A stretch of 64,000 nucleotides of DNA from Dimorphilus gyrociliatus. Taxonomy: Eukaryota; Animalia; Annelida. The stretch covers positions 310,001 through 374,000 of the forward strand of contig CAJFCJ010000029.1 in NCBI GenBank assembly GCA_904063045.1. The letters are read 5' to 3'. Position numbers and translations under genes: made by a program. Shown in pieces: positions 1 through 64,000 of the stretch (position 1 is the first letter of the stretch; the number at the start of each line of letters is the position of its first letter). Under the pieces are notes generated by a model. It was not told the origin of the DNA. It ran no database searches and saw nothing but the letters and a program-made list of their open reading frames with translations.

Positions 1-88
1 AAAACAAAATTCCATTCTGACGAAAAGAACACGAATACGTATAAAATAAGAGCAATTTTTGCTCGACATTGCGTATTTCGTTTCTTAC

Positions 89-213
89 CTTGCAGGTGGA
101 ATAATGTGTGACGCTATATAATTACGTATTCGTATTGAAATGTGCTCGTTGATGTGTTCCTGACATACCGATCGCAGGTCAATATTATACTTTTTATACT
201 TATTAGAGACATT
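89..213 (-). CDS. Candidate internal coding exon of an unidentified gene running off the left edge
   Basis: Minus-strand acceptor (tttcatttcaatag) and strong donor (AAG|gtaaga); open frame NVSNKYKKYNIDLRSVCQEHINEHISIRIRNYIASHIIPPA, phase 0 to 2. No family recognised. Confidence 0.3.
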
Positions 214-1018
214 CTATTGAAATGAAATAGTAATGAATAATTTGTTTAGTCTTTTATTAAAGACCTTTGGTAAGTTTCCTTATTGTTAATTTATTTTTAT
301 TTAACTAATTGATTACTTTGACTATTTAAATATTTAATATATTGTATATTGTATACTAACAGTTGAACTTGGAGGTTGCAATATACACTTTTGATTTCAA
401 GTCCATATATACAGTATACACAGTATAGATATGTATTTATATATTAATATATATTTATATATAATGCATAAAATCACGCAAATAATACTTTTTAAATATT
501 AGTATTCAATAAAATGGAGATATAACCTTTCTATTGTCTTACTATATAAAAAAAAGATTTTTTCCTTTAAAGCAATATTGAATAAAGTAATTAATAATTA
601 AAAAGAAAAGTGTATAGTATTTAAAATTCTATTTAAATTTTGTAGGTAAGCCGTCAATTATTTAGTTTATTCTATTCAAAACCAACTTATAAATCTTATA
701 CATCTATTATATCAAAATATTACGCCTTTAGTGTCTTATTAGAGACAAAATGGAATATAATTATGGTATTCTGTAATATTAATATAGACTTTGAAAAAAA
801 CACCTTTCTGCTGGTGTTTTTATAACTTTCCCTTTTTTTTTATCAGAATTCTCAATTTAAAATATTGCTTAATAGAGGTTTTTACGTTTGAATAACCAAT
901 TATTATTAGAGATATGGTAATAAATCATAAATGCAATAAAATTTCTATTTTGCTCGTGTAAATAAATATATCATTCAAGCTAACAATCAAGAATTGCTTA
1001 TCCGTGATTATATATATA

Positions 1019-1067
<49 letters not shown>

Positions 1068-2069
1068 TTATAATATATTTAGATATTTGTTTATTTATAC
1101 GGCGATTGTTCTAATATTTTTTAGAATTTAGAGTTTATTTAACTAATAAAACAATGCCCTTTAATTTATATATGTGATTTCTGATTCGTATTAAGATAAA
1201 GCCTGTTGGACTTAACCTCAAAACAGACTCTGAATCTGGGAGATCACGATTGTATATAGGGAATATATTATATATACAATATGTATATGTGTATATATAT
1301 GTTGTTCTGTATACAAACGTCCATATCATTGCTAATAAATATGCTGTAGGACATGACGATGAAATACACAAGGTTATCGATTAGAACTGTGTTTTTTTTT
1401 ACTATTCTCCTTCACAATCTGAATACGTAAATCCTGTGTGTTTTAAATTAAAGCAAAAGCTTTACACCTTGTCGAAACAGGATTACTGAACGACTACATT
1501 ACTGACTGGAGTACGTGACGGCTGATAAACCTTGATTTAATGCGCCATCTGCAGTACAAATATAAAGCCCCAAAATTTTTTATTGGCATCGTTGTAGTAG
1601 AGATGAAACTCCAGACGAATCATTCGTTCTCTTGCGGTCATTAGGATTATGTTCCCAAACTAAATCTCTCTTAAAATCTCGTTTAACCGTTAAGATAGGT
1701 AAGTCAGAACTATTAGTTTACGTTACTAAACTCGAAAGAAGGGATTACGAAAAAAGAAAAAACATTCAGTGAAGATTTAATACGCTTTAAATCAATGAAA
1801 ATCCGGCAGATAATCGTAAAACTTTAATGAAGCCAACTTAATAGAGATATTGTGAAATCAAACCATTAACGCAAGAACAATTTTCTAATTTGCATTCATT
1901 AGTTTAGTACATTTTAGGCGATTGATTACTGCGGCTCCTTTCTTTCTCTTATATCGATTACATAAAGTGTAGCAATCTATGAAATGGTTAAGCTAACTTG
2001 TTAAACTGACAAAGATAAAATGCATGTGAAAATAAGTGAGGGTGAACGTGGAATGAAAGAGAGAACTAT

Positions 2070-2138
2070 AGAGAGAGAGAGAGAGAGAGAGAGACAGGTA
2101 GACAGAGAGAGAGAGAGAGAGAAATAGTTTGTTAGCGA

Positions 2139-2199
<61 letters not shown>
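2070..2199. repeat. Compound microsatellite (GA)n-(TA)n-(GT)n upstream of HCN
   Basis: Directly visible dinucleotide runs; they explain the low-complexity ORFs 1993-2313 and 2001-2273. Confidence 0.95.
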
Positions 2200-2201
<2 letters not shown>

Positions 2202-2822
2202 AGTGAAGGGAGAGAGAATTGATAGAACATAGAGAAAAAGAGGGAAAACATTTGGGAATCTTTCTTCTCGCATTTTTTTTAAGATAACGCAAACGAAGTA
2301 TATTTAGACACATTTAAGTTTTATCTGCATATTTACAAGTTTCTAAGAAAATATAAATATTTTAAGTAATGTACATAATGCACGGGTCTTGCTGAGATTA
2401 ATAAATAAAAAATACGTATGTAAGGAATAAAGCGTATGTAAGATATAGTTACATTTTATTATACAGTAAAGATTGTAGATATATGTCGATGGCGCTACTG
2501 TCAACCGTAATTCGCCAATCACACTATTCGCGTTTACCAGTCAAGATGATCAACTACTATTTTTCTTTATTGAACCTCTCTTGCCTACGGTACGAAACTG
2601 TTCGATATTACTATGTACATTGTTGTTTAGCATATCTATGTACTTTTTATATCATTTTTGTATTATTGTGTATCATTCTAAACCGCTTTTCATGGCTTGT
2701 GAAAGTGCTATGTTCTTTTGGTTGGTTTACATTATTCGCATATTTCTTATCAATTTTGCAGAGCTAGGGATCATCGAGAACAGAGTCAATAGCTTCGCTC
2801 CCGAGTATGACTTTGAAGTGAT

Positions 2823-4836
2823 ATGGCCGATAATGAAGATCAAAGCGCTCTACAGCCACCTGATTATCCAGTCTCCCCTCCTCCAACGTTTGCCCAAGCT
2901 ACCCAAGCCACTTCAGCTTTTATCCATCCAGCAGTTATACATAAGTCTCCACTCGACAGATCATTTTCCGTGCCATGTAAATCACAATCAAACGACAGAA
3001 CTTGCCCACCAAATCCTGCTAACGTTCAACTGACCGTTGATGAGATGGAAGAGACCTGTGACTTTCCAAATCGTCACGTTCCATCAATTGACGAGGCCGT
3101 AACCCCACCAGTGACTCCAAGTAGACCTACTTTAGGTTCGATTTTTAAAGGTAGAAGGTTACCTAGTCTAAAACTGAAAAGAAATCGAATGGGATCTATT
3201 CGATCACACAAAGGTTCTGAACCACCCTCACCTGTGACTTCAACACATGGGCCTACAATAACCGTAACTGGTGGATCAGATGAAGAGGCTACATCGATGA
3301 TTAGCGACTATTTGTCACCCGATAAATTCAATTACAAACGTGAGGCGAAATGCCATTTTATAGGCGATGATGTTAGCTTATACGGTACTCCAAAGGAAGA
3401 ATATTCACCGGTGAATTTAGGCAAAGAGACGGTAAATAAGTCGTCTGCTTCCTCCTTTCTCAAGGATCAAATCATTTCATTCTTTCAACCGTCCGATAAT
3501 AAGTTGGCTATGAAATTGTTTGGAAACAAGAATGCATTATTAAAAGAAAAGATGAGACAAAAAGCAGCAGGAAACTGGGTAATTCATCCTTGTTCGAATT
3601 TCAGGTTAGATTGCTTTGCAGACGATCTCGTAACTATAGGTGACATTTGAAAGTTGCGGAGAAATGTAATAAAAAGGCGTCTATAGGCCTGAATTCCTAT
3701 ATATTTGTAGATTGCTGTCGGACATTGCTAAATCGCGCGTTCGACATTTTAGCAGATTAGCGTTGACAAGAAAAGCGCGAAAGAACATTTAGGCGCGGCG
3801 TCTACTAAACTCGCAACGTCAGTTCGCATACAAGTACAGGAAGTGGAGTGCTGTAGCGGCCATTTTCCCTAGCGTTTGTCAGTAAATGTCGAGCCCTGAT
3901 TACATTTGCAGTCTGGTTTTTTTAGGTTGTTTCCCCGCTGAAAGGCTGTTATTACCAGTCTTAAATTCTGCCCCTTTTTTTCTTCCTTTTTCTTTAGATT
4001 TTATTGGGACTTGTTTATGCTCATTCTACTTATCGCAAACTTAATTATCCTACCTGTGGCCATCTCATTTTTCAACGACGATTTATCAACTAGGTGGATT
4101 GTATTCAATAGCGTCAGTGATACGGTATTCCTTCTAGATCTCATCATCAACTTCAGGACAGGTACGTTACTAATGTTTGTTTTAAGATGATGTGTGATGC
4201 CATATAATGAACTACAAGGCAGACAAACATCCACACCTCAATCATTTGGTGTAAATCTTTTATCGTACTTGGTTCTTTTATTTTGTCTTCAAACCCCTTA
4301 TTAAAAATGCCTTGTTAAGATCTTGAAATGAAAAATAATTTCCGACCGATTTAATCAGAGGCAGGAAATTGCTAAGCTTCAGGGAAATTTCTGCTAACAA
4401 CTGATATTTCCGTTGCAATTGACTGCTACTATTCAGTAATATTTTGACCTCATTTAGTACGAAAAGATCTCACCACTAAAATTTGTAAATAAGCCTAAAT
4501 AATATAACAAGATTGACAAGTGTCGTTATACAAATTGACGCAGGTATCATCGCCGACAATTTCGTCGACGAAATAATACTTGAGCCGAAGGAAATCGCTA
4601 AGCACTACTTGAAGACCTGGTTCTTCCTCGACCTCATCTCCTCTATCCCTTTAGATTATATTATCCTTCTATTCTCACCTCAGACCAACATCACGCAGAT
4701 TATTCACATCGGCCGAGGATTAAGAATCTTTAGACTCGTCAAACTCTTATCTTTGCTCAGATTACTTCGGCTCTCGAGACTTGTACGCTACATCAGTCAA
4801 TGGGAGGAGGTAAGTGCATTACTTTCGCATTATTAG

Positions 4837-4884
<48 letters not shown>

Positions 4885-7800
4885 ATTTATATGTATATAT
4901 ATATATATAAAATATATATAGTAGCCAGTTTAGTATATCTTCTTATATTGAATGAAAATTCTTTAAAGTAGATTAATCTTTTTTTTTTACAAATAGAGCA
5001 TATATCATACATATCCACATCTAGAGCATTCACTACTTTTACTTATATTTTAATAACAGATAGGCCTATTAGAGTTTTTAAAGGCGTTTCCAAAAAGCGA
5101 TCTTTGACTTCAAAGAAGAGCTTTTTGTTCTGGAAATTTTTCTAAAAGCACGATTCTATTCTAACTTATTCCTTAAAAAACTTTATTAACAATAACTTGA
5201 AAAGTAAAAAGAAGAACAATGAAAAAAAAATTTTAGTTCTTAGTCAGCAAAAATATTTCTTTTTAATAGGAAATTCTTTTTTAATTTTTTTTTATTTAAT
5301 ATATTATTGTATTTTCTCTTCATGATTACTCAGGATATTGGAAAGGTACTTTTGTCTCTTGTAGAGAAAAAAAAGTTTCATCCTTTTTTTTTTATTTCTT
5401 TTTTTTCCCTCAAATTACAACTTTTAGCTTATTAAATCGAGCATGATAATTTTCTAAAGCTAAAAAAAAAAGGAATTATTGCATTTAAAAAATCATATCT
5501 ATTTAAGCAATTTTTGTCTTTTAGATTATTTGCAAGAGCGCGCGAAGCACGTCACTTTATTATATTACTAAACACTTTGCACACGCGTTTTTTTCTCTCT
5601 CTCTCTCTCTCTGTATTATTTTTTTCTTCCATTCTCTTTATATTATTTTCGATATTAAAGGCTATAAAAGATATTCTCAACCTTTAGTTTTCTTTTACTA
5701 TTACATAGTATGTACTGTAATTGATCCTGTTGCTGGATCTATATAAAAGCTGCTTTTTTAATTATTCTTTGATTTTACAATAATATAGATAATATATATA
5801 GAAAAAATATTAGTCAAAGGATCAGACACAACCTTAATTGTCAAATTTGCAGTTTCTTAGTTTCGCTGGAAAATTCATGAGATTATTCAACTTGGTTTGT
5901 TTGATGCTCTTACTCGGCCACTGGAACGGATGTTTGCAGTGGTTTGTACCGATGTTGAGGGACTACCCTCAGAATTCATGGGTGGCCATTAACGAGCTTC
6001 AGGTAGAGATTTTTCCAAGCGAGAGAAACAAAAACAAATCATGCATGATCTTTATTCGGCCATTGTTTGATAGCATGTTGCATAACTCTGTGTTTCTAAC
6101 TGTTGTTTCTTTATTACTTTTTTTGCTACTATTTCTGTGCTGAAAGTAGGAGGCGCGCGAACAATTCTACCTTTTACGACCAAATAAAAACATGTAATTA
6201 CGTCTACGTACTCACATGTATTAAACCAACATAAAAATAGATGAAAAAATTGATATATTAGCTCATATATCAATATATCAATATACTTTTCTTTAATATG
6301 CTTGTTTATAAAATTTATTGTATATCGTTGTTTTTCTTTCTTCTGAAAATCACAGTTTCTGAGCGTTGCTGGCATGTTTATGAGGATATTTAATCTCATT
6401 TGTCTAATGCTACTTCTTGGACATTGGAATGGATGTCTTCAGTTCCTCGTTCCCCTGTTGCAAGATTATCCCGCCGATTCGTGGGTGTCTATCAACGAGC
6501 TTCAGGTGTGCTTGCATGCTTCCGTAAACCATAATTAAAAGAAACAGGAATCAAAAAATCGACGCCGTCCGTGTTAATTAAAGCGACGTCTGTATAAGCG
6601 TTCCTCTCCAATCCATAGTCGTATCAACTTGTAAAAAATCACTTATATTTCGCGATGACGTCATATCCTTTAATTCCACTCTTCAATATTTTGTATTTAT
6701 ATAAAATGGTTCTGAGGTAATGGAGAAACTATCCACAACTTAATGAGGGAAATAAAGAAGAAAATTACAGAAAATTCGCGGAATATAAAAAAATGTTTCT
6801 TTCGAAAGGGCATCACTTTTAACATTAGCATCAGGGCGACCCCTCGAATGCTGATGTTAGAGCTGAAGCTTATTTAATTATTATTGAATGTATTCATTTA
6901 TCATTCGTACAGAAAGCCTACTGGGGAGATCAGTATACGTGGGCGTTATTTAAGGCACTCTCCCATATGCTCTGCATCGGATATGGGAAATTTCCTCCTC
7001 AATCTACGACCGACGTCTGGTTAACTATGGTTAGCATGTTAACAGGCGCCACGTGCTATGCCCTATTCGTAGGTCACGCAACGACTCTTATCCAATCTTT
7101 TGACACTTCCAAGAGGCTATATAGAGAAAAGGTAAATCATTATACGTTTGTATGTGTGTTCTTCGATCGATAAACGCGCTAAAGTGAATGCAGCAGAAGA
7201 AGGAGTTTCGCCGCCGGCCATTTGCCTTTGATTATTTGGAGTTCGAGTGCGCAACATGCAGTAGTAACTCGCCCACTCCATAACCCTCCCAACCCCGTAC
7301 TTCTTCTCTTGCTAGCCCGTGTAAACTCTTTCATTTAAATTGATAAAAATCTAAAGGAATTTTTTTTTATACCCACTATCTTTACGCTTTGCAGTTCAAA
7401 CAAGTGGAAGAGTATATGATATATCGTAAACTACCCCGGTCTCTTCGTCAAAGAATTTCGGATTTTTATGAACACCGATATCAAGGAAAGATGTTCGATG
7501 AGGAGCGCATTCTATCGGAACTGAATGAATGCCTTCGGGAGGTAATTATCCATAAAAAAAACTTTAAATTAATCGCTTCTTTGGATCGATTATAACGTCC
7601 CTGTACTAAAACGAATAGAGCAGAAAACGGGTACAGCCTTATTCATTCTGCATTGTCATTTTTTTTCTTAATAAGACTAAAGAAACTATTCTTTGCATCA
7701 ATAAAACATAACTATTATTAACTATGTAAGGTATCTCGCATTAAATGCTTTATCCTTCTTCGCTAGACTGGATTTCTTCTTATAAGCAGTTTTTTTTCGT

Positions 7801-8763
7801 TTTAGCAGAAAAATGTTTATAAATAATCTAAAAGAAATAAAATTGTAGCTTATGTCATATACGTCATAACAACAGGCTATATAACGTTGACTTATTATGT
7901 TGTATATTCTTTTATCATATAAAAGACGGTCAAAGGGAGACTGAGACGGATTTGTGTTACCATGGACGCTATCATCCCGTGTCAGAAAAAGAGTCAATGA
8001 CTTTCATATCATATCTTTACTATTCTTTACAGGAAATTGTCAATTTCAACTGCCGAGCATTAGTCGCCTCCGTACCATTTTTCACTCATGCTGATCCAAA
8101 TTTCGTTTCGGATGTTGTAACGAAATTACAATATGAAGTTTTCCAACCGGGAGATTTAGTGATAAAAGAAGGAACGATTGGAACGAAAATGTATTTTATT
8201 CAGGAAGGAATAGTAGATATAGTTACGAAAAACGGAGAAGTTGCCACTAGTTTGAGTGATGGAAGTTACTTCGGCGGTAAGCGCATTTACCATGTTTGCC
8301 TCTTCCCTTTTCTTTATAAGATTATTTTCACAAAGAAATCTGCCTACTTACAAATGCGAAACGAGTAGCGTCCGTTAGAGCGGAAACCTACTGCAATTTG
8401 TATTCTCTGTCAGTCGAACACTTCAACTCTGTATTAGATCATTATCCCGTAATGAGACGAACAATGGAATCGGTAGCCGCAGAACGCTTGAACAAAATAG
8501 GTAAGAATCCATCGATTGTGTCTAACAGAGCTGAATTGGAAGAAGATATAAACACCGTCAATGAATTGATAATGCAAACAACACCTTTGGCGTCATCTGG
8601 CTCCGAAGGGTCTCTTACTAACATTGAGGAGGAAAAGGCCAAATTTTCTGACGACATGGACGAAGAGATTCGCAAACCAGCGCTCAAAAAATCCGTTTCG
8701 GACTGTTTAGTCTCTCGCCATAGAAGTTCACCAACTCAACCTGATAAGGAATCTTTAGTTTGA
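2823..8763 (+). CDS. HCN: Hyperpolarization-activated cyclic nucleotide-gated channel (Ih)
   Basis: Exons 2823-3604, 3998-4161, 4544-4809, [5853-6002 or 6356-6505], 6913-7131, 7395-7541, 8033-8276, 8336-8763; all GT-AG and phase-compatible. Motifs: HCN domain ([16 protein letters not shown]-type, [14 protein letters not shown]), S4 [23 protein letters not shown], pore [12 protein letters not shown]-linker, CNBD ([20 protein letters not shown]). In-frame TGA at 2814-2816 precedes the ATG. Confidence 0.96.
4840..4921. repeat. (TA)n microsatellite in HCN intron 3
   Basis: Visible TA run. Confidence 0.9.
5853..6002 (+). CDS. HCN: HCN alternative exon 4a (S4-S5 linker end, S5, turret)
   Basis: ttgcag| 150 nt |gtagag; [50 protein letters not shown]. 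Confidence 0.9.
6356..6505 (+). CDS. HCN: HCN alternative exon 4b (duplicate of 4a)
   Basis: cacag| 150 nt |gtgtgc; [50 protein letters not shown]; missed by the ORF track. Confidence 0.92.
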
Positions 8764-10779
8764 GAGTTTTTCTTCAGTTTCTATTTCATGTTTTTTTTTG
8801 TTTCTTTTTTATATATATATATTTAAAGCCGAGAGGATATACTTTCTTTAGTCCCCCCAATGCATACACTGAACTTTAATAATACTGCAAAAGAAAAAAA
8901 ATCGAAAAATTCTATTCTTCTCTCTTTAGTAACTTTGGTGGATTCCCACCGGCGTCTATCCGATTAGATTCTGTTCTTTGAGCTCGTTAACGCCGATCGA
9001 ACATCTTTTACTTTTGCTCCACACGACGAGCAAAGCTCAACGCGTTGTCGGATTAGTATGATTTTCATATATTGATGTAGGCCTACACCTTAATTCTATG
9101 TACAAACGAGAGCAGAGAGGAAGCGACAGATAGGAAGAAAAAGAAGAGATTAGACAGTCGAAGAAGAGAGGGAAAAAGGAAGTTGTAAATGGAGTTGAGA
9201 TAGAAAGAAAAAAGCACGAAACTCTCATTAGATTAACAATTACCGTCGATCATTCCTCAATCTAAAGATTGAAAATATTCAGTGCATGTTACTCTAAATC
9301 TCAGATGATCGATAGGGGAAAGAAAACGTGAAAAAAAAGGCAGCTTAAATTAAATAAAACTGCGCTATTCGATAAAAGACCGCACAATTGTTTTTTCTTT
9401 CTTTTTATACTAATTTACCATGGAAATAAGAGACTAAACTTGGACATAGCAGTCACCTTATAAGCCATCAAATTATTACATGAAACCATAACGTAATGCC
9501 AATCCACTCATTAGCTCTTCGTCAAGGCCATACTGATTGGATATTTCATCCGATTTAGAGGAACATTTTTTAGCTTTTCACATCCGTATTTTGACTGGAC
9601 TACATCCAGGTGCGATAAAAAGCGAAATTGCTATAAATTACTTTAACCTTTACTAAATTCTGCTTCATTAGCGCACAGCGTATGAATACACATCAGCTGA
9701 AGGCGCTACATTCTTATTTAACTTAGTACTATGCAAAATGCTAAAGATTAATGTTTTATATGACGACGCATACAAATTTAATAAAAAATTCATTATAATT
9801 TCTTCTGTTTATCATAATGAATATGTGAAAATTTCATTGATGTTGTCAGCCATTTCGTAAAACTGATCGAAAAGCATGTACGCAGGCGTTTAGACGCTCT
9901 TTAATTAGCTGCAGTAGCAAGATACTATCCTTGTTATTCCGATAGTATCAAGGATTTTATCATTAAAAATGTAGCCATAGGCACACGATTTTAAGGTATA
10001 CAGCGTACCGCTATCTACGTTAAAAGTCTTTTAATGTAAAACAAAACAAGTCTAATTTATTTTCTCTATGCGTCTATATGCAAAGTAAATACGGTGTAAT
10101 TATCAAAGTCGCAAACAAGCGTCTTTTGTAACGTATAAAAAGATATAAAGTTACATCTCTGTTGTTATTTTTATTTGCGGTTGTAAAAAATAGGATGACG
10201 CTCTCCCAAAATCAGTTTCGTTTCAGACGCCGATATGAAAGGCAAGCAATTTTGCGGTTCGTGCGGATGTAAAGAGAAAAATGATTGTGTAAATGACGGT
10301 GTAAATGACGAACGACCCGTCACTAAAGCTTCGGTATACTCCATATCCCGAGCTGACGCCTAATTAGACGGCTTTGCTCCCTTTTATCAACGATGTCCAT
10401 CGAACGAAATCACTTCTCCATCCATAATCTAATCATTCTGTCTCTTCTGTACTTAGGCCTATAGGAATAATTCGAAAAGACAACCGACTTACGTTCGTCG
10501 GCACAACGTTGAGTAAAAGAATTGATTTTCTTCCGCCGAAATCATCAAACGTCTTTATCTTATAAGACTTCGGTTCTAGTAAATGGAAGCCACATGTATA
10601 TAGCTTTCCTTTTTCCTTATCATTTCGTCCTGTCGTCGTTATTCTACTATTAAGTTACATTTATCTATACCAGTTTTTTGCTCTGATTCCTTCTAAATTA
10701 GAGATCCGTTTCTTGCTGAGTATTGGCAATGCCTTATATAAATATTATTGCCTAGTTAACCGGTAATAGGGTCTATCAA

Positions 10780-10789
10780 TAGATGGCGC
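10780..10789 (+). promoter_or_regulatory. CTCF-like motif TAGATGGCGC between the convergent HCN and KSR-like genes
   Basis: One of ~15 non-coding copies of AGATGGCG in the window; matches the CTCF core YAGRKGGCGC. Confidence 0.55.
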
Positions 10790-11266
10790 CAGCTGCAAAA
10801 ACCAACTCAAAAAACTTCTTAAACAAACTTTTATTGACAAACTGCAGATGCTATTCGTCTTAATGCTAAATAATACTATTAAAAAAGATACAGACTGTTG
10901 TAATCATACAATTTAAGATACATCAGATATACAGTTTGTGAATATATATAAATTTATATATACTTGATATAAACGTTTCATACATTTATAATTTCTTCAT
11001 TTATTTCAACATAAAAAATACAATGATTATATATAGACCGTTTATATATATTTACACATTCATATAGAAAATCGTTATCGTATATGATTTAAATATATAT
11101 ATATATACTGCGGTACAAGTTTTCAAGTCGATAATATTCAAGCTGTAGACTAGCTTTTGCTTTTACAAGTTGATGAAATGTCGCATTTAGTATTACTGTA
11201 ATAACCCGGATAAATGAACAAGTCTTTCTTTAAGCTCTGTTTTGATAAAAAAAGCACCAACAAATT

Positions 11267-14200
11267 TCAAGCAAGTCGAAGAGACTTATTGGCGGTTAAG
11301 CCCAATGCATGCAGTTTATCTGGCTCCGAAGAACTTCGCCTCTTAAGAAGGCCACTCTGTTGATAAAAAAAAATCCATGGTAAAAATTAAATTATGTTAG
11401 ACCTCGTCTTTTTATCTATTTCCCACACATACCAATTTCTGCAGTTCGTGATTAATTTTCGCAAAATCCGCTCGATCTTCTGGTTTCTGATACCAACATC
11501 GCTTGATAATTGTCTGTAAAATAAGAAATTAATTTTCTCTTTCATTATTTCTACATTTTATTAATTATTTGCCTCAGGTACTCGTTTTTTTGATGATATT
11601 TACAAGAGTAGACAGAACGATAAAGGTTAAAAGATGTAAAGAGAAAAAAACTTACTTTTATTCCTTTAATATCGTTGAATTTTGATAAAGACTGACGTTT
11701 GCCCTGAGACACTTGCCATATTACAGTTTCTGGCGAAACACCTCTATAGGGATAGCATCCTGACATCATTTCGTACAAAAGAGTTCCAAAAGAGTAGATA
11801 TCAGTCGCTGCAGTATATGGTACTTTGGGTACCAGTTTAGGTGGGATGACACGCAACGACCTCATCATTTCCGGAGCAACGTACGTCAAATGGCCATTTG
11901 GTATACAACCATAGCCGGTTTTGTCGTGTTTCATTTCCGCCATTCCATAATCATTGAGGCATAATTTTACTTTGCTTTCAAGGAAAACGTTCTTAGAGTT
12001 TAACTTTTTCATAGGAATCCCTCGAGCATGTAAATAGCCCATTGCCTGCGAAACTTGTTTAGCTATACTTAGTTTGTAAGACAAAGTCATTACACAAGAT
12101 GAAGATTGCGGCTGCCTTATTTGCTCGTATACAGAAATGCCCTTACGCATCCCTGTAACAATAGCTAAATTAGGATGATCGATGCATGCTCCCATAAATA
12201 AAGCAATGTTATCATGTCGAATCATGCACATTCTCGATACTTCTTTCAGAAATTTACTATAAATTTCCTCAGAGTTTTTGGCATTTCCTTTCCGATAGGT
12301 GTGTATTATAACGTCGCCATAATAGCGCCCTCTGTATGTTTCCCCTCGACGACCTACTCGAATTAATTTTCCAAACTCCAGGTCGTTGTAAGGAATAGTA
12401 CACTCTTTAATGGTCTCATTTAAATCATTGTCTTCAAATACCGATTCATCGGGATCACCATCTTCTATGCCCTCGTCTTCTTCTAAAAGTAAATAAGGAA
12501 TACAATAGTATTACTATAGTAAACCAAATGCACTATAATTTATTTTACTAACCTTTTCCATTACACGACTTTCGACATAATGGGGGCCAGGTGGCGCAAA
12601 TAGAACCATGTCCTTCGCTTGTTAAATCTGTCAAGGAATGAGTCGCTAAATTCTTCCTTCCCGGACAAGAATATGAGTGGCTAAGTACTCGATGATGAGA
12701 TGATTCACAATTTACAGAGATTTGAGTAACGTCGCTAACCATTGATGATCTTGTTTGAACGTCGGATGAATTACAACTTAGAGACGCAGTCGTAAAAGGG
12801 AGGTAGGGATCAACAGATGCTACTGGAGATGAAGCACTAGAGGCAATTGTTAAAGAAGAAGATGTACGAGATGTGTGACTAAATGAGACAAAATCTGAGT
12901 CCTCTGATGACAGGCTAGAAGGGCAACATTTATGCAAATAGGCGTTTGAATGCTCCTGAGCCAATGCTAATTGACGACGAAATTGTTCCTTTATTTCAGG
13001 TGAAATACTTTGCCGTCTCATAATATCTACTTCTCTCTTCGCTCTATTTGTTGCTACCCATTTGCAGAATTTCGCATATAAACTAGATAAAATACCCGAT
13101 TCCCTCTTCGGGGTTGGAGTTCCAGGCCTACTGCACTTGGTTTCATTAGCTTGGAGGACCTTCTTCCAATGCTCATCACCCGTTGGTAGTGACGTTTTAC
13201 CATGACTAGACCGCCGACTATTGCATGAAGTACTGCTTCTTCGACGACAGCAATTTGAACTGCAAAAAAATGAATACACTATAATTTAGCATTAAACTTT
13301 GATGGAGAAACACCCCCATACATTCATAAATCTAAATACATATCCAGATAAATATATATACAGTATGCCGTATATATAATTGTGGTTATTTATATATATT
13401 CTATATATAATTTTGCTGTATGCTGTATATAGTTTCTTACGGTATACTTCTTTTATTAATGGAATAATGTACGTTAAAACGTCACATATATTCCTTTCTT
13501 ATTTCTTTTAATATATATATATATATATATGTAGATATATTAATTTCATTTATAGCTGACATACAAGTATTAATATGATCGTCAAAAAAATCCGCTAATT
13601 TGATGACAACCAACTAGCATCTTCGGTCTGAAATGAGTTCCTGCATAAATTAAACCCTGGCTATTGCTTCTAAAACGTTCCACCCGACACAATTATCGGA
13701 CACCATCACATGATGTCATAGGTTTTTAAAATCGTATTTTTGCGCTTAACCAAAAAAGAGGTCGAAACAGATGTTTCATTAAATAGCTGAATAGTATCTC
13801 TCTAGCACTTACAATTATTTTTCAATACGTCAGCAAGTTTTAATAAGCTAGTAGTTATTATTATTAATTCAAAATTAGCAACCGTGCTAAGGAAGGCGAT
13901 ATTACAGTCATAAGAGACGCTAATTGAAAAAAATTTAGGCTTGATTACTCACCAACACCTATGGCGACATTTTGACGATTTGCATTTATGACTGGAGCAA
14001 CTGCATCTACGTGATCCGTTCGAACTTGCGGATAGACTGTATAGAATGAGAGAATTAGAATAAAAAGGACTGGAACAATATTTACAAAAACAACATTAAA
14101 TAACAATATATAAATAAATGCAATTTTCCAGAAATATCGATGGATAGAGAGAAAGAAATATTTTTTTTATCTTATTCTATTCTATTATGAGAACCTGTTG

Positions 14201-14331
14201 GTTGATGAAGGGTAGGAGAGTGTATGAGGAGAACAATCCGAAGCACCACAGCGACAGACAACGATGGAGGGGTTGGGCGACAAATGACCCGTCGATGGAC
14301 TGCTACATTGAGACGAATACGACTTATCCAT
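11267..14331 (-). CDS. KSR-like (Raf family, TKL) pseudokinase with Ser/Cys-rich N-terminus
   Basis: Exons 14331-14195, 14036-13953, 13259-12553, 12482-11656, 11513-11433, 11356-11267; phases consistent. Kinase fold: KECTIPYNDLEFGKLIRVGRRGETYRGRYYGDVIIH, IRHDNIALFMGAC, MGYLHARGI, SKNVFLE, DYG, YVAPE, DIYSFGT, CWYQKPEDR. These are KSR-type signatures with catalytic residues degenerate. Confidence 0.85.
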
Positions 14332-15811
14332 CGTCTATGGCGGCCGTCGACGTAATTTTGCTGAACGAGTTCATTTTTGTAGCAGATGTTCAACACGCAA
14401 CGTCAAGCAAGCCTATAGTAAGTTGTGCCTTGATGCACACATCGAACATTTGGAAATCGAATAAATATGCATAAGGTGCGTTTAAAGAAAACAGTCAAAA
14501 TAGGCTATATACTAACGGCTTAAATTGTCTTATAAGCATAAAAATACGTCCACTTCCTTTAGAGTTGTATTGCGGGGGTATTGATTCCATATTTTTAAGT
14601 CAAAACGATGACCTGTTTGATCGACATTGTTGTCAAATGTACATTGACGGACTATTTAGAAATACGAAGAGGGTCGCGTTGTTCAATACTGTTTATAGCG
14701 TTCAATAGTACATTGAACTGTTAAAAGTGTAGGCGTAAGATTCCTCCGATAGATGGCGAATAATAGATCTCCTCTTTCTCAATTATACAATAGAAAAAAA
14801 ATGTGAAACGATGCAGGGAAGGGTTGCAGGGTGATGACCGCAATTTCTCATGAACCTCAGATTTTTGGTAAAATGGGCTATATCAGGTTGCGGAAGAGGT
14901 TTTGACAAAAGATAATTGAAACGATAAGAGAATTAATGCATATTCTATTACAAATCACATTTACGTCGTTTTTTTAGTCTTAATACAAAGGTCTAGTGCA
15001 AATAAATAATACTAACCGCTTGTTGATAGATTGGAGTCCAAGGCCCATAACTCGAACGTCTAGTCAGCAAACCAGTTCGAAGGTGCGACTAACACAGCAG
15101 CGCCACCGAACTGCAATAACTGCAAGCAATTTGGATCCAGGCACGCCAAAGAAATTCTAATTGGCAAAGAGAAAAAAAATGCTATGTTGCACTTAATTTA
15201 CTCTCGAAATACTAAGTCTAATATTCTTCCTATGTTTCTTGTAAAAATAAAAAAAATACGCTATTTCTTTATTTTTATACTCAGTTGTCATTTGCTCAAT
15301 ACTGCTGCTCTATGATAAATCAATACGACCATAAATGGATCAGCCTCATTCGAAAAACGTTATGCTGTTCATTTCATTCTCCTGCAAGTTAATCCAGGGA
15401 CATGCCTCTAAATATAGGATAATTCATCAATAAATTGGCCTAAGCATTACAAACAGCTAACGCCCACGCTTCGTATGTTTCTGTCAAAGTGTCATTGGCT
15501 TCGCGAATTGTTGTGTTGAAAAAAAACACGTTTGTTACAAATTACGCAATTATCTTTTACAATTATTTTTCGTTACAATTTTTGAAGGCTAGTCAGCAAA
15601 TTCCGCTTTTCAAGTTTATTTCAGAATTGCATTAATAATGAGATTGTTGGCAAAAATGGGGCCAATAGTTGTAAAATAACGGAAATAATGCTGTTTAATT
15701 AACTTGCAAAGTCTAACAAGAAAACATTGAGGAGCGCACATGAATTAAGAAGAAAACATCATAAAACTCTGATAGGCAACACCTGAGAAAATTTGTTTTG
15801 GGATTTAACAG

Positions 15812-15861
15812 TAGATGGCGCGTTGTCTGTGATTTGTGAAGTTCTAATTACAAGATGGCGT
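15812..15861 (+). promoter_or_regulatory. Two CTCF/YY1-like motifs just upstream of PKG exon 1a
   Basis: TAGATGGCGC at 15812-15821 and AAGATGGCGT at 15852-15861. Confidence 0.55.
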
Positions 15862-15966
15862 TATGGGCCAAGTTAATGAATTGTTGGCATACAAAAGTTG
15901 GCCGGCCTAACGTTCCACAAGAGGCCGTCGTGTATAACGAAAAACAGTAGGAAGAAACGGCTGGAA

Positions 15967-16214
15967 ATGTCTTCCACTGACTTAAAAATCCAGCTGAAAA
16001 GGCGAGATGAGGAAATCGAGCAGCTAAAAAGCCGTCTAGCCGAAAAAGATGATGAATTGGAAAAGTTACGAGTACTTGTGGATCAGTACAAGAGTGTCCT
16101 GGAACCTTCGAGTGGTGCTACAGGTCCCCGCCAACGTGGCGTTGGGATATCGGCTGAACCACAAGCTAAAAATATCGAACAAAGGCCGCTTCAAGTGCAC
16201 AACAAAAGCGAAAG
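15967..16214 (+). CDS. PRKG1: PKG alternative first exon 1a (I-alpha-like leucine zipper)
   Basis: [34 protein letters not shown]...[14 protein letters not shown]...KSE; donor AG|gttagc, phase 2. Confidence 0.88.
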
Positions 16215-19200
16215 GTTAGCCGCAGTACGCGATTGTCATTGTTTCTGTTATAGTGCCGTCTGTATAACTATTCGTAATCATTTAAGAGAAAAATGTAGTT
16301 CTAAACTATTCGCCGTTCAAACCAACTTCTTCGACTTGAGCTGACTGGCATTGTGATTAATAATCGCAAACTGTTTACATTGTCAAGCAGTATTCTAGGT
16401 CGTTTTTATATCAATTGGAGCTTGTTCCGTTCGATAACGATTGACATAGATATTTTTGCGCTAAATGTAAAATACTCCAGACTAAACTGGAAGTGCACAG
16501 TTTTAAAAATAGAAAAAGTACGCGCCCCGCACAACTCAACTCTCCTAGACTTTTTCTCACCTTTCTTACGCCATCTTTCGGATGTTAAAAGCAAAATTCG
16601 CAGAAATGCGAGCTGACATTAACGCTTGAAAGGTGTCGCTGCAATCGAAGTTTGCCGATAGTTGGAAGAAGGATGGCGTATACCCTGCGAGAATTGCAAT
16701 TCGTCCTGCGGCAAAAGGTCGAAGAGATTGAACAACGAGACGAACTAATCGACGAGCTTGAGAACGAAATCGATAAGAAAGATGAGATTATAAATCGTTT
16801 ACAGAATGAGTTAGACAAATGCCGGAGTGTATTAAACACAAAAGTTTGCCAGTGTTCTTTTAAATCAGTAGATGAAAAACCAAGAAAGAAAAGAACAGCT
16901 ATATCAGCTGAGCCTCCAAAAACTCTTCTTTCTTTTCCTGCCCGTGTCCCAAAGGATTCCGCGTGAGTATCGAGAAAGGCTTGTACAAAGAAAAGTTAAA
17001 ATTGTAGAATTTGGAAAAGAATATAGTATGTCTACTACATTTTCCCGAGGTTTTTATTGTGTAGAATATCTAACTAATGAGAACAATGAACTTGAGAATT
17101 TTCTATGAGAGTATCTCAAAGAATGAAAGAGAAAAAAAGTATGGGAGGGGGGCTCATATATATAAGTAGAAAAAAAGATATCTAAGAAAAAATCACCAGG
17201 CCTCCATACTCCCGAAATTACCGCTTTTATTACTTCCATCCGCGTAACGGCTAGCAATAAAATAACTGTATTGGGTGGAATTTTTGAGTATATAGGTCTA
17301 AAGTATTTTACTTCAAGTACATACTTGACTGTCGGCAGCGTCGCTAAGAATTTACGAGACGCCGTTAGATGCAATGAGTTCATGAGTCGCTACGACGATA
17401 TACTAATATCGCAAATGGTTGATTGTATGAGATCGGAAACTCGAGAAGCCGATGAGGTTATTATCAAGGAGGGAACTTTCGGCGATAACCTTTACGTTCT
17501 TGAAGGTACAAGGAGATCTATTACAAAAAAAGATTGATCGCTTATTAGTTCGTTTCATCATTCACTATTATCCAGTTTTTGTGCTCTATTAAGCTGATCC
17601 TGAACGTTTACCGCCATTTAATTAGATAAATACTGCTTATATGAAAATTTCCACTTTTGCTGCTTTATGTTGTTTTTTTTTACGCTTTCAACAGATCGAA
17701 GGAGATAATCGGCAATGCAATACTGGATAATGATTTCATGAAGAATCTTGAAAAAGCTCAGATCAATGAGATTGTCGATTGCATGTATAAAATGGATTTT
17801 AAATCTGGACAAATGATTATTAAAGAAGGCGATGTCGGCTCGGAAGTATACGTTATGGAAGGCACGTTCATTATATTAGACGCCTTTACCTTGTTGTCAG
17901 TAGGGATATAATCAGCATGTTATCCTTATAAATACTAACATAAACAAGTGTGTAAAGGCGACTAATTGCTTTAGTTTTGGTCATTTCTCTATTGAGGGAA
18001 GGGACAGCAGCCTGTCATATTTAAATTGGGCTAAACCTCGAGAAATGCAGTGTGGTCAATTCGTCGATCGTTTTGATCATGCATCGTGTGACCACAAACT
18101 AATTTCGTTTTTGCTTCGAGCGCGCTTTATAAAATACAGAACGACTTTTCATTCCATTTGACTTTGTTAGCTGCCATATTCATCTACTTTCCTGCCAATT
18201 ACGTAATGTTTCCTTTTCTTGTTTTAAACATTTAACAGAGGGTCAAGTTCTCGTAACTAATAATAAGAAACTCGAGCGTAAAATGTCGGCCGGAAAAGTG
18301 TTTGGTGAATTAGCCATATTGTACAACTGTAAAAGAACGGCTTCTATTAAAGGTTTGTTTCCCTTTGGGAGTACACAGCTTTATTTCTAAATACATTTTC
18401 TCACGCCATTTTTTTCTAGCGATAACCAATTGTAAGCTATGGGCTATAGATCGGCTAAATTTCCAAAGTATTATGATGAAAACTGGGATGAAAAGACGAG
18501 AAGAGTACATCAAGTTCTTAAAAAGGTAAAAGCCAGTATATAATTAAACGTAATTTACGTCCTGTTCTACGATTCTCTCTTTCTTCTTTCTTTCACTCAA
18601 TATACAGCATTCCACAATTTAACAACCGCAAAGAGGAAACGCTAGGATCGATTGCCGACGTTCTAGAAGAAGTCCATTTTGAAAAGGATGAATATATCAT
18701 TCGACAAGGTGCCGTCGGCGATACGTTCTACATAATAGCTAAAGGACAGGTCAGTGTATATGTTTTATAGGCGTCCTAGATATTTTTTGTATGGATTTCC
18801 ACTATTGCCGAATGGACGGCGTCGTTAAACATATTTCGAACGCGACGTAATGCGGTTTGTCGTTCGAATTCTCGCCGGACTATGCGACTTCGTCGAAAGA
18901 ATTAACGTATATATCGATTACGCAATATAGGCGAAGGAAACTGAGGGTACCGGTTCAACAGAAAAGACGAAAAAAACTCTCAAAGTTGGAAGCTGGTTTG
19001 GTTTGGCCGCACTGGAAAGGTTTTAATAAGCGTGTGTTTTTTTTCTATATTTATATAAAAAATGTTTTTTGTTTTTTTTATTTTCACGCGAAACATTTGC
19101 AGTGTTTTACAGTTATATTATTTATTTTCCTCACTATCTCTATCTGTTTTTCTCTTTCACCTCCTTTCTGAAACTTCCTAGGTTCTGGTTACGAAAAACG

Positions 19201-22011
19201 GTAACAATAACGATGAACCTGATTTCAAACCGAAATTCTTGAAAAGGGGCGATTATTTCGGAGAGAGGGCACTCGAAAGGTATATTTTTCCCTGTCGAAC
19301 GGCCATTTCCAGCCATTATTTATCTCATTTTATCATTATCTTTTTTTCGGCTTTGTCTTATAAATTAGCTTTTCTTTTGAAACACAAAAAGAAAATTGGA
19401 AGTAAAAAAAAAAAGCAAAAAAATATTCCAGATTTCTTATTTTAATTTGCTGCTTTTTTGACGTTTTTTTAAAAAAAAATTAATAAGCTACAAACAACTA
19501 AGAAAGACAAGAAAAATATGTTTTTTTTTCTTTTTTTCTTTTGTTTTCTATAGGGAGGAGACACGATCTGCAAATATTATCGTCACTGATCCTAACGGAG
19601 TGGATTGCCTCCAATTGGAAAGAGAGTAAGTTTTTTACACTCTTTAAATATCATTCGCATAATAAATTGAATATACTTTTACAATACGGTCAATGTAGAG
19701 GGAGACGTTTACCCTTGAGACGTTTTCCTTCTTGTTTATACATGCTACTTCGTACAACCGTATATAATTTCCGGAGAGAAGCAGTGAAAATCTATTCACT
19801 CATTGGTCAATTGAGCAAGAAAAAATAACAGGGTTTTGACCTAAAGCTCAAATTAATTACCTATTAACGCTAAATTAGGTCTATTTATCAGCGACTATTC
19901 TTTGAGCCACGACCGTCGCCTAGTCGGTGATAGTTCGGCCTGATAAGCATAGAGTGGAAGGACAAACAAGCGCGTTTGTTAGACGCCGATAAAACCTAAA
20001 TCTATTAAATTGTCGTATTTTTTATTGCAGCGCCTATAAACAGATTATCAGCCACATAATATCGCCAACCGTACCTCGTATGAGATCGTTAGAAAGGTAA
20101 GTTGGCCAACAATCAATAGTCGGTTGTCTGCATTAAAAAAAAAAGAAGAAAACGTAACACAACAAGAGCTTAGGGAATTTTTTTTGAATAGTGGTCGAAA
20201 CGAATTCAGCGATATAAAACCTAGCGATTTATCGAGCTTGAAAACATTGGGAGTCGGTGGATTTGGTCGCGTCGAGTTGGTAAGCCATTAGATGGCGCCA
20301 CTCTGTCCTAATTTTCACGTAGGCCTATAATTTGGAAAAATATTTCACCTTCCTATTTTTTACATCTTAAAACTGAAGCCTTTTTTTCACACTAATTTAT
20401 ACTCTTTATGTTCTCTTTTTTTTTGTTTTCTACAGTTTTTTTTAAGTAGCTGACCGCTTCAAAAGACTGAAAACTATCTGAGAAAGTCGTGAATGCTATT
20501 TTGATTTGTATTAAATATAATATTCTCACGATTCTTGTATAGTTTTCACTTTTTCTACTTTCTATTATTATTTGTTTTTACTCTCTAAATTGTGTTGTGC
20601 ACTCTGTTTTTTCTCTATACTTCAGCGATTCCCCTGCTAGCCTAATTGGTATTCAACTTTCCAAGTTTAACTTTATCACAACCCTCGGTGTAGGTGGATT
20701 CGGCCGAGTAGATCTAGTAAGTGTCCTAGATATTGTAAACAAAAAAAAATAAGAAAAAGAAAAAAACTAATAAAATTCTTTTTTTCTTCTCTTCTTTGGG
20801 CAGTCTATTTTTCTCTTTTTAATCAAATATTTTCCTTTATTAAAAAAATATAAAGTAATAATAAAATCTTAAAATAACTAAATTAAATTGATAAATTGAC
20901 TTTTGTATATTTATACAACTTTATGAATATCTTATTATTCTTGAAAACATAAGATATTCTATATAAATATACAAGGAAAAGAAAACATTGAAAATAAAAA
21001 TTAAGTGTTGAGGGAATGTTTGTTATCTCTAAATATTTTTGCAGGTTTGCATAGGAAAGGATAAAGCAAAAACGTTTGCCTTGAAAAAGTTGAAAAAACA
21101 ACATATAGTCGATACAAGGCAAGAAGAGCATATCCTAAATGAAAAGAGAATAATGCAAAAAGCTCGATGCGATTTTATCGTTCGATTATACACAACCTTC
21201 AAGGATGCCAAATATCTCTATATGCTGTTGGAAGTTTGCCTGGGAGGTGAACTGTGGAGTCTACTAAGGGATAAAAGTCACTTTGACGATTCTATGACTA
21301 GATTCTATACTGCTTGCGTATGCGAGGCCTTAATTTACTTACACGGTTTAGGCATTGTATATCGGGATTTAAAACCAGAGAATCTTCTTTTAGATACGTC
21401 CGGTTTTATTAAGCTCGTCGACTTTGGATTCGCAAAAGAAATAGGACATGGGCGTAAAACTTGGACATTTTGCGGAACACCCGAATATGTTGCTCCAGAA
21501 ATCATATTGAATAGAGGTCATGATTTATCGTGTGATTTATGGTCGCTAGGAATCCTTATGTTCGAATTATTGACGGGAAATCCCCCATTCTCTGGAGCGG
21601 ATCCAATGAAGACTTATAATATTATTCTTAGAGGAATTGATGCAATTGACTTTCCTAGACGAATTACAAGACATGCGCAAAACTTGATTAAGAAATTGTG
21701 CAGGTAAAACTATATTAAATTAAAAAAACAAGGTGTAATAAATATGTATTATAAAATGATTCTTTGTTAATTTTTGCCTTAGGGATAATCCTACAGAAAG
21801 ATTAGGCTACGGAAGAGGAGGAATTAAAGATATACAAAAGCACAAATGGTTTGATGGTTTCAATTGGGAAGGCTTGAGAAGAAGATCCTTGAAACCACCG
21901 TACGTTCCGAAAGTTATGAGCGCGTCTGACGCTTCAAATTTTGATGAGTATCCTCCAGCAACCGAGCCAGAACCTCCAGATGATATTTCTGGATGGGACA
22001 AAGACTTTTGA
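15967..22011 (+). CDS. PRKG1: cGMP-dependent protein kinase type I-like, with four alternative exon pairs
   Basis: Exons [15967-16214 or 16673-16962], [17339-17505 or 17695-17861], 18239-18352, 18420-18525, 18608-18749, [18931-19019 or 19182-19279], 19554-19625, 20031-20096, [20192-20279 or 20626-20716], 21045-21703, 21783-22011. Leucine zipper plus ISAEP autoinhibitory site, two CNB domains ([14 protein letters not shown]; [10 protein letters not shown]), kinase ([40 protein letters not shown]), C-terminus SGWDKDF*. Confidence 0.96.
16673..16962 (+). CDS. PRKG1: PKG alternative first exon 1b (I-beta-like leucine zipper)
   Basis: [54 protein letters not shown]...[12 protein letters not shown]; donor GC|gtgagt, phase 2. 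Confidence 0.92.
17339..17505 (+). CDS. PRKG1: PKG alternative exon 2a (CNB-A N-terminal half, divergent copy)
   Basis: 167 nt, phase 2 to 1; [55 protein letters not shown]; donor gtacaa; weak pyrimidine tract. Confidence 0.8.
17695..17861 (+). CDS. PRKG1: PKG alternative exon 2b (CNB-A N-terminal half, canonical copy; GC donor)
   Basis: 167 nt, phase 2 to 1; [31 protein letters not shown]...[15 protein letters not shown]; the homologous donor is AAG|GCACGT. Confidence 0.88.
18931..19019 (+). CDS. PRKG1: PKG alternative exon 6a (CNB-B beta-strands and PBC start, divergent)
   Basis: aatatag| 89 nt |gtttta, phase 0 to 2; [29 protein letters not shown]; 3' end GCACTGGAAAG is almost identical to 6b GCACTCGAAAG. 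Confidence 0.72.
19182..19279 (+). CDS. PRKG1: PKG alternative exon 6b (CNB-B, canonical FGE)
   Basis: ttcctag| 98 nt |gtatat, phase 0 to 2; [32 protein letters not shown]. Confidence 0.9.
20192..20279 (+). CDS. PRKG1: PKG alternative exon 9a (kinase beta1 and glycine-rich loop)
   Basis: ttttgaatag| 88 nt |gtaagc, phase 2 to 0; [29 protein letters not shown]. Confidence 0.87.
20626..20716 (+). CDS. PRKG1: PKG alternative exon 9b (kinase beta1 and glycine-rich loop)
   Basis: tacttcag| 91 nt |gtaagt, phase 2 to 0; [30 protein letters not shown]. Confidence 0.87.
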
Positions 22012-22437
22012 AAAACTAGTTTCTGTGATATATTCGATAGCTTTAAATAGTTTACATAGCGGATCTCGATGCATAATAATTGATTTGAAGTTTCTTTGGT
22101 CTTTGTGCAGCTTGCTCTAAGCCCTGTTATATATCTCAGAAATTAACCAATTATTTGTGTACGATAAAATTTACTGGTACTACTAGTGCTATTAATAATT
22201 TCAGTGCCGTAATAAAGCCATTTAAAAGATTCGAATATCAAAATTCAATTTTATAATCTATTTTTATTTGATACTAGAGGGAGAGATTTTCACAAAAAAC
22301 AAGAAAATTTATTTTCTAGCCAATCAGAACTATAATTCATTGTTTCAAAAATAAATATATATCCACCTGTCTACGTATCTCTTAAAGATAAAAAAATCCA
22401 TTATCTATAAGACGAAGCAAGTAATAAATGTTTACGA

Positions 22438-22447
22438 GCGCCATCTG
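22438..22447 (-). promoter_or_regulatory. CTCF-like motif between the convergent PKG and RP2 genes
   Basis: GCGCCATCTG on + (CAGATGGCGC on -). Confidence 0.5.
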
Positions 22448-22794
22448 TTATACATACAATTTCCTGAAACAGACAATTTCTGCATGATTAATCATAGTAC
22501 TATCCTTTTACAGCAGGAGAAAAATCGTATTTTATGGCATTCCCAAAAAAATAACATTAGAAGTGAAGTAAATATGGAGGAAAAGATCACAGTAGGTCAA
22601 TGGCAGTTTTTTTTTCCTGTTCACTTGTACTAGTGATGTAGAAATAGTGGCAACAATAATGATAACTTTCTTAATGAGAACGATTGTAGTAATAATGATC
22701 TAAATAATGAAGGTATGGACATAGGAATACATATTAACAATCCTGCCAAATAATTGATAAAAGTCCCAAAAAAATAAATAAATGGAAATTTCAT

Positions 22795-24986
22795 TTAAAT
22801 CTGCATATTAGCGAAGCTATAAAAGAGTTCGATTTGGTAGGCAGCTGTTTTTGGATTCGTACTAAAGTAAACTAAACCCGTAGAACCGCGACTAACGTCT
22901 ATTAGAATTTCCTGGCAATGTTTTATAGAATCTTTACCATTATATTCTAATCCAATTACAGGTCCTTGACTGGCAGCCATGTCATAGTGACTTGAAGAGA
23001 ACATTTTTTTGGTGTCGGACGATTGCATAATAAATTCTCTTGTTAAAACTAGTAGGCAATGAGGCTATTAAGGGAAAAAAAGAAATCAAAATTAGATAAA
23101 CGTTTACACATTAACTTGCTAAATTGAATATCTTTATAGTTCCTATGTGATTTTTCTAGTTATTTCTTTTAATAAATATTTTCTTAAGTCTATAGAATAA
23201 ATCATAAAATTCAATATAGAAATGCATAGGATATCTTAAACATTTTATAAAAAAAATTCCTTTACAATTCAATAACGAGTCATTTTCTTTCTATTCAATT
23301 GAAAACTACAGAAAAGACTGCTAATCCAAAAAGATATTTTTGTGCTAAGAGTTATTAATTGCTAAAATATTCTTAATTGAAAGAAAAATATAATCACATA
23401 TAACGTAATTTAATTGCGATATATGCAGTATATCTATTATATCATATATTAGGATAAAAACACATGGAGATACTGCAAAGTAATCAATTTTACTCACATA
23501 TTTTTCCCTCATTTTTTCAACAAAATTTGAACAACGGTCATATTGTAGTCCATCATTAAACATGATGACTAAGCAACTGCTTTCATCGGCATTTTTGCAA
23601 TGAGATCCATATGTAAAAGGTATGATGCTTTTTTCCATTGAAAAATTTACCTCCACTTTGGATAAGACCTCTTCAGGCGGCAAAGGAACGTATCGACTAC
23701 AATCCTTCATATCGTCTGAATACATCAAAGAGTAACTAAGATCCCCACTATCTTCATTTACTCTATCCCAGTTATTATTATATACATTTATATTAGCTTC
23801 TCTCATATGATCTTCCAAGTTAGGGTAATAAGCTTGCAAACATCCAAATTTTGTTGCTGGAGATGATTCGATAACAGGTGGCGTTGTTGAACAAAGTAAA
23901 AGTTCTAGTTCCCTGCAATTTTTTGCTTTAAACTGCTGACAGGCAACCATTAATTTAATATTTTGGCAGTTTCGGCAGAGTACACTGTTTTATGTTTTAA
24001 AATGCATTATTTATCGCCTAAGAGTCAAAATGATTGCTGTTATTATAATTATCTTAGAAGTTCACCTATATTTAACGGCACCCACAAATAATCTGCAGGA
24101 ATCGCATTCTTCCAGTGATAAATGTGAAATATGATCCAAAATGTAGACGTTACAATTCTGATTAAAAAAAAACGTTATCATTAAGTTAATTAGCAAAGAG
24201 TATTTTTTTCGCTATTTTATATTAACCTTAATATTTTTTAAAATGAATTGTTCTCCGTTAATGCTACCTGGATATCGGACGATGCAATCGTCCGATATAT
24301 TCTCAACAGCAAATTCCTTTAATCTTTTCTTTCGTTCTCTGCAAAAAGCAACATTAAACTTTTTATAAAATATTCTTGCAAATATATTATATTTCTTTTA
24401 AAAAATCGTTCAGTTATATAAAACTAGACGTAGCAAATGCTGCGAAGGCAGCTCCATCTAACGAGTCGAGAATTTCCAGGCAAATCTAGGCCATTAGAAC
24501 CCTGGAAGGGCATGTATTTACCGTATGAGTCGCGGGGCCAACGACTGGTCGAATGAAGCAAAAGGTTGATGTTCTTCACGGAGCTTTACTTTTTAGCAGA
24601 CATCACATGCAGTATGTCACTTTTCCAGGTCTTGTTAAATGTTTAAACTACATTTTTGACTTTTGATTAAAAACACATCATTGCATATAACTTTGAGAGT
24701 TGCAAACTCTTGCACATATAAACAACATCATTGTATACTATTTGATCTTATTTATCTTTTTCAGTATGCAAAATCAATTTTGCAAAACAGTATAATCTGG
24801 AATTAGAATGGACTGGGTCGTAACTGGGTTTTTATAAATATTCTAGTAAAAATAATGTAGCAGAGAAATGAAATAGCTGAGAACAACGAATACTTACGCA
24901 GAGGAAAGACGTCTGATGGAGTGATTGGAAAAAGAAGAGCTCTCGTATGCATCCTCGTCCATACTCCGACTTTGTCGGCATCCCAT
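22795..24986 (-). CDS. RP2: RP2/XRP2 homologue (TBCC/CARP beta-helix Arl3-GAP domain plus NDK-like domain)
   Basis: Exons 24986-24898, 24338-24227, 24157-24066, 23984-23498, 23064-22795; phases consistent. N-terminal MGC acylation motif; PGSINGEQF, NCNVYILDH, ACQQFK, PVIESS, KFGCLQAYYP, DESSCLVIMF, GPVIGLEYNG and FYSFANMQ align with human RP2 segments. Confidence 0.9.
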
Positions 24987-25387
24987 TTCGCGAGTTTTGA
25001 AACAGAACCATTAACATTCAATAGTACACATTTTACAATGCATCGTTCTTCTTTCAAGCGCATGATCGCAAATGCAGGCGTGCTCGAAATAACGCTGATT
25101 GGCTGCAGTTTTCAGCTTCTGCTGCTGCTGTTGCTGCTGCTGTGCTCTTAAAAGTAGGCCTAGTTATTTGACACTTCACAGTACTTTAGCCCTTTCAGTA
25201 ATTTTATTATTTTTTTCTATTCGAAAACAAACCTTTCACCATAAATATTTTCGTATTTTGTACATTAATATGATTATTTAAACTGTACATTAAAAAATTG
25301 GTTACATAATTTATACAAGAGTGTACACAATCGCCTTTTCTTTGAAAATATAATTTACTTTCTAGATAATTATCAGTTCTGCAGCTG

Positions 25388-28300
25388 TTAAAAGAAGTTA
25401 GGCGCTGAGAATAAAATTGCAAACGTAGAACCAATAGTAAACAAAGTAAACATCCACAAACACAATCTATCAATCACCATAGCAGCAAATTTCCAATCAT
25501 TTTCTTCCTCTTCAAATTCTTCATCCTTTTTTATTTTACTAGTTAAAGTCTTCAATTCCTTCAAAATTTCAGCCAATTCGTTCTTGGGTAAAGCTGTCCT
25601 AAAAGCGGCATTACAACCTCCGTTACTACTAATTAACGTTTCATAAGTTCGAGTCTGATTGGGACGTACGAATCGGAAGTCATCATCTAAATCGAGGACG
25701 TTGGCTAGAAGAGATCGGGAAGAACGTTCCTTTAATTCCAAATCTCTCATTTTAGCATTTTGAAGTAATTTTCGACGTTTCATTTCTCTTCCAGGACGTT
25801 TTATTCTTAGGAACCAAGCAAGCCATTCACAAATGCCAGTTTTTACCTATATCATAAGTATGGATTAATACGCTCTTGTATATAACATATCCTGATTGCT
25901 TTTTCAAGTGTTCTTAATTGTTTGTTCTATTAATTGAACAAATTTAGGAGGTAATAAACAACCCATTAAAGCTTATCCCCAGAGATTGTAATGTTCTAAT
26001 TGATTCTACTAAGAGACTTTTCGCTTTTTTTTCGTATAAAAAAATAATTGTTCTCACTCGACGTACTTAAAAATTCATTAGAAAACATTACAAGATTTAC
26101 AAATAAGGATGCATCTATATTCATTTTTATAATACTTTATATATAACTAAATATGAAATAACGTAAATTTACCCAATTTGGCATTTGATGAGTATTCGGG
26201 GATCGATGATGGTAGTTTAATACAAGAACTGTAAAAACTACCGACATACTGCACATAAGCATTATGCAAGCAAAATAGAGCCCTATTAAAGGGACGGCGT
26301 CGCTGGTCGGTGGCATTGTTTCGGCGACGAGTAGCAGGAAAACGGTCAAGGATAAAAGAACGGTAACCCCTGAAAATAAATCCCTTAGATACCATTATGT
26401 TGATGATTCTTCATAACCATGCCCCGTTCATTGACGACATTGCACATCCTCCGACTACGGCATGCAACCGCAATATCCCGAACGCAGTGCGCCATCTGGT
26501 TTACTTGTTGGCTACGAAAAAGCAAATGAGCATGCAGGGTAGGATACCATTAGGATGTGAAAAAGATAAAGAAAAAAAGTTGCAAAAAATTCACATCTAT
26601 GTTTTGGTGATTAATGAAAATTAGGTGAAAAAAAATTAACAAAAAAGTAAATGATGAATAGACAAATTTCACTAACTCGCGATTCATGCGCACCTACCCA
26701 GCGATATTTTCTCGCCGGCATCCGGCGGTAAAACGAAGGTTAGCAGGGACATGGAAGAGATGAGCACACACGGAATGATCAGGTTGAAGCCGTAGTACAG
26801 AGTTCGACGCCGAATGTGGATGGTAAATGTGACGTCTATGTATTGTTCAGGACAACACTCGTAACTGCGCGTGTGACGCTTCCCAGCAACTTCTACAATT
26901 GTTGGAAGACTACAGTATAGTTGAATATTTCATACTTACCACACGTTATCTTTTCGCCGGCTTCGGAAGGCATAGCAAACATTACTAATGACAGTACTGA
27001 CATCATTAAACAAGGAACAACCAAATTGAAAACGTAATACAGATGGCGTCGTCTAATATGTAGTTCGAAAGTTGCGTCTATGAACTCTTGCTTGCAGCAG
27101 TCGTAGCGTTTCACGTTTCTGCGCGCCTGTAGTTCTAAACAATTTGCCCCAATCGTTCATTCATAAAGCGTAAAGCCGACGAAAAGCTATATCTGGGAAA
27201 ATAGGAAAATAAAACATCTAGCATCTCTTACCGATCAATTCCCATTCGCCGTTTGGAATAAAATCGGCTGTATCTCCGGTTTCCCTAAGAAGCAGGAGAT
27301 TTATTCCACTGCTATCGTAGGTCCATGAGCCAAATTTCATTGTGCACTTTTGATCATCAAAAGGGAACCACTTTATATCAATTTTACAAGTTGAGAGAAA
27401 TAATCCAGGAGGAACCCATTGACATAGTCCACTTGGATAAACAACGATATTCGTATGAAACGTACTGTCTATATCTTCGTCAGCACTATTATACATTAAT
27501 AGATCGGGCCGCCATATCTGATTGGCCGGCAATCGGATACTGCTTACATTCGGATAATCACTTTCGTTCCACTGAAGATTCGTGTCTGTCCAATGCTATT
27601 CAAGCAAAGGTGGGAAGGGAAGGGAATGGAAGGCAAGGTGTAGGAAAATAAAATTGAGGAGAGGGGGGAAAAGTGTGAAAGTAACAGAGATAAAGATAAA
27701 ATTGCGTTCGGAAAGGAGGGTAAAATGGAGAATGAAAATTGGTTGTGAAGAAAAGGAAGAAAAAGATTATTATTAGTAATTTTATTTAATAGTCACAGTA
27801 GCTAAAAAAGTATTTGTTTCATTTATCAAACCGTGAAGGACGTTTCCGATCAGTAGATAACTTACCATGTTTAACCAAGTATTGGTATGAATGACTTGGT
27901 TTTTTTCATCCTGTATGATATATTTACTTAATAAAATAATAAACACACTTTCTAAAAATTGGATTGAACTAAATAGTTCGGATTCTGTCTTTTGCTTTTA
28001 AAAGAGGAGAGAAGGGTGAAAAAACAGGAAATTTAGCTGTTCGGCAAACACGTCCTTCATGCTTTTATCTTTTTCTTTCCGCAAGGCCTCTACTTACCAT
28101 GTTCAACCAGACATTCGACGTTAAAATTTGGTTCTTTTCGTCCTGCGTGTGAACATGGCAAAGGTATGGCTTGCTATTTTTTTTAAATAATTAACATGCA
28201 ATCCATGATAAAAAAGAAAACCTCAGAACATAAATACGATTGAAAAACAATGAAATTCGATACACTTTTATTAGTTACAACGGGCGCAGTTAGAATTGGG

Positions 28301-30121
28301 ATGCTTAAAAAGAAATCATTGTACATCTAATGGAGCGTAAAAAGTCGAAAAACCCTCAAAAAAACAGCAGAGGCCTAATTTTTCTGTGGTATAAGCCAGA
28401 TTTTCCGACTACACCAACTAAGATGAGAGAAAAATTTAATGATCGTCATTTTCATTAGAGTAATGTCTGTCCTTTCAATTCTACTTTTTTCTTTCTGACC
28501 GTCTCTTACTTTATTTCTTTAACTGCCTATAATTTAGTTTCTGCTTCATCTTCTACTTCTGTCACTCTCACCCTCATCCTATATTTCTTGTCTCCTTTCT
28601 ACGCTTAAAATTCTTTTAATGTTTCTCACTGTCTTATTCTAGATCTCAATCCGTCTTCTTCTTTTTTTTCCTGTCCTTTTCTTTATTCATCATCTCGTCA
28701 CTCTATTTAGCTAGCTGTCCTCTTTCTCACCTGCTCTGATTTTCTAAATTAAGCGTGGGCGTTTCTGATTCTTAGAGAATAAATTATCAGGTTGAACGTC
28801 TTTTTACGATTATAGTTTAAATATAAGTGGGAACAAAAGGGTAAGAGGTATTAAACGAAATCAATCACTTGCTTACGACGTCTATAATTTGTTGCAAGGT
28901 GATCCCCAACGTAACATTAAGCGCGTCACTGTCACGCTCGACAGGTCGTTCTAACTTGTTATATTCTCTGACTTTGAAAATTTCGTGTAGCAGACGTCTT
29001 TCATTTGGACCCGATCTTACGAAGGTGCCTGTTTTAATCACAAAAAGGTGTTTTCAAGATTAAGCCGCAATACATGTGCTCCGTCGCCTTGGGGCCGGGC
29101 GATGGTCGGCTAATGGAGCGTGTCAGATCAACTGCAAAGTTGCGCCTGCTTATCGAACCGTCTGAGAAAAAAGCCGTTTTTCGGCCGTTATCACTTTCCC
29201 AACTGCAATTGACGCTGGTAAATATTTGCAGTCCTAATTGGACCTAGTAATTCAGAGAAGAAAAAAGCCTGTTCGATTTTCATCCTCTCTACCGTATTTA
29301 AATCCATCCTCTTCTTACCCCGGTCAGCAAATATTCCACTCATCATTCTTTTCATTTATTCCCCTTTACCCCTTTCCTCACGTTCTATTTTCTCCGTTTT
29401 TTATGGATTCCATTCATGTTTCGTGACCGCCTGTTACAGAGAGATAGGGTTTGCGGTCGATTGCGGTCGCGGGTCGAGCGTCGTTTAGGAAAAGAATGAT
29501 TTGTTGATGGTAATCGCTCCTAATCGCAACTGAATTAAAGTAATTGACCGTTCGACTGTCTTCCGGTGTAGGGTATTTTTCTCGAATCGAACGTTGCTAT
29601 GTACTTAGATGGAATATAGCAAGAACGATCATATAGAATTTGATGTATTTAATCTCAAGTTATAATGAAAAAGAAAAAAATTGACAACTTAGCGTAAAAT
29701 TACGTTTTTCGGCTTAGGCAATCGTCGATTTCAATTTCAGATTTGCTTATTCCCCACAGAATGTCGATAAGACAAACTTGAAGGATATAGAGCTTGAGCA
29801 TACATTTTTCTCTATTTAAATTTCAGAGAGCTTATTAAAGTGTTAGAAGAATACGAGAGGGAGACATGAATTTAATTATTTCCATGTCTAAGTGCATTAA
29901 TTTGCTCTATATACAGTATCAAAGTAAATATATATTATGTGACTAAGCCTTTGGCTTACAAAATTCAAGCAAAACAAATGAAACATCTGTCAATAGAGAA
30001 AAATCTGCCAAGTTTATACCCTGTCGAAGACTTCCACTTTGGATATTTTAAGTTTTTAATGAATCGGAAATTACTTACCACCGTAAGCTATTAGCAGATA
30101 GATAATCCTGATGTATAGCAT
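25388..30121 (-). CDS. Nicotinic acetylcholine receptor alpha subunit, alpha7 group (insect alpha5/6/7-like)
   Basis: Exons 30121-30079 (signal peptide), 29028-28877, [28142-28098 or 27910-27866], 27595-27232, [27134-26940 or 26892-26698], 26369-26173, 25846-25388. Cys-loop [15 protein letters not shown], loop-C vicinal CC, GEKI[13 protein letters not shown] (cation-selective), [23 protein letters not shown]4. Confidence 0.96.
26698..26892 (-). CDS. nAChR alternative loop C/M1 exon, copy b (canonical)
   Basis: ttgtag| 195 nt |gtaggt, phase 1 to 1; [65 protein letters not shown]; missed by the ORF track. Confidence 0.93.
26940..27134 (-). CDS. nAChR alternative loop C/M1 exon, copy a (divergent)
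   Basis: gtttag| 195 nt |gtaagt, phase 1 to 1; [65 protein letters not shown]. Confidence 0.9.
27866..27910 (-). CDS. nAChR alternative exon 3b (loop D)
   Basis: atacag| 45 nt |gtaagt; [15 protein letters not shown]. Confidence 0.92.
28098..28142 (-). CDS. nAChR alternative exon 3a (loop D)
   Basis: acgcag| 45 nt |gtaagt; [15 protein letters not shown]. Confidence 0.92.
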
Positions 30122-32566
30122 ATTATTTAACGAGCTTTTCAGCTCGAAAGCCGAAAAAAGCGAGAGACGTGGTTCAGTAGACGTGTAAAGCAATTATGAA
30201 AAAGTTTGCAGTTGCACTTAAAGACGCGTTGCTGCTGCGCATGCGCTCGCTAACTGGTTCACTTTTCCTCATAAGGTAAATAATTAATGACTGGATTGGA
30301 CACCCATACACAGCAATTCACTTTAAGTCGAAATTATTAGCTGCCTTGATTTTTAGCTGTAGACCCAAGTCCTTTGTTGAGTCGGTCCGAATTAAGACGA
30401 ACGTCGATTCTAGTATAGGCGACCATTAAGGACGAAACGACGTTCTCTAATCGAATTTAGCAGATGATAAAGTGCCGGCTAACGTTTGTGATTGATTCGA
30501 TTCTTGAAGCGGAACAAAAACGTTCGCTCATTAACGAATATCGAACGATTTAACACCTGTCTTTTCAAGTTTGAAAAAATGTGAGAATCGATTTCTCAAC
30601 CCTTTTTCAGGCGCATGAGCTATTCATTTATCTCCGTAAAGATCTCATCCCCTAGCGATTAACCGCATCGAAGGAAAGAAAAAGGAAGGCGACCGTCTAC
30701 GACACACGTATCGCCCTAAACTAAAAGGACACTTTATATTCGATAGCTAATTTCTTTCCTTTCTTCTCTCTTTTACTTTTATTTTCAAGAAGACCTCCCG
30801 ATTTCTAGGCCGAAAGCAGTTACTATTGTATATTTGTACAATGGATCGGTGCGCGTCAAGTTTTGACAGAGATAGTAATGAGTGTTTATCTTCTGTTTCT
30901 TTACGTCCTTTGGCTACTTCAACGACTCAGACTTGCTTATGTTAACTCAAGATATCTTCATAATACTTTTTGGTTAGGAAGAATTCAGCATGAAATTATT
31001 TTAGTAAAATATCTGCTTATCTATATGTTTATTAATTGCAATAACCTAATGAAAAGGGCATAAGGGCAGCTCTGACAAATTACATCGTACTATTCTGACC
31101 TCTTCAGAGGACTTTTTCTCGATTATAGTTTATTATCAAGTGTAAATTGAATTATGTCTAACTAATAAATATCTATCCAGAAATCTTTCGAAGTAATTTA
31201 GTATGAGTAGGCTTACGAGAGACCTATATTAAGCGCCAAATTCTTTTTAGTCGGAAGTAGAGTATTTATGTGGAAAATTGTTAAATTGCGCCACCTATCT
31301 GTAAAGACCTAAAAAGAAAAAAAAAGCAAAAAGGAAGAAAATCCTAAATACTCATAAAAGAGTGTGCAGATAAATCATAAAAAAAATAAGAATAGAAAAG
31401 GGTATGTTTTATGGTACTCTATATATTAAAAGGAAAACGATAAGAAATCTTATATCATATACAAATTCAGTGGAATAAGGATTATACTATATGTATGGCA
31501 TTATACGCAGTTTTGTAAACCTATAGATCTATCGAACACGTATATGAATATATTCAAGTAACTTTTGCATAAGTGTTCGCAGGAAATACCTTTATATAGT
31601 ATAAATACATAACATGAACATATTTTGTGTATAAATATATTGTGTAAAATCTACTTGTTAGGCTTTTATGTACATAAGCATAATACAAACAAGTACATTG
31701 TACGACGTTTAGCCCTATAGTTGGTATGTATACTTGTACGAGATAAATAAATATATCTTGTAACTGTGTAACCAAAGGGGGAAAATGAAAATTAATAAGC
31801 TGATTATTTCACTAACGAACCATTTGCTCGCATTTAAATTATATATGGTTAGTAATTCGATAAATAATCGACGAAGGTGAGCTTTTAAAAGTTGTGTATA
31901 CAATCGACCTTCACGGAAAAAAAATTCGATTGGGCTTATATCAACAATGATCTTTCGTCCTTGCTCCTTTTCACTATAATTCTATTATGTAACTTATACT
32001 TATATTCGTTAAAATACAAATTCGTAAATGCCTTGCAGCATATTCCATAAGAAATTTATAGATCCTCCTCTTAAATATTTGATTAGTAACAACATTGAAA
32101 AGGGATTGAAGATAGATAGAATTCAAATAGAAAGAAAACACTTATTATGTATTGTATATTGATATTTTATTCAATTTTTCATTATCATTATTATTATTAA
32201 AATTTTGAGATTTTCTAATCAATATTTCAAAAACAAAATACATTTTCATTTACATTTTTATATATAAAAGAACAAATTTGAAAAAATTTCATTGTTATAT
32301 AAAAAAAAAGAATAGTCTAAAGATAATAAAAAAAGCAAAAAATACGGGAAAAAAACTGAATAAACAAAGATGTCTGTTAATTAATTATCCACACAACATG
32401 ATCTTTTTTTGCTTCTTGTTTTTTTCCTATCATAAAAGAATACTGTCGGAACACACAGCACCGTGACTAGCAGTTGAAATAAAGAAACAGTTATTTTTTT
32501 TTTTATTTTTATGCTATCAACTCAAACGTCGGTTTTGTAATCGGATTTTTGGCACATTGAGAAACT

Positions 32567-35500
32567 TTAATCGGAAAAGCCGATAGGCGATGGGGGTGGT
32601 GGATAGGGATTATTATAAAACGAGCGCTCGGTTGAAGGGCTTACTGATAAGGCTTGGACGCTACTTCGAGGAGTTGGAGGATTCGGGTAGAAGCCGGAAG
32701 TATAGTTGGGAGGAGTTATATAATGCTTTTTTCTTAATTTTTTGCTTCTGTGCGGCTTTCTTGAACTGTACGTTGTTGTTACGGGACTAGGTGGAGGATC
32801 GACGAGAGGTGTGGATGATGATGATGTTGACGAACAACCTGTTACGTGACCTCGGTCGTATAAAATATCAGGTGCAGGTTGAGGCAAAACGTCAGGTAAT
32901 AGGGTGCTATGTGGAGAGTCTTTGGAATGTCCATCTGGAAGAGCTAAGCCCATTTCGTTTCTCGTTGAGGTGACATTGCTCACTGATTTTGTGGGATAAG
33001 TAGTTTTCTTCTTCTTATTTCTATCAGGAACTTGTCTTCTGCAGGCAACAACGATCACAATTACGATAAATGTTTTTAAAGCCACAGCAACTATTATAAT
33101 TATTATAATTTGGGCTCGATGAGGAGATGAAGGTCTATTAATGCTTTTACTTATATTACATTTTCGTTCGTCCGAATAGTCTGAACAATGCTTAATTCCA
33201 TCGCAATGCAAGCTTTTTGGAATACACGCTTTTCGGTGATCGCACATAAAATTTCCTGGAGGACAAGACTCTCGTTTTCTACAGTTTGCATCTGATTCAT
33301 CCCTCGAGTTAAGACAATCTGCTTGACCATCACATAGTTGATTCAATCCTATACACTCTAGAGGCTTAGATCGGCATGACCATTGCCCTATCGGGCATTC
33401 CGGACAATTTTTCTCATCAGATCCATCTTCGCAGTCGACAAATCCATCGCATCTCCACGAATCTACAATACATGTATCTTTGCACCTTATATAATTTTCC
33501 GCACATACAAAAGCTTCAGTGCAGGTTGCACGATCTCCTGACAACGTTAGATCTAAGGGACACGAGCATTTTGATGTCAATGACGAATCAGAAAATCCCC
33601 TTTCAGGTAAACATATATGAGAACATTTTCGACTTGGCTTTTTGCATGGATGATTATAATCAATGGCAGAAACGGATGATAGGCCTGCGATAAATTCAAA
33701 AGCCAATATTTTTGTCCTATCAGAGTTATTACTTAATCTAATCCTTTCAACCAAACCCTTTTTCCTCTCCGACCAGTAAAGCCATTCACCTAAAATGGCT
33801 AATGACCGAGGTTCACTTAAATGTTGAGACACGATTACTTTTCTTTGCCCTCCATCGTAATCAGTGCTCTCAATCTGACCCAACGAAACATCGGACCAAA
33901 ATACTTTTCTTGTTCTTGGATCAACTGCAATAGCAATAGGTTTTTCTAAGGTCTCCCCTGAAACAATTCTTAAAGCATTTTTTCCATCCAATGAAGCCCT
34001 CCAAATGCTTGGCCCTGGTAATAAAGACGTCCAAAAAATATAGCCGTTAATAGTATCGATAGCCATCTGTCTTGGTCTCTGCTTTTTATCTGTCGTCGAG
34101 AGTAAGATAGTCCCAACTCGTTCACCCGTATCAGTTCGGATTATATAAATGCTATTATTACGACCGTCAATCACATACAAATGACTGGAATAGGGATTAA
34201 CGACTAGATGAGATGGTTTGAATCTGGATGGATCCTCACTCTTCCACAGCACTATCGGGACAAAATCATTTTGGGAATCAGTTGCTTTAAGAATTACATT
34301 TCGCCTTCCGTCTATCCAGAAAACAGAGTTTGTTGAACTGTCATAAGTAACAGATCGAACGTTCCTCACTTCATCAAAAGGAAATGGAACAGTGGGACTA
34401 GCGTCATCCGGAACGTATCTATAGATTTTTGTCTTCTCCCCAACGACCAAAAACTCTTTCGGTCTTTCACAATTACCATCTTCACGTAGTTTATAATGTG
34501 TTGAGCAGAGACATCTGCTGGAATTATTTCCAACTCGAACGCATATATCTGAGCAATGTCTTTGCTTGCAGCTGTCGCCATCTATTGGTTTCCTTGGCGG
34601 CTGCAGGATGAGCAAATCGTTGGCCGACGTTTGCTTGATTACCCTAGCTGCTTTCAGCATTTTCTTGTTAGCGGTTACAATAGTCTTCCTCCTCTTTTCA
34701 ATCCAATAAATTGAATCGCTGTAGATTGCTAATCCAACAGGGTAATCGATGTCGCTAAAGGGTAGATTCCTAACATTTTTTCCGTCAAGATCGGAATATT
34801 GTATAAGGCCCGAATCCGAGTCGGCCCAGTACAATACAGAATTTTCGTAATCGATAGTTAAAGAGTGTATAGTACCTTCTTTGTTCTGGATAAGAGCTCG
34901 TCGATTCGTACCGTCCGCTCCACTGCGTTCCAGGGCGCTAACGAGCCGGATCGGTTTCGTTTTCGAATACGAATTGTGGGCAAAGTAAACGAAATTCGAA
35001 TAAGGGTCTACAAGCAATGATGTCAAATTGTTAATATCATTCCAAAAGAGTACTCGTCTTGCCGATCCGTCTATGGCACTCAATTCTACTCTTTTCGTTC
35101 GAGAGTCGATCCAATATAGATTTTGAGCCAGCCAATCAATAGTCAAATCAATTGGATTCTCTAATCCAGTTTTTATAACTATTTCTTCACCTGAACCATT
35201 CAGATAAGCGGATACTATAATTCTGTTAATCGAATCAATCCAGTACACCTTCTTTTTAATAGGGTCGAAAGACAAGGCTATAGCATTTTTAGCTGTAGAC
35301 GCCATCGTTATAAAATTTTGAGTTGAATCGTTTAGTGAAAAATAGTGAAGCCGTTTTTGAGCGGCATATAACAAAAAAGCATCTGATTTAATACAAGTTT
35401 TTGCATTCCCACTTAAGTAAAATCCTGAAGGACACTTGCATACGCCTTCAGTCGATCTTCTTAGACAAATGTAAGAACAACGGCGTCGTTTACAAACATC

Positions 35501-38500
35501 TCCGCCACTTACGCCAGATCTAACCGTGCACCGAGCGTCGCCAACACGAAATGCTATCAAATCCCGCATATCCGGCTTGTCAGCTAGGATCTCTGTAATA
35601 TTGCTATCATTCTTTAAACTAATTCTTTTTAGGGACCTCAATATATCTATCCAATAAGCATATCCGTTGTAAACTTCTAAGGAAGAAATCTGATGTTCAA
35701 GTTTAATTAGCACTTTCCTATTAGTACCGTCTAAAGCAGCTGTAATTATACTCTTAGAAGCCGAAGAAAACCAGTAAAGCTTATCCCCTTGGCAATCGAC
35801 TTTTAAAGATCTCGGCTGAATATCGCCGCCTTCAAATAATACGGAACGATTGCTGCCGTCTAAATACGATCGTTCAATTTTTAAACCGTCGACCCAGTAA
35901 AGGAAAGCGGCAGGAGAATGAATAGCTAAAGAATGGGGATCTTCCAAGCCGTCGCTAACAACGACCACCTTGTGCGTGCCGTTCAAAGTTGACGCCTGAA
36001 TTCGTTTATAGAAGGAATCGATCCAATACAAATTGCCGCCGATCCAATCAATATCTAGCTCTTCCGTCTCGCTCTTTGGATCGTCAACTACTATTCGTTC
36101 TTCGAGCGTACGCAGGTGAATCGATTTGATTAGTTTACCGTCGACGGCGAACAACCGATTCGATAACGCGTCATAGGCGAGCTTATTGAAGTAACGGTTC
36201 TTATTGTTTACTAACGGTAAACAAATATCGATGAATTCAGTCGTATCCAGAGATATTTTCAGTAAACGGGATCTTTGAGCTACCAGTAGCATTTCATTAG
36301 TTTCTGTTAGGAATTGTAAATAAATCGATTATAGACGCCGTATATTTACATATAATTAAAAGATTGTAAAAGGGAAAAGAATGTGCGAATATGGGTGTAA
36401 GTGCCTTTTTCTAATATAAATAAAAACAGTTTGAATACCGCTGGCGCATGTCGAAGCGCTTCGTCGAGCTAAACCCGTGGGACACGTGCAGGAAAAGGAT
36501 TTCGGCGAAGGTGCGATAAGGCAGAGATGAGAACAGTTTCCCCGCTTGGAATTACAAGCAGATTTATCTGTAAAAGAAATAAGTTTGCTATGTTAGCCGT
36601 ATTGATAAGAAACAACATATTGAACATTTATATCAATTATTTCATATTTTAAAAATATACAAAATGTTGTAATATAATACACTTATAAACAAAATTCAGC
36701 ATATACATATAAAGTGTACATAGGATTAAAAGCTGAACGCCAGCCAAGGTCAACAGTATTGAACAATATCTTGGTTCTAGGCCTATACCCTCGGCTTATC
36801 TCGAATCAATAAACTATACGGCAACACAAAGAAACTTGAACAAACAAGAAAAGTGACTGGGAGTCGCGTAAGTGTGAGTTTTATTACCCAGATCAGGTGG
36901 GGTGGAATAAATGATGGAATAAAACCCTATTTTATATTCGAATTCTATCGGAAACCCTCTTGTAAACAATCACTTCTTCGAGTACCAAACAAGCTTGAGG
37001 TTGAATCGGTTGAGTATCGGTGACAATTGATAGGTTAATTCGGTTTCTTTGACGAACCCCTAACAGGTGTGCTTTTCGCCTATTAGGACGCCCCACGGAG
37101 TCGTACAGAATGTCTCATATAAGCGGACACGTGTAGCACGCTACCGATCACAAGCTGGATCAATAAACGGCGTTGCCGTTCCATTTCATACATTTCTTGA
37201 TATTTTCCCATATTCATACTTATGGATTTGTACGCTTATCGATCTGTCTATGTTTTTCTTTCTATTTCTCATTCTTTCTCCATTGCGCTTACTCTTTTCT
37301 CCTCAGCATGAACGCAACCGATCGTAACGAGACCGGACATGCTGTATTTGCGTTATAACCGCCGAAAATTTTTCCTATATGTTAATCTTTTACACATACT
37401 ATACACTAATAAAACACGCCTCCCGTTGCTCGACACGCATTGCCTAATCTCGATTCGACGCCGCTTATCTTCCGCTCCGTGCTACTTTATCTACGAAAAC
37501 ACGCTTTCATCCCCTTAATCGCTAACACATTACCGAAAATTTTCGCCGCAAGTTTTTTTTGCGAGCTTTCTATTTTTCTCCCCACCCACTCTCCCTCATT
37601 CTTTTCTTCTCTCTTTCTCTCTCTCTTTCTTTCACTTTCTTTACCCTAATTTCTCTCCAGCTACTCCCGTTTTTTTTAAATATCATATCCTTCCTCTCAA
37701 CCCTTCCCCCCTCCCCCCCCCTTATGTTACGCATGCGCTGTTTGTCTGACACGCCCTGCAGGATTTTAATTACGCGACAATTAGGTGGTGCATTCTCTTT
37801 TTTTACAGATAAACTAAATTAAGAATCGAGGGAGGAACCCGTTCAAGAAAGTTGGCATAGAAGAATCTCTTTAAGCGTTACGACGCGGAAACCTTTAAAA
37901 GTTTTAATAACTTAAACCTGTAAAGTGCATCGATTATACGCATTTCGTGCAGTTGTATTATTTATATAAGCTGTAAATATACTATTTATATATTAAAACC
38001 TTATCGGGCCAGGTCGGTCACTATCTTAGGCAAACATTAAGATTCAATAAAAACATCATCGCAAACAAGTTGAACTAGAAGGAGATTTACAATCGCACTG
38101 AATTTTTATTAACTATTTGCAACACACAGCAGACGGTAATATACGATGTTTGCCCGGAAATACTTCAAAAGAAGCGTCATTGTCGGAGAGCTAGCTCTTT
38201 ATTTCATTATTTATAAACATGTTTGCAAAGCAATCGTATCGCACAGGAGCGGACAACTTTATTTGTTTGTCGACTTGAGTAAAATTTCGTAACATACTCA
38301 GGCAAGTTGTTTGTCGTTCGGATTTCGTCGTACTTAATTGGGATTAGTAATACAATGCCGAAGAAGTCGCTAATTGTTCTCACTGTATTCTAATAAATAG
38401 TTCGCATATGGGTTTGTCCAGAAAAAGAGGTCAAGAGACAAAGTAAGAGAAAAAAAAAGCTTAATATAAAAAGCCTTTGTTCTTTAGGGAGAGGGCAAGA

Positions 38501-41500
38501 TGAGGACATAGAACAGCGGCCCTGCAGGCACATTGTTTATTGCTCAGTCGTTCGTTCGAATTGCAGTTTTTTTTACAGTTTGTCGAGCGCGTTATTGTTT
38601 TTCGCTTCGACAGATTAAACGTTTTGTTTACACAAATAAACTTACCTTTACAATAAACCCCTTTACAGTAAATATAGTTTATTATAGCTGCGCGGGCATT
38701 TTGTAACGTTTCATTCCACACGTGAGAGTGTAGACGAGGGCGTTTGTATGCGCATATCAGTACATACATAAGTCGCGTATTAATGAAACGACGTCGCCGG
38801 CGGCTGCCACGTGGCGATTCCGTGAAATTATTACGTTGGAGAAGGAACAGAATCTTCCTTTTAGAACATAGTACAAAATGAGTCATTAAGGGAGGCGTAA
38901 TAGCCTCAATTACAACTATTTCGTCTGGTACTTTCATTCTTTACGATTATATAGAAAACTACCCAAACTATCCACTTACCGGTGGGCATCTGGGGGAGGT
39001 GCGAGAATATCCTTAGCGATGTGATCTGACGTTTAGTTTCATAGATTAGATGACTCTGATAACATCGAACATCTGTGCCGTTTGCCATTAACGTACATTT
39101 GTAGACTTCATTCTTTGAAGTCGACACTTGGCTCCATAGAACCTGTGAACCAATTACGTCCAGAGCGTATGGAGTTTCTGCTGTTTGTAGTATACTCTTT
39201 TTCCCATTACCATCAACCCCAATACTTTTTATACTATTTGAGTTCATTTCTGTCCAATACAACTTTCTCGACCATATAGCTAATGAACGCGGCATAAAAT
39301 TGTCATCTTCAACTAAAACTTTTCTAGTTGAACCGTCCATTGCGGTCTTTTCAATGTTTGGTCTACCATACCAATTTATCCAATACATATACCTGAAATT
39401 ATCGAAAATCGATATTAAAGATATGTTTAGGAGGATATTATTCTGAACGCAAGTTAAAAAACAAAGGAATAGAACAAGAAAGGGAAATGATGAATGAGGA
39501 GAGGGATGAGCGGTGTTACTCTCTAATCATGTACCCATTACGCTGAACTGTAATTGGTGGCGACACGCTACGCCTGCTGCACATAGGACGACTGGAATTT
39601 TGCTGCTGTGAAACCTAATCAAGCGAATACTCATCAAAAATGCCTCGAAGGCAATTCGATATGATGCGCAATGGCGTCCACTTTGAACAGTAACACGCAA
39701 TGACCGCGGAGAGCTTACATTCAAATCGGTGATTGATATAGAAATAAAGGAAATTTCTGGAAACGGCGTGTGCGTCGAATCGATGCTACTCAATCACACT
39801 CATTACGCTATTATTGCGTGTTCTGCAGAAGCCGCTGCAAAGTGCGTTCCACCGCATTTTCTACGATTCAATAAACATTTCATTTTACCCTCGGCAATAA
39901 ATGAAACGGCTGTTATACTGCAGTGCATCTGTACCGCGTTTCGCCTAATCTGTCGCAGGTGTTTAATTTTACACGCTCCTATCCCTATCAAGGAATGAAG
40001 TCGCCGCCTCTCTGTAAAAATCTGGAGCCGTCACCGTCAGCAGCACTCAAGATCAATCAGCTCAGTGCCGGCATCCGTTGGCATGGTAACTGGGAAATAA
40101 CGCGACGACTTCAAAGGAACCACCGACATCCAACGTTCCTTCTGGTACAACTGCAATATATACATATATACGCGGCAGATTGTCGAATATAACAGGTATA
40201 CAACGGCACACGCTGCAACGAACCGGCCACGCCCTTTTGTACAAGGACACTAATTAGTCTTACTCACCCGTCGTCGAGATCTAGAACGATATCTTTTGGA
40301 TCAAAAATCCGGCGATGGATAAGAACTTTACGCAACGTTCCATCCGTTTTCGCCACTTCAATTCTATTTTTCTCAGAATCTGTCCAATAAATGTTGTTTG
40401 CCATCCAATCCACAGCCAACCCCTCGATGGTTCCTAGATCTTCATCTAGAACAACAGTCTTTTTTCTTTCGCTACTGCTGCTATTAGTTGATACATATCT
40501 CTTGTAAATTGTAGATTTATCATTCTTTGAGAGTGACGCCCAATAAACATCGTGTTCATAAAAATGAAATGATAATCTATATATCGTTGGAGATCGTGGT
40601 TGCTCAATGTTATGACTTTGTGGTTGGGAATCCTGAACGTTGTCTAAAAGTTCGATAGAGTGCCTCGTTGAGAAGAGTAGAGGCCGACCTGGCATAAGTC
40701 AATATTAAAATATAGTAGGCCTATTACGGAAACAAGGATGATAAGATAGAGAAAAATGAACAACGCATGCGTTATCAATGAAAAATAAAAGCTTGCTGTA
40801 AAAAACGAACGCTAATAACGAACAGAAATCGCATGCGTCGTACGCGTACTTTGATCTAAACGAGCCTGCGCCGAAGGCTGTTTGTCAGCGCCTACTTTTC
40901 CGCTTTCTCGACTTTTTTTTATCACCTGTCTGTTAAAAATGTATCTTTGTACATATATACGTGACAAATGTAATGATCAATTAATATATACACTTATATA
41001 GAAAATTCAGTTCGATACGTAATGCGAATGTAGGAGTTCAACGAAGCGTAATAAACCGCATTGTCTACGCGCCCGAAACGTTCGTACAACTGCAATATTA
41101 CTGCAAAATAAAAAAAAGGAGAAAAAATTGTCCGCTTGAATAGCCATAAGGCAAGACACAATTCGTGTGGGACAACGATAATGCCCCTGTAAAATCACGG
41201 ACTCCAATACATCATGTTACAAATCGGTAGTCACGCATGTTTGTAAATCGTCCGACCGTGGCAAACTATACTCGGTTGTTTCAAAAGTAAACATACGTTC
41301 AGATATACCGGCTTGAACACGTTCAAAATGTCTATCGCTTTCACGCCTGAACGCGCAAAAGCGGCTTAAAAGCCGGGTTTTAGGACTTTACAAACTTTAG
41401 CGAGAAAGTTCGAAAAGTCGTTTCACCTACGTTACGTCACACAAACAAAAACAAGCCACACGTTATAAAGTTACACCACAGCTTTTTTCAAAAACTGTTA

Positions 41501-41614
41501 ATCGGCCTAATTTGACGGTCAATGCTTAATTACTGATAAAATGTACGTACCTCGAACAGGCGTAATTACGCTAATGAATCCAAGAGTTATGAAGAGGAAA
41601 AAGCTTTGTGTCAT
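32567..41614 (-). CDS. LRP5/6: Wnt co-receptor LRP5/6 (arrow)
   Basis: Exons 41614-41551 (signal peptide MTQSFFLFITLGFISVITPVRG), 40688-40268, 39392-38980, 36567-36439, 36303-32567; phases consistent. Four YWTD propeller-EGF units, three LDLa repeats, TM (AQIIIIIIVAVALKTFIVIVIVVAC) and a tail with PPPSP motifs. Confidence 0.95.
37596..37720. repeat. CT-rich polypyrimidine low-complexity tract in LRP5/6 intron 3
   Basis: Visible (CT)n and C-runs; explains ORFs 37440-37822. Confidence 0.75.
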
Positions 41615-44600
41615 TGTCTAGCCATCTTTATAGAGTCATTATAGAATTCCGTAAGCCTAGTTCCTGTATCTTTGGACATGACGGTAAATATACAACTTTC
41701 AAACTGGACTTGACGGCAAATAGATAATGCGTCCTTCACCTTCCTACCTGAGTATTATTACGCGCGAACTATTTGCGTTGGAGCCTTCCTTGTCCTTGTT
41801 AACGTTGCCAAGAAAGAGGCTAAATTTTTTTTCATATGTTACTCTAAATCTTTAAGAAGCATTTTAGGAGTCGTTCCAACTGAGCAAATCGGTTACAAGT
41901 ACCGTCGACTAGTTCGTCTGAAGGCGCGTAGTGTTACATCATATATTTCTTATGCGACTCTTAGCCAAAAGATTATCGGTTATTGGTTGCCTAATCAGTG
42001 ATTGACAGAGGATCGGACCGCCCCTTCACTATTTTTATTATGCCATCTATTGGATTACTTTCTTGTTTCAAAGCACAAAAAGCAGATTTCAAGTATAAAC
42101 ATTTATATAAAAGTCGGTTTATTCATATATATTGTATATACTTTTGCTTTTATGCATGGTCAGTGAAAGCTTCGCCAATAAAGGCAGTTGGTAAAGACTA
42201 GTTTATGAACATATCGAATCCTTTAAGACGACTGTTTACGCTGCCGAAACCTAATTTCAATAAGGGATTGTGAAAGGGAGCGTGCAATAGTAATACTCTT
42301 GCGAAGGACACACTAACGAGTAATTGTAAATTATTCACCCATGCATATATCATAATTGCTGGTTGATAGTTTTTCTTAAGGGTAATAGTTTTGAATTAAT
42401 TTTGGGATATTTAGAATTTTCCATTAAACGACCATTTTCCAGTAGGAATAATAATTAAAAGTATTTCTTAGATATACTAACTTAATTATTTCACAAGGAT
42501 AAAAGCTTTTAATATACTTCTTTTCTCTTCCCTTTCATCTTTTATATATAGTATATCCTTCATACTTTGCATTTATATATATTATATTTACAGTATATAT
42601 TGTATTATTAATATATATTGTATACGTGTATATTAGTATATATTATACTGTATATTCTTATAGTACTCCTCTATATGTTCATCGGAACAAGAAGCGTTTA
42701 TACTTTAAAGTAAGACGTGCCATACAACAGACTTCTCCTGTCTATTTTATTTATAATGCTTACTTGTTCTTAACGATCGCTTACTTTTTTTTCTTCTTAC
42801 CTGAGAGTCGATGTAGATCGTGCTAAGACTACAGATAAATGATACTTGATGCTCGTTTATCTTAATAGGTATCTCTAGACGAACCCGTAACGAGCCTTTC
42901 GTTTAACACCGATAAATAATTAAAACATATCGTTTGTTAATAGAGATGTAACTGTAATACGTATTAAGAGAAGAGGTGTTCAATACAAGATAGGATAATT
43001 TAAGTATCGGATATCAATCCATATAAAAGAGATAGATTAATTACGAAAGGGTGCAAAATGTGTTACGCAGAGGATTACTCTTCTTTTTATTACGCAATAA
43101 AAAGGGAATGGGCGAACGGGAAAGTAACAAGAGTTAAGTCACTAATAAAAAGAAATTAGAAGAAGAGCCAAGTAACAAAAACTCCAATCGCATTTCCCTT
43201 ACCTTATATGATTAAGATTGAATTTCAGATGGACGACAGAAGTTTATTTTCTCACAAAAATATACGTCTTCTTTTTCCCTTCCTCCCATATACTTTCTTT
43301 TTTATCCACTTCCCTATTAAACTGAAAATTCTCTCTTTCTTTGCAAGTTTTTGACATTTTTTCCTTTACTATATTAAAAAAACGTATACAATATAAAATG
43401 CGAATAAAAGTTATTAATTTCTTTTTTTTAATGCCTGATTAACCTTGACCTTTAAAGAAAATTTGTTAATTTTTTTTTAACATCTTTTATCATATATTTT
43501 ATTTTTTAACATGTTCTTAAGAATCTGCCAATCACTTTTTCTATTTTCGGCCTTTCTTTATTTAGTTTGGAATAAAAAAAATGTAAGCATAATATTCTTT
43601 TAGTGCTTACTAAAAGTAAATATATTAGTAAAGTCGTTTATGCTCTATTAGCCAGGAGAGGTTTAAAAAGTTGAATGTATGTATAGTATAAACATAAACG
43701 TTAAAATGACTAGTTGGTACTTAATCCGGTAGATGGCGACTCATGACTAGTAATGAAAGACGAGATTGATGGAATCACCTGTATTTGTATTTATTTGTAC
43801 GTACCTGGAAAAAGCATCGATAGTTAAGCCTGGAAGTCGATAATATATCCATGGAATTTTTGAATTTTCACACCCTGAACAAATATGTTTTCGATCTTTC
43901 ACTTTGGTTATTTACATAATCTTAACTCTTAACAGTAATAATCCTTTGTAAATGTAAACACCTTGGCTACATAAGTGTGCAATTGTACCTATTCGAACTC
44001 TTTGGTTACTCAGGTATTACAAATATAAAGAAGTAAACATGAAAGATTACTTTGTAAGAAGTTAAGCTTACATTTCCACCAAAAGAAATTTATTGCAATA
44101 ATAATACCACTTGTCGTGGTAAATCTTTCATTTCCTACTTTTTAAACAAATAGCTGGCAAATAATTTCCATTAGAACATATGTCAAGCTCTTTTCTAATA
44201 TAGCATATGTGTGTTCATAATTGAATTTTGTAAGATATTTGCATTATAATGATAAAATTATGAACAAGAAAAAAAAAGGAAGATAATTAACTTTATTTTG
44301 TTCAGAAAGAACAAAGAAAAGGGAGGCATTTTAAGAAGATAATTCATGGCTCACTGAATATATATATGAATAATATTTATTCATTTCTATTGAAAGATCT
44401 TTTCAACATACTTCAATTTTAATAGAAATATAGAAAAATGAATGGATTAATATATAAGTTTAATCTATAAATAGTTTTCAAATAAACTTATATATATGTA
44501 TATATTTATATAAATCTTCTTTTTTTATTATTGAACAAGCAAATGCAAAAGAAAACGAAAATTTAGTAATAAAATATCTTTTAAATATTTATTTAGTCAA

Positions 44601-45258
44601 GTTGACAAATGTCAATTTTGAAAACTGTAGTATACAATGTAGCTCTTTCACACTTTATAGAGAATACTTTATTACTTAACGAGTTGTCAGTTTAATTAAA
44701 ACGATTCTATGTTGAGAGAGAAAATACCTATGTAAGTTCAATTATATTATCCCGTTGAGCATCCTTCAATTATAACGACCCAACATGAATATAAGGTATT
44801 CAATTTTAAATCACATGCCAACGCGTTGATGACTGATGGATCAAAAAACAGATCCTTTTAAACAAATTCCTACCCTTTGACCTTTGCCTTTTTTTGAGAA
44901 GTCAGTTTCCTATTCAAATTAAGACAGCTAAGAATTTTTTTACCTTATAGTAAAATCAACAAGCAAACAGAGCGGTCAGTTAATAAATATGAAAGAGCTA
45001 AAAATAGCGGTAAAGTCAGTGTAAAAGAAAAATAGAGCGAGAGTGTTGTATAGAGTGTAAACGTTAGCTTTAAATATAACTTTTAAAATTGATTTACAAT
45101 GATTATCTAAAATACACTAAATTTATGGAAAATTATCTTCATCCTCCTCATTTTATTATAAAAAGAGTATTTCGCAGTAAAAAAAAACAATACTCCTTTC
45201 AGTTTCAGACTACATAAATTAATAGGCTCACTAATTATACTCTTGAGCTGCCTAAGTT

Positions 45259-46287
45259 ATGTTTATAACTATCTCTGCTGCATTATTAATGCTGAAATGT
45301 ATCTATCCTGTTTGCTGTTGTACTGATCAAAGAGAATCCTCCAAAATGAAATGGAGATATTATGACTTATCTATAAAAGAGAACACTCATTTGGAATATC
45401 CGATATTTAAAATACCACGAAACTTATCGGAAGGTGAAATTGTCGAATATTCTATAGAAAATTCGCAAGCAAACAAATACTTCTCCATTAATGAAGACGG
45501 TAGAGTAATACTGAAAAAAAAATTGGATTATGAAGAAAAGACCTATCATGAAATAATTGTTGGTATTAGCTTTAGAAACTGTACAAAAAAAGAACGTATA
45601 ATTCTAAGGCTAACTATTTTGGATGAGAATGATAATTACCCCGAGATAAAAGTTTTTGGAAAAGATTATTCGTCTGAAATTTTAGTTCAGGAAAACAGAG
45701 CCGCTGGAACAGTTGTTGCTTTGATATATGTTCAAGACTTGGATTCGGGCTTGAATGGAAAATTTTCTTGTGAGCTTAGAGCTTTTAATTTCCAGCTCAT
45801 AAGGGTCACTAATCAGTTTTATAAGGTAGTAACAACGAATGCACTTGACAGGGAAAGGCGAAATTTTGAGGATATACGCATTGTTTGCCGAGATTATGCT
45901 GGTTTAAGCTCTATGCAGACGCTGATAGTCAAAGTTGCGGATGTTAATGATAATCGCCCAATTTTTCAAAATTCACAAATCTATTTAAGTTTGAAAGAAG
46001 GTACTAATAAAGGAGCCTTCGTGGCAATGGTAAGGGCAATGGATCCCGATAGTGGAGAAAATGCTACAATATCGTATTTTTTCCGGTCGGATATTGATCT
46101 TTTTGCCATCGATGAAAAGAGTGGAAAAATAAAAACTACTAAGAAATTAACTAAAGAGCATTTGGGCGAATATACATTAACAGCCATAGCAACTGATCAT
46201 GGAATACCAAGCCATTCGTCAACAATGAAAGTTTATATCACAATTTCTGAAAAAGGTGAAAATAAACTGTTTCCAAATTTTACTTAA
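45259..46287 (+). CDS. Short protocadherin-like protein: signal peptide plus 3 cadherin repeats, no TM in the ORF
   Basis: Hydrophobic N-terminus; LDYE..ILDENDNYP, VQEN..QDLDSGLNG..LDRE..VADVNDNRP, KEG..AMDPDSGENA..AFAIDEKSG-like..ATDHGIP; stop at 46285-46287. Confidence 0.85.
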   Translation: MFITISAALLMLKCIYPVCCCTDQRESSKMKWRYYDLSIKENTHLEYPIFKIPRNLSEGEIVEYSIENSQANKYFSINEDGRVILKKKLDYEEKTYHEIIVGISFRNCTKKERIILRLTILDENDNYPEIKVFGKDYSSEILVQENRAAGTVVALIYVQDLDSGLNGKFSCELRAFNFQLIRVTNQFYKVVTTNALDRERRNFEDIRIVCRDYAGLSSMQTLIVKVADVNDNRPIFQNSQIYLSLKEGTNKGAFVAMVRAMDPDSGENATISYFFRSDIDLFAIDEKSGKIKTTKKLTKEHLGEYTLTAIATDHGIPSHSSTMKVYITISEKGENKLFPNFT

Positions 46288-49200
46288 CCAAATATAACTA
46301 TGTAAAATTCCTTATTTAATAAGATTTAATTAAAAAACAACATAATAAAAATAATAATAAGGATAAAAAGCAACAATATAGCAATTTAAAGAATAAAATC
46401 ATATAACATATATTTATTAATCTATTAAAAATAAGAAATGTATAGTATTCTTTCAAATTTTAACAAGTCTATGAATGAAAAATAGGAATATTATGAAAGT
46501 AAAGCGGAATAGAATATTAAATCAGTTATTGGCATTTTTTTGGAGTACTTTATCCACTCTGTAAACGACTGTTTAAAGTATTACATGCCCAGCAAATTGT
46601 AGTAAAATACAGCTATGACTTTAGAATAGACTTCTTTAATGATTAATCCAGCCTTTTGAACTAATAATAGAATTATAGTAATTTCATACCTCTGATTCTA
46701 ATAGTTAATAATGGAAAAATAATCTAATGCAAATAGACTTTCTTTGACGGATAATAAATAATAAAGTTGACCATTGGTTAATGCAAATAGGTCAATGATA
46801 AAATTTAGTTTTATTACTTTAAAATGTTCATTTAAAGAAAATAAAGTGGCAAAAGTACAATAGAAAATTGTAAAATAATTTGAGAGGGTTAAAAAAAACT
46901 TGAAAATTGACAAGATCTCTTAAAAAAAAGTACAATAAGTATTGTTCTTATTTGAATAAATTATAATTATTTTGGTTAATTTTTAAATAACTTTTCAATT
47001 TGTTATAGTAAATTTTGACAAAAGGGACCAATTAATAGCTAGTAATTATTTAAGAAAAGTGTCAATTTAATTTTTAGCGTCGAGCTCCAGATGGTGCTTG
47101 AAAAACATTTTGTTCTCTTTCTATAGCTATCTCTCATTCTCTCTTTATATATACTATATATATATATACAAACATTCATACTTTTACTATACATAATTAA
47201 TATGTGTTGAAGGATAAAGTTATTTTTTTTCGTCAGATAGATGGCGCTGGCGGGAAAAAAATCAGAAAGATTTTCTTGTTCAAATATGTGAGAATAGTAG
47301 CTAATCGGCTTCCATATAAAAAAACAGAGAGCGGAATATATACTTTTTTATATAGCAGATTTATTGATCTGTTGTCCACACCTATTCATGAAACACAAAT
47401 TTATGCATGAGTTGAATAGGTTAACGACAAACAAGTGATGTTTGTGAGGCAATAACTGCCCAAGGGATCAATAGGAACATTCATAAAGAAAAAGTTTGCT
47501 TTCTAAATGAACTCCGCCTGTTTGCTATTGATCTATTTGGAAACGTTTACGATAGACATTTAAGAATAAGATTGCGGAACTTGAGGAAATAATTTATTAT
47601 AGCTCGTGATTACACAAGGAAGTTACATTGTACTTCTAAAATAGGCCGAACCAATCCTTTCAAACGATTATAAACTATTTACAATAAACATTCGATAGAT
47701 AACAATAAGATAAAATACAAAAAGAAGAACTTTTTTATGATATGACCAAAAACTAGTATATAAACAGATAAGAAATCCAATATATATAATACAGATTATA
47801 AATAAGTTTTGCTATAAACAATAAATACACTTTTATCATATGATACATATAAAAAAAAAGAAGTTAGATTACTTGTCCCATTTATTACAACTGATATTGT
47901 CATTAAATCCACACTTATTTTAAGACTTTGAGAGGTTTTTATTATTGTGCTATCAAGTGAAGAATTTTACGTAATTTAAAAAATATTATAAAGTTATTAA
48001 ATCCCATTATATAAATAATGAAATATTCTAAAGAATCTCGAAATTATAATATATAATGAGAATAAAGAAATAAATAGAATAGTTTTCTTTATTTCGTATA
48101 TACACGCTATATCAATTTTTTTGGAGTAGCATCATTAAAATACATATAAATGGATTATTCAGAAACTTTGATTATTAAGTATGTCAATGCCAATTAATTT
48201 CTTTCATGCAGTTTTTATTTGACCTTAGCCACCTTGTTTTATGTCTTAAACATAATTCTATTGGTATCTTCCAATTGTTTTCCTTCTTTTATGAGGTTAT
48301 TCTCCTTATATTGTCAACTGTCCAATAAAAGTAACTGCTTTATCTATTGGGGTGAAGAAATTTTTCAAATAGTTTGTGTTTACAATGAAATACGACAAGG
48401 CTACTTAAATAAATAGAGAAAAAGCTAATCAACAAGTTGTGAAAATTGCGGAAGCTTACATTAAAGATTCCGTTTTATTTAATTAAATCACTTCCTTTAC
48501 TAAATATGAAGAAAATTAAATGAAAACATTAAATCTATCACCAAAGGAGGTTTAAACTCTTTCTTATCTGTTTAATTATATAGTTGAATGATCAAAAACG
48601 TTTCTTTGCTAAATGACATATGCCGTTCAATTAGCTATAAAAATAATAAATCAATCGATACAATCTCTACTAATCAAAACAATAGATAGAATAGGAAAAA
48701 ATGGGGGGAATGTTGATTTTATAATTATCTAAGATGGCGCCTTAGATTGAATTTGTACAAGTGATCGTATAAAGTTGTATACAATTCCTATTTGAAGACC
48801 GATTAAGTTCGTCAACGAATAGTTACACTTGAAAAAACTTTTCTATGTGAGTAAAATGAGAGCCGTTAAGTCTTCGAAAACAAACAGAATACGAAAGAAT
48901 ACACTACGTTAAGTTCCAACTTCAACAATCCTCTTTGAAAGTTCAATTAAGCACCTTTCAAAACGATCCCGTCGTTCAAATTTACACGCCAAAGGCTAGT
49001 TTTTTAAGGCGATTTTCTTTTTCCTTTTCTTTTTTGTTTTTTTGTTTTTTTGTTTTTTCACTACCCTTAAAAAACTGCCGGCTTATGTAAAGTTCTGTCG
49101 AGCGGACGTCCAAACCCAATGAGAAAACAAGTACACAAGCGAAATCCATTAAATCAACAAAAGTAGAGTAATAAAGTGAAGCTTGTAAAAAAATAAATGA

Positions 49201-51581
49201 AGATAAAGTGCAATTGTCGGTAGGAAAAAAGGGTAGCCTATAAAAAATAAGGAAAAGTAAAACGAGAAGAAAAGGCGATCAGGCACGCTCGATAAGATAA
49301 AGGCGTCGAAATCGGCGTTCGATTAAAACAATGTTCATATCGACTCAGACAAATGCGGGTAAAGTTTATTAATGTTTGCCAACCGTGATCGTAATCAATG
49401 GCCGAGAAAAAAAAAGAATTCCTTTTTTTCCCCTGTTTTTAAACTTGTACCTTCTATCTAGTCGTCATTTTTCACCAATTGAAATGTAACAGAAGAAGAA
49501 AAGGTGAATAGGTTGCCCAATCAGCCATGTTGGACGTTTTTACACTCTGACGAATTTGTCACTTCATACCAATAGATTCTCCTCTTCCTTTTTTTCAACC
49601 GGATTTGCCGTCAGAATGCTTATGAATTATAGATCTATCTACAGAAATAATTGCCCAGGCGAATGCCGTGACATTCCCTCCGAGTCACGTGACAGCCTGG
49701 TGTGAGGATGGCCGTAGTTTGAATGGGTATTCAATACATAAAAATCGCGTATATACCCCCGTTCGCCACCTGTTTTATTCTGCGGGCGTCGTACGGTAGC
49801 CAGAACGGGCGTTTAATGGTTACGAATTGAAAAACGATGACGCCTAATACAGTAATTACGGGTCATTTCAAAAAAAATCGCGGGGGTCGAGATGTTCGAT
49901 TTGCATAAGGAAGTGTATGCGCATATTTTAAATACTTCTTTTTTACAACTCAATCAGGGTCTAAGTGAGGATAACGTGAAATAAGCCGATTCAAAAAGTA
50001 TCCACCTATTGAATAAAGCTGTAGTCTGCTAATCATTGGTAAACTCTACCTGAGGGCTGTGCAAATGAAATTAAATGCTTGCACGTGCCCTGGCACGATA
50101 CTTAATACGGAACATATTTTTTCTTTGTATATTTCGGCCATTTGTGATAAATTTGTAGGCCTATTGCCGTAAGGGATAGGCGCCCCGGCGACACGAACGT
50201 TTTCGCCACAGCCGCTTGATTTTCAATACGGGAGATTTCAATGACGGGCAAAGTAGCGTTAGACATTTGGAAATTCGGTGGTGATTGATGTTTTCGGGTC
50301 CAACAGATTTTCTTTTCGATTTCTTCTTTTTCGTTCTACACACCAGTTATCGTAATTAAGTGACAAGTGGCGGATGTTTAGAGAAAGTCGGAAGAATATC
50401 GAATGTTCTTCAAGACCGACGACGATTGCTTATTACATCACGTTATTGACGCCTTTGGCCCAGTTTAGAATGTAATAAGTAGACGGGAGAAAAAAAAGGG
50501 CCCTTCTTCGTATTTCTACCTATATATATATACAATCGTCTTATATTTCATTAATAAGTAGTCATATCACACCTATCGATCGACCAGGACGACTCTATAT
50601 AATCACAGAGTTTGTTCAACGTCGATCCTTATCTGACTTTCTAGTTCATCGGACGATATAAAAACGGCAGTTTTGTTAAAAGCCTCAGGCAAAAATCGCT
50701 GTAGAATTTTTACGAAGAACGTAATGGGGCGAGGATAATAACTATAATAACGCGTGAATATTTTATACTGCTTTCTGGATCGAGCCTTTATTAGCAGTTT
50801 GTGAAAACAAGGCTTTCTTTGAACAATCACGTTCGATCCGCATGTAAAGCAGGTTTAGCACACAAATAGAGCTACATCAAAAGTTCATGGTACTGCCATG
50901 ATAGAGAATAAAGCTAGGTGTAAAATAAACGAAAAAAAAGCGTGCTCAGTTAGGTTCGCCTGCCATATTGTATTGCCTAAATCGGATTATGTTATAAAAA
51001 TTCGACAAAACAAATAGTGTAGGAACGTGCCAGCAATCTATACCCGTAAAAAGGATTACATAATTGTGATAAGCGTTTCGTCAATTAAGATCCAGACTAA
51101 TCGTTTCTATTTTACGACACTTTTCTATTCATTAGATGTTTTGGCCCTATGACACCTAATAATAAAGAGAGCCTTTCTTTAACAAAAAAGGAGCGAAAGG
51201 GGAAAAAATATATACAAACAACGGTGTAAGGAATTCGCACGCCCTCTTGGTGCTGATTGGTTAGCCGAATAGAGCGCCGTCTTCCGAAAAACGCAATCAT
51301 TTCTCCAGGCAGTAGCCGACCGGTAAGCGTATCAAATTAATAGTTCGGGAGCTCTGGAGAGTTACAATTTCATTTTTCCATTTCATTTTCTCCGTTTTAT
51401 TACTAAATAATAAAGGAGAAATTGAGTAAAATCATCGTCCCAGCTGGTATTCTACACTCGATTAGATGTGACAGGTACAGCTTATTAAATAGTTCATTTT
51501 GACACCTCATTAACGTTTTTGACTAATTCAAAACTTTAACTATAACTCGAAATTCTTTCCAGGTGTCATACGGAGTTAGTC

Positions 51582-54500
51582 ATGCTGCCTATCTTAGCTA
51601 TTATACTCTCTATCTTCCTGCAAAACTTAGTTATAGCTAATCAAGGCTGGATTAAATTGCCCAAATATAAAGTTAAGGAAAATCAAAAAGCCGTCGTTAT
51701 TGCAAATTTAGCTAAGGATATGAATATAACGTTACTTGAAAATGCCAAAGTGACAATGCATGTGGAAAAAGAGGAAATATTTAAAGAAGTTCTATACTTA
51801 GAACCATCTACAGGCGTCTTGTCTACTAAGCATTCTATTGACAGAGAAGAATATTGTCCTTCACAAAATGACTGTTTTATAGAGGCGTTTGTGACGATTA
51901 CCTCAGGAGGGGAATATAGAACTTATGTCGAAGTGGAAATTATCGACGAAGATGATAACCCACCACGATTTAAGGAGAAAAAAAAGAATATTGTGCTTTC
52001 GGAGAGTGAGTCAAAGGGCTTCAAATTCAATCTTCCATTAGCAGTGGATAAGGACAGCGATAAGTACGGTATAGCTTATTACTCGATCTCCAACAAAACC
52101 TTCGTCCCATTTAAACTACTCGAATCGAACGATGATATTCTACAAGCCTCATTGACGTCCGAATTGGACAGAGAACGGGTTGATCATTACGATTTTGTAT
52201 TGATTGCTCACGGAAAATCACCAGGCCGTTATGAGGGACGGATGAATGTCCACGTATCGATTGACGACGTCAACGAGCATGCACCAAGATTCGTAAGAAC
52301 TTACCAAGTAGAGAAGGAAGAGGATTTAGTAGTTGGAAGTGAGATTGTTAAAGTATCTGCTACGGATAAAGATGTTGGAGATAACGGCCGAGTATCGTAT
52401 TTGTTAAGGGATAAAAGTTTGAAAAATTTCTTTGCAATCGACAAAGATAGCGGATTATTAACGACCGTAGCAGAATTAGATTATGAACGGAAACATTCTT
52501 TTGATATAACTGTGTTAGCCGTCGATAACGGCGAGAAAAGAAAAACGTCCGAAACCACAGTTAAATTAAGAATAATCGACGTCAATGACGAAGCGCCGAT
52601 GATTAATTACGTATCGGGCGGCAGTGATAAACTATTCGTTAAAGAAGAGATGAAAGATGTTCAAACTATTTCTCTGTTTAGGGTCCAAGACTCAGACTCC
52701 GGCGACGGAGGAGAGTTTACTTGTACCGTTGAAGAGGAAGATTTTGACCTAACACAATCTTATAAGAGCGACATGTTCGTCATTTATTCTCTTGAAACTA
52801 ATCGACCATTCGACAGGGAGGGCGAACAACAGGTCGTTAGTGCAACTATAAAGTGCAAGGATAAAGGTCAACCGCAGTTAACTGGCGAAAAGAAGGTGGA
52901 CATTCACATTTTGGATATAAATGATCATGGACCCAAGTTTAAATTTGATAGTTTCGAGTTTTTCGTTGAGGAAAATCAGGATATCGGTACTTTTGTTGGT
53001 AAAATAGAAGCTACAGATGGAGATGATGGAGAAAACGCAGTCATCGTTTATAGTTTAGTGACTGACTTGCAGAGTGACGCTGTTAGAATTGACGAGACGT
53101 CCGGAACGATTAGCACAGCAAAGAAATTCGATCGGGAACAGATCGATAAGTATAATTTCGTCGTTGAAGCACGCGATAAAGGCAAGCCTGCGCAAACTGC
53201 GGAGGCGAAAGTTCGTATTATTGTTAAGGATATAGACGATAATCCGCCTGTGTTCACAAAACAATTGTATGAATTTACTTTGAAAGAAGAACAAAACAGC
53301 GGTGATGTCGGTCAGGTAATAGCAATGGATATTGATTCATATACCAACAATCAATTCGAGTATCGTTTGGATGAAAGAACAGCGAATTTAGAAATTTTCA
53401 CTATCGCTAAATATGACGGTTATATCTACTCTCAACAGCCTTTGGATAGGGAGAAAGGTCAGATTCGAGAAATTCAAGTTTTCGCTGTGAGTAAAGACAC
53501 ACCGAATGTAAGGACCGCTTCAACAACTGTTCGAGTAATTCTAGACGATATCAACGATTGCGATCCGCAATTCATATACCCCACTGAGATGAACAATTCA
53601 ATCTCGATATCGAATTATTATCCTGTGGCTAATGTAATTGCGGTCGTTTCGGCTTATGACCTTGATGCTACCGATGATAATTCCAGGTTACAATACTCGA
53701 TAACTAGCAAAACTTCCTATTTCAAAATCGATATGGATACAGGGAGTGTGACAGTTGCTAAATCTTTAAGATCGTTCTCCTTGCGAGTTTTCCATTTAGA
53801 AATTACTGTTCAGGATTATGGCATACCAACGCTTTTCAACCGAACAATTCTTCGCGTAACCGTTAACGCTTCGACGCCCCTTCCGGTTCATTTGAGAGCG
53901 AACGCCGACATTATGGATTCCAGGAATCTTATTATAATTGTCATCGTCGCCAGCTTATCAACAGTTTTAAGCATTCTTCTAGCAGCAGCCATTGTTATTA
54001 CAGTAAGGCGGAAGAGGGAGGAGAGAAATCCTATAATACACAAACATCAATACCCAATCCTCTTTTCGACGTCTAAAAGTCCTAACCACGATGATTCAGA
54101 TTCAAATAAATCAACTAGCTCAATAACGATTCTAAAGAACGGGATCATCAATCAAAACCGCAACGAATCTCTGTATAGTAATGGATTTGCTACTGGATCT
54201 TCTATAGGTTTGCAGGTGAGTGAAAATCTCATTTTATTTCATTAAATAAGCGTTCTATAGGTTGAACGTAATTAGCTAGATAAATGACTAAAAAAGCTTT
54301 ATTTGCCGTCCTCTTGCGCCGTCCCTTTCCTTTCGAAACTTTGTGCTCTATTGTCAATACTGTTTACCAAAGTTGTTCGATACTTATTGAAAGAGAACAC
54401 CGAAGGGGGTGGAAGCTGGGTGGGTAAAAAATGAAAATTGCCGCAATTGACAGTCAAATCATGAAATAATAAGAAGTATAAAACAATGAAATCTGTTGAA

Positions 54501-57045
54501 CCGTTCTATTCTAACATTCTGAATGGGTGATCAATAATTAAGTAAGGTGGGCTTTTGAAGTGGATGGAAGAGGGCTACAATGCGTATTACACGGTATTAT
54601 ATTTTTTGAAGAAAACAAAGAACGCTCGAATACGTCTATCCATCACGCATCAGCGGAGAATGAAAATTACTAAAATCGACGGATACCGCTAATTATAACG
54701 ACAATAACTGCCGCGTGCGGCGTCTGTAAAACGGCGTCTATTGGAGTATAAAGTCTGCTATACAGTTGTATAAGCAAATACGTGCCACTTCACCAATTGT
54801 GACACGTTTCTTTTGCTCTATTGTTTACAATTTCGCCTTTAGTTCATACAATCCTTTTCGCACATTAATTAAGGTGTTTTTGTTGTAAGTTTATTATTTA
54901 AAAGCGCTAATGAAAATATAATTTATATTGAGAGATAACGCTATATTTGACACTAAGAAAAACAAGTCGAACTTCCTTAGTTCTATTCTCTCATTGCAAG
55001 TTTAGTACACAAACTAATATACACATACAAACAACTGCCTACTCCCCCGTTGCAAATTTTACATTGTTTCTGTTGTTTACTTATCGATAAGAAGTTAACT
55101 CGATTACAGAATTCTCTCCTAGTTCAGTCCTTTTATGTTCGAGATAAAAGTTCTATTCGACCTCCTAAGCAACGCATTCAAACGGTTTAAGTAAATAATG
55201 TTGTACCTTGTATATATACATATATTAAAATGCATATTTATGTACCATATGTACCTTATAATCAAAAATTCGGATAAAATGTGCATAAGAGTCTTTTATA
55301 CGGGTGCCGGGAGCTAATTCAAAATTTATAGCCTAATTGTAAGGAGCATTTTTCTTATGTAGTAATTTAGTCTGTTATATCTGGAAAGAATGCACTTATT
55401 CAATAATACCAGCTGTAAAATGCCAAAAGAAAAAAACTGCAAGGTGAGCCATATGTTATGGCTTTATATTAAAAACAAGTAAAAGCTGCAGAAATCCTAA
55501 CTATAGATAAAAAAAAAACTAGTGAAAGCCTTTGTTGCATAACCCAAGAGTATATTATACATAATTTTTCAACTTAGATATCTTAGTATCTTATCGTTAG
55601 AAATATTATATTCTACGCTTTATAACGTACGACAAACGGATAAACAAACATGATAGCAAGACAAACAACTAGGTTGTATGTATACGTGCGTTTTGATACG
55701 GTCGCGTACAGTCAATTTTGTGGCAAGTGGTGGTCCGTAAAAAAAAGAGAGAAGGATGTATCTTTTTTATTGATTCTTAATGCCCTTGTTTTTATTCAAT
55801 TTTCTTTCAAAGTCCTTATAAAGAATCAGGCAGTAAGGGATTTCTCTTTTTTTAATCGTTAAGTCGAGTAAACAAGTCTGCTTTTGTTATAGGTCTCACA
55901 ACGCTAAATAGCCGAACGTTTAAAGTGTCGTAATTTGAAATACAGATTATCCCTAGTATAAACAACAACGACATCATAGTTACTTATCGAAAAGTATTCA
56001 ATATCATTCTGTCCCTTTGCAGCTTATATTTTCTTTTAATGCAAACATTATATATTGAATGTCATGCAAAGATGGATAGAGAGATGAAAAAAAGAATAAA
56101 TTAAAAGAGAGCGGTTGCCTTGGTTGGATTCCTTTGATGAGAAGGATTTTGAAGCTCATTTTGGCGGGTAACTCGTGCTAAAAATATTTGAGCGTCATTC
56201 ATGCCCAAGGGAATGCACGATTAGGTTGGAAGTAGGCGTGGTTATAAAAGCTCATTTAGCTATCCTCTGGGCGATTTCAACGCAGTTTTAAAACGGCCAT
56301 CGTTGCGTAATTCTAGTAGTACAAATTGTGCCCTTCGGGTGGACAGAAAAGGAATGTTTGGAGGAAAGATTAGAAAACTCCCGGGTGCAATGCACCATAC
56401 GGATTGTATATACAAGCATAAAGAAAATGCTATAAGCCTTAGTCTAAACTCTTTAACGAGACCTTCCAATCTTTTCCGGTGTAAAAACGTATTGATATCG
56501 ATTAATAAGAATATAATATTTGCGCCCCTCGTTTATACTAAATTTCTTTCTGTTAGTGCAACAAATGTGTACAAACATAATAAGTACTGTTTGCTTTTTA
56601 CAGCGTGTCAGTGATCACCCAGGAGCGATTGCAGTATCGAATTCGGTAAAATACACATACGTCGCATAGACGGCGTTTCTTGGTGACCTTTATTTGCTAA
56701 CGCAGTTCTCTTTTTCAACTATAGATGATTAAACAAAGAGACGATTCGGATTCGGATGCAACATCAAAACTGACAGACGACAGCGGTAGGGGTTCCAACG
56801 AAGAGACAGTGACGAAGTCTCGCTGTGAGAAGATGGAATATCAGACCAAGCCGATCCGCGTGGAATTTGATACGTTGGAGCGGAACGACTCTAATTCCAA
56901 CAACAACTATCAATTAGCGTCTGGGCGGTCTAAAGGCGTCAAAGGAAGGCTAAAATACGGTTATAAATCTCCTAGACCCCCATTTCAACAAACTTCCTCC
57001 TTATCTCCAATCGACAATTTGAACTCAAGATGGAGTCATGTCTAA
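51582..57045 (+). CDS. Delta-type protocadherin with 7 EC repeats
   Basis: Large exon 51582-54215 (signal peptide, 7 ECs, TM, start of tail; donor CAG|gtgagt), probable 42-nt exon 56604-56645, last exon 56725-57045 with a CM1-like DDSGRGSNEE motif. A 5'UTR acceptor (ttccag) lies just upstream at 51562. Additional small tail exons cannot be excluded. Confidence 0.9.
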
Positions 57046-58909
57046 TGGAAACTTAAACAAATCTTCAATTGGCAATAATAAAGATAAAATCCGCTAACCT
57101 ATGTTGTCCAATTACCTAAGAATGTTAAACCGGTTGATCGTTTTTACGATATCTGACGATAGTCTAGTCTTGACAGTAACTATTCGAAAACAGTGTGTTT
57201 TTTTTTAATTACTTTTACTTTTACATTTTTTATATATTTTTTAAAGATCTTTTTTTAATATATAAACCCTCAAAATGCTGTAATTGAAAAAGAAATACTT
57301 TTTTACGGGTTTTTTAAAAAGCAGCAGGTGTTGTTCGGAGTACTCTATTCAATGTTAGTATATTGATCACATGACCAAAATTAGTCGATCACATGATACT
57401 CATAAAGTCCCTAATGAATCGTTTATATTCTGCAAAGAGCTGGAAAATCTCTCAATATATTTTTCTTCTTTTTTTTTATATAAATGAGTCAAGAGATGCT
57501 CTTGACTGAGAAAAAAGCTTATAACCAGATGAGGAAGAAAGAGAATATCTCTTGTGTATTTAGAGATATATATTCTGTATAAATAGAGTCTCAATAATAA
57601 ATAAATATATAAAAAGACCTCTTGTCCCATGTTGGGTATAGTTTGTTGGTGAAAGTTCAAACTTCATTTTTCATAGGCGATCAAAAGGGGCGCGAAAAGC
57701 ATCCGGTTTGACAAGTTCGAATAAATTTTTCCAAATTAGAAAATCTGGACAACAGACGATGTGAACTGAAGTAGAAATCACGAAAATTTATTCCTGCCCT
57801 TCGCCTGCCCTCTCCAACCGTCAACCTACCCTTTCATCGGTTCCTTTAAAATCATTTCTAGCCCTTTTTAACAAGTTTTAAACAAGCTGTGTAAATTGCA
57901 CTCTGGACAATGACAGCGTCCGGACTAGGTATTGGTCGTAAAAATTTGGAAGAAAAAAACCTCGCGCTAAAAACTTAAGAGTCACGCTCAGTCAGTCACG
58001 GCCCTCTACTACTTTTTTTTAGATCTGCGCTACTTTTATGTCATGCTCTACGTGATGCGGTATCGAATTAAATGCGTCAATGTCACGGGTGATGGTTCTC
58101 TTCACACTTACTTTTCTACTTGCGCTATCCCTCTTTCTTGTCTATGTCTCTACTATTCTTCAATTTGTTTACGAATCGGCGATCACTTGGAAAGGATTTA
58201 GAGAATGCGTATTCCATGCTAGATGGTGGATGTTAAATCTTTATTACCGATTTATTAACTCAAACAAAAACTCGACACGCAATTGTCGCGTTGGGAAAAA
58301 TTAAGTCGTCTTGGCGTAACGGATTTCTTTAAATTATATACGACGAAGAAAAAGCGAGATCGGCTTAAGTCGTTTTTTTTCATAAAGAGTCGACTGTTTA
58401 TCGAGTAGCAATAAAAAGCGTATTAAGAAGGATGTGGACGTGAGGAAAAAGTCTAGCCCCGGAACTTCAAAGGGCGTGCGCTGGCTGAAGAGACGTGATT
58501 GAAACTTAGGAGTAGGACATTATACAATTTAAACCGATGAGCTGATCCTAACAGCTTACGCCTAGGGTTATTAAGTTATCTAATTCGAACTACAGGCGAC
58601 GCTAGCTGTAAGGATGCTAACGGCAACTCCATCTACAGTTTAAAACTGCACAATAGCTATCGTATTATTTTTTAAGTAGTAGCAAAGTCGTGATAAGTAT
58701 TAAAACATGTCGGTTGATACTATAAATATAAATAGGCTATTTTTACAAACATATATACACTATATATATAGCGTATATTACGTATGAAATACTAATATAT
58801 ATGTTTATCAATTTTAATATTTACAGTATATGTATATAACTACGTATATGTAGTTATATATATATATACCGTACATATATATTTGTATATATACAGCATA
58901 AATTTATAC

Positions 58910-58914
<5 letters not shown>

Positions 58915-58958
<44 letters not shown>
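58915..58958. repeat. (TA)n microsatellite
   Basis: Visible TA run; explains ORF 58840-59049. Confidence 0.9.
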
Positions 58959-58962
<4 letters not shown>

Positions 58963-60255
58963 ACAATTCTCAAAGCCACGGTTCAGAAAAATAAACTCTT
59001 TAGATAATAAGAATGAATTCAAATTTCCCTTATCACAATATTCCTTCATTTCCCTTTTACTCCTTAAAGGAAATTTACTTATTAATTTAACTCGTTAGCT
59101 TGCATTTGAACATGCAGGGCAGTGTGGTATGCTTTAACTACCGACAAAAACAATCACTGTAAGACGAGTACACCGCCTTAAAAATTTGGGACATTAGATC
59201 AGTTCAAAAATTGGAACATTAACTCAATATAATTCTTTATCAATTAGCTGTTCAATTCATAATAGTTAGGACGAGAGTAAAGGAAACTTGTCTCTACTTT
59301 AGTAGGTTTCGTACGATACACTTTAAATGTAGTTTTTTACATTGTAACCTTCTTCTGTGAGAAAGAAATTTCTATATTTAAGTGACCTTGAATTTTCAGC
59401 TCAGGTTTTACTTGAAAGTTTCGTACGCAATTCTCATTTCTTTATCTTTTATAGTTATATCCAACCTACTTGACTTCAATGATAATATGTTTTTTTTTAA
59501 TATTCGACTCGCTAATCATAGTCTAATCAATTTCACAGTTTAAATTTGGTGGGAAGTAAACCAGTAGTTAGTTGTTTAGGGATATTATTAATAGAGAGTA
59601 TGAGGCCTTTTCTAAAGTAAAATAGGAATTAATGGTAATATATACATTAAAAGTACATATGTATAAAGACGTAATAAAAAAGAATATTGTCTATATATAA
59701 ACTACATAACAGTGAAATATATCAAAATAGAATACTCTAGATTAAACAGTATCCTTACAGTGTAAGGATAATATTTAATTTCACTTTGTAATAATCTGAT
59801 TTACTTCTATTGACCATCTGTTTCTTCCTTTTATCAAATGAAAAAAACACCTACCTAATAGTTAATTGGAGGGCATTGATAGTCTTTTAAAATGAACAAA
59901 ATATTCGTGATTAACGAAAATAGTCAAGTGCCATAGATGGCGTAGCACTCATTTTACATATCTCCCTGAAATAACCATAATGTTGTATATATTTGAAAAC
60001 AAACAACAAAAATTGAAGTAAAATGTAACTTTTCAGATTTTTTACTATTTTTTCTTGGCTTTTCTTTAGACTAGTCCAACTTTTTCTTAAAAGAAAACAA
60101 AAAAAGTTTCCTTGAACAATTCTCTCTTCCAAATGGTTCATAATAATACAAGTAAAAGGAAAGATATTAGGGCTTTTTTAACAGTTCTTCTGCAAATTGG
60201 AAAAAATTTGTTCTATAAAAATTTTTTCATATAACTAGGAGAAACGTATTGAGGG

Positions 60256-62123
60256 CTAAGAATCCTGGCAGTTGATTTCCACAATATTCTTAGGTACAGT
60301 GGCAAACTGATAAACGAGTCTTTGTCCATCTACTTTATTCAAAATTCCTCTGGCGTAATAATACCGTAAAGCCCTACCCATCGTTTCATAATTCATATCC
60401 GGTTTGTTCTTATGCAGACCCCATAATCGCGAAACAGCTTTTGAGTCGACTAATTTGAAAATGCCTTTCGATCGATCTGTCCACTTGATATAACGGGGGC
60501 AATATTCAGGCGACTGTAACAATTGCAGTAGGAACTCCCACAGGTACGTTGTCGACGAATCTCGCTTGCGTTTTGGCGTTATCGGCGACCCATTTTCGTT
60601 CTTCCTCTTTGTGGGTGAAGTAGGTGTTTCCGGTATAAAATTATAATCAAAGTGACCTAAATGCGGCGATGAAGCAGGTATAAGGGGAGGAGGTGGCATT
60701 TGGAGCATGGCGTAATTTTCTGTAAAATTCAGATGGCGTTAGAATCGTTTCGAAGAGAAAAATTTTATAAACTGTATACGCCTATTAAAGCAGGTGGAGT
60801 TTGTTTTCAATCTTTCAATTGTGCGCTACAAACTAGCCTAGACTGGGAAAATTGGAAACAACGGCACCTGTGACCTAAATATTTTGCGAATAATACTGCC
60901 GATTTTGCCATGTGAAGTTTTCAACAGTTTTTACAGCGACATTACAACAAGGATTGTTTATCGGCCAAGTTTGTAATAGCCAATAACGACATGCATTCCC
61001 CCATTTCAGTACATTTAGATTTTAGTTCCTTGTTCAGTTCAGAAAAAGTTTCCTTTTTAGTGAAAGTAGAAAGCTCATACTGTTTTCAATGAAATGTGCG
61101 TTTAAAAGGAGGGGAAAAGGCCTAAGTGTATAAAATAAACGTAAAACGGCCGTTGAAAGGAATGAGGAAGCGGTCAGAATTCGAAAGTATTTGGCACAGT
61201 GCCATATTTCGCTTAGGTGTAGTGTAATTAACATTCTTTTACCTAAATACTGCGCAGGTGCAGCGGCGTAGTGCGACTGCAATGTTTGCTGTATACTGAG
61301 GTCGGCAAGCGAAACTGGTAAACCTGAATAAAAGAAAGAAATATGTAGGTTAAATTGAGGAATTCAAAAAAGTGAAACGCGCAGCTTCTTTAGGCCTACG
61401 CCCCATTGACGCCGACGCTACGGCCGTAGGCCACCGACGCTTTTTTGAATAAAGCGGAAGCCGGAAGTAGTTAACGGTTTCCGCTCACCTTTCGAAGGCT
61501 TATCGTCCAGGCATTTTGCATCCGATATCGATAGGTCGCTATCGGCCGAGTGCGAAGCTGTTTTGAATAAATTAGTATGATTATTCGACGTGTTTACCGG
61601 TCGATTCGATGAAGGTAATGATAAGATAAAATGAGGCTATTTTAGCGGATAATCGAATTTACCGTGATTGTCTACTTTGCGTAGCAGCTTCTTTCGACTT
61701 TCGCCCTTTTCGTCCACTGTTAGAAAGAAAGGAGGCTAATTAATATTCATGAGGTTTCACTTTCTCCCGACTAGGTTAGCCGCTGTGAAAACACGGCAAG
61801 CAGGAAGTGATCGTCGTCTTTCTGATTGACGTCACTTTGACGCAAATAGACGCCGTCAGGCCTATTTACGTACCGTAAAAGCGTTTTAATAAGCTTTTCT
61901 TGAAAGCAATCCTTGACGCTGGACTACAGGGCGTCGAAGGCGTGAGAGGCGTAGCAGGCGTTTGGGGAGGCGTTACGTCCGGTGGTGGGGAGCGTCTATC
62001 CGTTAGAGATAAATTGAGAGGTTCGTTGATAGGCGAGTTCGGAAACGTCACTGGTTTGCAGCCACGACGAACTGATATATCCAATGCGTTCTGTTGTTGG
62101 ACCATCATTCTATTTTTATCCAT
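60256..62123 (-). CDS. ETS-domain transcription factor, ELF/E74 subfamily
   Basis: Exons 62123-61874, 61323-61243, 60719-60256 (phase 1 junctions). ETS domain [73 protein letters not shown] is typical of ELF/E74. In-frame TGA lies directly before the ATG; longer upstream isoforms are possible. Confidence 0.92.
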
Positions 62124-62205
62124 TCATCTATATGTAGTCCCTCTACGGAGAAATGCCAGTGCCTAGTGGTCAACTTCCCGCGATGTTGTGTCACGTGATA
62201 CGATG

Positions 62206-62303
62206 TAGGTGGCGAATTTAATGTAGGCCTAAGATGACCATAGGCGCGACAGATGGCGTTCTTGCCAGAGACGTCCCATGAAAAACGCTCCAATAGATGG
62301 CGA
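62206..62303 (+). promoter_or_regulatory. Cluster of CTCF-like motifs upstream of the ETS gene
   Basis: TAGGTGGCGA 62206, CAGATGGCGT 62250, TAGATGGCGA 62294. Confidence 0.5.
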
Positions 62304-64000
62304 TCAATAAAACAAGTGACGGCAACTAGCCAGGGAAGGTCGTCTAATTATTTATAGATAAAAATGTCTTTCCGTCAATTGTTTAGTGTCTATTTTTGAA
62401 TCGTCTTACGTTGACAACGGCGTAAATAAAATTTCTACTTTTTTTTATTATCAGCGACAGTGTATTTTTACACTTACCGATCTGCTATCGGTACATTTAT
62501 AGGCCTATATTTTTGTCAATTTGAAAAAGAAAGTGTTTGTTAAGACAGTGAACTTTGGGAAATGTATAGCTTCTTTCAGGCCTTTAACTGATCGACATTC
62601 AAAATTAATAGATTTGGAGTAAAATTAGACAATATTACCAATTATTAATATTTCATGTATTTAATATTTTCTAAAGCAAATGAAATCTAAGAGACCTTTA
62701 TCAAATATAATCTATAACCTTTTGCATTCCTCTTGTCAGTGCTTCCTTTCTAAATAAACGGCAGTTAAAATTTACGATACGTGGTGCCATCTGGCGTCTA
62801 GCAGTTGTAAGCTTTTAGAGAGGAGGAAATGACAAGAAATTAATGGACTAGGCTATTGTACTAGTAGAAGTGTGCGCTTTATGCCAGACAACCCCAGATA
62901 ACCCGATAAAAAACCCGGGTATTCTTCTTGGTAGTACAACAATGTGAATTCTTCAATAGTGCCAGCTGTATAGAAAAGACTCATCGTAATGGCTGAATAG
63001 AGAAAAGAGATAGATGGGTCGCGTGGCTATTTGAAAAGGGAAAAAGTGTTCCGCGACATTAAATTACTCAAATGTTAAAAAAAAAAAACATAATGCCTTT
63101 TTTTGCCAGTGTCGAAAAGGGTACATTACAATTCGTACAGGTGCGTCGATTGCTGTGTACGTTTAAGGCATTGGGGGGTTCAGCCAAAAAATTTATTGAC
63201 AATGGAGAAAAAACAGGTTTTTACTGTATTATTGAACATATAATCGCGTCTATGTAGGTATTTCTTCATACAATTTTCCATTTATTTACACGATAGGTAT
63301 AACGAGCGGTAACAGTGAAAAGGATAAAAGAGATGCTTGTAGAATACAATTTTTAAAACTGCGAACAGCTTTTAAAGAGATGAAATTGTTCTATTCTTAG
63401 CGATTTCCTGTTCTTCATTCAGATATTTTTTTTGGACATAAAAAAGGGTTAAATTCAGTCGGAAAAAAAGATAAGCGTGTGCCTGGTGTAGATATAAAAA
63501 ATACAATAAACACATAAGAAATTGCTTAAATAGTCTAATAAAGAATAAAAGGTTACTTTTTTTTTTATTTAACCAGTTTCTTTTCTAAATTTTTTCTTTT
63601 ACTTCTGAGTGCGTAGTTGTATAACGATTATACATGACAGTCTAATACGAGTCTATAGACGACATTAAAGAATTCCTCCAAGGCGATGAAGTAATGCTGC
63701 ACAAAGCGATTATGTAATAAAGCAATAACGCACACAGTATAATTCGAATTTAAACACGTTCGCATGTTTAATGAATAAAGCGTTTTCGACACAAAGTTCT
63801 CTCTCTTATATACGCCACCATTCATCCGTGATCAATGTATATTTATAAAGCTAAAACTATTAATCTATGCGGTATCTTTGATCTAAAAAGAAGCTTTAGC
63901 TGGCAAATACGGCGCTCGATCGTTCCTGACCTTTGATATTTTATTAATATGCATTATTCCCGAGTCCCACGCGCCTGCCCGACACGCGAGAGTTTCTTTT

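Follow-up and report, generated by a model that had tools for sequence, protein, structure and literature searches.

A PKG-I-type gene of the annelid Dimorphilus gyrociliatus with pairs of probably mutually exclusive exons at four sites

Tandem homologous exons of equal phase, one of which enters each transcript and whose flanking introns are conserved, are familiar from ion channel, Dscam and 14-3-3 gene clusters, and a mutually exclusive cassette lies within the catalytic core of Aplysia PKA-C. The mammalian cGMP-dependent protein kinase (PKG) gene PRKG1 uses one or the other of two coding first exons, both of which encode a zipper and an autoinhibitory ISAEP segment, and the Iα and Iβ isoforms differ only in their first ∼100 residues, the cyclic-nucleotide-binding (CNB) and catalytic domains being the same in both (PMC10299703). 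Drosophila foraging (for) is likewise a single PKG-I-type gene giving rise to many isoforms, which originate from alternative promoters and not from internal exon pairs. In the mollusc PKG1 isoform sets compared (Patella, Haliotis, Mercenaria, Dreissena, Mytilus, Pecten, Argopecten, Crassostrea, Octopus, and Mya), the models carry one α-like and one to four β-like alternative first exons; no alternative exon 2, 6 or 9 was found in the models of these ten species, and internally these models differ by no more than an insert of 8 aa in Patella and one of 2 aa in Mya. The mammalian report and the mollusc sets bear out the statement of an initial annotation of this locus that described PKG isoforms vary in the first exon only in vertebrates and mainly at the N-terminus in invertebrates. 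A related AGC kinase, C. elegans kin-1 (PKA catalytic subunit), uses alternative exons at two or more positions within one gene and yields at least 12 isoforms by combinatorial splicing (PMC3771449), although its variation affects the N- and C-termini of the catalytic subunit and not cyclic-nucleotide-binding domains.

In D. gyrociliatus, unlike in mammals, three internal sites vary in addition to the first exon. The gene occupies positions 15967-22011 (+) of the window (the whole 64-kb stretch of DNA that was analysed) and has 15 exons, all on the + strand, counting both copies of each of four tandem pairs (1a/1b, 2a/2b, 6a/6b, and 9a/9b). Judged from its sequence, it is a PKG-I-type cGMP-dependent protein kinase gene, with the hallmarks of a coiled coil and pseudosubstrate, two tandem CNB domains (CNB-A and CNB-B), and a C-terminal AGC Ser/Thr kinase (PF00069, 214 bits) with its tail. 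The full-length proteins closest to its product carry the name cGMP-dependent protein kinase 1 (60-63% identity over ∼680 aa), and the kinase sequences nearest to it have an annelid-like look; one representative (P0001) was set aside as a chimeric PKG-II-like model. The constitutive exons encode β4-β7 and the cGMP-binding loop of CNB-A (exon 3, 18239-18352), the end of CNB-A (exon 4, 18420-18525, from sequence and RNA junctions), the start of CNB-B through β3 (exon 5, 18608-18749; Pfam cNMP_binding, E=1.9e-5, and RNA junctions), the second half of the CNB-B binding loop (R-S-A) with β7-β8 (exon 7, 19554-19625), the C-terminal helices of CNB-B (exon 8, 20031-20096), and the bulk of the kinase domain (exon 10, 21045-21703; Pfam Pkinase, at the score given above). 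Exon 11 (21783-22011) supplies the AGC C-terminal tail and the stop codon. Junctions 3-4 and 7-8 occur in all four RNA runs, and tblastn found no extra copies of exons 3, 4, 5, 7 or 8 in the window.

The initial annotation had placed the alternative exons correctly to within a base or two and held that each pair encodes the same element twice. Exons 1a (15967-16214; 248 nt, with an ATG start and a GT donor in phase 2) and 1b (16673-16962; 290 nt) are alternative coding first exons which match each other within the window (tblastn, E=2e-6). Both encode a coiled coil and ISAEP, within the pseudosubstrate motif GISAEPQ in 1a and within RTAISAEP in 1b. Exon 1a is nearest to Iα-size vertebrate and α-type mollusc N-termini, matches Iα-type N-termini at E 1e-13 to 1e-15, and gives only generic coiled-coil matches in Pfam. 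Exon 1b is of the Iβ type, matching PF16808 PKcGMP_CC (40.5 bits, cut-off 35) and sharing 56-60% identity with Iβ-size vertebrate and β-type mollusc N-termini. Exons 2a (17339-17505) and 2b (17695-17861), each of 167 nt, encode the N-terminal helices and β1-β3 of CNB-A (within-pair E=1e-8); 2a is the divergent copy (PKG I CNB-A in PDB, E=1.6e-7) and 2b the canonical one (human PKG I CNB-A, E=1.9e-20). Exons 6a (18931-19019; 89 nt) and 6b (19182-19279; 98 nt, the canonical copy, matching PKG CNB-B segments in PDB) encode, in CNB-B, strands β4-β6 and the initial half of the binding loop, which reads WFGLAALE in 6a and YFGERALE in 6b. In 6b, FGERALE is completed by REETRSA from exon 7 into a loop of the FGE...R[ST]A type. 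Exons 9a (20192-20279; 88 nt) and 9b (20626-20716; 91 nt) encode the linker, kinase β1, and the glycine-rich loop (within-pair E=6e-5). The copies of 2 and of 9 align to the same residues of human PKG I, and protein identity between paired copies is just 37-60%. The 6a/6b match reaches no better than E=0.17 (60% across the final 15 aa), and because this similarity is weak, their pairing rests on position, phase, and the common motif G-x-[WY]-F-G-x-x-A-L-E. The suggestion that the pairs span the zipper, both cGMP sites, and the kinase glycine loop is correct for the second cGMP site, as exon 6 reaches its binding loop and is the only alternative exon to touch such a loop. It needs correction on two points, since the CNB-A loop lies outside exon 2, in constitutive exon 3, and the glycine-rich loop (GVGGFG) is the same in 9a and 9b, which differ in the preceding linker and β1.

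Splice phases are equal within each of the four pairs, and internal exons are flanked throughout by an AG acceptor and a GT donor (e.g., 2a and 6a), with the GC donor of 2b, which opens a GC-AG intron, as the sole exception. None of exons 2, 6, and 9 has a length divisible by 3, so that including both copies (334, 187 or 179 nt, respectively) or neither shifts the frame, in agreement with the initial annotation's argument on joint inclusion. An open reading frame is retained in 16 of 16 exon combinations, with products of 659-677 aa; the proposed figure of up to 16 isoforms therefore stands as a ceiling and not as a finding, for short-read contigs cannot link distant sites.

Expression was assessed in public RNA assemblies (Logan contigs) from runs X1, X2, X4, and X5, labelled as coral or marine metatranscriptomes; the organism in X2 and X4 is a third lineage beside the window species and a sister species, represented by the genomic contig L001. 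Spliced junctions lead into and out of the alternative copies, namely 1a-2a and 2a-3 (X1, X2, and X4), 1a-2b and 2b-3 (X2, X4, and X5, which confirms the GC donor of 2b), 5-6a (X2 only), 5-6b (X1, X2, and X4), 8-9a (X5, with loose ends in X2 and X4), 9a-10 (X2 and X4), 8-9b (X5, with loose ends in X2 and X4), and 9b-10 (X2, X4, and X5). The depths in X2 are near parity, with 276 for 2a against 268 for 2b, 389 for 6a against 554 for 6b, and 409 for 9a against 184 for 9b. Contigs of 1b occur in X2 and X4, and a loose end in X4 runs into 2b. The sole junction of 1b in X2 (16961>17296, depth 26) uses a further acceptor upstream, which lengthens exon 2a by 43 nt (17296-17338); it is out of frame, with a stop at 17345-17347, and the upstream acceptor AG is kept in L001. 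Among the junctions listed for the four runs, none joins both copies of a pair or skips both, in contigs that drop rare variants.

Comparison of the window with L001, an independent assembly, indicates that all 15 exons, the eight alternative copies included, are present without gaps and with the same splice sites, in a background of introns that carry indels. The dN/dS values of the alternative copies range from 0 to 0.35 overall (1a 0.07, 1b 0.08, 2a 0.10, 6a 0.25, and 6b 0.03, with 2b and 6b within 0-0.03), and that of exon 10 is 0.014. Exon 2b is 100% identical in amino acids and keeps its GC donor; 9a and 9b are 90% and 93% identical, with too few substitutions for a meaningful dN/dS. Intron conservation is 85-94% around the pairs and 53-70% elsewhere. 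The RNA junctions, including those into 2a, 6a, 9a, and 9b, together with gap-free copies in L001 with the same splice sites and low dN/dS, show that the eight copies are live and are not dead duplicates or artefacts, either of which the initial annotation had named as fatal to its proposal. We thus confirm that all four pairs, which the initial annotation had recognised as real and phase-matched, are live and probably mutually exclusive exons, each spliced in singly and conserved under purifying selection in the sister species.

The explanation that we regard as likely, with good confidence, is that mutually exclusive splicing, acting at four sites, diversifies the product of one PKG-I-type gene. 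The first of these sites would be the ancient Iα/Iβ first-exon choice, in which either alternative brings a start codon, zipper, and autoinhibitory segment of its own, and sites 2, 6, and 9 would be internal tandem exon duplicates. Site 2 would exchange the helical motif at the N-terminus of the first cGMP-binding domain together with its β1-β3, site 6 would exchange β4-β6 of the second such domain and the initial half of its binding loop, and site 9 would exchange the linker and the first strand through which the chain enters the kinase N-lobe. At minimum the frame would enforce exclusivity, as double inclusion or double skipping should trigger decay, while the unusually conserved introns around the pairs, the hairpin beside 2b among them, probably guide the choice. 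The resulting isoforms probably differ in cGMP sensitivity, cooperativity, and regulatory-catalytic coupling.

Some copies, chiefly 6a, might not serve a working kinase, being either splicing noise from decaying duplicates or part of a cGMP-blind or dominant-negative regulatory isoform. In keeping with this, 6a has Leu where the binding loop has an invariant, ribose-contacting Glu, its dN/dS is the highest given per exon, its amino acid identity with L001 is 76%, its likeness to 6b is weak, and its junction is confined to a single run. Yet 6a accounts for ∼40% of the junction depth at this site in X2, the sister species keeps its splice sites, length, frame, and the Leu itself, and its dN/dS is well below 1. 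Epac cAMP-binding loops likewise lack the Glu and retain ligand binding. We consider this reading of the copies unlikely.

Still less probable, to a marked degree, is that the gene makes only two coordinated flavours of kinase (1a-2a-6a-9a and 1b-2b-6b-9b), the exon chosen at one site being tied to those chosen at the others in the same transcript, as the initial annotation had offered in place of independent tuning. X2 does contain all four ‘a’ and all four ‘b’ exons, but in that run 1a is spliced to 2a (depth 257) nearly as often as to 2b (268). X4 has 2a and 2b at 33 and 34, yet 6a is absent and 6b stands at 93, and 2a in X1 likewise occurs with 6b only; as X1 and X4 show 2a with no 6a, 2a must travel with 6b. 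Both 9a and 9b are present in X4 alongside 6b only. The RNA junctions thus contradict the two flavours for sites 1-2, 2-6, and 6-9, and the exon used at one site does not rigidly fix that used at another. An origin of the copies in misassembly, which the initial annotation also thought improbable, or in the collapse of alleles or paralogues, has no observation in its favour and can be practically dismissed given the low protein identity between copies, the same layout in an independent assembly of a related species, and the use of each copy in spliced RNA.

Just 3' of the 2b donor lies a hairpin (17875-17966) whose 15-bp arms (17875-17889 and 17952-17966) are 93% complementary. L001 has the same sequence in both arms, and conservation over the first 106 nt of the intron is 97%; as the arms are invariant between the species, they give no covariation support. 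The segment 17850-17975 folds with a dG of -32.6 kcal/mol (z -2.9) and places the 2b donor in a paired region. The hairpin over this weak GC donor is a candidate for regulating the use of 2b. For introns 5-6a and 8-9a, folding is no better than that of shuffled sequences, and no Rfam families were found in the conserved introns. In contrast to the ion channel, Dscam, and 14-3-3 clusters, docking/selector RNA pairing is not demonstrable in the PKG gene, the inverted repeats in the three clusters being mostly A/T runs. Steric and U2/U12 exclusion are ruled out, as there are no U12-type donors and the introns between copies measure 162-346 nt. The frame is the only exclusivity mechanism directly supported. 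The conserved 170 nt upstream of 2a were considered as coding and rejected, as they are open in frame but their substitutions have no third-position bias.

What is new in this gene is the variation in the cGMP-sensing and kinase parts; pair 1 is the Iα/Iβ choice of first exon that was known before, and it is also seen in the mollusc models. The internal pairs are absent from ∼60 other PKG loci and transcripts, except for a second, unannotated exon-9 copy in the genomes of two annelids, Capitella teleta and Lamellibrachia satsuma. These exon-9 copies, seen in genomic sequence, are tandem and phase-compatible and have AG/GT sites; the upstream one, 88 nt long like 9a, is more diverged (TIG.GGFGRV[HN]L) than the D. 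gyrociliatus copies. No second exon 2 or 6 was found in Capitella, and the Lamellibrachia locus stops short of those exons. ORFs resembling 2a were found in the sister species only, by a word-based search with a length filter and limited sensitivity. In the searchable literature, no paper was found pairing PKG with mutually exclusive exons, which agrees with the initial annotation's impression that the internal pairs are undescribed. The mechanism itself is not new, since the D. gyrociliatus genome is generally rich in mutually exclusive exons.

A broader and more tentative reading, which we consider possible rather than probable, is that the internal sites are regulated independently, by tissue or stage, via conserved intronic elements. 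This would produce a graded PKG family, including 6a isoforms that lack canonical site-B cGMP binding (responding through site A alone or to another nucleotide) and 9a/9b isoforms that differ in regulatory-catalytic coupling, and the exon-9 switch would be an old annelid-wide feature missed by annotation. The annelid exon-9 copies illustrate that annotation pipelines can miss internal alternative exons even in a well-studied kinase. Described PKG isoform diversity concerns the N-terminal ∼100 residues, and the cGMP sensors and kinase core have been treated as fixed. In essence, the D. gyrociliatus gene offers matched natural swaps of sub-elements in a protein that is otherwise unchanged, and thereby a natural experiment on what each of them contributes to cGMP affinity, cooperativity, and autoinhibition.

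By sequence reading, three-frame translation and splice-site checks, the PKG-I-type kinase gene comprises 15 exons (15967-22011, +), and its closest full-length relatives are Lingula, Patella and Solemya proteins named cGMP-dependent protein kinase 1 (∼62-63% identity). In Pfam, exon 1b scored 40.5 bits for the PKG coiled coil (cut-off 35), exon 10 scored 214 bits for the protein kinase domain, and exon 5 matched as a cNMP-binding piece. Four exons occur as tandem pairs on the plus strand, 1a/1b (248 and 290 nt), 2a/2b (167 nt each), 6a/6b (89 and 98 nt) and 9a/9b (88 and 91 nt), with the same phase inside each pair and AG acceptors and GT donors at every copy, the sole exception being the GC donor of 2b. 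In tblastn of exon peptides against the whole window, within-pair similarity was evident for 1a/1b (E = 2e-6), 2a/2b (1e-8) and 9a/9b (6e-5) and only E = 0.17 for 6a/6b, and no further copies of exons 3, 4, 5, 7 or 8 were found. Partner recovery and splice sites thus bear out, almost to the base, the four phase-matched pairs of the initial annotation. The exon peptides also weakly matched two separate genes, the cyclic-nucleotide-binding domain of a neighbouring HCN-type channel gene (8048-8379, +) and a kinase-like segment (11701-12054, −). None of the internal alternative exons (2, 6, 9) has a length divisible by three, so a transcript with both copies, or with none, loses the reading frame; the arithmetic agrees with the earlier claim that joint inclusion is frame-breaking. 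All 16 single-choice combinations are open, with predicted products of 659-677 aa; 16 is a ceiling on the number of isoforms.

RNA carrying the window sequence came from coral and marine metatranscriptome runs and from runs of coded organisms, and Logan contigs from four of these (X1, X2, X4, X5) were aligned to 15750-21700 for splice joints. X1 and part of X5 were 99-100% identical to the window, and X2 and X4 represent a related lineage diverged by 5-10%. Spliced joints were found for 1a-2a (X1, X2, X4), 1a-2b (X2, X5), 2a-3 (X2, X4), 2b-3 (X2, X4, X5; the cut fits GC..AG), 5-6a (X2 only), 5-6b (X1, X2, X4), 8-9a and 8-9b (X5; in X2 and X4, loose ends of exon 8 match these joints), 9a-10 (X2, X4) and 9b-10 (X2, X4, X5), and a 31-nt loose end in X4 leads from 1b into 2b-like sequence. 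Depths in X2 were comparable within the internal pairs (2a 276 vs 2b 268; 6a 389 vs 6b 554; 9a 409 vs 9b 184), and at the first exons were 505 for 1a vs 26 for 1b. No double-inclusion or double-skip joint was among those listed from the contigs of the four runs, which drop rare forms. In X2, the one assembled 1b junction (16962 to 17296) uses an acceptor lying 43 nt ahead of exon 2a, so that 2a is read in the wrong frame and a stop codon falls at 17345-17347; such a transcript would either be subject to decay or yield a zipper-plus-pseudosubstrate peptide.

Through the exon 10 ORF, a Logan genomic contig of 19 kb was identified from a sister species (L001; L002 is identical to it); it aligns collinearly with the window across 9.6 kb, at 83% identity. 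All 15 exons, including the eight alternative copies, are gap-free in it, splice sites (the GC donor included) are the same, and indels are confined to introns. An assembly artefact is excluded by this contig with the same eight copies. Nei-Gojobori dN/dS between the window and L001 was 0.07 for 1a, 0.08 for 1b, 0.10 for 2a, 0 for 2b, 0.25 for 6a, 0.03 for 6b, 0.35 for 9b (4 changes) and 0.014 for exon 10; exon 9a, with no synonymous and three non-synonymous changes, gives no meaningful ratio. Low dN/dS and gap-free copies, together with spliced RNA for every copy (2a, 6a, 9a and 9b included, 6a in X2 only), likewise exclude that the copies are dead duplicates. Only 18 of the 40 listed variants of the X2/X4 organism are common to L001, which makes it a third lineage, and its listed changes within 1a, 1b, 2a and 2b are mostly synonymous. 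dS was 0-0.1 in exons 3 (18239-18352), 5 (18608-18749), 9a (20192-20279) and 9b (20626-20716) and 0.3-1.4 in the other exons, which suggests nucleotide-level constraint, e.g., exonic splicing signals.

The pairs might also have encoded two coordinated flavours (1a-2a-6a-9a and 1b-2b-6b-9b), as the initial annotation entertained. Mixed links at sites 1-2, 2-6 and 6-9 rule this out: 1a feeds 2a and 2b in equal measure in X2, 2a is present with 6b only in X1, and in X4, where 2a (33) and 2b (34) are balanced and 6a is absent (6b 93), both 9a and 9b are present with 6b only. From the joints and depths of X1, X2 and X4, links 1a-2a, 1a-2b, 1b-2b, 2a-6b, 2b-6b, 6b-9a and 6b-9b must exist, a set covering neither the partners of 6a nor 2-9 linkage.

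Exons 2a (E = 1.6e-7) and 2b (1.9e-20) align to one common segment of human PKG I, 51-55 residues long and extending from the linker end through a 15-residue stretch; it comprises the N-terminal helices and strands β1-β3 of the first cGMP-binding domain (CNB-A). Exon 6 encodes strands β4-β6 of the second (CNB-B) and the initial half of its binding loop, reading YFGERALE in 6b vs WFGLAALE in 6a, whose Leu is retained in L001; the R-S-A half lies in constitutive exon 7. Both 9a and 9b match one 25-residue segment of human PKG I, and differ in ∼18 residues before the loop (linker and β1) and in E vs D after RV. Of the proposed variation at the two cGMP sites and in the kinase G-loop, the CNB-B part stands, but the 15-residue CNB-A loop sits in constitutive exon 3 and GVGGFG is identical in 9a and 9b, so that only the 6a/6b pair alters a ligand-contacting loop.

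Frame incompatibility followed by decay is the sole mechanism of exclusivity with direct sequence support. Steric exclusion is unlikely because the introns between copies (189, 162 and 346 nt) exceed the gene's shortest intron (67 nt), and spliceosome incompatibility is unlikely because none of the gene's donors is U12-type. Introns flanking the pairs are conserved with L001 (2a-2b, 89.5%; 5-6a, 92%; 6a-6b, 86%; 8-9a, 85%) far above the other introns (53-70%). The GC start of the 2b intron (17862-17967 region) is confirmed by spliced RNA and kept in the sister species, and the first 106 nt past 2b, 97% identical to L001, contain a 15-bp hairpin (arms 17875-17889 and 17952-17966; dG -32.6, z -2.9) whose fold takes the GC donor into base pairing as well; both arms are invariant and hence show no covariation. 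Other introns (5-6a and 8-9a) fold no better than shuffles, and no Rfam family was found in the conserved introns. We infer that these introns and the hairpin may regulate exon choice. A further ∼170 nt upstream of 2a (17171-17338) are 92-94% conserved with the sister species and open in the 2a frame; since their substitutions lack third-position bias, they are probably intronic and regulatory, not coding.

The 1a/1b pair corresponds to the known vertebrate Iα/Iβ switch: the 1b N-terminus is 56-60% identical to 686-aa (Iβ-size) vertebrate proteins and β-type mollusc forms, and the nearest matches of 1a are Iα-size proteins (671-673 aa) and α-type forms. Patella protein isoforms X2 and X4 likewise differ in the first exon alone. 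Bivalve PKG1 has several β-type first exons beside one α-type (P0446, P0447, P0452, P0454, P0451 and others), with four in Mercenaria, three in Dreissena, and two each in Mytilus, Pecten, Argopecten and Crassostrea, so first-exon arrays exceed the vertebrate pair. A compact animal PKG locus (metagenome contigs L060/L071) carries tandem coiled-coil N-terminal exons (∼4187-4384, ∼5707-5955), probably alternative first exons, and single exons 2, 6 and 9.

Elsewhere, a second, unannotated copy of exon 9 (linker/β1/glycine-loop) is present in Capitella teleta (L005, 17393-17480 and 17673-17766) and Lamellibrachia satsuma (L003, 5269-5356 and 6120-6216), and all these copies share their phase and have AG/GT sites; in both species the upstream one measures 88 nt, as in the window, and has the motif TIG.GGFGRV[HN]L. 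Exons 2 and 6 showed no duplicate in the Capitella or Lingula loci (in Lingula the scans did not recover exon 2 at all), and isoform sets of ten mollusc species contained no internal alternative exons, only differing first exons and two tiny inserts. In Lingula and Daphnia pulex, the exons that were recovered are single. The Lingula locus also contains two protein-identical copies of an exon with a 23-residue peptide (L004, 31262-31345 and 32551-32634), which reflect either tandem duplication in the recent past or duplication in the assembly. In Patella vulgata, an 8-aa kinase-domain insert (NKVHENEKT replacing K; P0418/P0417 vs P0310/P0305) looks like a micro-exon or alternative splice site. 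Around 60 PKG1 transcripts and compact genomic contigs from JGI metagenomes each have one canonical exon 2, 6 and 9, and a word-based, length-filtered search for 2a-like ORFs found the sister species only.

Isoform differences are restricted to the N-terminus in mammalian PKGI and in Drosophila FOR (PMC10299703), and no paper in the searchable literature combines PKG with mutually exclusive exons, in keeping with the initial view that internal PKG pairs are undescribed. In essence, the four-site alternative-exon system of this PKG-I gene is genuine, expressed and conserved; its site 1 switch is of a known kind, the alternatives at sites 2, 6 and 9 form a new variant absent from the searchable literature, and site 9 possibly derives from an annelid-wide precursor.

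What the first reader, a model, noticed from the sequence alone, without database searches (positions are those of the whole stretch)
18931..19019. PKG exon 6a would build a CNB-B site lacking the invariant phosphate-binding-cassette Glu (FGE to FGL)
Seen: 6a encodes [15 protein letters not shown] versus 6b [15 protein letters not shown]; codon TTG (Leu) at 19003-19005 replaces GAG. The 3' ends of the two exons are nearly identical in DNA, supporting homology. Known: the G-E of the PBC hydrogen-bonds the ribose 2'-OH of the cyclic nucleotide, and CNB-B is the cGMP-selective site in PKG-I. Inference: splicing switches CNB-B off or changes its selectivity, giving a kinase with altered activation threshold or a dominant regulatory partner in dimers.
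Basis: partly seen in the sequence, partly recalled or inferred. Interest (0 to 1): 0.78.

Follow-up and report, generated by a model that had tools for sequence, protein, structure and literature searches.

The report
Alternative PKG exon lacking ribose-binding glutamate
A cGMP-dependent protein kinase gene of a small invertebrate genome has two interchangeable versions of one exon; the unusual version, used in about a third of transcripts in the one RNA data set available, rebuilds the second cGMP pocket without the glutamate found there in 276 of 277 related kinases (the other has aspartate).

Summary
Exon 6a (18931-19019) has AG/GT borders, an open frame and the same phase as exon 6b (19182-19279). 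It is clearly related to 6b (score 38 against 15±3 for shuffles). Codon TTG at 19003-19005 puts Leu where 6b has the cassette Glu.

Exon 6a is expressed. In the only public run holding it, which is RNA by its spliced contigs, exon 5 joins 6a (depth 515) and 6b (depth 1065). Together these match the depth of the flanking constitutive junctions. Coverage stops at the 6a donor and no 6a-to-6b junction is listed. The 6a-to-7 junction itself was not displayed: the tool dropped two joints at the T-run before exon 7.

Among 277 PKG CNB-B sites, 276 have Glu, one Asp, none Leu. Three annelid-like genomic contigs carry a single exon 6.

Exon 6a keeps the fold-defining residues but swaps four charged pocket residues for uncharged ones. 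The functional reading is inference: most likely weaker or differently coupled cGMP binding, so a different activation threshold. "Switched off" is not shown, because Epac binds cAMP without this Glu and a cassette mutation can activate PKG.

This is a new variant of known kinds.

The parts
18608..18749 (+). Exon 5: start of CNB-B (helices and strands beta1-beta3, ...[14 protein letters not shown]). It ends in phase 0 and is the shared upstream partner of 6a and 6b.
   Evidence: Translation. Matches PKG I CNB-B in PDB at E = 1.2e-17. Pfam cNMP_binding E = 1.9e-5. RNA contig spans exons 3-4-5 (record 4).
18931..19019 (+). Exon 6a, 89 nt: alternative version of strands beta4-beta6 and the first half of the phosphate-binding cassette (…[15 protein letters not shown]).
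   Evidence: AG/GT borders and open frame. Homology to 6b: score 38 against 15 ± 3 for shuffles. RNA joint 18747->18929 (true 18749->18931), GT..AG, depth 515. Single copy in the genome.
19003..19005 (+). TTG, the Leu codon at the position of the cassette Glu (human PKG I-beta Glu307).
   Evidence: Of 277 PKG CNB-B cassettes, 276 have Glu and one Asp. Numbering checked on P0184.
19020..19181 (+). 162-nt intron between 6a and 6b (donor gtttta, acceptor ...cttcctag).
   Evidence: Depth bin 19012-19168 is only 23, against about 515 on 6a, so there is essentially no read-through. No 6a->6b joint is listed.
19182..19279 (+). Exon 6b, 98 nt: canonical version (VLVTK…[15 protein letters not shown]).
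   Evidence: Weak PDB hits to PKG chains. RNA joint 18747->19180 (true 18749->19182), depth 1065. Single copy.
19554..19625 (+). Exon 7, shared: second half of the cassette ([11 protein letters not shown]; Arg codon 19564-19566, Ser 19567-19569) and strands beta7-beta8.
   Evidence: Translation. Joint 19625->20031 to exon 8, depth 1777. Joints into 19554 were not displayed: the tool dropped 2 joints at the skipped repeat 19510-19552.
17339..17505 (+). Exon 2a (context): diverged alternative for the start of CNB-A, mutually exclusive with 2b.
   Evidence: Loose end at 17337 carries the end of the N-terminal exon. Joint 17503->18237, depth 372. Sequence.
17695..17861 (+). Exon 2b (context): canonical start of CNB-A, followed by a GC-AG intron.
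   Evidence: Loose end at 17693 carries the same upstream letters as at 17337. Joint 17859->18237, depth 614. 67-76% identical to other PKGs.
20192..20279 (+). Exon 9a (context): glycine-loop exon, ...[11 protein letters not shown].
   Evidence: Joints 20094->20190 (depth 965) and 20278->21044 (depth 782).
20626..20716 (+). Exon 9b (context): alternative glycine-loop exon, ...[11 protein letters not shown].
   Evidence: Joints 20094->20624 (depth 853) and 20716->21045 (depth 853). Sequence.

Best explanation
Exon 6a is a genuine, heavily used, mutually exclusive partner of exon 6b in a PKG-I-type gene. The gene has a leucine zipper with a pseudosubstrate, tandem CNB-A and CNB-B domains, and an AGC kinase domain.

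The splicing machinery picks one of the two exons. Only single inclusion keeps the reading frame.

The chosen exon supplies strands beta4-beta6 and the first turn of the phosphate-binding cassette of CNB-B. The phosphate-binding Arg-Ser comes from shared exon 7.

The 6a version keeps the residues that define the fold and the hinge (Leu -7, Gly -4, Phe-Gly, Ala-Leu). It replaces four charged pocket residues with uncharged ones:
- Lys/Arg to Val at position -5
- Asp to Ser at position -3
- Glu to Leu at position +1, the ribose 2'-OH anchor
- Lys/Arg to Ala at position +2

It also rewrites strand beta4.

The most likely result is a CNB-B that holds cGMP much more weakly, or couples binding to cassette closure differently. 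The 6a isoform would then have a different cGMP activation threshold from the 6b isoform.

**Shown:** exon anatomy, homology, use of the 6a acceptor, roughly one third usage, no read-through past the donor, and rarity of a non-Glu cassette.

**Inferred:** the exact 6a-to-7 junction, production of protein, and every biochemical consequence.
For: **Anatomy and homology**
-.

**RNA**
- Run X1 gives spliced contigs identical to the window.
- Joints 5->6a (depth 515) and 5->6b (depth 1065) are both GT..AG.
- Their sum, 1580, lies between the flanking constitutive depths (1460 for exons 3-4-5, 1777 for 7->8).
- The bin after 6a has depth 23.
- No 6a->6b joint is listed.
- Exactly two joints were dropped at the repeat that abuts the exon 7 acceptor. 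The obligatory 6b->7 joint is also missing from the table, so the drop accounts for both.

**Conservation pattern**
- 6a retains the near-invariant scaffold positions. It matches the PKG consensus at Thr -8 and Trp -2, where 6b does not.
- 6a shares LKVG with the single exon 6 of the annelid-like contigs. 6b shares VLVTK and FGERALE with it. Each copy therefore keeps different ancestral residues, so 6a is not a recent decaying copy of 6b.

**Role of the Glu**
- PMC3080414.

**Rarity**
- 276 Glu and 1 Asp among 277 cassettes.
- All listed mollusc isoforms have FGE.
Against: - The 6a->7 junction was not displayed. It is inferred from depth arithmetic and from the tool's note on dropped rows.
- There is only one run and one study. 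Contig depths are rough measures.
- No protein evidence exists.
- No relative with a 6a-like exon was found, so conservation (purifying selection) is untested.
- Strand beta4 of 6a (AKETEG in place of V-x-V-T) has lost its hydrophobic pattern, so the domain might fold poorly.
- Glu-less CNB domains can bind ligand (Epac), so the affinity loss could be small.
- The joined 5-6a-7 model was not folded.
Confidence: 0.55

Rival explanations
1. The 6a isoform is a raised-basal or partly cGMP-independent kinase. Removing the charged cassette residues destabilises the open, autoinhibitory conformation of CNB-B or mimics the closed one. Splicing would then turn the brake down rather than turn the sensor off.
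For: A cassette substitution in PKG I-alpha (R177Q) activates the kinase constitutively. Mutations that favour the closed cassette are predicted to activate (10.1101/2022.04.28.489861). In PKA RI-alpha the same Glu forms a salt bridge that matters for activation (PMC3080414). The hinge residues Ala-Leu are kept in 6a.
Against: The precedent is in CNB-A and concerns the Arg, not the Glu. There are no data on Glu-to-Leu in any PKG (literature search found nothing).
Confidence: 0.15
2. The 6a pocket still binds a cyclic nucleotide well but with changed preference, as in Epac. The switch would then be one of ligand selectivity (cAMP against cGMP, or tolerance of 2'-modified ligands) rather than of affinity.
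For: Epac1 (Gln270) and Epac2 (Lys405) lack the Glu yet respond to cAMP, and that one position sets analogue selectivity (PMC4300089). The phosphate-binding Arg-Ser from exon 7 is unchanged. 6a keeps Thr -8, Leu -7 and Trp -2.
Against: Leu cannot hydrogen-bond at all, unlike Gln. Three more charged residues are lost. Both exons already lack the guanine-reading Arg.
Confidence: 0.12
3. 6a is a drifting duplicate that the spliceosome still uses. The mRNA is made, but the protein folds poorly or is inert, with no selected function.
For: 6a alone gives no Pfam or PDB hit. Its first half has no similarity to any PKG. No 6a-like exon was seen in 277 PKGs or in three outgroup contigs. An open 29-codon frame has roughly a 12% chance in DNA of this composition (my estimate).
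Against: Roughly one third of junction depth is far above splicing noise. Frame, phase and both splice sites are intact. All six near-invariant scaffold residues survive although the rest has diverged strongly. Two other exon pairs in the same gene behave the same way.
Confidence: 0.15
4. Artefact: the 5->6a junction is an assembly chimera, or the run contains genomic DNA.
For: One run only. The junction rests on one contig with 27 letters on the short side. The run's kind is not on record.
Against: The same run shows 11 clean joints: ten read GT..AG as listed and one reads as a GC-AG intron once its cut is shifted by 2. All lie at the predicted exon borders, and intron depth is 20-60 times lower. 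Genomic DNA cannot make a joint. The junction depth fits the flanking exons.
Confidence: 0.03

Closest known systems
Mammalian PKG I-alpha / I-beta (PRKG1 alternative first exons)
   Same: One PKG-I gene makes isoforms with different cGMP sensitivity by swapping a coding exon. This gene also has two alternative zipper/pseudosubstrate first exons (…GISAEP and …AISAEP). Domain order and sequence are PKG I.
   Different: In mammals the swap lies outside the cGMP pockets. Here the swapped exon builds the CNB-B pocket itself and removes the cassette Glu. I found no report of this.
Epac1 / Epac2 cyclic-nucleotide-binding domains
   Same: Working CNB domains that lack the ribose-binding Glu (Gln270, Lys405). 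That position tunes affinity, maximal activation and analogue selectivity (PMC4300089).
   Different: In Epac the substitution is fixed in the gene, not chosen by splicing. Epac has Gln or Lys rather than Leu, and it is a cAMP sensor in an exchange factor rather than a kinase.
Degenerate CNB domains in multi-CNB proteins (for example CNB2 of Plasmodium CBP-O)
   Same: A CNB fold kept in the protein while the key cassette residues are replaced, read by the authors as loss of cGMP binding (PMC12422582).
   Different: Those domains lose both the Glu and the Arg, and permanently. Here the Arg is kept and the canonical version is made from the same gene.
Mutually exclusive exon clusters of invertebrate signalling genes (sodium channels, nAChR alpha6, Dscam)
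   Same: Tandem homologous exons of matching phase, one chosen per transcript. The same window holds candidate pairs in an HCN channel and an nAChR.
   Different: No docking/selector RNA pairing was found here, only A/T-run pairings. Exclusivity can be explained by the reading frame alone.

Membership tests
PKG type I (the gene) | N-terminal coiled coil followed by a pseudosubstrate (…ISAEP) | tested here: met
   Read directly: exon at 15967-16214 ends …[12 protein letters not shown]…, and the alternative exon near 16675-16964 has …[10 protein letters not shown]. The first matches PKG N-termini at about 41% identity.
PKG type I (the gene) | Two tandem cyclic-nucleotide-binding domains | tested here: met
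   Exon 5 against PDB PKG I chains: E = 1.2e-17, with a second weaker match to CNB-A. Pfam cNMP_binding on exons 2b, 3 and 5 is below the cut-off because the pieces are short.
PKG type I (the gene) | C-terminal AGC kinase domain closest to PKGs | tested here: met
   The kinase exon 21045-21703 is 70-75% identical to several of its best-scoring matches. Those later named by a source are PKGs.
Ligand-binding CNB domain (6a version of CNB-B) | Cassette Gly-Glu, with the Glu side chain bonding the ribose 2'-OH | tested here: not met
   Gly-Leu in 6a (TTG at 19003-19005). Glu in 276 of 277 PKGs.
Ligand-binding CNB domain (6a version of CNB-B) | Cassette Arg that binds the cyclic phosphate, followed by Thr or Ser | tested here: met
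   R-S-A encoded by shared exon 7 (19564-19572).
Ligand-binding CNB domain (6a version of CNB-B) | Eight-stranded beta barrel with conserved Gly and hydrophobic pattern | tested here: inconclusive
   The beta5-beta6 scaffold residues are kept, but strand beta4 reads AKETEG. The joined model was not folded.
Ligand-binding CNB domain (6a version of CNB-B) | Measured binding of cGMP or cAMP | not testable with these tools
   Needs recombinant protein.
Mutually exclusive exon pair (6a/6b) | Adjacent, homologous exons with the same phase | tested here: met
   Lengths 89 and 98 nt, both 2 mod 3.
Mutually exclusive exon pair (6a/6b) | Both joined to the same upstream exon in RNA | tested here: met
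   Joints from 18749 to 18931 and to 19182.
Mutually exclusive exon pair (6a/6b) | Both joined to the same downstream exon | tested here: inconclusive
   Neither joint into 19554 is listed. The tool dropped 2 joints at the repeat 19510-19552. Depth falls from about 515 to 23 at the 6a donor.
Mutually exclusive exon pair (6a/6b) | No transcript with both exons | tested here: met
   No 19019->19182 joint. Contigs show presence rather than absence, so rare double inclusion is not excluded.

The most novel reading that the evidence does not exclude
One PKG gene uses splicing to exchange parts of both cGMP sites (2a/2b, 6a/6b) and the kinase glycine loop (9a/9b). The diverged 'a' modules may be used together as a second, paralogue-like kinase. 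Its CNB-B would no longer read cGMP through the ribose. It could instead sense another ligand, or serve as a ligand-independent regulatory domain.
Probability: 0.2. Interest if true: 0.8.

Novelty: new variant of a known kind. Interest (0 to 1): 0.58.

Why it matters
PKG sensitivity is known to be tuned by swapping the N-terminal exon. Here the pocket itself is swapped, at a residue that is almost never changed.

If the 6a isoform has a different threshold, basal activity or ligand preference, it would be a natural, reversible experiment on the role of the cassette Glu in PKG allostery. It would also show how a compact genome gets several cGMP sensors from one gene.

The pair of exons offers ready-made constructs (6a, 6b, and Leu/Glu swaps) for binding and activation assays.

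Tried and rejected
- **6a alone against PDB sequences and Pfam:** no hit. The piece is too short and too diverged, so this is not informative.
- **The search for homologous proteins and the search for related loci with 6a:** I then used the 48-aa reference 18606-18749.
- **MAFFT alignment of exon pieces to P0155 (A2):** it scattered the fragments. I did not use it as a profile.
- **Two word-index protein searches and one full-library search:** none returned a protein from this genome or from a close relative. Best identity was about 75% in the kinase domain.
- **RNA pairing that could enforce exclusivity:** only A-run/T-run pairings in 18751-19553. Rejected as low complexity.
- **Own-genome search for further 6a-like or 6b-like exons:** none found.
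- **Literature:** nothing on Glu mutants of PKG or PKA and nothing on mutually exclusive exons in PKG CNB domains.
- **Sequencing runs:** only one run held the exon, so there is no independent second study.

Full report
**What is there.**
The + strand between about 15967 and 22011 carries a PKG-I-type gene with short introns.

My exon reading around the finding:

| Exon | Coordinates | Note |
|---|---|---|
| 5 | 18608-18749 | ends CAG\|gt, phase 0 |
| 6a | 18931-19019 | 89 nt |
| 6b | 19182-19279 | 98 nt |
| 7 | 19554-19625 | shared |

- Exon 5 matches CNB-B of PKG I in solved structures at E = 1.2e-17.
- The kinase exon 21045-21703 is 70-75% identical to several of its best matches among PKGs.
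- 6a has AG/GT borders and an open frame.
- TTG at 19003-19005 lies where 6b has GAG, giving FGLAALE against FGERALE.
- Both exon lengths are 2 mod 3. Inclusion of exactly one keeps the frame.

**More than chance.**
- The 6a/6b local alignment (K-LK-G--FG--ALE) scores 38. Shuffles of 6a give 15.0 ± 3.0, and none of 5000 reached 38.
- 6a is the best non-self match to 6b in all open + strand frames of the gene region. It scores above the CNB-A cassette exon.
- At the DNA level only the last 11 nt are nearly identical.
- Each exon is single copy in the 77.9-Mb assembly.

**Is it spliced?**
- Only one public run holds the exon's words. Its kind is not on record.
- Laid on 16500-21200, it gives contigs 99-100% identical to the window, with 11 joints at exactly the predicted exon borders and intron depths 20-60 times lower. 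Ten joints read GT..AG as listed. The one after exon 2b reads as a GC-AG intron once its cut is shifted by 2. The run is therefore RNA.
- Exon 5 joins both 18931 (depth 515) and 19182 (depth 1065).
- These junction contigs are short, about 30 letters on the short side, so their depths approximate junction use.
- The sum, 1580, falls between the constitutive 3-4-5 contig (1460) and the 7->8 junction (1777). 6a therefore accounts for roughly one third of transcripts in that sample.
- The depth bin 18855-19011 (272) equals 81 nt of exon at about 515 plus a thin intron.
- The next bin, 19012-19168, is 23. That is about what the last few exon bases alone would give, so there is essentially no read-through past the gtttta donor.
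- No 6a->6b joint is listed.
- Neither 6a->7 nor the obligatory 6b->7 joint is listed either. The tool states that it dropped exactly two joints at the skipped repeat 19510-19552, which abuts the exon 7 acceptor.
- I therefore take 6a->7 as very likely, but not directly shown.

**How unusual is the Leu?**
- I collected 395 proteins. They came from one search of the full representative library, two word-index searches centred on CNB-B, and the listed members of ten spiralian clusters.
- Of these, 277 have a recognisable CNB-B cassette: 276 Glu, one Asp, no Leu.
- A looser scan found one Gln.
- All listed mollusc isoforms have FGE.
- Caveat: clusters at 90% identity can hide isoforms.

**What else changes?**
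Position-by-position comparison with 139 distinct PKG cassette neighbourhoods:
- 6a keeps the near-invariant positions: Leu -7, Gly -4, Phe -1, Gly 0, Ala +3, Leu +4.
- 6a agrees with the commonest residue at Thr -8, and carries the second-commonest (Trp) at -2. 6b deviates more at both (Phe -8, Tyr -2).
- 6a replaces four charged pocket residues:
  - Lys/Arg -5 to Val
  - Asp -3 to Ser
  - Glu +1 to Leu
  - Lys/Arg +2 to Ala
- Its first half (AKETEG…) has lost the V-x-V-T pattern of strand beta4.
- The phosphate-binding Arg-Ser is in shared exon 7.
- Both exons have Lys at -9, where 91% of PKGs have Arg. On a 686-aa PKG I-beta sequence this Arg is R297 and the cassette Glu is E307.
- The identification of R297 as the guanine-reading residue rests on my own recollection. 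It is consistent with the "BBR arginine" of 10.1101/2022.04.28.489861 and with the beta5 contacts described in PMC3765643.

**Origin.**
- A metagenome scan with exon 5 returned genomic contigs of animals.
- One group (L011-L022) shares the unusual GAVGD…GQ|VLVTK signature with this gene.
- In the three contigs that reach exon 6 (L012, L015, L016) there is a single exon, VLVTKS…RLKVGEFFGERALE, lying 1.8-2.2 kb after exon 5. No second copy lies between them.
- 6b shares VLVTK and FGERALE with that exon, and 6a shares LKVG. Each copy keeps different ancestral residues.
- This fits a lineage-specific tandem duplication followed by divergence, with 6a evolving faster.
- Orthology of those contigs is only weakly supported. 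From memory their record numbers resemble gutless-worm symbiont metagenomes. I could not check this.
- The exon's borders (after …KG[QK] and after AL[QE] plus two bases) are the same in those contigs and in a vertebrate-like contig (L024), so the exon is an old unit.

**Mechanism.**
- Documented: the cassette Glu hydrogen-bonds the ribose 2'-OH in PKG. In PKA RI-alpha it also forms a salt bridge important for activation (PMC3080414).
- Documented: cGMP closes the cassette, and that closure releases autoinhibition.
- Inference: Leu cannot make either bond. 6a should therefore weaken ribose anchoring and change how binding is coupled to closure, shifting the activation threshold.
- The direction and size of the shift are open. 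Epac works without this Glu (PMC4300089), and a cassette mutation can activate PKG.
- A poorly folding product cannot be excluded without folding the joined model.

**Context.**
The same RNA shows two further exon pairs in this gene:
- 2a/2b at the start of CNB-A, depths 372 and 614.
- 9a/9b at the glycine loop, depths 965 and 853.

In both CNB pairs the 'a' exon is the diverged one and takes about a third of the depth. This hints at coupled use but does not show it.

The genome also has at least two intron-poor PKG paralogues with canonical FGEKAL.

**Verdict.**
- The exon is real and abundantly used.
- The biochemical reading is plausible but untested.
- I found no report of a spliced exchange of a PKG cGMP pocket.
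- I rate it a new variant of known kinds (PKG isoform tuning, mutually exclusive exons, Glu-less CNB domains).

Noticed in passing
window 17339-17505 and 17695-17861: Two 167-nt alternative exons for the start of CNB-A. Both follow the same upstream exon and both join 18239 in RNA (depths 372 and 614). 2a is only 36-49% identical to other PKGs, against 67-76% for 2b. The intron after 2b begins with GC (a GC-AG intron).
   Followed up: partly
window 20192-20279 and 20626-20716: Two alternative exons encoding the kinase glycine-rich loop (…GFGRVEL against …GFGRVDL). Both are joined from exon 8 and to the kinase exon at similar depth (965/782 and 853/853).
   Followed up: partly
window 15967-16214 and about 16675-16964: Two alternative first coding exons with a coiled coil and a pseudosubstrate (GISAEP, AISAEP). 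Only the first is seen spliced to exons 2a/2b in run X1. The second lies in an unspliced contig covering 16500-17366 at depth 80.
   Followed up: partly
window 18976-18978 (6a) and 19233-19235 (6b): Both exon versions encode Lys where 91% of PKGs have the strand-beta5 Arg that reads guanine. The cGMP/cAMP selectivity of this kinase may differ from mammalian PKG I whichever exon is used.
   Followed up: partly
window 5838-5990 and 6347-6535: The upstream HCN-type channel gene (about 2800-8760, + strand) has two very similar open segments (…FNL[VI][14 protein letters not shown]…), a likely duplicated alternative exon.
   Followed up: no
L002 (G000:C6:3044446-3047565) and L003 (G000:C1:2735978-2739091): Two further PKG-like genes in the same genome. 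Both CNB domains lie in one long open frame (few introns), with canonical FGELAIL/IGELAIL and FGEKALL cassettes.
   Followed up: partly
P0258, P0259 (a stingray PKG1, isoforms X7 and X4): These annotated isoforms carry a 16-residue insertion inside the CNB-B cassette, right after FGEKALQG. This is the position of the exon 6/7 border here.
   Followed up: no
L012 3864-3956; L015 5319-5411; L016 4850-4942: Animal genomic contigs in metagenomes with a single exon 6 (VLVTKS…RLKVGEFFGERALE). It looks like the unduplicated form of 6a/6b.
   Followed up: partly

Follow-up and report, generated by a model that had tools for sequence, protein, structure and literature searches.

Within the 64,000-nucleotide stretch of Dimorphilus gyrociliatus DNA analyzed here (hereafter the window), an alpha7-like nicotinic acetylcholine receptor (nAChR) gene on the minus strand carries two tandem exons, 7a and 7b, that encode the same segment of the subunit. 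This arrangement raises the question of whether each transcript takes only one of the two, for how long both have been kept, and which part of the receptor is altered by the choice. The evidence below makes it quite probable that 7a and 7b are a mutually exclusive pair homologous to the alpha7 exon for loop C, M1 and M2 as far as 3', and that this exon was duplicated before the annelid/flatworm split with both copies retained.

Structure of the gene and its exon pair

Exon 7a (26940..27134, minus strand), the a-type copy, encodes loop C, pre-M1, M1, the M1-M2 turn and M2 up to 3'. Exon 7b (26698..26892, minus strand), the b-type copy, encodes this segment in a conserved alpha7-like form with Tyr195 and GEKISL. 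Each is exactly 195 nt long and of phase 1-1, with an AG acceptor and a GT donor (tttag/AA...TG/gtaagt for 7a and tgtag/AA...GG/gtaggt for 7b, the slash marking the border), and their translations end in AGEKITC and AGEKISL, respectively; lengths, phases and translations agree with the initial annotation, which had read two 195-nt phase 1-1 exons here. The copies have 31 of 64 residues (48% protein identity) and 111 of 195 bases in common. Adjacent, homologous, equal in length and phase, and each equipped with its own splice sites, they have the organization of a mutually exclusive cluster, and a second copy of the loop C-M1 exon within 1.5 kb was found at none of the best 28 other nAChR loci of the same genome. 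The intron separating them (26893..26939, minus strand; gtaagt...ttgtag) is the shortest of the gene at 47 nt, introduces an in-frame TAG upon retention, and shows at most about 2 differences relative to ~95%-alike relatives, as inferred from contig counts.

The remainder of the gene, all on the minus strand, is organized as follows. The coding part of exon 1 lies at approximately 30079..30121, with an in-frame ATG as start codon and the start of the signal peptide, and is connected by joint 29027>30078 to exon 2 (28877..29028). Exon 2 is joined in turn to either of two 45-nt exons, 3b (27866..27910; joint 27909>28876) or 3a (28098..28142; joint 28141>28876), which constitute the second alternative pair of the gene. 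The upstream constitutive exon (27232..27595) encodes loops A, E, B, the Cys-loop and loop F, ends in phase 1, and is spliced to 7a or 7b on one side and to exon 3b (27595>27866) on the other. It is separated from 7a by a 97-nt intron (27135..27231; joint 27134>27232, GT..AG), and a 328-nt intron (26370..26697; joint 26368>26697, cut +1, GT..AG) follows 7b. The downstream constitutive exon (26173..26369), placed by Pfam, contig joints and a frame check, encodes M2 from 4' on, the M2-M3 loop and M3; it is a single exon here and two exons in relatives, with a separate 87-nt M2 exon. The last exon (25388..25846; Pfam and joint 25844>26171, cut +2, GT..AG) provides the cytoplasmic loop, M4 and the stop codon. 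An exon-by-exon Pfam scan found Neur_chan_LBD and then Neur_chan_memb in the correct order, the former on the upstream exon (27233-27532, E 5e-32) and the latter at 26137-26349 (E 1e-20) and on the last exon (4e-11), and 7a and 7b both match the start of Neur_chan_memb. The Cys-loop of the upstream exon, 15 residues with its two Cys 13 residues apart, and the vicinal Cys pair of loop C, YDCC in 7a and YECC in 7b, are both present.

Correspondence to alpha7

When each exon was searched alone against the PDB, the best solved-structure match was human alpha7 for both 7a (62 bits, E 3e-16) and 7b (91 bits, E 2e-25), covering equivalent chain residues 179/180-240/241 at scores far beyond chance. 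Judged exon by exon, the closest solved relative is therefore alpha7 and not a heteromeric subunit, and 7b is 67% identical to it. Four residues past the vicinal Cys pair, 7a places a Phe opposite the alpha7 Tyr (Tyr195, mature numbering), such that this position of the aromatic box is Tyr in 7b and an aromatic residue without the hydroxyl in 7a; Phe is also the natural residue in several other invertebrate sequences among the matches listed. The GEK of each exon aligns with the GEK of alpha7, and position 2' is therefore Thr in 7a versus Ser in 7b, with Cys versus Leu at 3'. These alignments bear out the residue assignments first proposed for the pair, namely Phe for Tyr195 in copy a and the 2' and 3' substitutions.

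Transcript evidence for alternative use

Transcript evidence was drawn from assembled contigs of organisms A and B, which are ~95% alike to the window and are not raw reads of the sequenced strain. Four joints, all with GT..AG ends and all exactly at the predicted borders, connect each exon to its neighbors. Exon 7a is joined to the upstream exon (27134>27232, with a shorter side of 196 nt) and, with 7b skipped, to the M2-M3 exon (26368>26939), both in runs X1/X2; exon 7b is joined to the upstream exon with 7a skipped in run X3 (26892>27232) and to the M2-M3 exon in runs X1, X2 and X3 (26368>26697). The X1 contig containing 7a (record 4) also holds exons 2, 3b and 4-6. In the other three joints the shorter side measures only 28-30 nt, a length to be expected of junction unitigs at k=31 although it falls short of the bridging rule. 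No spliced 7a-7b joint was listed among the contigs of the runs; contigs cannot show absence, so rare forms with both exons or with neither may still occur. Unspliced sequence across the a-b intron is also present in the same runs. Since each exon is joined to both flanking exons with the other skipped, the contigs of these relatives support the mutually exclusive use that had been claimed for the pair.

Age and distribution of the pair

The same tandem recurs well beyond this worm. In Capitella teleta, an a-type exon is followed by a b-type exon, both of 195 nt with AG/GT borders, across a 150-nt intron (contig L038), and four further eukaryote contigs (L031-L034) carry the same a-then-b tandem of 195-nt AG/GT exons with introns of 54-795 nt. 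Gene models of the flatworm Macrostomum lignano also hold an a-then-b tandem, and one model (P0157) is a-only. The tandem in Capitella, Macrostomum and the four contigs, together with the tree results below, indicates that both copies have been kept by selection across species. Exon 7b is 84-86% identical to the b copies of Capitella and of other relatives. In phylogenetic analysis the a-type exons, including window 7a, Capitella and Macrostomum, form a clade (support 96/88) inside the spiralian alpha7-like group, and a and b types are together contained in a spiralian clade of 44 rows (support 97/83). A tree forcing a and b to be sisters in each species was rejected (delta lnL 225.5, p-AU 2.4e-5). 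Forcing only window 7a and 7b to be sisters costs 15.4 lnL and is not rejected (p-AU 0.126); only the multi-species constraint is thus excluded, and a recent duplication in this one species alone survives the AU test. Taken across species, these sequence comparisons indicate that the exon pair is old, with a tandem duplication that would predate the annelid-flatworm split. Word searches with the a exons of Capitella and Macrostomum returned no a-type full-length proteins beyond those two species, a negative that says little because isoforms collapse into 90% clusters.

Residues that separate the two types

The two types were compared across 19 a-type and 20 b-type exons of other animals. Loop C is nearly alike in both (YxCCPE[EQ]YID), and Tyr195 is kept in 16 of the 19 a-type copies. 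Type-specific positions instead fall in pre-M1, M1 and M2 positions 1'-3': in three alignment columns the two types have no residue in common, and in a further nine the majority residue differs, all from pre-M1 onward. The residue following the pre-M1 RRR is T in the b-type and K, Y, R or H in the a-type; M1 follows a 20-letter pattern of its own in the b-type and reads VFNLVVPC[LF][FM][LM]...LSL.VF.M in the a-type; and M2 1'-3' is I-S-L in the b-type, compared with V or I, then T or S, then C, F or M in the a-type. Because loop C is near-identical in both types and the type-specific positions all lie in pre-M1, M1 and M2, the conserved role of the switch would reside in the membrane part. The window pair follows this pattern in the membrane half, in which 7a is 74% identical to Capitella a and 51% identical to window 7b, and in this worm alone the loop C of 7a has drifted, with K, Q and F where P, E and Y195 stand elsewhere. 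The exchange of Tyr195 for Phe is thus for the most part peculiar to 7a of this worm. The earlier proposal, in which a single choice of exon adjusts agonist site and pore together, is not supported in that general form: it holds for the sequence of this species only, loop C being near-identical between the types in other animals.

The concentration of type-specific positions in M1 and at the M2 base, which in pentameric ligand-gated ion channels (pLGICs) pack against neighboring helices, also raises an alternative in which a and b subunits of one gene co-assemble, the M1/M2 differences tuning the interface and the a form being modulatory. Both forms do occur in the same run (X1/X2), and vertebrate heteromeric alpha subunits have Thr at 2', where Ser is found in alpha7. 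However, both isoforms retain the full principal binding face with its Cys pair, and bulk contigs cannot tell expression in the same cell or assembly; we regard co-assembly as unlikely.

A reading of copy a as a pseudo-exon, a duplicate that is decaying or no longer used while the gene effectively yields only the b form, is very improbable. Copy a is indeed the more divergent of the two, with 62 against 91 bits to alpha7 and a long branch of 0.98; in run X3 it is found only in an unspliced contig; and L033 has a degenerate-looking a copy in which PS replaces PC and GEN replaces GEK. In X1/X2, however, both ends of copy a are spliced, at exact GT..AG borders, and it forms part of a four-exon spliced contig. 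Its frame and splice sites are intact, its key residues are kept (Tyr188, the Cys pair, Asp197, IRRR, LYY, N, PC, F and GEK), and its orthologs persist in several animals besides one annelid and one flatworm. At the nucleotide level it has diverged from the sibling just as much as other coding exons have: relative to the ~95%-alike relative, 10 of 196 nt differ in exon 7a and 18/364 and 12/200 in the adjoining coding exons, whereas introns diverge more (28/385 plus 7 gaps; 44/406 plus 12 gaps), a level for 7a that is a hint of selection.

Inclusion of 7a and 7b together, so that the subunit would contain the loop C-M1 segment twice, would preserve the frame since both exons are 195 nt and phase 1-1, and automated models P0155, P0005, P0006 and P0007 hold both copies, but it can be almost wholly discounted, as contigs join each exon directly to the flanks with the other skipped and list no a-b joint, a second M1 would flip the membrane topology of everything downstream in the established pLGIC architecture, the copies of the arthropod-like contig L037 are just 21 nt apart and thus too close for an intron, and Macrostomum model P0157 has a alone joined to M2.

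Proposed mechanism and significance

Under mutually exclusive use, each mRNA would take 7a or 7b, yielding two subunit isoforms with everything else in common. The likely function of this switch is to alter those properties of the channel that depend on M1 and on M2 at its cytoplasmic end. Candidate properties are gating, desensitization, conductance and ion selectivity near the -1'/2' rings, and a transmembrane modulator or lipid-facing surface, or the subunit's packing partners, may also be affected; differences between the isoforms in gating, permeability and pharmacology are predicted here from residue positions. In this worm only, the drift of loop C in 7a should additionally shift agonist and toxin binding somewhat. 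As to how one exon is selected, steric blocking would be compatible with the 47-nt intron, in which plausible branch points lie just 19-24 nt from the 5' splice site. RNA structure was also considered as a selector and rejected: an inverted-repeat scan of 26369-27231 returned only short, chance-like pairs of 75-91% complementarity, and the fold of 26810-26950 has a z-score of -0.83 and is therefore not special.

A broader model, on which our judgment is evenly divided, is that of a spiralian two-state switch of the alpha7 type, in place since before the annelid-flatworm split, that would swap M1 and the M2 mouth (2'/3') while largely sparing the binding site, so that one gene provides two channel classes. 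Crustaceans would have arrived at the same swap independently, marking this exon as a hot spot, and 7a of this worm would couple the exchange of Tyr195 for Phe to the pore change.

We found no description of alternative exons at the loop C-M1 position in the open-access papers searched, and the exon pair appears to be undescribed so far. The alternative exons of insect alpha6 are a textbook case of nicotinic receptor diversification with relevance to insecticide resistance. A spiralian switch just as old yet distinct would offer a natural experiment on the roles of M1 and 2'/3' in an alpha7-type channel, with the swap of M1 and the inner pore mouth probably repeated independently in crustaceans. 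There is also a practical consequence for annotation: public gene models of Capitella, Macrostomum, Armadillidium and Amphibalanus contain both copies in tandem, and such models most likely describe a non-existent protein and hide the real isoforms.

Comparison with known systems

The closest described system is insect alpha6, in which mutually exclusive exons 3a/3b and 8a/8b/8c have stayed conserved for hundreds of millions of years (PMC1919356, PMC8505678). Like the window gene, it belongs to the alpha7-like group, has tandem homologous exons of equal length and phase of which one is used, and includes an exon 3 pair, which in the window gene is 45 nt. Exon 8 of insects carries TM2 together with the TM2-TM3 loop (PMC8505678 Table 1; PMC6393475) and corresponds to the exon following the one alternated in the window, where the alternated exon stops at M2 3', 4' onward lies in 26369-26173, and the body of M2 is constitutive. 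These same sources agree with the initial annotation that insect alpha6 alternates exons 3 and 8 rather than the loop C-M1 exon, and we found no insect case of an alternative loop C-M1 exon in the open-access papers searched. "Not this exon" holds for insect alpha6 but is too narrow for arthropods overall, since crustacean alpha7-like models carry a separate duplicate of the loop C-M1 exon.

In vertebrate CHRNA7, the equivalent exon, which covers loop C, M1 and the first part of M2, aligns end to end with 7a and 7b and is single and constitutive. Human CHRNA7 exon 7 is presumably also 195 bp. No a-type counterpart, with V/I after LYY, M before PP and C/F/M at 3', was found among the vertebrate matches listed.

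Crustacean alpha7-like genes duplicate the very same exon, as seen in Armadillidium vulgare (KAL7640434.1) and Amphibalanus amphitrite (KAF0300447.1), and the arthropod-like contig L037 does so too. Their copies resemble the window pair in being tandem, 195 nt long and of equal phase, and differ from each other in M1 and at 2' (GEKLSL vs GEKLTL). They fall with arthropod sequences in the tree, outside the spiralian clade in which the a-type and b-type exons lie; a separate duplication is their most likely origin, and their alternative use is putative.

Alternative homologous exons are found in other pentameric ligand-gated channel genes as well, including exons 3 and 6 of insect RDL and exon 3 of GluCl, where they alter defined functional loops. 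In Drosophila Dalpha4, the alternative homologous exon 4/4' changes a defined functional loop (PMC8505678). The alternative exons of Dalpha4, RDL and GluCl lie wholly in the extracellular domain; none of them spans the junction of binding site, M1 and pore, as the window pair does.

Gene structure and anatomy of the exon pair

The minus strand of the window, read over 26600-27260, carries two tandem alternative exons of an alpha7-like nicotinic acetylcholine receptor (nAChR) gene, 7a (27134-26940) and 7b (26892-26698), each 195 nt long, phase 1 at both ends, with an AG acceptor and a GT donor; lengths, phases and translations agree in every detail with the initial annotation. The 47-nt intron between them would, if retained, put an in-frame TAG at the intron end. 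In a pairwise comparison, 7a and 7b are identical at 31 of 64 residues and at 111 of 195 bases, with 20 synonymous and 33 non-synonymous codon differences; the duplicate is old rather than recent. Searched exon by exon, both are placed by Pfam at the start of Neur_chan_memb, and the flanking exons hold Neur_chan_LBD and the remainder of Neur_chan_memb. Among all solved structures, human alpha7 is the best match for both (62 bits for 7a, 91 bits for 7b), and the structure alignments lay them over the same alpha7 segment. The Tyr preceding the Cys pair is retained in both copies. Four residues past that pair, at the loop C Tyr195 site (mature alpha7 numbering), 7b has Tyr and 7a has Phe, and with the GEK of each copy opposite the alpha7 GEK, pore position 2' of M2 is Ser in 7b and Thr in 7a, and 3' is Leu and Cys, respectively; all three substitutions had been read from the DNA alone and are upheld by alignment to alpha7.

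The remainder of the gene was modeled from contig joints and frame checks, with GT..AG ends at every intron. It comprises, all on the minus strand, the coding part of exon 1 (about 30121-30079), exon 2 (29028-28877), an alternative pair of 45-nt exons, 3a (28142-28098) and 3b (27910-27866), a fused exon 4-6 (27595-27232), a fused M2-M3 exon (26369-26173) and the last exon (25846-25388). The exon 3 copies encode two different 15-residue stretches; in RNA contigs each is spliced to exon 2, and 3b also to exon 4-6. The same 45-nt pair occurs in the Capitella orthologue (L038, nt 4311 and 4614), whose public model carries both copies. M2 and M3 lie on a single 197-nt exon in the window, while the related loci L031, L032, L033, L034 and L038 have a separate 87-nt M2 exon, homologous to insect alpha6 exon 8, with M3 on a further exon in the four relatives where it was located; the compact genome of the worm has lost the intron separating M2 from M3. 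A trinucleotide repeat (25108-25147) lies directly downstream of the receptor stop codon.

Exon use in RNA of close relatives

A sequencing-run search, whose matches include coral metatranscriptomes and a probable source DNA run (X8), yielded runs from organism A (X1 and X2, one sample) and organism B (X3), and contigs of these and of run X5 were aligned to 24900-30400. The contigs are 90-99% alike to the window and thus come from close relatives other than the same strain. The initial annotation had proposed RNA junctions as a check on the exon pair, and all four joints of 7a and 7b to the flanking exons are present in these contigs. In X1/X2, the upstream exon is joined to 7a (27134>27232, shorter side 196 nt) on a contig that also holds exons 2, 3b and 4-6, and 7a is joined to the M2-M3 exon with 7b skipped (26368>26939, 28 nt). 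In X3, the upstream exon is joined to 7b with 7a skipped (26892>27232, 29 nt), and 7b is joined to the M2-M3 exon in X1, X2 and X3 (26368>26697, 28-30 nt). All joints have GT..AG ends and match the predicted exon borders exactly; sides of 28-30 nt are typical of k=31 junction unitigs, yet fall below the bridging rule of the method. None of the listed joints from the X1, X2, X3 and X5 contigs excises the 47-nt intron, where assembled contigs are evidence of presence and neither absence nor level can be read from them. The same runs contain contigs crossing the a-b intron and other introns unspliced, which fits pre-mRNA or DNA carry-over. The 7a/7b splice switch is real, ancient and backed by RNA in close relatives.

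An unspliced, genome-like contig of X5, a coral metatranscriptome, is ~91% alike to the window over 26339-27597 and holds both exons, indicating that a relative of the worm which has kept the pair is present in coral-associated samples.

The exclusive use of the two exons could be enforced by steric blocking across the a-b intron, which at 47 nt is the shortest of the gene and whose plausible branch points lie just 19-24 nt away from the 5' splice site. This mechanism would be compatible with the window; however, short introns are spliced well in this animal group (median intron 66 bp in D. gyrociliatus, with an assembly of ~78 Mb; PMC7854359), and one relative (L032) has an a-b intron of 795 nt. 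No RNA structure beyond chance was found at the exon pair. Decay of frame-shifted mRNA is ruled out as the filter, since double inclusion keeps the frame.

Distribution and age of the duplication

Within the genome of the worm (77.9 Mb in 349 contigs), this gene is the only one of the best 30 nAChR loci in which the exon recurs within 1.5 kb. In two paralogous alpha7-like genes, L002 (G000:C25:962511-962696) and L003 (G000:C1:389997-390182), the exon is b-type, with 81% identity to 7b, and no a copy lies within 1.5 kb of it; either the a copy was lost or these genes derive from a b-only copy.

When 7a was compared with 1.84 billion representatives in a full HMMER search, the top matches were proteins with two matched stretches, in which open frames and gene models read through an a-type and then a b-type copy. 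The a-type signature is RRR followed by K/Y/R/H, LYY[VI]FNLVVPC, M before PP and GEK[IV]TC. The same a-b tandem occurs in Capitella teleta and Macrostomum lignano. All fetched a-b loci have 195-nt exons with AG/GT sites, and their a-b introns measure 75 nt (L031, a eukaryote contig from a metagenome assembly), 795 nt (L032), 54 nt (L033) and about 76 nt (L034), these three also eukaryote contigs, and 150 nt (L038, C. teleta CAPTEDRAFT_221893). Both exon 7 copies are present in the public Capitella model, and M. lignano models have a then b (P0005, P0154) or a only, joined to M2 (P0157); several public gene models wrongly contain both copies. The a-type copy of L033 (5077-5271) looks degenerate, with M1 Pro-Cys changed to PS and the GEK ring to GEN beside an intact b copy, and this lineage may be in the process of losing the a exon. 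An 80-aa protein fragment (P0016) has a 7a-like extracellular half (RNVK.YDCC, DAT.ELHIRRR) and a purely b-type membrane half; it may have arisen by recombination or conversion, or represent a paralogue from a related species.

In a tree of 59 exon sequences, all the a-type exons, including the window, Capitella and Macrostomum copies, fall into a single clade (ultrafast bootstrap 96, SH-aLRT 88) nested within a spiralian alpha7-like group, to which all b copies and two b-type paralogues from the worm also belong. Constraining the window copies alone as sisters costs 15.4 lnL and is not rejected (p-AU 0.126), on a short exon of 63 columns and with 7a on a long branch; a joint constraint making a and b sisters in each of the seven loci is rejected (delta lnL 225.5, p-AU 2.4e-5). 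Together with the conserved a-before-b order, these tests place the duplication before the annelid-flatworm split.

What the exon choice changes

A column-by-column comparison of 19 a-type and 20 b-type exons found loop C near-identical between types (YxCCPE[EQ]YID), with Tyr195 retained in 16/19 a and 19/20 b copies. All type-specific columns lie from pre-M1 onward, three of them fully disjoint. They begin with the residue after RRR and continue with G in b versus V/I/L in a after LYY, II versus VV before PC, VLI versus L[FM][LM] in M1, M versus L, A versus S, T versus V, and L versus M/I before PP; in M2, b has I, S and L at 1', 2' and 3', where a has V, T and C/F/M, except that flatworm a copies have S at 2'. 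The membrane half of 7a is 74% identical to Capitella a and 51% to 7b. In the extracellular half, the two copies of one species (64% identity for Capitella a/b, 71% for Macrostomum) resemble each other more than copies of one type do across species. By these columns and half-exon identities, the conserved target of the choice is M1 together with the inner end of M2. The loop C half of 7a in the window has also drifted, with K, Q and F replacing P, E and Y195, and with A and E at later positions, a change at the agonist site that is a local addition in this worm. The proposal that one splice choice alters agonist site and pore together is only partly supported, the conserved part being M1 and the inner pore mouth. 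From the known roles of these segments in nicotinic receptors, the a/b changes would be predicted to affect gating, conductance, permeability or the choice of partner subunits; in this worm they may also affect the binding of agonists or toxins.

Comparison with known alternative exons

The main lophotrochozoan nAChR survey makes no mention of alternative exons (PMC6896357), and full-text searches of open-access papers gave no description of this exon pair. Among arthropods, gene models from an isopod, Armadillidium vulgare, and a barnacle, Amphibalanus amphitrite (proteins P0006, P0007), contain two tandem copies of this exon, with GEKLSL in the first and GEKLTL in the second, differing at 2', and an arthropod-like Logan contig (L037:1846-2256, SRR27257898) has two 195-nt copies 21 nt apart, a gap too short for an intron. 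Because these copies group with arthropod sequences in the 59-exon tree, the arthropod duplication of the same exon is most likely independent of the spiralian one. In Drosophila, exon 3 (loop D) and exon 8 (TM2 and the TM2-TM3 loop) of Dalpha6 are mutually exclusive and exon 4 (Cys-loop) of Dalpha4 is alternative (PMC8505678, PMC6393475, PMC1919356); none of these is the loop C-M1 exon of 7a/7b. The earlier remark that insect alpha6 alternates other exons therefore holds but does not extend to arthropods overall, where crustacean models duplicate this very exon.
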